A stretch of DNA of 64,000 nt from Iphione sp. A-MEVVRFRX5 (lineage: Eukaryota): assembly GCA_976226885.1 (NCBI GenBank), contig OZ320314.1, forward strand, positions 97,030,001-97,094,000. Direction: 5' to 3'. This document shows, piece after piece, positions 1 to 64,000 of this stretch. Made by a program: the position numbers and the translations under genes. Within the stretch, counting starts at the first letter, position 1, and each line of letters opens with the position of its first letter. The notes beneath the pieces are model-generated. The model was not told the DNA's origin. It searched no databases and saw nothing but the letters and a program-made list of their open reading frames with translations.

Positions 1-3000
1 CTGTCTGTGTCCAATTTGCTGCAGTGAAAAGCATTTACCTCCTTGGCGTTAATGTGGGAAAACTGCACTGTATCTTGATTGTATACCACTAAGGAGGCGC
101 AGCTAGCGGTGCTGTGCCCAAAATAACTTAGATTCCTTCGTTAAAAGGTAAGCATGTCTGTCTAATAGCGACTTGTCTGCTGTCGATATAGCCATGTGCT
201 TTCGTGTTATGTAACTCGTTAAAAATTATACTCATATTTTACATGCTGCTAATATATTTCGATACACGGATGTATTCCGCGTTTAACACGTCTACACACA
301 ATTTCTTACCTTGAGCCCTGCTGGTCATTCTCATTGCTTCATAACCATATGGTTGAAGTTTATACAACAGTTCTGTTTTACAATTCAGTTATGTCTGCAT
401 ACATTCAACATATAAAGGCATAGCTTCATGGCAGAATCTGTTCTTTGACATTGGATGTAGGAGGAGGAGGAGGAGCACTGAGTGGCGAGGAAGGAGGGGA
501 GTGTGGGTGATTTGTGTGTATCTTAATTACTCACAATGAACCATTAGTGTCGGCAGCTGGCGCTGAAGCCTATTAGTGCGCCCAGCCCATTTCTCCCAAG
601 TGAAGCACAAAATACATCCGTCTTTCACAATACTAATTTTATGTCATCAGAACCGGCGCGCGGATAAAACATCAACCTAAACCATTTCATTCGAGCAGCC
701 ACCAATTTGAATCAAATCAACAGCGACCAGAACGTTATGTTTAAAACCCAGTTGGGCGCCGACGCGCCGCTGCTCCAAGCGCTGCTACCCAAAGGGTTTA
801 TCTTATCCGCAAAAATAACGTTAGGAGCAAACATTTTGATCCCCCACTGAGAAGCAATGAGTACCTATGAGCAGGTGGTTTTTGTCTGCAGGGGAGGGGA
901 AGGAGTCGAACGACAGCCGTCTTTTTTTGTCACATTAGCAGTTTTCCAGAGTAGGGGAGAAATGTTGACGTGCCGAGCAGCAACATTGTGTATGTAATTA
1001 AGTTTCGCTAGATGACTGATTGCAATTAAAAACGGTAGGACATGTAATTGATCTTACGGCCATGCTGAGTGTAATTAATGGAGAGCTAGAGGAATGCGAT
1101 CCACACGAAGAAATAAGCACACTCTTCCCTCATGTATCTCTAAAGGAACTGTGAGACAGCCATCAAACCAGTAATGGATAGTCTAATAATCATAATTCTG
1201 CAGAATGCTATATACATACCGTGGGGACATATAGTAATTGCACGTATCATTATAGATTTTGTTTCATTTCTAATATAATGATGACACGGATTTGCCATAC
1301 ATACATTTGGAAGTAATTTTCTTCTAATGTTGAGGACACGATATTGGTCAGACTTGATAGGAGGACATTAGGGTTGCATTGATATGCTGTATTGAGAAGA
1401 TATTACAACTGTTTATGACTGGAAGAGCGAAAATAACCGACAAGTTAATTTTGGTTTTATTAGAGTCTAACATACATTAATGGGAACAAAATAAAAGAGA
1501 ACGCATAATGTTTCGCCCTGGAACGTGGACGTTATACATGTATCTATATCGATTGGGTGTATATCACCATTATTGCCTGTATGTTTTACTTGAGACGTAC
1601 ATTTTCATGGCCATGCTTGTATATGTCAGCCAGGTATTGCCCTTAGATTAGCCTTTTCACTTTGTAGTGACCTTCAGAGATGTTACTCTATCTTTCCGTA
1701 TTAAGAAAAAACCGCAACACCACGAATGAATCATACCCTTTGTATTGATTGGAAAATACAGGTCCCAATGGGGTTGGTTGATGACAAGAAGGGAGTCTCT
1801 TCAATTGAGGATCAGGGGGCAATCGGCTCACGACGGTACCCCGACGTCCCTAGATGGCGCTTTATACCGGAAGATGCTGACGGCTGAATTGAGAATGATT
1901 GCGCACGCGCGAGGAAAGGGCCAATTGGACCGCTAACCTCGCGTTTGGGATCACGTGAACAGCTGTCTTCTACTCAGTGGAGATCAGTCGGGAACAATGG
2001 AGGAGACTTTGATGGGGGTGTTCTTGAATGGGGTCGAAGGGTCTGGGGTGCAAAGAACGAAGGCTAGATAGAGGTGCTGGCGATGCTGGTGGTGGCAGAA
2101 AGAGGGATTTGATGGGTTTCTATTGGGGCACGGAGCGAAACAGCGAAGCCTGTCTGCTGAGGAGCAGGGTACCAGTGAGATAGGGCAAGCTCGTAGGGGT
2201 TGCTAGGAGAGCCCCTGGATTTGTCATCCGTTGGGGATTAGTGTGAGAGAGGTCCTTACTGAATAAAATGGAGTGCTGACACTCAACTGTGGAGGTTTTA
2301 CCCTTTTGTCTTGTTAATTTTAGAAGGTTTCAAAAGTGAGAAATGGCTACAAACACATGCAGTATGGATTAGAAACTCACTTTATTGTTTGTCCATTGTG
2401 TTCTTTGTTATTGACATGATAAATTGGTGACAGCAGGCGGGGGGGGGTTTATTGAATATCTTAGTATCATGGTCTCGTGCGAATTTTGTTTATAGCTATA
2501 TAGACAGTTGTGTATTTTAAACTCTCGGTGGAACATATAAATTTATAGAGAGCAAAATAAAAATATGCAATTATATTGCAAAACCATGCGTATCCTTATG
2601 TCACAGCAGACTGGGCATACTAAATAGATTGGACTATTTTTATTGTTCAAAAGGTTGGCTTGTTAGTTCCGTTTGATTATACATTCCATATACATTCACA
2701 TACATTAAATACATGTATTACCCTCCATTATATCCAAAACAAAACCGTTACTGAATGTTTAATTGTGTGAAGAGAGTGGCTTTGTTCCAGAAGACTTGTT
2801 TAAAAAATAAGTACTCTAAAACCAACTATAATTACTTAATTTTACAATAGTTGAAACTTATCATAAAACCGAGTGCGGATATTGTGTGACATTGAACCAT
2901 CAGTGTTTTGTAAACAAGTGATTAGGTTCACGTGGGAGCTTCAACGTGACGACGAACAACGGTAGTAAGAGGCGAACCTGGGATGACTCAGAGACGCATT

Positions 3001-3718
3001 GATAAAAGTCTCCCCTCAAGTGTGCCTTTCAACGCGCTTTTCCAACGAGAAGATATATCGCCGCTGATTAAACTGAGCGCTGTGCCTACCCCCGCAGCCG
3101 CCGACGGCGACCCCGCCGCTGCCGACGACGACCACGGGCCGTTTGCCGTTGAAGAGCGCTACCAGACAGCACCTTGCCTTAAAATTCCCCAGTAGCTACC
3201 CTGTAAGCCAAACAAAGACCATCTTGTAGGCGCTTTGTCACGCGGACGGCCAGGCTTGTTTGAAAGGCCCGGGAATAGGTAGGTGTTGGTGATGGGGTGG
3301 GCTGGGTGTTCGGGGGGGGAGGGCTCTGAGTGAGGAGGAGAGCCACTTTGTATGCGGCAAGTCCGAGCTGTGCGTAGTTGGCATTCATGGGGCGGAGGTG
3401 CGGGGGAAGGTCTCCTACATGTCAGCGGCTCTCCCGACGTCCGGGCGTGGACCGTCGAGTCGATGTAACAAATGACCAGTAGCAAACCGTCAGCCCTTCA
3501 CTTCTCCCCTCCCGACCAGCCCTTAGAAACTAGAGGGAAGTAAAGCAGAGAGCTTGGGCGCCAGGTTAAGGGGTTTATTTGAAGCAGGGTGTTGGGACAT
3601 AAAGATCAGCCTTAAACCTCTGGATCTTGCTGAAGGATGGTTAAGTGTGGGTCGGCTTGATCGCTATGTGTAGACCGAAGGCATTTTACTCGCTTATGAA
3701 GGGCGCAATACTGACGAA

Positions 3719-3721
<3 letters not shown>

Positions 3722-3755
<34 letters not shown>
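3722..3755. repeat. (TA)17 microsatellite
   Basis: Seen directly. Confidence 0.95.
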
Positions 3756-3758
<3 letters not shown>

Positions 3759-5787
3759 CACATAGTGTACACATCCCGATCGGATGTGGCCGATAAAGAG
3801 AGACCCAATTGGCTCTTTGACTGGCCTTTGATGCTATTGTCATACCAACGCCCTCCTCGCCGCCTGAGCCCATGTCAGCAATTCAAGTGCCGGGCGGGTT
3901 GTTTCATCACAAGCCTATCATAGTGAAAGCGTTTCCAGGGATAGCAGGCGAATACCTTGAGGTACACTCTTAACTAATCTCTTTCGTTGTTCCGGGAGGG
4001 CCCGCATAAGTACATAATCAAGGACAATTGTCGGAAACTACAGATCCATTACTGTATGGGGCTACCTCGCCATGCCTATAGGGCCAAGACACAGGGCCTG
4101 TGGATCAAAGAGAAGGCAAGAGGACTAATTACGTGGTCTAAGGACAAGGGAGGGGGTAGAGAGAAGGTTCAGGTGGGGGAGAGTATAGAGAGCGAACGCA
4201 CAGAAAAGGTGGCCTTTACGAGGGTCGAAAAAGGAGGAGTATATGGCCTCTTGGCGCCGCTAATGAGGACTCCCCGCCATGCCACTGCATTCTTACAGGC
4301 CGCCGTAAATGTTATGGAAATAACATTCAACGAGCACTTCTGCTGGGGTCTGAGGGCGGGTACCCATGGGCTGCGGGTGGACGTAGGCGCCGTGTGGGTG
4401 GCTCAGAAAAAACTCCATAGCCTCGTGTGCAGCAACGAGGCAGCCTATGTCAACCAGTGAGACGCCAGTCTGGATTATGCAAAACAAATAACACAGGACA
4501 TGAAAATGTAACTCCCATCTGGTATACATTCTCCTTCTTTGGTGATTATATTTCACGTGGTTTTATTATCGCCCGTAGTTCTGGTCTTCTACGCCAGTGG
4601 AAGAGAAAAAAAAACAATCGGATACTGCCTGGGATTTATCAGCTGATAATTATTTCTGACAAACCTGGTCATTTTGATGCAGCAGATTACAGCAGTATAA
4701 GTGATGAATCGAAAAACGTGTGGCAGAAATTCAAAGGCCATGATTTCCTTTCAACAGTCAACTACTTGGGAAAAGAAAAAAAATCATTGCGTTCCATATC
4801 TCAGAGTCTGTTTTCATCTTTGACCTCTGCGAAGAAGCCTATGCAAAGACATACAGACGGAAGAGGATAATTCAATCCAAATAACTTTCGTACCTCATTT
4901 TCGCGAGGGGAAATGCTTTCGCATTGGTTCCAGTAAGCTACAATGGTGGCGACCTAGCGACTAGGCAGTTCTGTAGATTTAGGGGACAGCAGAGAGAGGA
5001 AACGATACGCCTGCCTCTTGATGTACATGACAATACGCCTGCATAATCAGTCTGGGGCCTTTCCCAGGCTGTGTAGCATGTGCAGTAAATGGAGGGGGTG
5101 CGTGGGGGACTGGTAGGCGGCTTGCGGGATTGTGGGGGGGAGGGGGGGGGTCTCAGGTGACCTGAGAATATACATGCGCATGTACATTCCTTATATGATT
5201 TATGATAAAATATGGTCGCTGTCTAAATTGTACTGCTTCCTCAATGGACAATGTGGTCGATTGAATTAAATGCATTGTTAAGTTGAAATTATCCCCCGCG
5301 CAGCCATGCGTCTACAGTTGGTTGAATAATCGAGGGAAAATGTTAATAAAGATGTATAAAATAGTGAGAGAGAGAAAAAGACTTGTCAGTCTTAATTACA
5401 TAACGATGTTAATGATGAACAATTCACGACGCTTAATCCCCAAACGACAGTCAAAGAACAAAAGATGTCTACCGTGTCTGCTGAAGCGCCATTTTATATT
5501 GATTGCCGCTGAGACTTGGGGTCTCTTCATTTTAGATTCCTGTCTTGATTGGCTCTATCCACATTTGCTTCTCAGCGATTGACTGAATAATGTGCATCGC
5601 TAACACAAAATCAGTATGTTGGCATAATTGCATCTCGCTTCCATCAAATCCCCAATTATCCACCAGTTGAGTGTTTATGACGCTAAGACAAGATCTAAAC
5701 AACACTTTCCAGTGTCTCAGTAGAAGGTAAGATCACTCGATTGTCCATACAAAGCGAAATCGGCGTATACATTACTTGTCGGATACA

Positions 5788-5793
5788 ATTAGC
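5788..5793. repeat. Left 6-bp target-site duplication ATTAGC
   Basis: Identical to 29647-29652. 6-bp TSDs are typical of Polinton retroviral-like integrases. Confidence 0.95.
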
Positions 5794-5842
5794 AGTAGTG
5801 TATGAAGGTAACTGCCCTAGACCCCCTTTAGTGCAAAAAGGT
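5794..5842 (+). repeat. Left terminal inverted repeat (49 bp perfect)
   Basis: AGTAGTGTATGAAGGTAACTGCCCTAGACCCCCTTTAGTGCAAAAAGGT is the exact reverse complement of 29598-29646. Confidence 0.96.
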
Positions 5843-5949
5843 CATCTGAGTGCGATCCACTTGAAGTTCGATTTTCGAGAAGGTCAAGTCAGTACAGAGG
5901 TACTTGAGATCGTCATAAACCACTTGAGTTTCCTTGAACCACTTGAGAA

Positions 5950-6079
5950 AAGATAAGAGAGATTATTTCAAATTTCCCGCGCATGGATCCTCTACTTGAG
6001 ATAAGATATCATTTCAAATTTCCCGCGCTTATGAAAGATAAGTAGGTAGAGATAAGATATAATTTCAAATTTCCCGCGC
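5950..6079 (-). promoter_or_regulatory. Three copies of AGATAAGA-Nx-ATTTCAAATTTCCCGCGC (E2F site plus CHR-like TTTGAA, with GATA motif)
   Basis: Exact 18-mer at 5965-5982, 6011-6028 and 6062-6079. The reverse complement reads GCGCGGGAAA-TTTGAAAT. The repeat is seen directly; the function is inferred from consensus motifs. Confidence 0.55.
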
Positions 6080-7383
6080 CCTGAAGTTGGAGCGACTCTA
6101 GACACGATCAGTGTTAAGCATATGTATGAATGAAAGCGCTTCCCATCGATGTCCTTGAGCGCGGAAGCATTGACAATACCATTTGAAGGACATCATTAGG
6201 TCCTCCCATTATAATGACTCTCTTACAGCACTCGCCGACCGAACCACTGGAAAGATGGATCGATTCCCGAGTGTGAAGAGTCAGTGTAGTGGGTGCGACC
6301 ATTTTGTCCAATTTTATATGTGTTATAGGTGGAATTGAAGCAGTTTAAATAAGTCTTTCTTCATATCACCTTGACTGAGCAATGTTCTGTGTTCAAGAAT
6401 GACCTGTTAATGTTTCATTATCGATTTCGGGTCTGAAAAAACGTCTGTCCGGCTCCAATGTGCATGACATCAGTTGTTAACGTCTGACGTATCGTCCTGA
6501 CACTATAGAAACTCTCATTAAGCATAGGTTGGAGAAACGAGAGATACCCGGTTCGATTCCCCAAGTATGCGGACGAGTTTGTAATTAGTGTCGGTGACCA
6601 TTTTAATTTATGTTGATGCGAGTCAGTGCAAATAATTGTATCTGAATGCTAGTCACTATGAACTTTGTTGTGTGGAAAAGAGACGACTAGGTAAGTCTTT
6701 ATTTGATTTTTAGAGTTTGCAAAAATGCAAGTCGGGAGAGCTCATCCAGATGGCGTCTGATGACATTTTATAGCGTCTGACGCGCGTCCTTGGGTTTTAC
6801 ACTAGATGGCGTATGTGTGCGGTGGATGTAATGGATTCACAATACATATAAACCATATGGGATATGGTTATTATAGAAAAGATAAAGGCTCTAAGCCATC
6901 TTTAGATAAAGAAATTTCCCTTGCAACTGACGTCACATTATCCTATCGTTGACGATGGTGAGGCGATATGAAGAGTTCACACTATTGTATTTTGATATTA
7001 CTGATAAAGTCCTTGACTGACATGTCTGAACACGTTTACAAGTGATTACATTATCTGTACATACCGGTGGGATGGAGATATTACACTAGATATAGTCCTT
7101 GCTTCTTTTGTCCTGATCGTGTGGAATGATTTGAATTGGTTTGGATGAATGTAAGGATGCATTTCCTGAAACCCTTAGTGAAAGATACTTGAGACCAATG
7201 ATACCCAGAAGAATACTAAGCGAAGGTTGAGAATGTCCATACATAACACTTAATTTTTTTTTGGTTGTTATAATCTGTTTCGGGTTATCATATAACCCTA
7301 GCTCTATCTTTCTGGGAGCATTACATTTGTTATTGAACCTCAGTCCGGACTAGACGCAGAAGTTTCACCCCCTTTGTTAAAAC

Positions 7384-8470
7384 ATGATGGATATAGCTGG
7401 CAAATACATAATTCGTTCTTATGATCCACATCTGCATGGGAATCGGCATTTTCCTGAACTATATATTCACGAAAAGAACGAAGTACATCGTCCAGTAGTA
7501 TTATACATGAGTGACTATTACTGGAATTGGGAAAAGAACGAAGTACATATGAAGGACATACTCGGACCCGCCCCAATGGGACGTCAAGTGGTGAAACGGG
7601 GTGATTCTCTCTGTGCTTTATGTGTGATGGATCTTTCTGATCATGCAATGGTGATTACTGACGAGATATATGAACTGAAACGTCGTCCATTGGAGGTGTA
7701 TCGTCTGTTCAAGTCCAGCATGCTTGCTTTGAGGAGCATCCTGTTTGACGGCAAACTCAGTTTACTAACTCAAGCGGGTAATGCAGTCGTAGGAAGCATA
7801 TGGCACAGTCTATCCAAACCCACCATCGAGTTTATGATCGAAAACGAAGACGGTGTGCTCGAAGATACCGATGAACATGCCATATATGAACAAATGGGTG
7901 ATTTCGTAGCAGTTATCCAAGAAACTAATAGGAATGGTGATGCGAATCTGATGGAAGGAGATGTTAGAGATGCCGATGATGATGATGATGATGATGAATT
8001 CAATGATCATTCTGTATTTTCCCCTTCTCATCTGGTTCGTTTGGTGGAAGATTCCAACCTGAAGAAAAGGACCCACGAAAAGATCCAACGGCTCCCTCTC
8101 CCTTCGACATTGAAGGATTTTCTAAGTGAAAACATTCTAAAAAACAACCAAGGTCAGGTGAAGAACTTCGGTCAGGAAGGACAATCCCAAAACTACTGCG
8201 ACTGGTATGGGATGACAGAGGCACAAGTGGATCGAGTTATTGACAAATTGGAGAGAGAGAATGAGAAGAAAAATGACAAGGTAAGAAGTTAAATGAATAT
8301 AAAAAAAAATGCAACGACTAGAACAGAAATTAGTGTATTATATTAATTTCTTTGTTGTTGAATTATGATAATCTTCAGTGACAAATTTGAAAGCAATAAT
8401 GAAATTATTTTTTTTTATATTTCTTTTTTGACAGACAAAGGATGATAGCGCTGCCTGCCACTGTAACTAA
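7384..8470 (+). CDS. Accessory protein with acidic tract and C-terminal SOCS/cullin-box-like motif; probable short spliced last exon (7384-8280 + 8435-8470)
   Basis: 302-aa ORF containing KIQRLPLPSTLKDFL, which resembles the SOCS-box LPLPxxLKxYL motif. Donor AAG|GTAAGA at 8281 and acceptor TTCTTTTTTGACAG ending 8434 would replace VRS* with TKDDSAACHCN*. Confidence 0.7.
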
Positions 8471-8777
8471 ACATATTGAGACGTCTCAGAGATTATCCTC
8501 GTCCTCGACTGTATTCGCCCTTGAAGCGACCTGGGATATATTTTTTAGGTTGTGTTTGGAAGATAGTAAATGAACCATTAATTCCTTTAATGAATTTTTT
8601 GTTTATTTTAAATATGTAACTCTTATTCATGAATCTGATCACAATCATCGAATAAACATTTAGCATTTCAATTTGACCTTTTTTCTTTTCAATTATTGCA
8701 CCACATCACGGACATGTGATCACATTATGTGACAGTGATGTCAGCATTATTATTAACATATTCATGATACAGGCTAG

Positions 8778-8786
8778 GTATATAAA
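8778..8786 (+). promoter_or_regulatory. TATA box (GTATATAAA) upstream of the spliced pPolB gene
   Basis: Lies about 40 nt upstream of the ACCATGG Kozak-context ATG at 8823. The related GTATATAAG precedes the minus-strand genes at 21438-21446 and 27139-27147. Confidence 0.55.
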
Positions 8787-8822
8787 GGTGTACTATCAAT
8801 AGCTAACTTAATGTTCTCCACC

Positions 8823-9354
8823 ATGGCTCAAGCTGCAGTTGACCTATTGAGGAGACTTGTAGCCTCTTTCTCATCCGAGGAGGAACTCATCTCATGGGCT
8901 GCAGCGAAGGGATTGATGAATAATCCCATCGTATTGGAGAGACAAAATGAATTAAGAAGCAATCATTTGAACAGTAGTGAGGTAAGTCCCCAAAAAACGT
9001 TCTACTGTACTAATGGATAATTTAACAATTGATTACTATACTGTATATACATTTATATAATTCACAAATCATTGCAGGTGGATCTATTGAATAATTTATT
9101 GCTACCAACATCCATGCCTTCACAAACCCAGCAATCTCATTCCTCGGATAATGTCTTCACACCAAGCAAACAGGATGTTAGTTTTCATTCGAAGACTGAT
9201 CAAGACGTAAGTAAAGTTTTTTTTTTTTCTTTGGTATGGTTTAGTAGAACTGAGTTTTCTAATCTTTGGATTTGTGCATCACATCATGTACATGTATTCC
9301 TTGTATAGACTTCTCAAGATGATCGTACGGCTGATGAAATCACCCAACATTCAT

Positions 9355-9386
<32 letters not shown>

Positions 9387-12300
9387 GCAGCACCACCACC
9401 AGCAAGAACAACCACAACTTCTCCTCCAGCATCAGTTGCAGTGTCGTCCGATGTAGCATCTGTCCGATATGAGTCTATTCCGGGGCCAAGTCGCCGACCA
9501 GTGAGTTGAATGAGCTGTTCGACTGAAATAATGATAGAAAATGTATCAATTTCCATACGCGTGAGAGTGTGTGCATGTATGTGCGTGTGTGTGTGTTTGG
9601 ATGCAGTCAGTTATCCTATTTTGTTCTGTCTCTCTCTCTCTCTATGTGAAAAATAAACAGCCGGAAGAAGGATTGGTGAGAGTACTTCCAAGAGAAGAAA
9701 TGCAGAGTCTATATTCCCTGTCATCATCTCCCTCATCTGACGAGATAGAAGAAGTAAGTAAAAAACCTGTGTATTTGTGTTTCCTTACCTGTTTACTGCG
9801 AGCCAGCATACTGCAATCTGTTTTTTGTCATATACTCGTCGTATGAAGTTCCTATAAGAAAACAAAGTACCATGAAGATAACTTACTTCGATTTTTTTTA
9901 AATACAGGTTGTAAAACAAAGGCAATGTGAGAAGTGCTTGAAGAAATTTAAGCGTCAAGGCAATGCCAGGCGACACAAAGAAAGCTGTCAGCAATACAAG
10001 TGCTCTAAGTGTACCCGGTCTTTTAAGAAAGCTTCACTTATGCGAAGGCATCTTCTAAGTCACTCACACAGATTAGAATGGCGATGTAGAAAATGTGGCG
10101 ATTCGTTCGCGAATAAGCGTGAGTTGTATCTACATCGAGGAATCCAACACGGGGGCGGAGGGAATGGAACCACACTCCATGAAGAGGGTATACCCCTCCA
10201 GGTCGAACCGTGGAAGGATGGTGAGCGAGGAAAGAAGGACAAAAGTAAAAAAAGAAAAAGGGACAAGACCCCAAGCGAGAACAATCAGCATCCACCCTGG
10301 TGCAACAGGGAAGGGGAGACCATAGAGCCAGAACTGGAAAGGGTATATAGAGCCAATCAGCGCCACATCCTGGCCCACCATACAGATAGAGAAATCACCA
10401 CCGATTACAATTTCCCCACCAACGATCTGTCACGTGGTCCCCAGGAACTTCACCAATTCTTGGAGACCATTTTCGAAAGAGAAGACCATACCTTCAAGGT
10501 GAATATGTCGTTCGGTATGATATTGCGTAATGTTCAGACGGGTGAATATCGTTATTTCATCCCCTATAGTAACAGTATGGTATTTAACGAACCCATAGTG
10601 GTTTCCCGGGCAAGTGACCTGTCTGAGGTAATGGACACCATAAGGGCAGTGGACCCGGAGAATTACTTCACCCGGAACCGACCAGACACTAAGTGGCAGG
10701 TAGCCATGATAACCAATGTCGTATTTTTCATTACGCGCACCACGTATCTGATGGGTCGAGGTTTCCTTCCCGAGTTTGTGCGAAATAAACGATGTATCAC
10801 TTCCTTAGATGATCATAACGATGCTCTTTGCGCCTTTAGGTGTCTCGCAGTACACCATCAAGAAAACGACGTAGAAGGAGCCGTGAAAGAGTACTATTTG
10901 TCATGGCGTCAGTTCCAATCAAGTCTAGGAAACCGCACACTACCTCCCGACCCCAGTAAATCTAGGGGTGTGGACCTGCGCGACTTGACTCTCTTTGAGG
11001 AATGTTTCCAAGTCGGCATCTATGTATACGAATTGAAGATGAATGGAAGCATATCCGTCATTAGGAAACCTTTCTCTCGTTTTCCTGACATTATGCACCT
11101 TAACCTTCATGCAGGTCACCTCTCTTATGTCAATGACTTCGAGACATACGCCAAGAAGTTTCAGTGCCGTCTCTGTCGACGATGTTTCGGCAAGAGACAT
11201 CACTTTGCGAGGCACTCCAAAGTATGTCCCCTGAGAACACGTTATGTGTACCGAGGGGGATACTACAACAGTCCTTCCACCATATTCGATGATCTGGAAG
11301 GACTGGGAATAGTCGTTTCCCCTGAGGAACGGACTTATGAAGATTTCGCCGTATTTGACTGCGAGGCTATTCTCAGAAGACTCGATGGAGAAAGAGACAC
11401 CCCTAGTGTGACGTGGATTCATCGACACAAGACCATCTCAGTCTCCGTGTGCAGCAACGTACCTGGTTTCACAAATCCTCAGTGTTTCCTACACGAAGAC
11501 ATGAAAACGCTAGTTAATCAGATGATCGAATACCTGGAATCTATTCAGGAAGAAGCTCTAGAGAGAGCAAAACGAAAATGGGGCGACGTGGTCAGTCAAC
11601 TGGAGGAACTACTGCAGGAGACAAACGACAAAATAACGAGACAGTTGGGAGATGCACCCGTTCAAGATCATGTCGTCGAAGACGACGAACTGGTCGATTT
11701 CGTCTTGCATCGTGAGGACGAAGAGAATGTCGACGATGATGCGGATGCTGCCGGCAACGATGATGCTGCCAATGCTGCTGGTGGTGCTAACGATGATGAT
11801 GATGCCGATGATGAAGATGACAGAGGTGGTCACCGCCAGGAGGGGGATCGGACCCACCCTGCCCTGAAGTATAAGAAGACGGTAGAAAAAATACAAGGTA
11901 GGTTCTATGCCTACATGAGTTCGCTACCCATCTTGGGTTTCAATTCTGCCCGCTACGACCTGAACTTACTGAAGGGGGAACTCTTGAGAGCCCTCCAGGT
12001 GGACGAACCAGGTTCATTTGTGATCAAGCGAGAGAACACGTACATCTCCATTTCCACTGTACGCTTCAAGTTCCTGGACATATGTCAGTATCTGTCGCCT
12101 GGTGTGTCCTATGCTCGCTTTCTTAAGGCGTACGGTGCTTCTCAAGAAAAGAGTTTCTTCTGCTACGAGTACCTTGACTGCCCCGAGAAGTTGAAGGAGA
12201 CAGAGCTTCCTCCACACGAGGCATTCTACTCTTGCTTGAAAGGAAGTAACATTTCCATCGCTGATTACGAAAGCCTCCAAGAAGTATGGAGGAAAGAGAA

Positions 12301-21360: not shown

Positions 21361-22030
21361 GATATGTCTCTACTATTGTTTCTCAGTCTACCGTCTTGTT
21401 GTTTCTGCCTCTTTTTTGGCCCGCCTGGTATAATTGTCTTATATACAGTTCATGTAAAGAATGGTCATATTGTTCATGGTACTGGCATTCTCAATCCGAT
21501 GACCAGATAAACACATGATAAAACGCAAGTAATCATTGATACGACCAGTTGCAACAATGTCCTGCCTTATTTCAATTCGTCATATAAATACAAATCGATA
21601 CTGATTCGATTCAATTTTTATCTTGTGTGCGATTAAATAAGGGTTGTCAACCTATGTGAAGGGCTATCATCATCATCATCGATCGTCTGACCGCATCCAT
21701 CTTTCTCGGGGCAAATCTCAATAGAAGCGAGACACAGGTCCCGGAGTTACCGACCAATTAAAAAAAAATTATTCTTTAAATAAATAACATTCCTTGTTGG
21801 AAACACAATTATTAACCGATAATTATTTTGGCTGGGGATGCATTTTTTTAAAAGCGCACCTGCAAGGTCTACATTGAATTTTAGTTGACCCAATTGGTGT
21901 AATTGCAACCTATTTCTTCTGGTCATTTCGCGCCATCGCCATCTTGGATCGCAACCATTACCCGTGGGGTGGACTTGAGACACATACCGTAAGAAGAAAA
22001 ACGATTTAATAGAGAAAGACAACCTGCATT

Positions 22031-23993
22031 ATGCTTTTGTTTATGCTCATTTTGAGCATAATCGTCACGCCGTCTGTAGGTGGTCTCTTATGTGCCAGAT
22101 GCACATGTTTGGATGAGGAGGTGTACTGTTCGTTTATTCCCGGGACATTTCTATTCTCAGTGCACGACCGCCATTACTCAGTGAAAAGACTTATTCTTCA
22201 CCGGGTAATCCTGGAAGATCACCTTGTGGATCTGGCCGCACATCTTCGTGAGATATTCCCTTCGCTTGAAAGCATCAGAGGAGATAATGTCCAACGCATA
22301 AGTGATATTTTCTTTGCTTCACCTGACACTTCAACTTGTCCGACCACCGAGAACGCATCTTCGTCCTCAAGCGACGCCACTACCATCGCACCGGCGGGTG
22401 CATCAGCACCCACCTCAGAGGCGAGGAGAGCTGCCGAGACAAGTGAAGCAACAGACATCGATGAAAATCAATCATCTCTCACTCGCTCGATCGGAAGAGT
22501 CGTCACTGACTTAATGATTACTTTGGGTCTACGTAACAAGAACCAGGACAATATCAAGGATCATTTTTCACCGGTTACAGAGTCGGATGAAAACGAGGCC
22601 AGTACCGTCGGCATGCAGCCATCTTCTGTGTCGTCCGTAGAATATATCGCTTCGCTGAATAGAGAAGAGTTGACCCGTGTTCCCATACCTGTTGAAACCC
22701 AAACTAACGGTGGTACAAGGGCGACAGAGACAGTGCATCTTCCGATTTCATCGCTTGAACCGAGTGAAGTAACTGCAGCTGAAAGGATGGCGAGTACCAA
22801 GGGAGCGGAGATGCCGAAAAACATGTACTGGGCTACATTCTCTTACCAGTCCGAAGGGTCGACGAGAACAAGGAGTGCTGACGACAGTGAGGATGGTATA
22901 GGGTATGTGTCTCTTAATTTACGCCACCCCACGGTGATGGTTCCGATCCATGGAATGGCTCCATCGACAGAGGCATCATATACTACTATTATTTCTGTCG
23001 GCGTGCTCACAGCTGGAGTATTTCTCACCATTGGAGCTTTGTGTGTCATGTGCTTCATGCGCAACTCGAAGAAAGTTCCCAGCTGTAGAGAAGTCTGCCA
23101 TGACTCTGGGCGCCGTCAGACGATGCAGAATGTTGTGGAGCTCATGGAACTTATGAATCGTCATTATGAACGCAGACGAAGGTATGTTTTCCATTACTTT
23201 TAATTTTCATATATTTTTTTTTCACGATTGATACTGAGCAATTACACATGTCAAACAATAGCACAGTGGTAACCCACACCCCCCTTTAATGGGTAGCATT
23301 TTCAATAATAGTATATTTAATTAAAAAACAAAAATTGATGGAGAGCATGATCTTAAATAGTCAGAACCATCAAGAAACATTGCTTTTTTAATTCTGTTTT
23401 TTTTTTGTTTTTTTAATTTAAATTAAATATAATTGCTACTTGCTGTTATTTTGGTCTAAAGAGATGAATTAATCCGTCGAGTGAGAGAGGTCAACACAGA
23501 GCTCAACGATGTTGTGGACAATCAAGAGGGTCTGATGCCACTGCGACGCGTTCAATTACGTCAAGTGGGTGCTCGTCGTTCAGAGCCACGTCTCAGACCA
23601 GTCCCAGACGAACCTCAACCTGGACCAGCACCCAGGGATGCCGTGCCACCTCCAGTGAGAAAGGCGAGACCCGGACAACAAACTAAGGGTAAACGGCCAG
23701 GACCTGCCCCCAAGAATCTCCCTCAGCCTGAACCAGTGGTGGAACCAGCTAATGATGTCAATCCAGCAGCGATGAACGATCAACAGCCCCAACGTGAAGC
23801 GAGAGAGTACGATGACCAACCTCTCCATGCCGTAAACAACGACGACGACATCAACGGTGCTGAGCTTCCCCAGTATGACGGACTAAGTCATGATGGAGAC
23901 CAAATGCAGGAGATTCCGCTGGATGACGAACATGTCGCGATCAGACGCACTGACAGACAGCGCCGCAAACCAGACAGGCTCAAGGTGAGATAA
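22031..23993 (+). CDS. Type-I membrane glycoprotein 2, spliced (22031-23181 + 23462-23993), 560 aa
   Basis: Signal peptide, LLCARCTC...C head, FPSLESI, S/T/E stalk, TM IIISVGVLTAGVFLTIGALCVMCF. The phase-2 donor AG|GTATGT matches the acceptor ...CTAAAG|A and joins in frame to the ATG-less ORF at 23481. Confidence 0.82.
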
Positions 23994-24984
23994 TGGGTTT
24001 CTAACTATATATATAAAATTATATATATTATTTAAATGAATATATTACTACCGAGACTTAGCCTATTTAGCCTAACACAAACAATTTACCATATATATAT
24101 ATTTATTATCCATGTGTTTGATTGTGACATAACTGAATAATAAGTCTTTAGTCAGTATATGGAGAGAAATTATCCTAAGGTGTTAAAAAATATTTTTTTC
24201 TGATAAGATATGTAGAAAAAAAAATGAATTACAATTGCATTCATTAATTGCATGGACATTTTCATTTAATTCTATCTTTATCTTTCCTTTTTTTTTTCTC
24301 ATCAGTACTAGCTCGGTAACGTGGCATTGACGATGGTTGCAGTGGAATATGAAGGCTCCTCCATTGTGAACCAAGAACAACAGGATGTGAATGAAGATCT
24401 ATCACTTGGCGTGAGACAATACTTTCTATAAAACATTTTTTTTTAAATGTCGTCTATCATTCAAGAACATGTACAGCTTGGACTGAGAAACACATTTTCA
24501 AATACTGCCCAGTATCGATGTTAATATGCATATTCCAGAAGAAGTAGGCCTTGGTGTGAGAAACACGTTTTTTTTTTAAAATGCTGCCGACTATCAGAGC
24601 TGAGCTGCTTTAGAAAAAAAATAGAAAAAGTTGGAGGCTCTCATCATGTATATTTACTCGGAGGAAGTTATACATTTGTTACTTGACAGAAAGTAATTGT
24701 GTTTTTTTTTTTATATTATTTTTTATGATTGTACACTAGTACTGTGTGATACGAACGACCTCAAAAAAAAAAGATCTGAACACTATTTTATGACCAAGTT
24801 TGGTACGTCATTTTAGGACGTGAGATAAATAGAGGGAACAGATCATTTTATTATAGAAAAAAGAAAGATATATGAAAGCAAAAATTTTTCTAGTCTAGCA
24901 TTGTATCCCGATATATGAAACAAAGTGAGATAAGTTTACTTATATACATGCATATATAATAGTATGGTATGATGAAGAAATATT

Positions 24985-25445
24985 TACAAACCACAGGTGC
25001 TGATTAGTAACTCGTTCTTAATGCATGCTTATATCTTATATTCCGGTTGAACCGTTCGCTTTTATTGAAAGATACATACATATATATATATCAAAACACA
25101 GAAAGAAAACTACATCCAGGTGATGGTTTGGTATATTATATATTAGATAACATCATATTTTGTACTTTGTTGGATATGATGATCTATTTAAGGATGTTAT
25201 AGCGGCAAAGATTTTACTACACAGGCAGGTGCTGATTATATGTCGTCTATGTTCTCTCTCTCTATATATATATAACCAAATACAAGAAACTACATCCAGG
25301 TGATGATTTTTTTTTTGTATAGTATGTAATAGATCATTTCATTTTGTATACGTTTTTTGGAGAATATGATCTATTTAAAGATGTTATAGCGACACGTATT
25401 ATACTACACAGGAAGGAGATGATTAAGTGTCGGCTATGTTTTTTT
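24985..25445. repeat. Degenerate tandem repeat (about 180-bp period) with CAGGTG motifs in the AT-rich non-coding part of the element
   Basis: AAACTACATCCAGGTGATG at 25107 and 25287. GATCTATTTAA.GATGTTATAGCG and TACTACACAGG each occur twice. CAGGTGCTGATTA near 24996 and 25226. Confidence 0.8.
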
Positions 25446-25922
25446 TTCTTTTCGGTGACACTTTGACTGTAGTAACAGTATTCATGTTTGCTATCATGTA
25501 ATTATACTATACCAAACGGGTGATGATTACTTCATATTTCCATCTGTATTCTAGAAGTGAATGTGATGGACACTGTAGTCGTGATTGAGTTGGTGTTTTT
25601 TTTAAGTAAAAAAGAAAAAGGTGACCAGTTCGGTTTTAATAAAAAAGATTTTTTTTATTACCATATCCTATTGTTACATGATGTGATTTCCCTTTATTAT
25701 ATACCAAAGTCTTAGTACTCTATTATACGAGATGGACAAATCTCAATGTAATCAATAGATTTACATATGTCAACTAGAACATATTGCTATTACTTCTACT
25801 TCTAATAATAATACATACTTCTCATAGCAAAACATCTAGTCGTATAAAAGAAATTTCCATCTGAAATTTAAGTATTACTAAGATTTTCTTTAACGGGCTG
25901 CATCAAACAAAAAAAAAGGTTA

Positions 25923-27093
25923 TCATATCTGAGCCAACAAGCAAAACTCGTACTCGAAATGATACATGTGGTAGTGCTCTGTGTCAAGCTCCCCATTCTT
26001 AATGACACGTCCACAGAGAATGCGATCGACTTTACTAGCATGGTCTTTCTCATTGAAGTCTCTCAAGCATTCAATCGTAGGAGGTGAATGGTTCACCTCG
26101 TTACTCAACTCCAGAAGATTGATCATCATCTGGCTGGTCTCCACTAGTCGTTGGAAGCTGATGCGGATGTGGGCGGCATGCATCACATCAGAACGGGCAT
26201 GCTCAGGGATACGACAGGGCGAGCCTCCATCATCAGTCTCCAGGTCGGCAAGTCCTCTTGCTTTCAACAAGTTGTGATATTCGGTGGCAAGAAGAAACAC
26301 ATACGTCTTCTGGATGACTTCATGCATTGAAATGGTATTGGCAGGAAAGGGAACGTACTCGATATTCTCCCCGTCGACGAGTTCTTTTTGGGCGGTGTCT
26401 TCACAGATCAGCTGATTGATGAAGATGTTCTCGGCCCGACGGGTGAATTGGCTGCCATCTGCTTTCGGTCTCACCATATTGTATGTTCTCCTTAGCAAAG
26501 GAAAACCAACATCCTTCTTGGTCCGCTCACGCTCTCGTTCGGCCAGAGCAAGGAATGAATTGCTCGAGTCTATTGGATTCCTCTTCATATAATCCAATAT
26601 TCCTTCGACTTCGTGGATCAGGAGATTGAAGCAGTCGTAGCTGGGGGAAAAAGAGACAATACACATGGATATAATATTCGATTTTTTTTTTATTACATGG
26701 AAACATTCAATTACAAAATCGGAATGGATTGAATGACAGACATTTATATATAAAAATTGTTAAGCAGGGAGTTCACAAACCAACTTTATGGTTAAAGAGT
26801 TAATATATTTGAGGAAAAGAGACTTACTTTATTCTTTGTGCTGCTTCGTCGATCCGTTCAAAGCACACATATGTCCTGCTGGCAAAGTCAGCAAGCTCAA
26901 TGTGGTAGGTCTTTTCTTCAGGTTGAACAGTGAGAACGTGACCACAAAGAAGAGTCTCCCATCCATTGCCGGCAGTGTCAAAGACCTCGCGTCGGACTGA
27001 TAGATGACGAGTCGCTTTCCCTATTCTACGAATTTCCAGATGGAGATGCACTCCTCCATCGCATACACGAACTCGCTCGGATATGGTCTCCAT
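25923..27093 (-). CDS. Orphan accessory protein, spliced (27093-26828 + 26640-25923), 327 aa
   Basis: TATA GTATATAAG at 27147-27139; ATG 27093. The phase-2 donor AA|GTAAGT matches the acceptor TCTCTTTTTCCCCCAG|C, fusing two track ORFs in frame. Confidence 0.75.
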
Positions 27094-27344
27094 GTCTGCA
27101 GAGCTGCCGAATGAACCCACGACGTCTCTGTAAGGTATCTTATATACACTGTGCTATGACGTAAGCACTCATCCCACCTAATCTGAAACAAACCCAAAAT
27201 AAAACTTTGTTTCAGGGTATCTTATTTCAGCTGATAAACTTAACAAGTCTGAACACGTCTATTTCGTTATCATCTACTTGTATACACGCACACAATTGTT
27301 ATCTTATCTAATGAACCCTTGATAACTATCTGACGTCAGCTTTA

Positions 27345-28091
27345 TCATATCTGAAGACGAACCGTTTTATCTATCGAACAAGTTACAACTTGTTTGAACA
27401 CATAACACTGCAAGCAAACAGGTCGGAACACGCACTTACACGAAATGAATAACCTGCATATTGCAAATGCTACCATACCTGATTTCAATTTTTCATTAAT
27501 TTCTTCCTCGTATTTCACATTCCATGTCATCCTGAATGCAACGTCTATGAAGCAATACTTAAAGTGGTTCAGTCGTTTCCTGCAAATATTCTCTTTTATC
27601 ACTGCTTTCAATTCTGTAGGGATGTTCAGGGATTCGATATTCTTTTCCACTATATCCATAACACTCAGACCTCTTTCTAATCCGGAATGGGTTGACCGAG
27701 ACTTTTCAACCGTGTCATTCCACATGTCCTCCACGAGACGTAAGGCTGAGATATTCAGGAGGGAAAGTTCATTTTTAAATAGTGATTCCCGGACTAATCG
27801 GATACTATATGAAAACAGACGACAAATGTCCATCAATCTATGGGATAGTGCTTCGAACTGAGCCGACATGTCATCACCTTGGGGAGCAACGAGGGGGTTG
27901 ATGTTGACAGACGAGCAGTCTTCATCAAAAACATCTTCCAATCTCATCGGAATATCTGGAATAAGCTCTTCTTTGTGACGGAGATAGATAAACGGTCTAT
28001 TCTTAATCCCATGTCTTTTGGTATCGAGGGCGGATACAAAATAATGGTCATCTAAATCAAACGAGGGGGTAGTTGATTCTTCTTCAAGCAT
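27345..28091 (-). CDS. Orphan accessory protein (248 aa from ATG 28091) with cullin-box-like LNIPTELKAVI and C-terminal Cys cluster
   Basis: Long ORF in AT-rich DNA; IESLNIPTELKAVIKE; C..SCKC...VCLQC...TC. Confidence 0.65.
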   Translation of the reverse strand: MLEEESTTPSFDLDDHYFVSALDTKRHGIKNRPFIYLRHKEELIPDIPMRLEDVFDEDCSSVNINPLVAPQGDDMSAQFEALSHRLMDICRLFSYSIRLVRESLFKNELSLLNISALRLVEDMWNDTVEKSRSTHSGLERGLSVMDIVEKNIESLNIPTELKAVIKENICRKRLNHFKYCFIDVAFRMTWNVKYEEEINEKLKSGMVAFAICRLFISCKCVFRPVCLQCYVFKQVVTCSIDKTVRLQI

Positions 28092-29265
28092 TCTCAGTGG
28101 TTTTTTGGTTAATGTGAACAAGTAATGTACCGTGTATAGCAATCAAAGACGCAATATGGGACCGAATGGATTGCATTCTGGGAGACTAATAATTCTTCCG
28201 CTCAACATTTATTCGAAGAGCAACTTCTTTTATTTTTTTCATTATCATCAACATGATCAGTGATACAGTATTACACAGAAGAGTACATTTCAATTTAGAC
28301 ATACATATAAAAGAAACAAAAGTCCAAGCCACGAGAACTATCTCATTCTCACCAGAGGGCATCTGCATTGTTTTTCTTTCACAAAAGATGGCGTCTGATG
28401 TTCTATTTACGTCGGACGAGATTCTTCATGTATCTACTCGAAACATAGCTTTAAGTCATCTTTATTACACACATCCTGAGATTACAATGGATCATTTCAC
28501 TCGACTGTAAGAACAGCGGATAGTTTTCATGGAGCAAAGTCCTAAGTTTTATCATTAGAGTCAACATGTCAACAAACACCCGAAGGAAACACCATTTACG
28601 CATCATTAGTTTCAATATCAAGCTCGCTTAAGTGGATGAGTACCGTTTTAATAAATGGTGACATCTCGACGAGAGCTGCTGCCAACTCAGGAATAATAAT
28701 TTTTGGCTGGATCCCTTTTAGGGATCCAACAATCAAACAAATAAAATATAGTTACATAAAACAGGATGTTGATAAATGCAAAGACCTTCGCATGTGTTAA
28801 GATCAATTTCTTCTACCAATTATTTCTCGGGTTAGTTCCTCTGCATCCCGCATTACGCCTTGACAGCGCTCCATCCTCATAAGTCAAGAAAAATCAGACT
28901 TGTAATTACTATACGCGTAACATCATCCATCTAAAAGCTTTGACCCTATGATAAGCAGGATGAAATTAGCCTATTATCTTCATTAACCAAGCCGCTGTAC
29001 TATCTGAAATCAATTCCATTCAACTTCAATCATATAATCTATCATTTGTACTTGCTCCATCATAAAGACACCCACTGATGTCAACTAATTTCTACACATA
29101 AGTGTCAATCTTCGCAAGCTACGAGTCGTATCGCAAGATATCCTCGATGAAAGTTATGGATTTCCTTACCAAGGTAAGTCCTTTCTTTCTTAGCCATTCA
29201 TTTCCGGATTCAGGAATTTTTGGAGAGCTCTGCAAAAGGGCTCGAAAATTAAACAAAGAATAAGG

Positions 29266-29413
29266 NNNNNNNNNNNNNNNNNNNNNNNNNNNNNNNNNNN
29301 NNNNNNNNNNNNNNNNNNNNNNNNNNNNNNNNNNNNNNNNNNNNNNNNNNNNNNNNNNNNNNNNNNNNNNNNNNNNNNNNNNNNNNNNNNNNNNNNNNNN
29401 NNNNNNNNNNNNN
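29266..29413. other. Assembly gap (148 N) in the right subterminal region
   Basis: Run of N seen directly. The true length is unknown. Confidence 0.99.
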
Positions 29414-29597
29414 CGCTCTTATCTCTTATCATTTGAAAAGTCAAGTAGCACACTGTTCTTATCATGACGTGATCTCTCTTATCTATAAGTAGGGACAACC
29501 CTTATCATGACGTGATCTATCTCCTTATCTATGTAGGTCAAGTTGAAAATGGAAACTCAAGTGGTTCAGGGAAACTCAAGTGGTTTGCACCCAAATA
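29414..29597. repeat. Right subterminal short direct repeats
   Basis: CTTATCATGACGTGATCT at 29458 and 29501, GAAACTCAAGTGGTT at 29552 and 29571, and many CTTATC. Confidence 0.85.
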
Positions 29598-29646
29598 ACC
29601 TTTTTGCACTAAAGGGGGTCTAGGGCAGTTACCTTCATACACTACT
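29598..29646 (-). repeat. Right terminal inverted repeat (49 bp perfect)
   Basis: Exact reverse complement of 5794-5842. A further 31-bp block at 29556-29586 matches 5917-5947 with one mismatch. Confidence 0.96.
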
Positions 29647-29652
29647 ATTAGC
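29647..29652. repeat. Right 6-bp target-site duplication ATTAGC
   Basis: Directly follows the terminal ACTACT and is identical to 5788-5793. Confidence 0.95.
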
Positions 29653-32600
29653 ATTGCAGTCTGGTCCGTACAGAGCAGACATGCCATTAAATTGTATAAT
29701 ATAGCAAAATGTGCTGCTGGAGGTAACAACGTATACATATTATTCCTCTCGGCGATTTTTGATATCAGATCAGCTGATGATGGAAATTGTGTTTTAGATC
29801 ACAGTTTTCAAGAAACTAAGAACACGAGAATGATGTAACGAGAAAAAACGGGCAATGTTTTGCTGAGTGGAGATCGACTTCAGACAGACTGGGTGTTGTT
29901 GTAAGAAACTTAAAGGACATCTTTCTGTCTTCGGCAGCCATCTTGTCTGGGCATCCACTTGTCTGCAGACACTGGGGGCCTATCAAAACAGCCCTGCCAT
30001 CTTCGACCTTATTCAAATATGAACGTTGTTTATCAGCAGTGCTGATGAAAGTGGACGGGAGGGCTGCATGCAAGACCAGTCTTCAAACGGCATGCCAGCC
30101 TTTAGTATGGCAAATGCATCGAGCTTTTCCCTTCAAAGACTGCCAGAGAGACATCTGTCTGCCATAGGATGAGAGATATGAGTACGGGTCCCATTATTAT
30201 CCCCTGATTATTTCGTCGATGGTAATTAAATGGGTCCTCGCCCACTTTTTTTCGCTCGGTGCCGAAGGCCCGGGCGATGGGATGGGCTCCTGGCCGATTA
30301 GAATTACCTGGGACCCCTGGTCTATCTGAGCCATTATTTCCCTCGAGCAACTATGGTCGCTTCGCCTGGGCATCAAATATACATCGGTTGCTTCAGGCTT
30401 GGGGGATTGCTGCTGGGGCTGGCTGATAGGGACTGCCAGTCAACGTTTGATAACCTTAGCCCAAGCATCAACCCCATACAACTCCCACACAACTATACTG
30501 GATCCCACCCGAACGTGTATCTATCCGTCACTTTAATAGCTTCAACTGAATTGGCTCAGTTCGTAGTTTGTTTATTATTGCGAGCTGGACAATTTTTCTT
30601 GTCATCAATGTGGACTGTTAAAGACTTTCTGTCTTTGCGCAATAAATACAAAGTTACAGTTTAAAGAGACTAAATATCCCACGTTACGTACATTTGTCCA
30701 AAGACAATACAGTAGATATGAGGCCAGCGAAAACTAACAGAATGGTATGAATGCACGTACATGTACTTCAAACAAAACCTCATACAAAGGGGTACTGATG
30801 GTAAACCGATAACGTTGAACAGGTCCCTCGGAAAAGGGTGTAGGCTTCGTATGTACGCACCATTGAACTGAATAAATCTATTCTATCAAATGACTCGAGT
30901 ACATGTGCAGTGTAGAAGGAAGCTCTGAAGACAATGGAAGAAGGGACGTCCACTGACGGTAACTATATGGCAGTGGTGCCATGGTTAATGTCAATGAAGG
31001 CACAGCATGTGTTAGCTAAGGCCAAAAAAATGGTGTGTTTCTAGTCACAACCAGCCACAAACCTAGGTAAGGAGGGGGGTATCTTTTCAAAAATTTTTTC
31101 CCACTTTCTTCCTCTGGTTTTCAATAATAAAGACAATATGTGGAATTTTGACTGATTTGCATTTTTTTGGCTGAATTTCCATGGACTTTTTGGTTTTTCG
31201 AATGAATTTACCAAAACATGTGTTGTGAAAACATGTATCGAAGGACATTCAGCCTTGGAAACTTTTTTGGGTGAAAACATTTTTAGGTAGGGTGAGGTTT
31301 TACTAGGTAGGGGTGGGTTACCAGTAACACACCTATTTATTGTTCTGGCTGAAAGGGATAGAGGCACAGATGGTTCCTGAAATATATTGTCCCAGACTTA
31401 TTAACAATGCCCAGTGCTCTACCGACGCTAATATATGTAGGGGGCAATAGGCGTATGCGAGTATGTGTGTTCCTGGGAACATGCAAGTGATAGGGTCGCC
31501 GGTGAGGTGTGTATTTCATCAAAATCCAAAATCAAACAGTTCAACAAGAGTTGGATGGAATAACAGATCTGATTCACTCATTGTATTGGAGATGAGATAT
31601 CTATCTGCATTTGCAGAAAGGGAGTATAATCTTTTGTACATGTCAGTGTCGAGGGATCAATTAGTCCTCTGCCTGCCTGAGCAGGAAGGGAGATCCCCTC
31701 CCATCAGGCAAGGGCTAAATTCTCCCTCCTCTCCTAAACCCTATCCTACCTCCTCTAAACTACACGGAAATACACACGGAATCGAAATGTAGTAGCTATA
31801 CATCCTACAAACTATGAGATGGGTTCAAACTTGATTAAAACACAATAAATATAATGTGGAATTTATAATACATGTACATTTGTCTAATGTGACACTTTAA
31901 CATAGATCTGATACATCAAAACGCATTTGAAAATTATATATGCTTTGGTGGTGATACATGTATGTCAAGCACTGAGGACCAGTTGTGCACACATGTACAC
32001 TAGGCCTAATAAAAAAAGTTCTGTATTTCTGATAACCCGACCGACCCTCCTTACAAGCAATTGTAACTTTTTGTTCTTTTATTCTTTTATGAATATCTCT
32101 AGTATGCACAATGATAGAGACATGTACCACGCATTAGGTTGTTGCTTATGTTATAAGGTCATTTGATATATATTTCATTAAAATCGAAGCAGTAGTACCT
32201 AGCTTACCTTGTACAATTATTACTTTGGGTAGTGAATGACACTGCAAATTAAAGAAAAATAAAAAAATTGTCAGGTACAGACTGACTTATTTTTAGTATG
32301 TTACCAGAAACACAGAGCTTTTTTTTATGCCTTATCAGTTAGAGAAACGTCTATGTACATATTTGTGTGGTATGGTGGGCACGGCGAGTTTCTAAAAAAT
32401 TCTTAACCTCCTAAAGTTTATCAACGCAGGCCAATTGTTAACAGACTTCTATGGTGCCTCTGTACGATCGATGTCATCTACTGAAAGGGATATTTCCCTT
32501 CTTTATGCATTACCTCAAGCCTTAGTTGTGGCGCTGGCCTGATCGTGTAGACATCGGCGCCTTTGTTTTTTCGCTCATGATGTTGTTATCAACTTTTTTC

Positions 32601-35600
32601 GTATCCCCCCTCACTTTTGTGACGGCTGTCATCAGTGTCCATGAAGACAAAAGCATCGGTAGGGGATCCGTGCCATCCCTGTTTCCGAGTCACGCAACAA
32701 ATAGGGGAAAGAAGGTAGGAGGGGAAGGGAGTCAAGAGAGAGTGAGGGCGAGAGAGACAGACAGACAGACAGGGTAAAAAAACACACAACTGGATGAGGT
32801 GGACGGCCAGCAATTGTTGCTCACCGCAACTTGGCCCGTGATCAACAAGAAAGGCAAAGTCAAACAAAGGAAAGCTGATATGGTGCAATCAGTGCCAGCG
32901 GCCCTGGTTATTAAGGCACACCCATCCGAGTCTGGGTACGCCCGGCGCAGCACACGCATGCGTGAAGACACAATCACAAAGTGACACAACCAAACACACA
33001 CACCGACCAATCTACTCCACACCTTCTGTGCTTCGGTCTGCTTTCTCTTCCTCTCACCTCTGCCAGATTGTCATTAGGTCGGACTGATTCCAAGCTGAGA
33101 TTCTGCACTCTTTGGCATCAGATATCTGCTATTAAAGGCTCCGACCCGTTGCGAGAGAACTCTTACCCCCTCCTCTCCTCCCATTATGATGGATACCCTA
33201 GAGAGATTATACCATCAAGTAGCGACGACTTTTGTCTGATGATCATTACTGAATTAATGAGCCAGGCATAGACACTCCCAAAAAAGTCAAGCAGGAAGCA
33301 ATCACACTTCATTGGAAACATCAGCTGTAATTGAAAATGACAATGAGTAGCATCTGCGCCGGCGTCTGCCATCTTGTGGCATGAGCTCAATAGAGAATCA
33401 GACAGATAACCTGGACATTGTCCTCAGCCATGGGCATCAGCTGCACCCATCTACAAACCGGGATTAGGCTTTTGTGTTCACATCCCGCCTTTTATGGTGT
33501 CTTTTTTGTGCGAAAATTGCTCCGAAATCAGTGAAGTCTTTTATTTTTCTCTGAAAAGCAGCCTGTGTCGAAGCGGCCGCTAATGGCGGCGAAGATATGG
33601 CTGGAGAGTTTGGGCTGACAAAAGAACAGGCTGCGCGACCCTTGTTGGTGTGGTTTCGGTGGCGGAGATATTAAAAAGGAGGGAAACGCACTCACTGTCT
33701 GGTCCGAATCTGAGTTTGGCCGGGCGCCGGGTGATCTGCTGATCGGGTGATGGACAAGGCCAAAGTAAGATGGATGGTGTTTGCTCTTGGCTAAGAGCTG
33801 CTCGTCGGCGTCTGGCAGGGTACTCACAGTCTGCTCGTGACCAGTCCACAGCATATTCAGCCGCCGCGGTGAGCAGATGTAAGAATCGTGTAATATCTTC
33901 TGCAAACAATGAACCCTGGAGGGACATGGATATGAGAGGCACAGGCGCCGTCGTAGGAGCTGGGGCGATGACGTCATAGGTAACGTCATCACGTTCACTT
34001 AGCTCGTTATCAGAGAACCGTAAATACTGCGGCTGTTGGACGTTCACTACAAATACAATTTATGGAAGAAACGAGGGATATCTGCACTTTTATTCATCGT
34101 TTCTCTCTCTGATTGTTATTATGCAATTGCTTGCTTCGTCCATTTCTTTGGCACTGAATGCAACACTTTGACCGTATTCGCATTCCATTTTGCTTCTACA
34201 GCCCGTCCGTTACCCAACAATCATGTGGGGGCAAATTAAAATATGTTCTCTTACAAAAAGGAAGGGAACTCGAGACAAAAGGTTAGGAGAATTACTGTAC
34301 TAATCCCCTGGAGCTCTACCGGTAACGACGCCGTAACGGAGCCCCCAGGGGGCGCCCTGTTGCCACCTGGCAGGTGCGCCTGATAGATTGGTTCTTTTTT
34401 CCCCTCCCCATCCTCCCCCCCTAAGGGGAACGTCGGCCCCTTAAACTCTCACGACCCAGAGGACAGACAGAGAAGACGGGGAGAGACGATGGGAGAAATG
34501 GTGCTGCGGGAAGACAAGAGAGGATGCTTGATGGCAAGGGGAATGGGTGTTTGTGATTGCTCACTGAATGACTCACCTGACTCTTGCCTGCATGTAGTTG
34601 AGCTGCTCCCCAGGTCTTCAAGCCCATCTTCACCTGCTGGTGACAGTGCTGGCTGGATGAGCATTATTATTCCTCCAACCCTCGCCGTCTACTCCCACAG
34701 CCTTGGCTCATGTCACAGCTTGAGTGATTCCCTTCGCCCTGGCCATCTTAGAAAGCCCAGGCAAGAGAGATGAGCAGCTCATCAGCAGCCACTAATTGAA
34801 AAATGGGTCGGCCCATTGTCGCAGGGAATTGATATCGTTAATAATGAACGGCCGTGGGTTGGCCGCACCCAAGGTCCAGTCTTTGTTTTTAGGTAATTTA
34901 TGGCGTGGATGGGTGTGGCTACACATTTATATTGTAATGCAATCAAATAGTCCCAAGGGCTAATAGCATATGGATTACAGCAGCCAGAAGACACAAATAT
35001 CGAGTCATGTGTCTTCATTCATGTCATGGGGTCACGGATATTGTCGATGCACTCAGTTTGCTTTTTATATTTTCTACAAATGAAGAGAATATTAGTTCAA
35101 TAACACAAATATGACTTGAAAAGACCCGTAAGATTTATGGAAACTCATCAGATTATTCACGTCATAGAGTACCTTAAAAACACAGCTATAAGCACGTGTC
35201 TAATAATATAAAGTTTCAAGAGAAGGAGCGTCCTAGTGGAGATATTGCAAGCTGATAAAGGGAATCCCTGCTCTGAAACCTTGAGATCAACCATTATTTA
35301 TTACCAATTACAGTAACGTCTGCCCCTAATTTCAGTATCAATTATTTTTTGAATTTCGTTGTTTTTGTTTGGCCCAAATAGAATTATAGAATATTTCCGA
35401 CGTGCAAGTCTGACCAACCCCGAGCTCTCTGAAGTATCATTATACATTTGCAAGGATCGCCACACACAAAGACAAGCTTGGTCATATTTATGTGGGCGCT
35501 CAGCCGGAGATCAAAGCTTCTGTTGAGGTTTCCGACTGAACCCTCACCTGCCCTCCCTTCTCATGACCGCCTCTCCCCGTCACCACGCCACAGTTCCTAC

Positions 35601-38600
35601 CTGGCTCAACCTACGACCGCAGGTGCTCAGGTATCGACACCTCTCGGCAACCTAAGACCCGTGATTCACGCAAAGGTTCAGCACCATCGCCTAGCATCTC
35701 CTGTGATAGGAGAAAAATGCGCTTCAGTACAGACAAACTGGAGACCACTCGGCCGAGAGAGATGCAACAGATATGCATCTGATGCTCTCAAAGAGGTCAG
35801 AGATAGCTACGTGTCCGCCCTTTAATCTCCGTTCGGCCGAGAGGAGGAGATGCATTCATTGGTCGACATGGCCCGGACGTACATATAATGAACGGATTGT
35901 GGAGGACATCACACACATAAACACAGACATCCATCTTTTTCACCGGAGGGGGAAAAGCAGGGGGGGGGGGGCTTTTTTACATCCCATATATTACGTAGAA
36001 AACAATGGACTGGTTGGAACAATAGATCCTATTGTGCCAGAATGAATCGTGCACAATAACACTCGTGATAAAATGACATGTCACTGGTGAGTTCTTTTTA
36101 CCATACTATAGTGCTACATATTTTTCACGAACAAATACAGGTTCTGTAATCAATTATACGAATGATGTACATTAAAAACTCATATCAAAATGTCTGACTG
36201 TATTCTACTAGGAATATGCCTGCCTATATTGCGGCCAGACATTAAGTAGGCGCCCCCTCTGTCTTGTACTCATGGCCAAGCCACGGGGAATTATCCAACA
36301 GGTTCGCTGATGGCCTCATCAGTCGCTGGCCGTCGTTCTGGTGACTACGGGGTCGGTCGCCATGACAACAAGTCATCCGTCTCGGGCTCCTCGCGCGCCT
36401 CGTCAAGGATGGCGAAATAAAAGATTCATGTCGGACGACGTATTTTTGACCAGAAACAGCCCGCCATAAATTCGCTGCTGAACTGTCTTCCTTGGAAAGG
36501 ACGCGCCCGACGCCCGCTGCCGGAGAGTAGTTTATCTTGGTTGCCATGGTAATGAGACCATTATGGCGGAAGGCCTCCGCGCGTAAGACAGTTGCTCGAG
36601 GAGTTGAAGTTGGTGGTTGGGGGGGGGGATGGGACAGGGTAAGGGAAGATGGCGGGGAGGGGGAGGGGTTGCTAAGGAGGGAGAGAAGGGCCAGAAGAAG
36701 AGAGCTGGCGTCAAAAAGCTCAAGGCCTGATGGATAAGTCCACTTCATGGTGGACGTTGTCATGGATATCCTGCCAGATATATGCCGAGCACTTCGTCTC
36801 GGCGATCTTGTCGACACTCCTCGTAGAACTTCCGAGGCCCGTCCTCGTTTTCCGCCGAGGGTGATTGATACCATTTGAGGGTTCATACGAGAAGCAGCAT
36901 CATATATGGGACGAGAGCTCGATAGCAGCAGACTCGCCGTCTTTCCTTCTGTATAAGGAAATTGATGCTTCACTTATAAAACTCGATCTTTCTGACTAGA
37001 AATGCATGTACATGTATAAATGATATATTGTTTGGGGTCCTTAGTGAACGAGAAAGGTGTGAACAATGTGAGAGACGCAGAACTGGCGAGTAGGACTTTC
37101 ACCGTCGTGTCTACAACTTAATCGTGAACCATTTTTAAATGCCAACACGCGACTGAGAAGTTTCTTTGGCAGCTCGGAGCTGGAAGGCCGTGACTGATAT
37201 ATCGAAGCTGTTGGCCTGCAGACAAGTGGCTCAGTGACCGGGCTGAGCAACCCTGATCAGCCCTGAGCAGCTCGTAGTGGGGAGGATCACTTTATGGCAG
37301 CGAGCGCCAGTATGATGCACGAGCAGTACGTAAATCACCAGCCATCGCCACTGGACCGCGGTGATCCACACTCGCATAAAGGCCGTCTGAGATAGATGCC
37401 TATGTCCGCCATCTTCCTCATCGTCGTTCTACATCCGAGGCGATGTCGTCTACGAAAACTTCGCCTTCAACCTGCATGCGGATACAGAATGCCACATGAA
37501 AGTTAAGCACGTGTTATCATACTGACAGTTTCTTAGAATCTCGGATTTAAATTGTTCGTTCCTCCATCAAGGGTTATACATGTATTAGCCTTCTGATAGC
37601 CATCATAACTACATCATGGGAAATTTATTACATACCCTTTATTTAAGAAAATCTCATTCTTGATTTCAATGCGCCCTTTGTTTACCAAAGTTGTACGCCA
37701 CACAAAGAGACACAGAATATCACATCAGATTTAATCACGTGTGACCTTATTGACAGTTTTACTTATCATTTCAACCGTTCATTTATCAAGCAAGGTATAT
37801 GCATATATATTACATCTCTGATAGTATCATAGTATTAACAAACAATTGGATAACCCCCATTACTGCCAAGTATTCATGGGTTTTATTATTATTTTTATAT
37901 ATTTTCACTGAAATTTTACTATCGACTTTGTTAGGGATTTTATCACCGAAAATGGAGTCGTAATACTTACTCGTTATGAACCAGCTAATTATCTGCTTCA
38001 CATTTCATTTACAGGCTCAATTATGCAAATAGAGCGAGCAATCACCTTTCTCTCCGACACGACAGCAGATGAATGAAAAAAAAAACAGAGTACGGTATGC
38101 TGAATACATATCTTCTACGGACGTGAAAAAAAGTTCATAAAAGAGGAAAAATGACGTACTTATGCTACCAAGAGGGTATGCGATGAGAGAGTATCTATAC
38201 CAGAGGAAATCGGAGCAATGTGAGATGAAAAACAATATATGTATCAATTCTCAGCCGAGAAATATGCATACAGTCAGGCATTATAATAATGACCTCCAAT
38301 GGTTGTACATACATACAAATCAATGGAATCTCATATACATATATCAACAGGGACCGTACCTGTCTGAAGAGCAAGTTAGCCTGTAGGCTCACTTCCTTAA
38401 TTCTAACAGGCCTTACAGATCTTATTGACAATACAGTGGATTGTATATGTTGTATAGTGCCCCTGAAGTATAGGAAATTGGTGATGTTGTCGCACCAATA
38501 GTTAATATCTTCAGGATTTGATTAAGTTTGATAAAGGATACATAAGATTCATAGGATTTTTATAAACTTTATATAACCTGGCTTGGGATGCCAGGGCTCC

Positions 38601-41600
38601 CACAAAGTACATGTATACAGAGACTAAAGTTGCTAGCATATGTATACATTTTTACAGCAGTCAGTTTGAATGCTTCAAGAAGATCCAGTTCTTACATGTT
38701 ATACAAGACCATTTTATCCTCTGCTTATTACATGGGCATGGCACAACACTTTATTCTGGCTGATCGTGGGTGTTAGTAATATAACAGAAATGTACTGTGT
38801 TCATACAGAGCTTAGTGCAACGATACTGGTGTTGCTTCAGTGATATGATATTGTAATGCATAAATATGATTTTGAAAACATTGCAAGAAATGTCATTAAT
38901 ATTGTAGCATTTTGACTATTCTGTGGGTTTTAGCCCACCCTCCAATTTTTCTTTCTCATTTTAATTAGTTGAAGGGCAGTCATTTGACGCGTGCGTGTTA
39001 AAAGTTTAGGGTTATATCCAGCCTTATTACCTACCATATGGTCTTAATTATTCTCGATGCTATGTTTTATTGTAATTACATACATTTCTTTTACAAGTAC
39101 AGCCTAAATGTCTAAATGTAAACCTTTTATTTTAGAGACGATTTTCTAAGCAGTGACACATACTAAGTGTAAAGAGAGGAATTTCGGCAAGACCCATTTC
39201 CAACGAAACTACAGTAAGCCTACAACGGGCCTACAGCCTTTGTACATGTAGGAACCTAGTTAGCATAGCCTGGACATTTAGGTTGTAGATTATAAACACG
39301 ACTAGCACCGACAAACGTCATTTACTTGTTAAGTTGTTTGTACAGCTCTTTTTCACATGGGCATTTGACATACACTTCCATTTATACTTGCCGGTGGCAG
39401 GTGCTGTATTGCTCATGTGTGTAACCTTCACTAATAGTAAGTGTCAGCCACGGCTGGGCCGGAGCTCCTGGTTACTTCACGTGAACTGTTCCGAACTAGA
39501 GCCAGATGTGATACACAGCGAGTCGGCCTTGGCCTGATTGGATCTGCATCATGAAGGCAGCTCGTAGGAAAGGTGATACACCTGAACGGATGGACGGTCG
39601 GGCCATATGACGTCCCCGGCGACTTGCCGCGCGTGCTCCGCCCTCGCCTCCCACGAAGGAGGAAGAAAAAAACGGCTGACTTGCGTCGGTGCGCGGCGGA
39701 ACATGCGCACATGAGCCATTAAGTGCTCATATTTCATCGATGCTATGTATATACAAGTCACGTAGGGGTTTGTACCGACCTCATGACACCTGGTATCACG
39801 TACATGCGCATGACCAACACGAACAGAGAAGCGCACTACAAGCCAGCTATTCGGTATATAGAGAGTAACCATTTCAAGCAGGGCTGAGTCCTGGCCGACC
39901 TTCATTATCGCCCACTTCTGTCGAAGCACCTTACTAAATCGATACAAAAGACGCGTGTGAGTGTTATGGGACAAATGAATGATGAGCATTATAAATGCAG
40001 ATGTAAGTTTGAATATTTTCGTAGTCCAACAAATGAGAAACTGACTGTTTTTATCAGAATACGCCATCTTAAACTTCAAAGTGTCTTGGTGTAACTTCAA
40101 TCACTGTAAGCTGAATTTCCATGTTTCAGCATCTCTGTGTTGTCTGTCTATGCATGTTTTGGGAATGTATAGGATAACAGCACAAGTGTATCTATATACA
40201 TATATATCTGTGTAGCATGTACTGTGCCTCTATGGTGCATGTTTTTGGAATGGCACATGTCCCATTTTCCATGGATGTGTATCTTTGTTTAGGGGGGGCT
40301 ATGGTTAAACGAAGTGGTGATACATGGGTCCACATTAGTTCCATAGCTATTTCATTGGTTTGGATGATTAGTAAGGGAGGTACGAACATTTCATGGCATG
40401 CAATCCACAGTGCTAAAACATGCAACACGGAGACATGGTGTGCATGAAACTTCAGCCTAAGGGGTATTTCCATGTACACAGATTGTATAAACGCAGGCAA
40501 AATGACCAGCATACTCTATATAGGAATTTCCATGTCCATGGATTGTCCAGCCCTGCACGCATGTCCAGACAGAATGGTACACATAGCGGTCTAGCCGCAC
40601 CTATCGGTACCCTTGCCTGGGTTGGCTTGCATGGAAAGCGCCACTAATACCTGGTTTGCTTACCTGCATTGTCATCCGTACATTTTTGGTGCATCGAGGT
40701 ATGTTTTTATTGTATCAGTGATGTCTATTGAAGGGTGACTTTTGATTTTGTGTGTGTTATGGTGCGTTGTGCATCCATTGTGAACATGTTAAAAAATTTA
40801 ATGCAAATGCAAACCAATGTATAGTAGTACACCACACATATTCTTTGAATCGGGTGGAAATGGGCACTATTATGCACATTTCCAGTTATTCACACATTTT
40901 GGCACAGTTACTCACAAATTCATCCTTTTCTAAACTTTCGTCATTTTCACCATTTTATGGCATTTAGCATCAAATTTGTCCTTTTCCATCAGTTTTTCCA
41001 TCATTTTTGCCATCTTTCACAGCTTCTACCATCAACTCTTTTCCTCATGATTTACACACACAAATACATTTTCCTCAACAGACCTCATAGGGCACCCCTC
41101 TCTGTGATGCATCAATGAGGCATAAACACAAACTAATGCACATAGAGGACGGAGCCTAATACAGGCCAATACAGGTATGGAAACTGGGCCTAAGACCTGC
41201 TTTCCATGTGTATGGTTTACTCCATATATGGGAAAGTCTGGAGCATTTAGCCAGTTTTCTGGACCTTATCACACCTCTCTGTAGAAGTGCTTTCCAAGTG
41301 TATGGACTCCCTGGCCTCTCCCTGGTAGAAAGCCTCTATCCTACTCATCTGTGTTGGTGTTCCAGAGTCTTGAGAAATTCGTGGACACTGCTTGTATTTG
41401 GTCTCTGGACACAGACTATGCACCGCTATCTACAGACACATGGAAACACACCTATTCATTGTCATATTATACATTTTTTTCTGCAGCACATAGTCTGGAA
41501 TGTGAAAGAAATATTCATACACAGGGAAAGAAGGCCGGAGTCAACATTCTGTATCTCCCTGGATCATTGACACAAGTGGCCTACATATGTCTGCGCCCAA

Positions 41601-44260
41601 TGCATGGAAATTTTACCTGCCCTCACCCTAAAATACACATTTTGTTCACGGTAAGGAAGTCTTTCCATGTATCCGCCAATTTTTTCAGACACGGGGGATT
41701 CCAGGACATAGAACATAGTACGGGAAGGTATACCCATGTGTCTGTAGTTAAAACAATAGATGAAGTGACCCCTAGGAATACTACCGAGATCTGATTTTGG
41801 TAGAGAATCAACAGAAAATGGATGATGGATATGGACACAACTCTGGACTTCCCGGTATCTACTATAGACTTTGATCCTGGAGACATGTCTGTGTCCATAT
41901 TATATGTACATATGGGTACGAATCATTAGAATAGAGAGAGATTGGACATGATGCTGTCCCGGCCCCGTGTCTGTGTTCATAACCTATGTATACATAGAAA
42001 GACTGCCTAACTATCCTACCAAATCTCATTAGATTACCCTACAGTATATGCAATGTGTAAAGGCTGAGGCGTCAGACAAAGGGAGTTTTGTACGAGACAT
42101 GCATCAATGGGCTTCCACATTAGTCTAAGTATCATGTCTTTCAGGTGGATTTCCTCCTTGGATGTAACAATCGGTCTAAGCAGCTGCTGTGTCGACATGC
42201 CACTGACAACTCGTAAATTAAAGGCGCTAATGGCACCCATGCTTACAATATATTTCTTCATTCCTCATTCGGTAATCAGTAGGCATACATCCGTGGATAT
42301 ACAATGTATAAACTTGTTCAAGACGTGGCTAGGCCCTTTCCTCTGTGAATACTACCAAGTCTGTGGTTCAGCCAGCAGGATTGTGTTCATACGTATAGTT
42401 GCCTTGTTTGTTAGTTGCTATGGTTGCATTTCCTGTCAGGTGGCACTATACAGTGTAAACTTATATTTGTTTTTTGGCTAATTTTACACATGTGGCACGG
42501 CTTCAACTGTTGTTTCTTTAGGCGTTATATTGTGATGGAGATGCACACGTCGCATGTTTGGGCAAATTTTGCTATTACTCTGCACGTGAGACCTGATCCT
42601 GGCCAATTATTTGTCCAGGGGCAGGTTTTTTTTAACTTGTATATTATCAAGACACATGTAGGTAACTTTACATGCTATCTTTAACACTCCATGTACACGA
42701 ACAGTCGTTAGTCAAAGTTTGTGTTCATATAAATAGAGAAAAAAATTAAATGCATAGCATGAAAAAAATGTAGCGAACACATCGTCTAAAAATTATGTTG
42801 AAAATCTTTTAATTATCGGAATTATTACACTGCCGCTACATATAACGTTCCATATTCGAACATCAACATGTTGCAAACCTGCCAGCTTCCGTTTCATTTG
42901 ATCAAATCCGGGGCCCACAAATGAATACCTACCATCGCAGGTATATTACAGGGGATACCCTCATTTTTTCCCTGAAAGCACCTGCCTTACGCGCTGGACA
43001 CCCATTCATTCCCTCCCTCTAGTGGTACAAAGCCAATGACAGGTTTCTAGTAATCCATAGTTAATGATAACATTGACTGACAGCATCAGACAGGTAGCAT
43101 TCCTCTTTCTTTGCACCTGGTCGATCATTTATATTGCAACATTTACAATACGGGCATTACTTTTCGAGAGATATAACGAGAGGGAAAAGTTTGAAGCTGG
43201 TGTATTTGTTGGGGGTAATTGTAACTATCATAATGAACTACATGTACATCGTCCTCGGCTATAGCAATACAGTGTACATGTAACCAATATCACTAAGAAC
43301 GTATTCGAGCTGAGGACTGCGGGTCATTTGGATAGAGAGGTTCTCTGTAAATCATTCTCCCTTTATTCACTTGTCTCAAAATCCTTTTCCTCATCACTCA
43401 TACCCACTTGCTCTCATCAGACTTGTTTCTAGGCTGTCACCCCCACACGCGCACTCAAGTAGGTAGGCCCGCTTTCATTCAAGCACGAGACAACCTGCCA
43501 CCCCTTGTCGACCGAGTGATCTCGACCCGGACGCGATGGTTGCTACTTTCAGATGGGTACATGGACGGCGAGGTGGCAGTAGGCAGATGGCGTACGGCCG
43601 TGTGGAGGCTGTAGTTGCATAGCGCGGCGAACACTGAGCCTTTTGGGCGCGGAGGAAAGCGACGCTGACGACGACCGACTCTCCAGTCAGTTGGTCGCGA
43701 AGCGCGCTCTTGCGCCCGACGTTGAGGTCATCACCTGTGGAGGTAAGCCAGCTAAAGACAGATTCGAGGAAGAGGAGAGCCTGGAAAAGCAAGCGGAAGC
43801 AGCAGAGTAAGCTACCCGTCGGAGATTACCTCTTTTTAAACATCAACGGAGGATACTCCCTTCGAATATTGGTCCAACGGTACATATGTTTTGAGTACGC
43901 ATTATTGCACCGAAATTGATTGTTTTCCGCTCTGACCTACACGTCTCGCCGGTCTGGAATGCTTGACTGGAGATGATGAACTCGCCCGCCACCCAGGATT
44001 GCGTGGGTATCCATGTTAGCCGGCGGCTCTCGGCGCAGGGCGTAGGGGGCCGAGGCAAGGTCGGCGGCGTCAGCACGCGGAGGATAGCAATAAGGACTGG
44101 GCGGCAAGGAGCTGCCGGGGAGAGGTCGGGGCCGCCCCGCCAACTGCGCTCCACAACGTCCGCTCTGTCGGCAGGCTACGCATCAGACGGACTGCGCAAT
44201 CCGCAAATGGCTTTCTTGCCTGACGACGACCACCGGAGCAGAAAGCCGAGGAGGAAGACT

Positions 44261-44336
44261 ATGGCGTCGTGCAAGTGGATGGTACCTGTCCTATGTTGGA
44301 TGTACCTTGTGTTACCAGCTCGAGGATTTGATATAA
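44261..44336 (+). CDS. Candidate host first coding exon encoding a signal peptide
   Basis: MASCKWMVPVLCWMYLVLPARG-FDI followed by a phase-1 GTAAGT donor, downstream of a CpG-rich stretch (about 43400-44300). No partner exon confirmed. Confidence 0.3.
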
Positions 44337-47300
44337 GTAAGTCACCATTTACCTCCCATGATTGCCTCCAAATACCCTGACCTTTTACTATTCTTTCCCC
44401 GACGGATCTACATCCCAAACCCCTGGCTGTAGTCGCTTCTACATTGATCAGTGTCTCCGCAGGCCCACGTCGTGGTTTTCAAACGCTTTTGAGATATGTG
44501 AGATGCTTGTTCTCGAAAGAACTGACTGGATCAAACTTAGTCGAGCCGTTGTAGTCTTGAAAGGCCTCAAGTGGGTGTCAGATTCTCCCGTATAGCTTGG
44601 TCTTAATCGATAGCGGGCTGTTTATTTTTTACCTCGTGAAGGCTACAGAAATAGTAAACAGTAACACAAGCGAAAAAATCGGCAACTCTATATTCAATCC
44701 AGCAGTATATTACAGCACAAGCCATACCATAAACGATTTGTCATCTCTCACTTTTAAAACTGAGATACATGTATTTTATATTTTTTGTTTCGACCTAAAA
44801 TACCCGATTTTTAAGTCGCCTACAAAACATGCGCTATTCGTTTGCTTTCATCATGGCTACCTAAACATCTTTTAATTTACGGTTGGTGAGACAAAGGTCC
44901 TCGAAATATTTTGAGCACATCATGCAGTGGCACCTTTCTTAATCTCTAAAAGGAGAAAGCCTTCCGTGTAGGGTGGATACAGGTAATTGCACATTCGTTG
45001 CGCGCCCAGCTTGTCTTTGTTCGCTCACCATTGGTGCAGTGTGCCGTGAGATCAGGTACGAGCGGCGTCTGATGACAGCCTCCTAGTGGTGGGGGCCTTC
45101 TTTTTAATACATTAGTTTTTCTCCTTCAAAAATGCTTTCTTCTTCTTCCTCTGCAGCTGCTGCTACCTTTCTTTATTCTCCTTTTTTTCTTTAATATTCT
45201 CATCGTCTTGATCTAGCTTCTGTTCGAGATGTATAGGGACAAAGTACATGTATGCAGATGCATATCAATGTATTGCTATTTAGCTACTATTGTTTTTTCC
45301 TGTCATTTTCCACATTGCCTGTTCCTCCACCTCCACTCTATTCTCTTTTTCTTGTTGCTTATTCCTCTATTCCTCGGTCTTCTACTTAGGTCTTCTTGTC
45401 CAGTTCCTTTGCTTTCCCATCGACTACGGTTTTGCTGCATTTATTTACCAAGATCTTAAACCTCCGTACTAGTTCACCATCTTTTTAATGACTCTGGCAC
45501 ATTTTCCCAAATAATCAATGTAAAGTAGTGTCTTTCAATACCTTGGTTAATTTCCTGTTTGCAACTTAGATAACACTATCACTATTAGATAACTATCTTT
45601 TGTATTGTTTACTTGACAAGCCTATATCACCAGGTTGCAGAATTGGTTGATATTAGAGATGCTCCTCAAACAGTGACCCTGCTACGGTTTCTTAACACCT
45701 CCTCCTGTTTCTTCTTGACTTCTCGTCTTCCTCTCCCTCCTGCTGTTCTATAGAGATAGTTTATTTATAATGGGACGATCTGATTATAATCACGGGGGCG
45801 ATATTTGAGCACAGGGCCTCCAACGTCGTGTTGTTATCTATGTGTGGCCTGAACCCGCCACACTTCTACGTTTTCAGGCCAGGGAGACTGACATTAGGTG
45901 TTTTACACACGACAGCACATGCAGACAAGTTCTCTACCGACCACGTGCTTTACGCTGCCTGACCCTTGGATTTTGGCGAGTGCTAACTCCGCTGGCAAAG
46001 CAAGGAACCTATGCCTCAACGCTATAAGCAGTGTCTCCCTGTATAAAATTGGTACATGTATTCATACTCGGGTCCTAGAGACTATTAAATGGAAAAGGAA
46101 TGGACTAGGTTTGTAACAGTGTAACATGAATTATGCGTTGGGTCTACGGTTTAAGATCGCACGACAAATAGAGGTGCAGAAATAGAAGGATGTGTAAAAA
46201 CATGGTAATTGCATCAAAAACAAAAACAGAGGCTATTCGCAATCTAGGTGATCCTGCAATAACGAGGGCTGTCAATAAATTGCACATATATACGTATAAC
46301 AACACCCAGGGCAGCCTGTACCCCCTGCGAGGCTACCGTCTGCTGCTGCAGAAGCATACAGGGCCAGTCATTAACGGTCGACTGCCTCCGTCGCGCTGGG
46401 GGGGGGGGGGCTGCAACAATATAGAAACAGCAGTAAACCACCGGCTGGTGAAAGTACTGTGAGGTGATGATACATCTCTTGCTGGGTGCAATACTGCATG
46501 CTCGTATCCTGTAGGCCGCACAATGCCGCCTCTGGTCGATACGGCCCCCCCCCAGATCTACCCTAGCGAGAGGGAGTATCAGATCAGAGATCCAAAGGCA
46601 GTAAGCCACACAACTGCTGATCCCCGCCTTAAATTTAAACCGACTTAAAGATGTCTTTCCGTCGCTCCTAGAGCTTTTGTCCCTCGCTTCCTTCAACGTT
46701 CCCCTCCTTTTATATCCACCCCCACCCTCTTTGCCCTATTGAAAAGGCTGTGATTAGAGACCGATGGGCATGACGTTGCATGGTATTGCGACAATAGCAT
46801 ACAGAGCAATGGTTTCGGCGAGTACCTACGTGATAGGATATATGCCCACAACAATGGCTCCGGAAGTCCGTGCAATGCTGTATCTCGGAGTGTGCGTTCG
46901 ATATTTTCCTCCCGAATTATTCACGTCCCATCTCTTGTAGAATGTCCGTCTTTGTTGATCGACATACGATCTCTTCCATGTGGTAAGGAATGGCAGCTAT
47001 ATTGTGCTGCTCGTGTACATGCCGTGATCTGCGCGCTCCTTGTTGAAGAACACTACACGCCCTCCACTAAGCTCCATGTAGATCCAAGGATGCCGTCGCA
47101 GTAGCAGCAGGCCTTCTCTAGCTTTTAAATGTTTAATTCGATCTCGGGGTAGTTATTAGGGGTTGATTGATGGCGGCAGCATTAAGGACCGTCTGACAAT
47201 GGTCCACTTGGGGAGATACCATGCATGGTTGCATGATGACACGATCGTTGCCCCTACCTTTGCCTGCCGCCGCCGTCTTGCCAGGGCAGGCCTCCGCTCT

Positions 47301-50300
47301 GTGATAGTAGAAATAAAGGACTCCAAGGGGGCGCTCCGACCAACGGGCGAGCATTGACACACACTGGAAACCCAACCACATCGGCAGCGTTAAGATATCA
47401 CAAAGAAAAGCGGTTTCGGAAAAAAATGTCAGTTGGGGTATGGAAGTGCTGTACAATTCATGAGCACACGATTGAAAACATGCTCAGCAATCAACTCCTA
47501 CAAAAACACCTTTAAAATATTTACGGACGGAAATCGTATTGAGGTACCACACTTACATTAACTCCTCAATGAATGTAATTTATCGCTATTCTCTGAACCG
47601 AAAAGGGTACGAGGAAAAGCAACAAAACATGACGACCTGGGATAACGCGGAATCAGGCGGCCCTACAGAGTGGAAAACAACCTTGCTTCGTTCCCAAACG
47701 GTCCTTAGTTGAGAGGTGTTCCTATTGAAACTTTGGCAAACTATGTAAGAAATCCATTTTTCCCCCAGAGTGCTTGTAGTTGAGGTTTGTCCTGATTGGA
47801 TACCTGGGTTGGCTTCCGACTGACGTTCCAATCTAAATGCGATTCTGAGAAATTCATTTCACCGGGCTGTAATAAGATTACTATTTCGCTGCAGCCAAAT
47901 TTGTCCATCCCGGCGAAGGAAATGTCACTCTTGGAATGAAAATGTTGTGATAAAGGTAAGCTGGCGTCCTTAAAGCCTTTGTCTTGACGTCGTGTATCCT
48001 GCCGCTGATGGTGTGTCCTCGCGGCCCGCTTAAACACCACAAACCAGCCACGGTCTAAAGCATTGGAAACGCCGAAAGAAGCGACCCCGACTAGGGGCGG
48101 CGAGGCCGACTTCTGGCACGAGGCTGTTCTGTAGAGCTCCGATAGTAAGGATCACTGCCAAAACGTTGATCATTTAGTGAAGCCATTAGAGGCTTTTCGC
48201 GCCACCTCTGCCACTCCAACACACTGAGGGCTCGACACTGCCAGGTCACCAGCCAAAGATAACTGGGGAAGGTCTATCGATCTCACACATTGAGGCGCAC
48301 CCAGCACACGTGTACCATACGAATTTACATCTTTCCATATTTATGTATTAGTTCTCTAAATGCGAATACTGATAGGGCGAGTCCTCGGCTCCAGCCAAAC
48401 ATGCGAGCATGACTGCATGTATGCATTTATTCGCCGTCGGTATGAAGGCCGCGTGAGAATAAACAGTAGTCTATGATTATAAATATCAAAAAGCACATGT
48501 CGTGGTCCTCATACATTATAATGCTATTGTTCCGTGTACCTTTTTCATACTTATATTCATTGTGCACAGCCTTTCACTCTCATGCGCTTTGTATTCCACC
48601 GTGTCACTCAAGGAACCTGCTCTAAAATGTCTATAACCCCAAGAAATGTGTCTCTTGTCTATAAGGCTATTAAGAAACTCACTCAAAGGGCTAGGGACAT
48701 CTATCAAAACTGCATTTATTCAAAAACATCCTCCTGGGTCCCTCGTTTATTATTTAAGTTACCTGATTAACTCACTGTGAGCTTACTTCCCTTTGTGGGC
48801 GGTTTCTTTGTTGAATATACAAAGGAGGCTCTCTTAGATAAAACAACTATTCAATAGGGGAGGTTTGCTAAGAACCAGAGGGTTAGAGTCTATTATACTT
48901 AACCTTAGTCAAGATAATAGTTCCGATTGGCAAATTTTTTCGAGTGCCTATGTTACAGGTGTGCTAGGCTGTAGGGGGTTCGGTAACTATTATTCAACAA
49001 AATAAGTTTTGATTCAGCACATCCAAACGTTGCCAAAGTTAGAGAAAGTAAATTGCATGAAACTGCCCAATCTCTAAAAATGATATTAAGGATTAGTGAA
49101 AATCTAAGAGTTGTCGACAGAGTAGCCACCCTCCAACCGACCTATCTACTGTTTACTTGAATTACCGCTGAGATAAACGATCAGGGACAGGCGTAACGAA
49201 TTTGCCTTATTTATTGCCAAGAGCCTTGACTGTGGCCAAGCAGCCTTCAAACACACGGCGCCGTCTAATGAGGCTTCAGTCTTTCCACATCATGCATCGC
49301 CTTCAGAGACATGTCAACCTGGTAATGGGTAAAAAGTCGACTAGCAACATGTCGGTCTTGGTGCCCTGAGATGCTAGTTGCCTCTGAATTATTAATGTCT
49401 GCCCGTCCTACACCTTTGTTGTCGGCAGGAAAGACTTCCTAAAAAGCCTCTATTCGACTGTTGGCTTCCATTAGGAGGTCATACTGATCGTGCCAGTTGA
49501 ACTGCAAAGAGCGGCCTACAGCAAAATTTTCAGAGGCAAGTGCTTCATATGCTGAGAGTATGGTAAATTAATTTGTAAATGTTTGTTCCATACTGCATGA
49601 ATTAAGGGTTCCTAATCAAGTAATTGCTAGAACGGCACATACATGTACATTTTATCATAGTGACGAGTATTTGAAATACATGTACGTCAAAAATTAAAGA
49701 AGCTTCGTGTTTCGTGAGGAAAATAATTGATTGAATGGCTGCTACGGTAGACAGTTTATGAATACTATCCGGTCCGTACTACATATGGTGGGTGCTTCAC
49801 GTTAGTATACGTTGTACTGGAGGTGGTATACATTATCCTCACACTAAACCACCATCTCTGATATTCGCCCGAGCGCTCGGTAGGGATGCCAGCGCGTTGC
49901 CTCAGAAGTTTCCACAAGAGGCTTTCAGCGCCTCTTTCATTTAGCCCGGCGCCATATGTAGTAGCCATTAAAAGTCGCCCTCGCTGGCATTTGGGAGAGC
50001 CACAGATCCATCCACGGTCGGCCCACCGCCGCTGCCGCCAGCGCTTTAGGAGGCAGAGGCTTGAAAAGAGACGGCAGCGTCGGGGTTGGCGAGGGGGGAT
50101 AGGGTAAAGGGGAGCTGGAGGAGGAACAGTTTATGAGGTTAAATAGATCGGGCTAAGCTAAACGTATATATAAATATGGATATGTGAATATCGACGTCCA
50201 GCTTGCACTCAGTAATTCGGCCGTGAATATTCTTGTTGTTTCTCTTTTCTCACCGGCCGCATGCTGACATTTAGGAAGAGCTAGTCCATTGCGGAATGAT

Positions 50301-53300
50301 TTAAATAATTAGGTGGACTCTGTGGAAAAAATAAGCTCCTGCAGTGATGAGACGTATATGTACATACATGGTTGTGTGGAGAGTTTGCTAGAACCAAACT
50401 TAATGAGCAGGATAATCTCTTTCACAGCAAAAATTCCTAAGGACATCCAAATATTCTCATCTGTATGATCTTCAGAGTAGAATTTTCTCCATGATCTCCA
50501 AGGGAAACCACAACTATAAAATACATTTATACAGATATATAAACTTCTATTGTTCTTTCGAAACAATAAACACATACAATAAAGTCAAAAGATTGGCGTG
50601 CAGAAGCCTGCAATGGTGCTCGTACTCACTTGCTAACACCACGTGGGTGAGCATAAACAGTGCCTTGCCTAATCTCTTCAGCCAGACGCGCCAAAGGACC
50701 AAAGGAGTTGTAATGTCGCTTTAAAAAATCCATTTCGTTGCCGTGTTAAAACGCAGTGTCCTGGAAGAAGGGAAGGGGTGAGGACGTCGTGGATGGGGGT
50801 GCGTGGGCTTATTGACAGACAACCAGAGGGTATATCCCCACCCCCCGACACGGCCCAGGGTGTTTTCACGGTGCGCTATCTTGGGCTTGTATCGATTGTC
50901 TTCCCCGGGTGGCCCCGTCTTGAACACCCTACATATGTCAACATGTGCAGCCGGGCTGGACGACGTAAAAGTACCTCAGCCAGAACCCGCGAGGCCTGCT
51001 CTGATCGATGTAGCAGTAGCTACAAACAGCTGCGCGAAGTAGAACGCATCATATATATATATATATATATAGAGAGGGGGGCTGCTAGCTTATTCTCACA
51101 CTTGGTCGATTATCCTGACGTCGCTTCATGGCGGTAAAGGTGTTAAAACAGACAAAGGTCAGGACGAAATCTCATCATGTCTTAGTGTACGATGTTAAAG
51201 CGAAGCGGTCGATGGAGGTGGCTTTGTCTCGTGAATTCAAGCTGCTGTCCTTCTCCCTTGCTCTTTCAACCTCTTGTCTACAGTGTTAGGAGCGAGGCTT
51301 TCATGGCGACGTTAATCCTGCAGTAGGAAACATAGGATTCCCGTGTATGAGGGACGTTGTTGAGCTACTCTCCCGAACCTGCATTTACACAAACATTTAC
51401 TTTCTTGGAAGTTCATCCATTTTCCACTTGAGGACTAATCCATTACTACCCTGACCCACTTTCCATCATCAGGAATGTCAATAAGGAGACCAGCGTATCG
51501 ATATATCAACCCAGGCCCAGCCACAATCAAACAGCCGCCAAGAGCGGTCTCTGACGTTTTTCTTTCTCAGATGAGCCCCTGTGAATGAAGCGGGATTGCA
51601 GTATCAAAGCGCACAATGCGATATTGATAGTGGTATATTGGCCGAATCGATTTGGCATAAGCGACTCCCCCCGACACGACCAAGGCCAAACCGACGCGTG
51701 CTTCCATCACTCATGTATGTATGTATGTTCGTCTTTGTTGCCGCTATTTACAGGCTCGTTGTGAATGCGGTCGAACAGGTAGCGCTGGTATGGTAGGAAT
51801 GGAGAGTAGTATACGGTTTAGGGGGTTTGGGCCAGGCTTCTAGGCTAATGAGCACATAGCACCGCCCATAATGCTCAATTAAGCCGAGGCTACCGGTGGT
51901 CGCTGTCGGTGGCTTTGGCGGTGCATTAATTGAAGCAGTTGTCAGGCTTTAATTATCGTCAAAAGGTTTGGACAATGTTGGACAATGTCTCAGGCGTCGC
52001 ATATTATGTTCCATTCGCTCGTTCCCTGGCAACCAACCGCAGTATTGTCCATGTACATATCTATTTACTGTAATAAAGTGACGCCGTATGTATGTTTATG
52101 GACATGTTCATGATTGAGCCACCCGACAACGAATTCGTATAGAAAGCAACGTCGTAAATAGCGTATATAATCGTAGTTTAGAAGATGTATATTTTAGTCG
52201 GCGTCAATATGCCCCCTCCCTGTTCACTTCATTTCATACAACAGTGAACTGAATGTTTCAAAAAGGGAGGAGAAAACCCACGTAGAAAGTATCAGGGCGA
52301 CGGGATTTGCAGAAAGTAGATATGGGAGGTAGTGGTATTGGGGGAGAGGACGAAGAATAGGGGGAAAAGCAGCCCGGTAAATGCACTGATAGAGGTTCCC
52401 CTTGCTGTAGCCCCAGAGGAAATGCCGTCCATTAGATAGCATTGTAGGAAGCCATGCAAGCATTTAAGCCCCCAACTCGATGGTAATTTAAACTACATAG
52501 AAGCGCATCGTTGCAGGAGACAGTCAATATCGCCTGTCGCGTTGCTGTACAGGGCCGCCTACAGCCTTCGGAGAATTATGTTACAGCCATGGTGGTTACC
52601 AGTCTATGCCTGAACTCGATTATCTCTATTGAGCCTGACAGGGATATAGATATTCTATTCGATGTGCGTGGCGCTGAGCGCTGAAGCCAACGATGAGGGT
52701 TCCTCCAGACAGTCACATATATTAACATGGTGTAGTATTTTACAACGTAAGCACTATTTTGTTTTATTCTACACGAGGCTTGTCGTGGCAACAAAGAATA
52801 CGAAGGAAAAAGAAGAATGATAAGAAGAGTACATGTATTTCATGAAAGAACACATGTTCAGAAATTTCATGTAAAATCAACGTGCGTGAGATGAGGACAG
52901 AGACAGCGACGGTATGTTAAAAATAACATGTCATTACAGATATCGAAATGGCGAGAGGGTTCCGCAGCGATGGTTGGCGGTGAAACTTGGTTAACCGAAA
53001 CAAGAACGGCTCTGTAGGAAGCAAGTTCAAGCGACCGATCGCGTGTTCGGCACCAGTGGATAAGCCGGCTTCAAATCCCTTGTTGGGCACACTACTACCA
53101 GACACAGTAGGCCAGGGATTTGGAGGTCTCTGTATTTCGTATGATAGAGGTTGGGCTATGGTCCCTTTCCTCCGAAGTAGAGAATAAACTTTCATTTTAA
53201 ACTAAGAAGGATTACTATGTATGATGATAAATATATATCGTTTAAGTCGATGTATTTTCGCAGGGCCTACCAGTTGTAATTGAAGATGGTACATGTACTA

Positions 53301-56300
53301 CTTATTACGTTCCAAGAAGATACCATTTGCTAATCTTTTCTGTTAGACACAAATATTATGGGGAGTCAACGTTGGCGTTGTTGGTTAGCCGAAAGAGGGC
53401 CGGAAGATACATGTAATATCGCCGTATTAAGTGATGCAAAAAAGGCAGGCTCCACATGCTACCCGCAAACCATTGGTGTGGGTTCTGGAGATTGTGAGGC
53501 CATTAATCGCCAGGCCTGCATCTTGTCACGTCTCTATCGGGCTGACCACAAGCGGTCTCTCCTTGGGACCGTTGGCCGCCCTTGCTCCCGGCCCAAGCCG
53601 TTCCCAAGGGAACCAGGTCGGTCCTCCAGGTCCGGCCGCCGGCCCTCGGCCGAGCCCCATGATCGTCGATTGTCTGAGGCTACAACAGGCTAAAATATTG
53701 GATCGCTGGCAGGGAGCGCGGCCCGCTATCTGTATCTCTGCCTGCTGGTTTTGATTAGGCACATTATTCTTGATATGACCCACGATGTAGTCTGGGCCAC
53801 ATCCGTACACTTGGCCCTGGCCTCGATCAACCAACGCAGAGGCAGGCCTGCATGCACAGTACCGACGTGCTTTCTAATGTAACATAATGAGCACCGTAGG
53901 GGAATCAGGATTATTACACTATCGACTAGCAGCTTGATAACAATTAACAACACTAGGCGATAGTCGAGTATTCAAGACAAAGGCGTGTTGTTGTGACACA
54001 TCAAGATTCAACTTCAAACCACCAAAGAGACGGAGCGCGCGAGAGAAAGCACACAAGCAAACACACAAACACGCACACATGCTGGCTCTCAAACAAATCT
54101 AAGCAGGCGGCGACTCCTCCTTCAGCGCCTTAACTGTTGCCATTTGTTGCTCATCCCACTCCCTGCGAATTAGCGCCATGTCGGCGGCGTAATCGAGTTA
54201 ACCCTTCTTACCGTGTCCTGCACACTCTGCCTGGCCGTGGGAGTAGGGGGGGCTGATAGAAAGGGATGGTGAGGGTAGACAGCGCCCGCGGCCTTAATCA
54301 AACGGCATTCAATTTCTGCTCCCGTTGTCGACGAATTAAATTTTCATCCCTGGCCAGACCAGATGCGCTCGACGGCGTCGCGCACGGCTAACGCGATAAT
54401 AGAGCAATCGCGCCACGCGATCGCGTCGGCCTACTTACATCGATGACGACTAACAAGCCGGTTGCCAGGCACAGGAACTGCTCTAGGCTATGTACGTCGG
54501 GACCAGGCAGAGAAATGGCATGTTTGCTCTTTTGGAGAGGGTACACCCGAAGTGTTAGATACCTCAGTGGTTGCGGGCTGGAGAATGTATACATACACAT
54601 GAATACATAGCTCAAGAGGCAGTATATAGAGCTAGAACAATCAAAATGGCTGCCAATAGAAAGCACTCAAAGGCCAATGTAATCCGGGGTTGTTTTTAGC
54701 AAATGACATATGGCGAGTAGCAGCGGCAAACGGCAGTTTCTCTTCATGGAACAACCTTCCTCCTGGCTTATTTTTTATGCTAGTTGACGTGAGATGTATC
54801 TCAGCTAAGCAGACACAAACTAGATCAGCGATCAAATTGCTAACAACTTTGCGTGATTTTGCAAGTTGCATGACAGTGCGTTGCATGTAGCAAGGCGAGT
54901 AGGGTGGCGAAGGTTCTTATATGCAGCGGAATGTGCGGCCCCATATGCTGGGAGGTGGTAGACCTCACGAGCCTGAAAAGCATCATTCTGCTACATGATC
55001 TTTCCATCTCCCCCCTGCCCCCTCCCTTCCTCTCAACTCCAACCCTACATAGCGAAACCGGCGCAACCTCCTGCCGGTACCTTCCAGTTTGGCCCTAACC
55101 CAGGAAATCCCCTCCCTATAGAGTATTCTAATACTTTAAGGGATTCTACTCCCTTTTGCCGATCTGTTTTACAACTTCGACTGGGACGCTTTATACCTAT
55201 GCTTACCCTCCTTCTACCTCTCCACCGATCGCAGCGCCCTCAGCTCGCAGCTGCTCGCGTTTACACCTTTTATTTTGACCTATTTTCTCGTCCCCCCCCC
55301 CTTCAACCCGTGGCTGCCGTTTGTTAGGTGGTTCTTTGCCTGCCATTCATCCCTACAGCACAAAGATAAACACCTCATGCGCTCACAACATCGCTCAATT
55401 CTATCGCTTTCGCCTGTGTGCATTGAAAGGGACCGTGCAGCGGCTGGCAACAGATCACACTCAACGCTTCCCTCTTGTCTGTAGTCCACCACCAAAGAAC
55501 ATGGGCGAAGTATGATATTAGCATGTGCCCGGCGCCTATAGCTGTGTATAATAAAACACCGTGCTAGGTTCGGTGTTCCTCCTCCTTCACCTCGTATTTA
55601 TCAACTAATTATTGTTCCATTGAATGGCGCAGAGCCTCAGCTGCGGACTTTCGCCAGGGCCAGAAGGGAGGGTGCAAAAGGGGGAAAAACTGGCTCCACT
55701 CGCATTATCAAGTGGAGCTTGGCTGTGACTAAAAACCGCCGGAATCATGAATGAGGAATGAGGAAGCCCCAGGAGGGAACGGCAGTGAGAGAAAACACTC
55801 ATCAGCTTTATTGTTTGAAGAATAAATAAGTCGATGCCGGGCCGGAAAATGGTCGTGTGTTTATGTAGGAGTTCAGGAGGCGTTGAAACCAGCTTGGGGC
55901 GTAGGATTTGAAGCGCACAAACCCCATTGCTCTGCCAGAAACCATTTGAATTCTTCCCACCTGATGCCATCCCTTTTCGTCATGAACATGTATACAGCGA
56001 TGCCAGGGTAAAGATGCGTGTGTATGGTGCGGGGGGGGGCAAAATATAACTTGTTTTCGGATGCGAGAATACCTTGAGGGAACGGCCATGTTGATGCGAA
56101 GGGGTGGGTTTGAAATCTTCTAAAGAGTCAGAGGAGACCGATCAAATTTTAATCTCCAACGTAATCGGCGCATTCTTTCGTGGGAATCGTGGTCGGAGAC
56201 GAAAATAACAGCCCCGAAAACCATTTGTTATAACGTGGTTAAAATGAAATTGAAGAAGATAGAGATGGGGTCTCCACAGGGGTCAGAAACAACCACGCGC

Positions 56301-56455
56301 AGACAAAACCATAATAACGAACAGCAAGCAAGAGATGGGGGTTAGTGGAGAGCGTAACTGGGCGAGGAAAAAATAGTAAATTGAAAGTTACCGACAGATA
56401 ATGACATTGTAGCTGTGGGGAGATACAGATAGAAAGCAATGAAGACAGAATGAAG

Positions 56456-56492
56456 GGAGAGAGAGAGAGAGTGTGAGAGTGAGAGAGAGAGA
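56456..56492. repeat. (GA)n-rich microsatellite
   Basis: Imperfect GAGAGA/GTGA tract seen directly. Confidence 0.8.
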
Positions 56493-59400
56493 AGGAGAAG
56501 GCGAAAGAGAAAAAGGGAGAAATGCAGGGAGATACCGGCTTTTGTGACCGTCCTCCAGAGACACGGGCTAATTTTGTCGCGTCGGTCTGGCTCGCCGGAT
56601 CCGGAAAAGCAATTATTTAGATAGAAGGGACGCGGGACGCGGGGACAGGGCAGCGGGGCGCGAGTGGAAGGATCAGCAGAGGGCATCTCTAATGATGGCA
56701 ACCAGGGAGCGGAGGGAAAGCAGGCCCCCCCTACCTCAGCAATTCCAACACCCCCTTGGCCCCCACCGACACCTCCCTATTGGCGGACGTCGACCCACTC
56801 TCCCCCGTCAGCCAATGTAAAACCGGCGTCACTGTTGCATCTGATACAATGAGTGATCATGACGCACATTGGCAGGACCACCCCGACAGAATGGCAGCGC
56901 CGAGCGACAGGTTTGATTCAAGTGGGTCGGCGGCGAATGGGAACCGGATGAATGGGGGGAAAAAATAGGAGCCGTCCAAACAAATCTTATGAAAAATAAG
57001 CAACGATTTCCGATGCATCGGCAACAATATCTGTTTTGCGGGATATTTATTTCTGATCTGGCAAGGAATCGGACCGCGATAACAGGCAGACATTCATTAG
57101 GCTGTTCCCTGATTGCATAGTCGGCTGCCTAGATGATAGACCGTCCGTTTGAGGGCGCTGCCTTTCCTTTTCCTGCCGACTCCCAGACAGGTTTTGCCAA
57201 ACCGATCCTCCATGGGCGTCAACTCGGCAATCGTATTACAAACTTGGGCACCGACGATAAGCATGGTTCGGCCGCCATGTAATGACTACTATTGATGGAG
57301 GTGGCAGTCATGCGCGCCTCACTATCCGCTAATGGCAATTGAAGCACCTGCTTTTAACTGGCAGGCAGCGAATCATCCGGCCCGGGTTTGTTCGTGTTGG
57401 GCGCCTGGGGAAAATGGTCGGATTGGTGGTTGCAAGATCGACATCAACTGCTCATACCAGTTCCTATTGTGTGAACTGCTCGTTGCGTTTTCCTTTACAA
57501 AGGTTAGGCAAACAAAAGGGCGAGTTGCTCCTATGTTGACCACTTACAGTGTTCTCCAGTAGGCTTTGTTTGGATCCTACCCAACCCTTCGTCAAGATGG
57601 CGCTGAAATAGCGTGGGGCCCCAAGTGGGGAGGGCAAAGAGGAGTTAGGCATTTGCAATGAGGGGCTGGTGGAACGTGTCTGTGTGTATTTGTGTGTGTG
57701 TGCCTGCGCGCATGTGAATGTAGGGGGTTCAGCAACAACGCGCCTTCCACTGATGCCGCCATACATGTTTATGAGGACAAACTAGATGATTGAGATTACC
57801 ACTCCGTTACAGGCAAAGCACGGGGATTACCCGGGGCCGGGCACAAGTCGGACGGCGGATAGGTCGGCGCCCGACGACTATGTACATGCGAAATTACGCA
57901 CCGGAAAGCTTAGGCTTGGGAGGTAATTAATTCAAGGGTTATCTACTAGGAAGAGAGGGTCCATCATCTGCTCAAGGGTGTTGATAAAGCAAAGAGGAAT
58001 GGATGTTGCTTTATAATTACTCCTTCTTGGGAAGGCATGTCTACAGCTGCTATAAAAGAGCTTTATGAACATCTGTGTACCTACATACTGTGGTTGCAAC
58101 TCCTTTTGTGTCTCCTTTCTTTTGTCACCCTTCAGGTCTCTGTCAGATGTTCGAGTCATCAAAAGACCTTTGTAATACATCATAATTGAATCTTGGAGGG
58201 TTCAGTATTTTAGGGATTTTCAATTGAAATTATATGGCTTATGTATATACAGTAAGTGCAAGATTTCAATTATGAACATTGAATTGCAAACTCTCTAGAC
58301 ACCATCAATACAGATGTCGACACAGTTACACATAGGCGGGTGGGGGGAATCATTCCATGATAAAGAGACAGCCATGAATGGCATCGTCCCTGTCCCCTAT
58401 TTCCACAAACATCGTCAAGACCAGCATGCCTTCTAACTGATAGTCTCTGTCGGCCACAACAATTTGACGGTCATAATTTTTTCCTTCCCCGTCTACGAAC
58501 AAATACCACAGGATAATGGTTCATAATCACAGTAATCTGATCTTTTTGTACCGATCTGTTTAATTGGACAGGAAGTAAGGACCGATGATTAGTAAAATCA
58601 AGAAATCTTATATACCGACACGATGACTTTTGAGGAGTGGCAAGCTGTTAACATGATGACTGTCATACAATCTGTGGTAATACTTGTACATCAGCGTCAA
58701 ATTGGATCACATTGTCCAAATTACTACACCTCTGAGATATGTCCCTATGCATAATTCTAGATGTCTGTAAATTGCAGATCTGTCCACATCCGAAGCTCTA
58801 TAGACCAATGACTTCATCCAGCAAGCAATTCAAAAAGACACCATGCACAGTGATGAATGGCAAGATATTCTTAGAATGACTGCCTCCTAAGCGGCTCAAA
58901 AATATCCAAGAGTGAAAAATAAGATTCGATGGTTCAAGTTCTTATATCTTTGAGATATTTAGCAATGTGTAATCCAACCGACAAAATCCCAAACTTGACC
59001 CCGCCTTGTGCTCTATGACCCCAAAAGGTTTTTATCCATAAAAATTTGAATAACTTTCACACTGATGAGCAGGAAACTATCAACATGATGTCTGCAATAT
59101 CATATTCTAAACTATATGAAAAGCTTTAAAATGCATGGGGCATCATGATCCAAATTACCACATCTCTGTGATACATGTACTTCCTTACGTATAATCCTGG
59201 CAATAAAGTCCCAGACCTCACCCCGCCTCACGGCCTCTGACCCCATTCCGCCTCTGTAGCCTCACAGGAGGCACGGCGTTATTCTTGAGCACGCCTCTAC
59301 CCTGGCCGCACTATGAATATTTCGTCTTTGATGTTATTGTTTAGTATAACTACCCTAGCGTCTGACGGCGTTTGCTGGAGGAGCGCTGTTTGCTCCTCGT

Positions 59401-62400
59401 GTACGTGACCTTGCCCCAAGCAATATTCCAGAGGCAGACACTTACGCTGACCTTGCGGCATATACGGATAAGGTCACTTATAATACGTCTGATGCAAACA
59501 CAAAAGGGTATTCGAGATGTTACGTATAAGCTGTATCTCTTAAATCCTCTTCTCCTGTTTTACGGTGTTGCTTTAAGGTTTTCTAGGTGACGGATAAGAA
59601 TGACATACATATGCAGAGCAAACCTGAAAGACCGACCCACGTAAAAGATGCAACCTTCAGTGTCCTTCATGTTACTACATGTACATGTAAATGATAATTG
59701 AGGCAAGCTGACGGGAGAGAACAAAACTGACCAGTGCCAAGCTCAGGCTCATGTGAGGACTTCTCTTATGTACGCATCAGCTAATATACAGTATTTAGTC
59801 GGTGTTTCTCTACAAGGACGAATTTATAAAAAAAGGGGAAAATTCCTTCATGCTGCACTATGCCACTATCCAAATTGGTGAAGTATTTTCCAACACCAAC
59901 TCATCCATGTACACGAGCGTCTAAAATTTGAAGCTTTCTAGGCAGCGGCGCACCTGTACATTTATATGTAACATGTACATGTATATACAAACATACATCC
60001 ACGTACATATATATAAACATGCATATGCATATATAAGAAGGTAATATTTGAAGCGAATCATTGTCAGGCAGGCGCGCAGGAAGCTGTCGGAGTTCGGTGT
60101 CTTTTGGAAAAAGCAGTCGCAGGTGTTTTTGGTCTCATCCAGGTGAGACCAGGTGTAAATCCGGTACGGAGGATTGAATGACCTCCTCCTACATACCACA
60201 CTCTGGGATGGTTCTCCTCTCCTCCAGGCTCTTATTCCCAGGTGTTCAAGGTGACTAGGGAAATGGGTGACTGATGGCCCGTCTAGACAGTACCGCTGAG
60301 CAGAGATGCTAAATGCACTTTCACCCGCTGGTTTCCTCTATTCGTTTCTGGAAATATTGGTCGGTGTTTATTGGACCGCAAGGAACATTGCTTTTAGGAA
60401 CCTCTTAGGAAATGAATGCGTACGACGAAAACGTCTAAACAGAAGCGCAATTTGCCAAATGAAAACCCGTTCAGCCGAGTAGAACTGGCAATAATAAACA
60501 ACACCTGGTATGCATGTATACCTCACGATTTCAGGAAGTAACCCACTGGAGCCGAACAGCACACTCACATGCTACTAAACCAGTGCAATCTAGAAACCAG
60601 ATGATATTATCCTGTTTAGATATTTTGCACCCGTACCTTATATTCTTGATCCTCCACTTCAGTTTGGGTATTATGCGAAAATCGTGTAGTGGCATTGTTG
60701 TACGCGATTATTGATTTGGTACTAACCTTTTGTTATCTTTGGCTAGGTGACCGGCAGTATGAATAAGCACGAATTTGTGGTAGGTGAGGCATTATCCTTG
60801 TCAATTGGAACGGACAGAATAACTCCATGTCGACACACGTTGCCGACATTGTTGTCGTGGACGGTTCGGATATTAATAAGGGGCCAGCGTAAAGCCCAAG
60901 TCATAAATCATGCACCCAGCATGCTTACGATTGGGGTGCTGAAAAAAAGAAGCGTAATTAAATACCAATAATCAATAGACGGCTTTACAATCAAAGCCCC
61001 CCAGTCTAATCCTGTATCTATACAGGCTCTACAGGCTTAGAACTGGAGGGAGAGGAGGTTGGTCATAAAACGTGAAAAAAATGAGATGAAATTACGTCAC
61101 CTTAGGCAGCGAATTGATGGTATGGTGACTCAGAGTATGTTTAATGAAGTCTCGAGCGTTGAAGCAGACAAATATTTTTCAGCGCCTTTGTCGGCGTGAT
61201 GGCTATAAATGACATGTCTCACACACCCGCAGCTTTATTCACTTCTGATAGACCCCCTTACGATATGAGAACACACTTATTTCCTGCATGGTGTCCAAGG
61301 TATAGCCAAAGTAATTCAGTGAGAAAAAAAAACATACTTTTGAGGAATGCTATACATAATTAAAGAGAACACCATGTGGATGTGGATTTGAAAGCTGTTC
61401 CATAGTTGTACAATTAGTCATAAAATACAGGGGAAACACAAGCCTTTTATCAAGTAACGAGTGCGCATCTTTCGCTATGTAGGGTTGCCTTAAAAGGTTG
61501 GAACGATCAGAGGAAAAGGATAATTAACAGTAGAATCACTAAATTCTCGATGTGAAGTGACATTTAGTCCTTCATTTGCAATCTTAGGGACCATTGTGAT
61601 GACGCGAATGTAAGTAAGACACGAACTGTTTCATATGTTAGCCACCTGGCCCTATAGCGGGAGGTGTGACATAAGCTACAAAGACACGTCTTAATGACCA
61701 CCTCGGTGCATCGATGATGTGCTCTTATTGGCAAGGCCTGGGCGAAGACGGTCTATGACTCTGTACGATCCGTATTCTTCAGGACATTTCCCGTGTGTCG
61801 TCCACGAGTCTTACGGCCTGACCCCCGAGGCTTGTCGAAGGTGACCTTGGCGGCTTGAGAACAATGGGTCGCCGGATGGAACGCCAGTCTCCGCCATATG
61901 TCTGACCTCCGCTGACCCGTCAGGCCCGTCAGTGAACGCGGCATTCTATTCTCTCCTGGGTCGGTCGAGGTTACATGTTCTACATGGTTGCGAGGCTGTA
62001 GACACACATGTCAGTCATGTCACTGTCGCGACCTACACTCCATGGTTTGCTCATGAGCTGAATAAAAATACCTGAAAGGAAAGTCTATAAGGCGGTTCGC
62101 CTTTCTGGAGCCGGACCTGGCCGTGTCGGCGCTACCCGTTGGGTTTGTGTGTTTTCAATGAGAGACGAGGCTGCAGACTATGAGGGCCATGAGGGTTTCA
62201 TGTAGCCTTTGGTCTCCAGGGTACCCACAAGAGGCCGTCGGCAGCCTCTCATGTCGTGAGGGTGCTGTATCAAACCAAGGCAGGCCCGCACTCACTCATT
62301 ATCTCACAATCCCCCATTGTTGCTCAGACAAACAGAACAAAACTCTTTTGCTTACCAAATAGGGAAACACAAATATGCACCAGAGTCGTATTTGTGTTTT

Positions 62401-64000
62401 TTTCTCTCTGTCTCCACATGATCCTCTTTTGTGTTAGTTGGCTTCCGGAGCAAGACTGCCTGTAAGTGAAGGAGTATGGAATGAGAATTACGAAGCTATG
62501 GGATTTAAACTCCGACCAGGATTCATGCTTCCTGGAATGCGTCAGATCTCAGCAACAGCCGCCGAGTCGCCTTTTGACATTTCGTACGCCTCCAGACGCC
62601 CGTCTCCCCCTTTCGCCCATCCCGCTGCAAACTACCTCCCCATCCCATCATCAATACGGCCGCCGGCGGTCCTGGGACCAGTCGGCCGTGAACCTTGACC
62701 TGTTGCCCTATCGATCCCTCCCGGGGCCCCAGACCCCGAAGGGCCCCGAGGACGTCTTCGGCACGTCAGTGGTTATTAATTAGTTGATTGGCAGCCGGAA
62801 AATATTAGGTTTTGTCAGGGAATGTGGGGTAGGGCAGTGGGAGTTCTTCTCTCCGCCTAGTCTCTCGGTTATAGCCTCCATGGACCCTGGCACGTATCTA
62901 ATGGATGGTCGAGGTCGGTAAAATAATGCAAAGACGCTGTCCTGAGGGGTAATCTTCCGCCAGAGCGGGCTGCGATGAACGGTGAGGTGGTGCGGATTGC
63001 AGGCAATGAAAAGTCCCTTCTCTCCGGGTCTCCTGTTTGCACGGTAGGGTCAATTTTGACTCCTTGTCTAGTTTTTGTGCGGGGATCACTTCCGTCTAGA
63101 GACCTGTTGAAAAGAGGATTAGATTGCGTGGAGGTAACTATAATCAGTTACCTCCATATTCAGTATCAGGACGTAAATCAGATGCCTTCCTTTACCACCA
63201 CAACGTGAATCTACCAAAGCAAGTTGATGGCCGTCTTTTGTGTTCCACATATAATCTACATTTGTCGATTTTTTTTTTACTCTAAGCAGTTTTCACTTTT
63301 GGCACGGATATGTCCGAGAAAAGATATATGTGGTGAATGGCTTTATACAGGAACAAAAAATTCTTCTTCTAACGGTTAGTGCTCATGAGTGCGGGACTTG
63401 TGTTTTCATTTGTATTCCTATATAGCTCCAGCTGCGGTAATCGTAGTAGAAACTAGAAGGGTTGTACTGAATCTGTTTGCTAATGAAAGCCCAGATGGTG
63501 ATGTCGTTCCCGAACTAATCATGCCGAGTAATGAAGACGAAGAGACTATCGATCTACAAGGGTGGAAACATAACACAGGGCATCGCCTCGATTTAACGAA
63601 GGCTGCTGGGGAGAGGACACCCGCTGAACACATGCCGGGCACGTGCCTACCGAGAGACGGTACACTCACACATACACATACATTACATACGGACGCGCAT
63701 TAGAGCTTGCATATAGGCTGCTGCGGGCGTATGCTGCCGTTACGCAATCTCTTGATGACTCACCCATCATCCAGCGAATGCAAACATTCCCTCCTGCGAG
63801 CATACAGACATCTGTGTGAACATTCTCCGAACGCGAACAAACTGATTCATTTTTAATGATGAAACAACTAGCCGTGTTATTCTAAGGTCGCCATGTGTGT
63901 ATATGCGTGTCTGGCTGTGCATGCATGTGTGGGTGTACGTGTATGTATGCGTGTGTGTGTCTGCTGAGAGTGATGAGTAGGTCAGTGACCTTCTCTACAT

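Follow-up and report, generated by a model that had tools for sequence, protein, structure and literature searches.

A predicted four-intron coding leader upstream of the long polymerase reading frame of a Polinton from Iphione sp.

The window analyzed here, a 64,000-nt stretch of DNA from Iphione sp. A-MEVVRFRX5 (assembly GCA_976226885.1, contig OZ320314.1, positions 97,030,001 to 97,094,000, forward strand), contains a complete 23.9-kb Polinton/Maverick element at 5794-29646. It starts with AGTAGT and is bounded by terminal inverted repeats at 5794-5869 (forward strand) and 29571-29646 (reverse strand), which are 91% complementary over 76 nt, and by a perfect 6-bp target-site duplication, ATTAGC, at 5788-5793 and 29647-29652. 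Ends of this type together with terminal inverted repeats are characteristic of Polinton/Maverick elements. The incomplete complementarity of the repeats indicates that the copy is not brand new. A retroviral-type integrase is encoded at 16378-17553 (Pfam rve, E 1.5e-8, plus a chromodomain). The ATPase-like frame at 14922-15557, a candidate packaging ATPase, gave weak P-loop matches, and the Peptidase_C5 match of the candidate adenain-like protease at 19617-20123 (E 0.0028) lies below the curated cut-off. The 446-aa product of 18308-19645 has the size and position expected of a double jelly-roll major capsid protein and gave no match in Pfam, PDB sequences, NCBIfam or PHROGs; its N-terminus carries what we take to be a motif of that protein. 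Another 20 ORFs from the element and its flanks gave a single match in Pfam, which was below threshold. Other genes of this Polinton contain frame-compatible predicted introns as well.

The AGTAGT ends, inverted repeats, 6-bp duplication and integrase are shared with animal Polinton/Maverick elements of the divergent polymerase class, as is the order of terminal protein, vOTU, exonuclease and polymerase (PMC11071308); the ATPase-like frame and the candidate adenain-like protease may correspond as well. The polymerase putatively belongs to the class described as Beta adintovirus-like (PMC8502044) or pPolB2 (bioRxiv 10.1101/2023.08.22.554363). Its nearest relatives bearing names are from molluscs.

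All parts of the polymerase gene lie on the forward strand. The long reading frame at 9908-14884, the last exon of the model set out below, has 1658 codons and encodes a protein-primed family B polymerase. It comprises three zinc-finger motifs (9926-10150), a basic K/R patch that may act as a nuclear localisation signal (10232-10261), a terminal-protein (D1) domain (10388-10750), an OTU-like cysteine protease domain (10763-11146), the exonuclease and polymerase motifs and a NADAR domain fused to the C-terminus (14477-14857; Pfam PF08719, E 4.2e-12); PF03175 gave no match at E 0.01. The AlphaFold model of the D1 domain (mean pLDDT 88) resembles the little finger of Y-family polymerases, with Pol kappa at a VIA Z of 6.1 (rmsd 3.2, 97 aligned) and five more Y-family rows at Z 5.5-5.8. 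Such a resemblance of the terminal protein has already been reported (PMC11071308). The modelled OTU domain matches OTUD1 (VIA Z 10.3, rmsd 3.1, 118 aligned), and its Cys at 10829 and His at 11117 are invariant in 21 of 21 aligned rows. As an earlier note on this DNA had remarked, the reading frame as called begins inside a zinc finger, its TTG at 9938 coming after the CxxC of zinc finger 1. The first in-frame ATG of the last exon, at 10040, lies inside zinc finger 2, in a weak context and behind two out-of-frame ATGs; a start there would lose one and a half zinc fingers.

The same note had proposed that the gene extends upstream through a 171-nt exon from ATG 8811 (8811-8981) and exons of 129, 192 and 93 nt, separated by phase-0 introns. 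This geometry proved exact, and frame 0 is open in all four leader exons, with the remaining two frames stopped in each. The likely start lies elsewhere. A TATA-box-like TATATAA, a possible promoter element, is indeed found at 8779-8785 and a Kozak-context ATG at 8823 (CCACCATGG), 44 nt downstream of it, whereas ATG 8811, in the same frame, has T at both -3 and +4, lies only 32 nt from the TATATAA and is an unlikely start. Coding exon 1 (8823-8981) would then have 53 codons, followed by intron 1 (8982-9077; 96 nt, GTAAGT...CAG), the S/Q/T-rich exon 2 (9078-9206), the T-rich intron 2 (9207-9308; 102 nt, GTAAGT...TAG), the S/A/P/T-rich exon 3 (9309-9500), intron 3 (9501-9660; 160 nt, GTGAGT...CAG), the S/E-rich exon 4 (9661-9753) and intron 4 (9754-9907; 154 nt, GTAAGT...T8-AAATACAG), which ends six codons before the first zinc-finger Cys. 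Exons 2, 3 and 4 would encode a spacer; a triplet-repeat tract in exon 3 reads as poly-Ser, poly-Ala and poly-Pro, and intron 3 holds GT and CT microsatellites and an AATAAA at 9652. From ATG 8823 to acceptor 9907 the extension amounts to 191 aa, or about 200 aa relative to the TTG, in line with the size originally given.

The donors GAG/GTAAGT, GAC/GTAAGT, CCA/GTGAGT and GAA/GTAAGT and the AG acceptors ending at 9077, 9308, 9660 and 9907 were all found as described, and all four predicted introns have U2-type ends (GT-AG, GTRAGT donor, YAG acceptor). The description of the acceptors as pyrimidine-rich holds for 9308 and 9907 (0.73), applies moderately to 9077 (0.55) and fails for 9660 (0.18), which is A-rich, weak and overlapped by the AATAAA, with the CT tract further upstream; polypyrimidine tracts are thus good in two introns, moderate in one and displaced in one. 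Branch-like motifs precede two of the four acceptors, with none ahead of 9660 or 9907. Since in-frame alternative acceptors exist at 9131, 9173 and 9194 for exon 2 and at 9567, 9606 and 9705 for exon 4, the exact limits of these two exons are less certain, and 9308 is the sole open phase-0 acceptor among 20 AGs. The introns have a GC content of 0.27-0.39 versus 0.40-0.52 in the exons. Between exon 1 and the polymerase reading frame, the three frames contain 10, 18 and 26 stops, so that splicing is the simplest link between the two.

At least four GTRAGT motifs occurred in 55 of 5,000 dinucleotide shuffles of 8811-9907. A frame-blind acceptor rule (the YAG preceded by the longest stretch free of AG), chosen post hoc after the acceptor table, recovers all four acceptors; under this post hoc rule, four donors with an open chain were obtained in 0 of 20,000 leader shuffles. 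With exon 1 held fixed, the same rule gave a four-donor open chain in 0 of 20,000 shuffles and three donors in 8 of 20,000. A second rule, which counts pyrimidines at -15 to -5, ranked the proposed acceptor first in one of the four introns. An introner test found no direct repeat of at least 30 nt involving 8811-9937 within the window. A bacterial promoter scan was set aside as unsuited to a polymerase II gene.

Exon 1 encodes a three-helix unit of about 40 residues (about 8838-8963), and in five related polymerases (P0022-P0026) the same unit immediately precedes the zinc fingers within one unbroken frame. A search with exon 1 alone against 1.84 billion proteins gave three matches at E<=0.001. 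P0021 (E 1.6e-7) and P0022 (E 2.7e-5) each carry three N-terminal copies of the unit, and P0022, which is 32% identical to the window polymerase (E 1e-94), continues from the unit through zinc finger, terminal protein and OTU to the exonuclease within a single ORF. In a follow-up search, four of five matches carried the unit, in three copies (P0023), two clear copies (P0026) or one (P0024 and P0025); in the latter two it begins at the first Met, and this Met aligns with ATG 8823. In the five proteins measured, 5-12 aa separate the end of the last copy from the first CxxC. Against a first profile built without exon 1, the exon-1 peptide was the only significant one among 2,746 window peptides (E 4.5e-8), and against a second it reached E 1.3e-10, with the next best at 0.39 and reversed controls at 1 or above. 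As P0021 and P0022 had been found through exon 1, profiles derived from them are not fully independent. In the tree, P0022-P0026 form a clade of their own (99/96), and the window protein groups apart from them with P0002 and P0003 (99/96); identity is about 35%. None of the 18 relatives from the polymerase search, including the closest, P0002 and P0003, has the unit in its called ORF, which fits hidden exons and plain absence equally; exons 2-4 matched nothing significantly within the first 150 residues of 18 related proteins. Among 199 candidates for stand-alone exon-1 ORFs of sister elements, one matched, and as nearly a copy of the start of P0025 it was uninformative.

The helical N-terminus suggested earlier is supported by the predicted structure model of a relative. 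In structure comparisons the unit reached a best VIA Z of 4.5, with an FF domain at Z 3.8, and no Foldseek match at E<=0.001 among PDB and viral models. As for three-helix domains of the HeH/SAP/LEM/Lsr2-like kind, Pfam gave Lsr2 at E 0.041 and 0.21 only, and no useful family emerged from Pfam, NCBIfam, PHROGs, PDB sequences, two Atlas searches or VIA, which is no proof of a new fold. Three candidates were rejected: P0020, the top match of the exon-1 search, is a fibronectin-III repeat protein with 14 weak stretches summed; a visual similarity of exon 1 to the N-terminus of P0015 was equalled by 599 of 10,000 shuffles (BLASTP E 0.21, profile E 5.4); and the alignment with P0006 (z 5.0) falls inside the P0006 zinc fingers.

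A second, distant element (L002) has a similar layout. Here, a TTTCAG acceptor in phase 0 at 1056 lies 12 codons before zinc finger 1, and upstream of it are two 75-nt phase-0 exons with GTAAGT donors, in which only frame 0 is open and GC reaches 0.48-0.55 versus 0.27-0.32 in the introns. The two exons form a duplicated pair, and the L002 leader has no nucleotide similarity to exons 2-4 of the window. The second acceptor rule ranked the proposed site first in three of three introns, the frame-blind rule in none outright (tied first, second and outside the top three). The sequence is cut at the 5' end, with an in-frame ATG at 949, and the two exons could belong to another gene. None of three loci (L001, L002, L003) scores with the helical-unit profile, where L002 lacks its 5' end; in L001 and L003, whose sequence starts within the ORF, no leader is seen.

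Splice signals, phases, open frames, exon-1 homology and domain order are direct observations at this locus. The polymerase gene most likely starts about 1.1 kb upstream of the long ORF and is assembled by splicing, and, judged from sequence, we regard the five-exon gene as a whole, including its full explanation, as fairly probable. The spliced extension first proposed is supported, since exon 1 is homologous to the N-terminal part of polymerases encoded by a single ORF and L002 has a similar leader; the start at 8811 and the pyrimidine claim for 9660 are exceptions. RNA polymerase II transcription would start just downstream of the TATA box at 8779, and the host spliceosome would use the predicted junctions and remove four short phase-0 GT-AG introns. 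With all three spacer exons included, translation from ATG 8823 would yield a protein of about 1849 aa. In it, the three-helix unit (exon 1) would be followed by some 140 aa of low-complexity spacer (exons 2-4) and then by the zinc fingers, the basic patch, the terminal protein, the OTU protease, the exonuclease, the polymerase and the NADAR domain. The introns are likely to have originated in a variable spacer tolerant of insertions, in which phase-0 exons can be gained, duplicated or lost without a frame break, as the duplicated exon pair of L002 suggests. It had also been suggested that exon skipping could tune the terminal-protein region; this is not supported in that form, since the last exon contains the terminal-protein and OTU folds in full and skipping would alter only the spacer between helical unit and zinc fingers. 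If the OTU protease cuts between terminal protein and OTU, as hypothesised in PMC11071308, the unit, spacer and zinc fingers would stay on the genome-end-bound terminal protein, and we tentatively see in them a module that tethers the terminal protein to, or docks it on, DNA, chromatin or a partner protein.

In another reading, exon 1 is joined to the last exon either directly (8981 to 9908) or by way of no more than some of the spacer exons, these being minor, optional or fortuitous. With all of them skipped, the protein would have 1711 aa and the compact architecture of P0024 and P0025. The short distance between unit and zinc finger in the relatives, the lack of homologues of exons 2-4, the preservation of frame in every exon combination, and the moderate or weak acceptors 9077 and 9660 with their in-frame alternatives all agree with it. 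Against it stand three further consensus donors with open, GC-richer phase-0 exons, a chain that the shuffles with exon 1 fixed never produced, and the small symmetric exons of L002 at the same place; we regard this reading as unlikely. That exon 1 is instead a stand-alone 65-aa gene (8823-9020), with the polymerase starting separately at ATG 10040 or elsewhere, appears highly improbable. The unspliced frame does close as such an ORF, whose transcript could end at the AATAAA at 9652; the terminal protein has a gene of its own in some Polintons (PMC11071308), and many relatives are called without the helical unit. Yet the region of homology ends at a consensus donor, which is in phase with the consensus acceptor immediately preceding zinc finger 1, the ATG at 10040 is poorly placed, and the unit is fused to the polymerase in relatives.

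Very unlikely, too, is that the leader is decay or a private feature of this copy, insertions and microsatellite growth having broken a continuous ORF after integration and the splice-like sites being due to chance or gained by a copy that had ceased to be mobile. Although microsatellites are present in exon 3 and intron 3 and the terminal repeats have diverged, the last exon, the integrase and the other core ORFs are open and the target-site duplication is perfect, while the open chain is far from chance in the shuffles and recurs as a layout in the distant L002.

The literature describes the core genes of Polintons as intronless (PMC8097293; bioRxiv 10.1101/2022.07.12.499685), a reported trait rather than a structural criterion, whereas the polymerase gene here has four predicted coding introns. 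Introns in Polintons as such are already known, as introner transposons in dinoflagellate maverick-polinton-like elements (PMC11957031) and in the cargo genes of nematode Mavericks (bioRxiv 10.1101/2022.07.12.499685). In contrast to these parasitic insertions or captured host genes, four dissimilar short introns are predicted here in the 5' coding region of the core replication gene. Excerpts of the polinton, maverick and adintovirus literature on introns, splicing, terminal protein or NADAR contained no report of a spliced Polinton polymerase, and those on Polintons no mention of the N-terminal three-helix unit or of a C-terminal NADAR fusion. P0022-P0026 resemble the window gene in having one to three unit copies followed by zinc fingers, terminal protein, OTU and exonuclease; unlike it, this separate clade needs no introns and has a short spacer.

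Since core genes are described as intron-free and the start of this polymerase is predicted to be spliced, some annotated polymerases may lack their first domain. The earlier suggestion of N-terminal truncation is plausible, by sequence signals, for this copy and L002, and five relatives are complete without splicing; that truncation may be common across the group is indicated by two elements only. With a spliced start, studies of the structure and function of these polymerases may set out from proteins without their first domain. A new conserved unit at the N-terminus, preceding the terminal protein, is also defined here. A spliced replicase would also make the element dependent on nuclear transcription and processing by the host spliceosome, which would give the host a possible handle on it. 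Few experimental handles exist for Polintons; the four predicted junctions could serve as a marker of an active element in RNA-seq.

The parallel drawn earlier with adenoviral E2B holds as a loose analogy only. The upstream coding exon of E2B contributes only a few residues. The mRNAs for pTP and polymerase have 5' exons in common, which are joined to a long terminal coding exon (PMC11304566), and adenovirids have been proposed as descendants of polintons (PMC11071308); splicing there chooses between two separate proteins, whereas here a whole domain and spacer would join one polyprotein. It is doubtful, though conceivable, that a broad group of marine-invertebrate Polintons has such a hidden spliced leader with an undescribed helical domain and truncated single-ORF annotations. 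The same doubt covers the leader as a control point, at which intron retention or early polyadenylation would give the free helical unit and full splicing the replicase, a switch between latency and replication for host or element and a foretaste of adenoviral E2B splicing. In the Drosophila P element, retention of intron 3 gives a short N-terminal protein in place of the enzyme. The P element is unrelated, and the likeness lies only in the short product of a predicted retained intron: with intron 1 retained, translation is predicted to stop at 9018 and to yield a 65-aa protein comprising the helical unit alone.

The complete Polinton/Maverick element spans 23,853 nt of the window (5794-29646) and is bounded by 76-nt terminal inverted repeats (91%) starting with AGTAGT and by a perfect 6-bp target-site duplication, ATTAGC. 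A 148-base assembly gap (29266-29413) lies immediately inside the right terminal repeat, and three 31-nt subterminal direct repeats (5952-6079) end in TTTCCCGCGC, which we take to resemble an E2F-type site. The element encodes an rve integrase with a chromodomain, a putative ATPase and a putative adenain-like protease gave weak matches, and the candidate capsid ORF found no confirming match in Pfam, PDB sequences, NCBIfam or PHROGs. Its long ORF (last exon, 9908-14884) codes for a protein-primed family B polymerase, which carries three zinc-finger motifs in its N-terminal part and a C-terminally fused NADAR domain (14477-14857); the named closest relatives in the protein search are mollusc proteins. 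NADAR is also precomputed in 5 of a set of 18 related polymerase proteins and in one of the five polymerases from the second exon-1-related search, and no paper on NADAR in Polintons surfaced among the titles and abstracts searched. An insertion between polymerase motifs A and B (about 12830-13100) is, by likeness, a candidate VSR-type endonuclease, as noted for mollusc pPolB2 in the accessible part of 10.1101/2023.08.22.554363.

Upstream of this ORF, an earlier note had proposed four spliced leader exons at 8811-8981, 9078-9206, 9309-9500 and 9661-9753. Their lengths (171, 129, 192 and 93 nt) and coordinates all check, each is followed by a GTRAGT donor, and each is open in frame 0 only; the introns measure 96-160 nt and have a lower GC content than the exons. 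Exon 1 encodes a three-helix unit of about 40 residues, and the DNA that separates it from the polymerase ORF holds 10, 18 and 26 stops in the three frames. The first ATG of the ORF lies inside zinc finger 2 and is preceded by two out-of-frame ATGs. Since stops in all three frames part the unit from an ORF with which relatives hold it in one reading frame, splicing is the simplest route to this architecture.

At least four GTRAGT motifs occurred in 55 of 5,000 shuffles of the leader stretch. A four-donor open chain arose in 0 of 20,000 leader shuffles, likewise with exon 1 held fixed, which is an optimistic bound because the frame-blind acceptor rule, while selecting all four proposed acceptors, was picked after the acceptor table had been seen and does not transfer to L002 (a second element with a leader), and because a second rule puts only one of the four window acceptors first. 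Some details of the proposal had to be amended. A Kozak ATG is indeed present, but at 8823, the proposed ATG 8811 being weak and only 32 nt after TATATAA at 8779; the acceptor at 9660 is not pyrimidine-rich but A-rich, overlapping an AATAAA; and in-frame alternative acceptors make it less certain where exons 2 and 4 begin.

Exon 1 itself is, as judged by its relatives, real coding sequence. The 57-residue exon-1 peptide alone, searched against 1.84 billion representatives, gave three matches, one of which was discarded as a fibronectin-repeat artefact. In each of the remaining matches, P0021 and P0022, the helical unit is repeated three times in tandem. P0022 (E 1e-94 versus the window polymerase) continues within a single ORF through a zinc finger and the terminal-protein, OTU and exonuclease domains, and P0021, a fragment of 155 aa, matches the P0022 start at 75% identity. 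A second search returned five long polymerases, four of them with the unit; the related proteins P0024 and P0025 have a single copy from the first Met, aligned with ATG 8823. In the five proteins measured (P0021-P0025), 5-12 residues separate the last copy from the first CxxC. When the 2,746 peptides of the window were scored with profiles built without exon 1, the exon-1 peptide alone was significant (E 4.5e-8 and 1.3e-10), although the seeds of these profiles had themselves been found using exon 1. The unit was modelled in P0021 as three helices (mean pLDDT 75), and structure searches with that model gave no convincing fold match. Exon 1 is very likely spliced to the polymerase, and the five-exon form is probably the main product.

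A tree of 22 sequences covering terminal protein to exonuclease, whose backbone is unresolved, places the five single-ORF proteins bearing the unit in one clade (99/96) and the window protein with the database proteins P0002 and P0003 in another (99/96). The unit is therefore present in two distinct lineages that are about 35% identical to each other. None of the 18 related proteins carries it in the called ORF, and a search for stand-alone first-exon ORFs among 199 candidates yielded only an uninformative near-copy of the P0025 start; hidden exons and simple absence fit equally. We give about even chances to N-terminally cut-off polymerase annotations being common in this Polinton group. The 65-residue leader of P0007, another related protein, is rich in U-coded residues, suggestive of a translated intron end.

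One scan of a genome collection reduced 67 pattern matches to three polymerase loci, all within bacterial bins and probably representing carry-over of animal or other eukaryotic DNA. Two are uninformative on the leader, and the comparison rests on L002 (JBEVVR010000074.1, in a bin titled Thiodiazotropha symbiont), whose polymerase shares 34% identity with that of the window and lies nearest to the P0008-P0011 group of database proteins. In its ORF, a phase-0 acceptor (TTTCAG) precedes zinc finger 1 by 12 codons, and an unspliced product could instead start at an in-frame ATG at 949. Upstream of the acceptor lie two phase-0 exons of 75 nt (201-275 and 535-609), tandem duplicates that agree at 58 of 75 nt; both have a GTAAGT donor, are open in frame 0 alone and exceed the surrounding DNA in GC, and they provide a direct example of leader growth by duplication. 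A profile search found no helical unit on the contig, which ends upstream before any first exon, and the two leaders share no similarity. L002 supports a common layout, not a common sequence.

In the accessible text of PMC8097293, 134 intact vertebrate Mavericks have genes without introns, with Kapitonov and Jurka 2006 cited in agreement, and bioRxiv 10.1101/2022.07.12.499685 likewise describes intronless core genes with introns in cargo. PMC11957031 reports introners within dinoflagellate elements. The terms intron, splic and zinc are absent from the portion of PMC11071308 consulted, and no spliced Polinton polymerase was found in the available parts of PMC8502044, 10.1101/2023.08.22.554363, PMC5803895, 10.64898/2026.10.13.758929, PMC8363768, 10.64898/2026.07.28.741253, PMC11296320 and PMC12220804, nor did topic searches of the literature turn one up; supplements, Repbase and subscription papers might hold an earlier annotation. 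Adenovirus E2B splicing, documented in the part of PMC11304566 available, is an analogy for the window leader.

The suggestion that exon skipping would tune the terminal-protein region finds no support in the form proposed. A structure model of 10289-11176 (pLDDT 88) contains a Y-family little-finger fold (about 10388-10750), equivalent to the terminal protein domain of PMC11071308, and an OTU fold with invariant Cys and His (about 10763-11146), equivalent to its vOTU domain. Because both lie inside the last exon, skipping exons 2-4 would alter only the spacer between unit and zinc fingers, with a product of 1711 aa versus 1849 aa. If the protease cut behind the terminal protein, as hypothesised in the accessible part of PMC11071308, unit, spacer and fingers would remain on the genome ends, where our best, tentative guess is that they may serve as a tether or docking module. 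If intron 1 were retained, a free 65-aa helical unit would result, and the AATAAA at 9652 could compete against acceptor 9660; a regulated splice switch in the leader nevertheless seems unlikely.

Other introns, chosen by eye without a systematic scan, were predicted in three accessory ORFs, each of which stops at a donor whose top-ranked acceptor is compatible. On the minus strand, two ORFs (27153-25926) without Pfam match are linked by a predicted phase-2 intron from 26827 to 26641 with strong donor and acceptor; the acceptor ranks first among 13 AGs and gives 238 open codons. At 22013-23993, a predicted phase-2 intron from 23182 to 23461, its acceptor ranking first among 18 AGs with 176 open codons, joins a membrane-type ORF to a P/Q/D-rich ORF, possibly yielding a spliced membrane protein; by eye, the membrane-type ORF is predicted to have a signal peptide, an ectodomain rich in S/T and a transmembrane segment. 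The 303-codon accessory ORF 7381-8292 ends at donor 8281, its strong phase-0 acceptor (8434, 154 nt away) ranking first among 15 AGs with 11 codons, and its weak SOCS-box match (E 3.7e-4) suggests a putative ubiquitin-ligase adaptor. The stop codon of ORF 17445-17987 falls within a GTAAGT donor (17984-18138 region), and two AGs, 18135 and 18138, would join it in phase to the capsid-candidate ORF, so that a spliced fusion is possible; with 35 AGs considered, this match is not significant by itself. An AT-rich stretch at 24900-25540 contains short diverged repeats around CAG|GTG motifs, including a 47-nt pair at 25083 and 25263, which may represent micro-exons or an array with a regulatory role. 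Finally, a 333-codon minus-strand ORF (20371-21369) opens with a hydrophobic stretch and contains a long mucin-like tract of triplet repeats.
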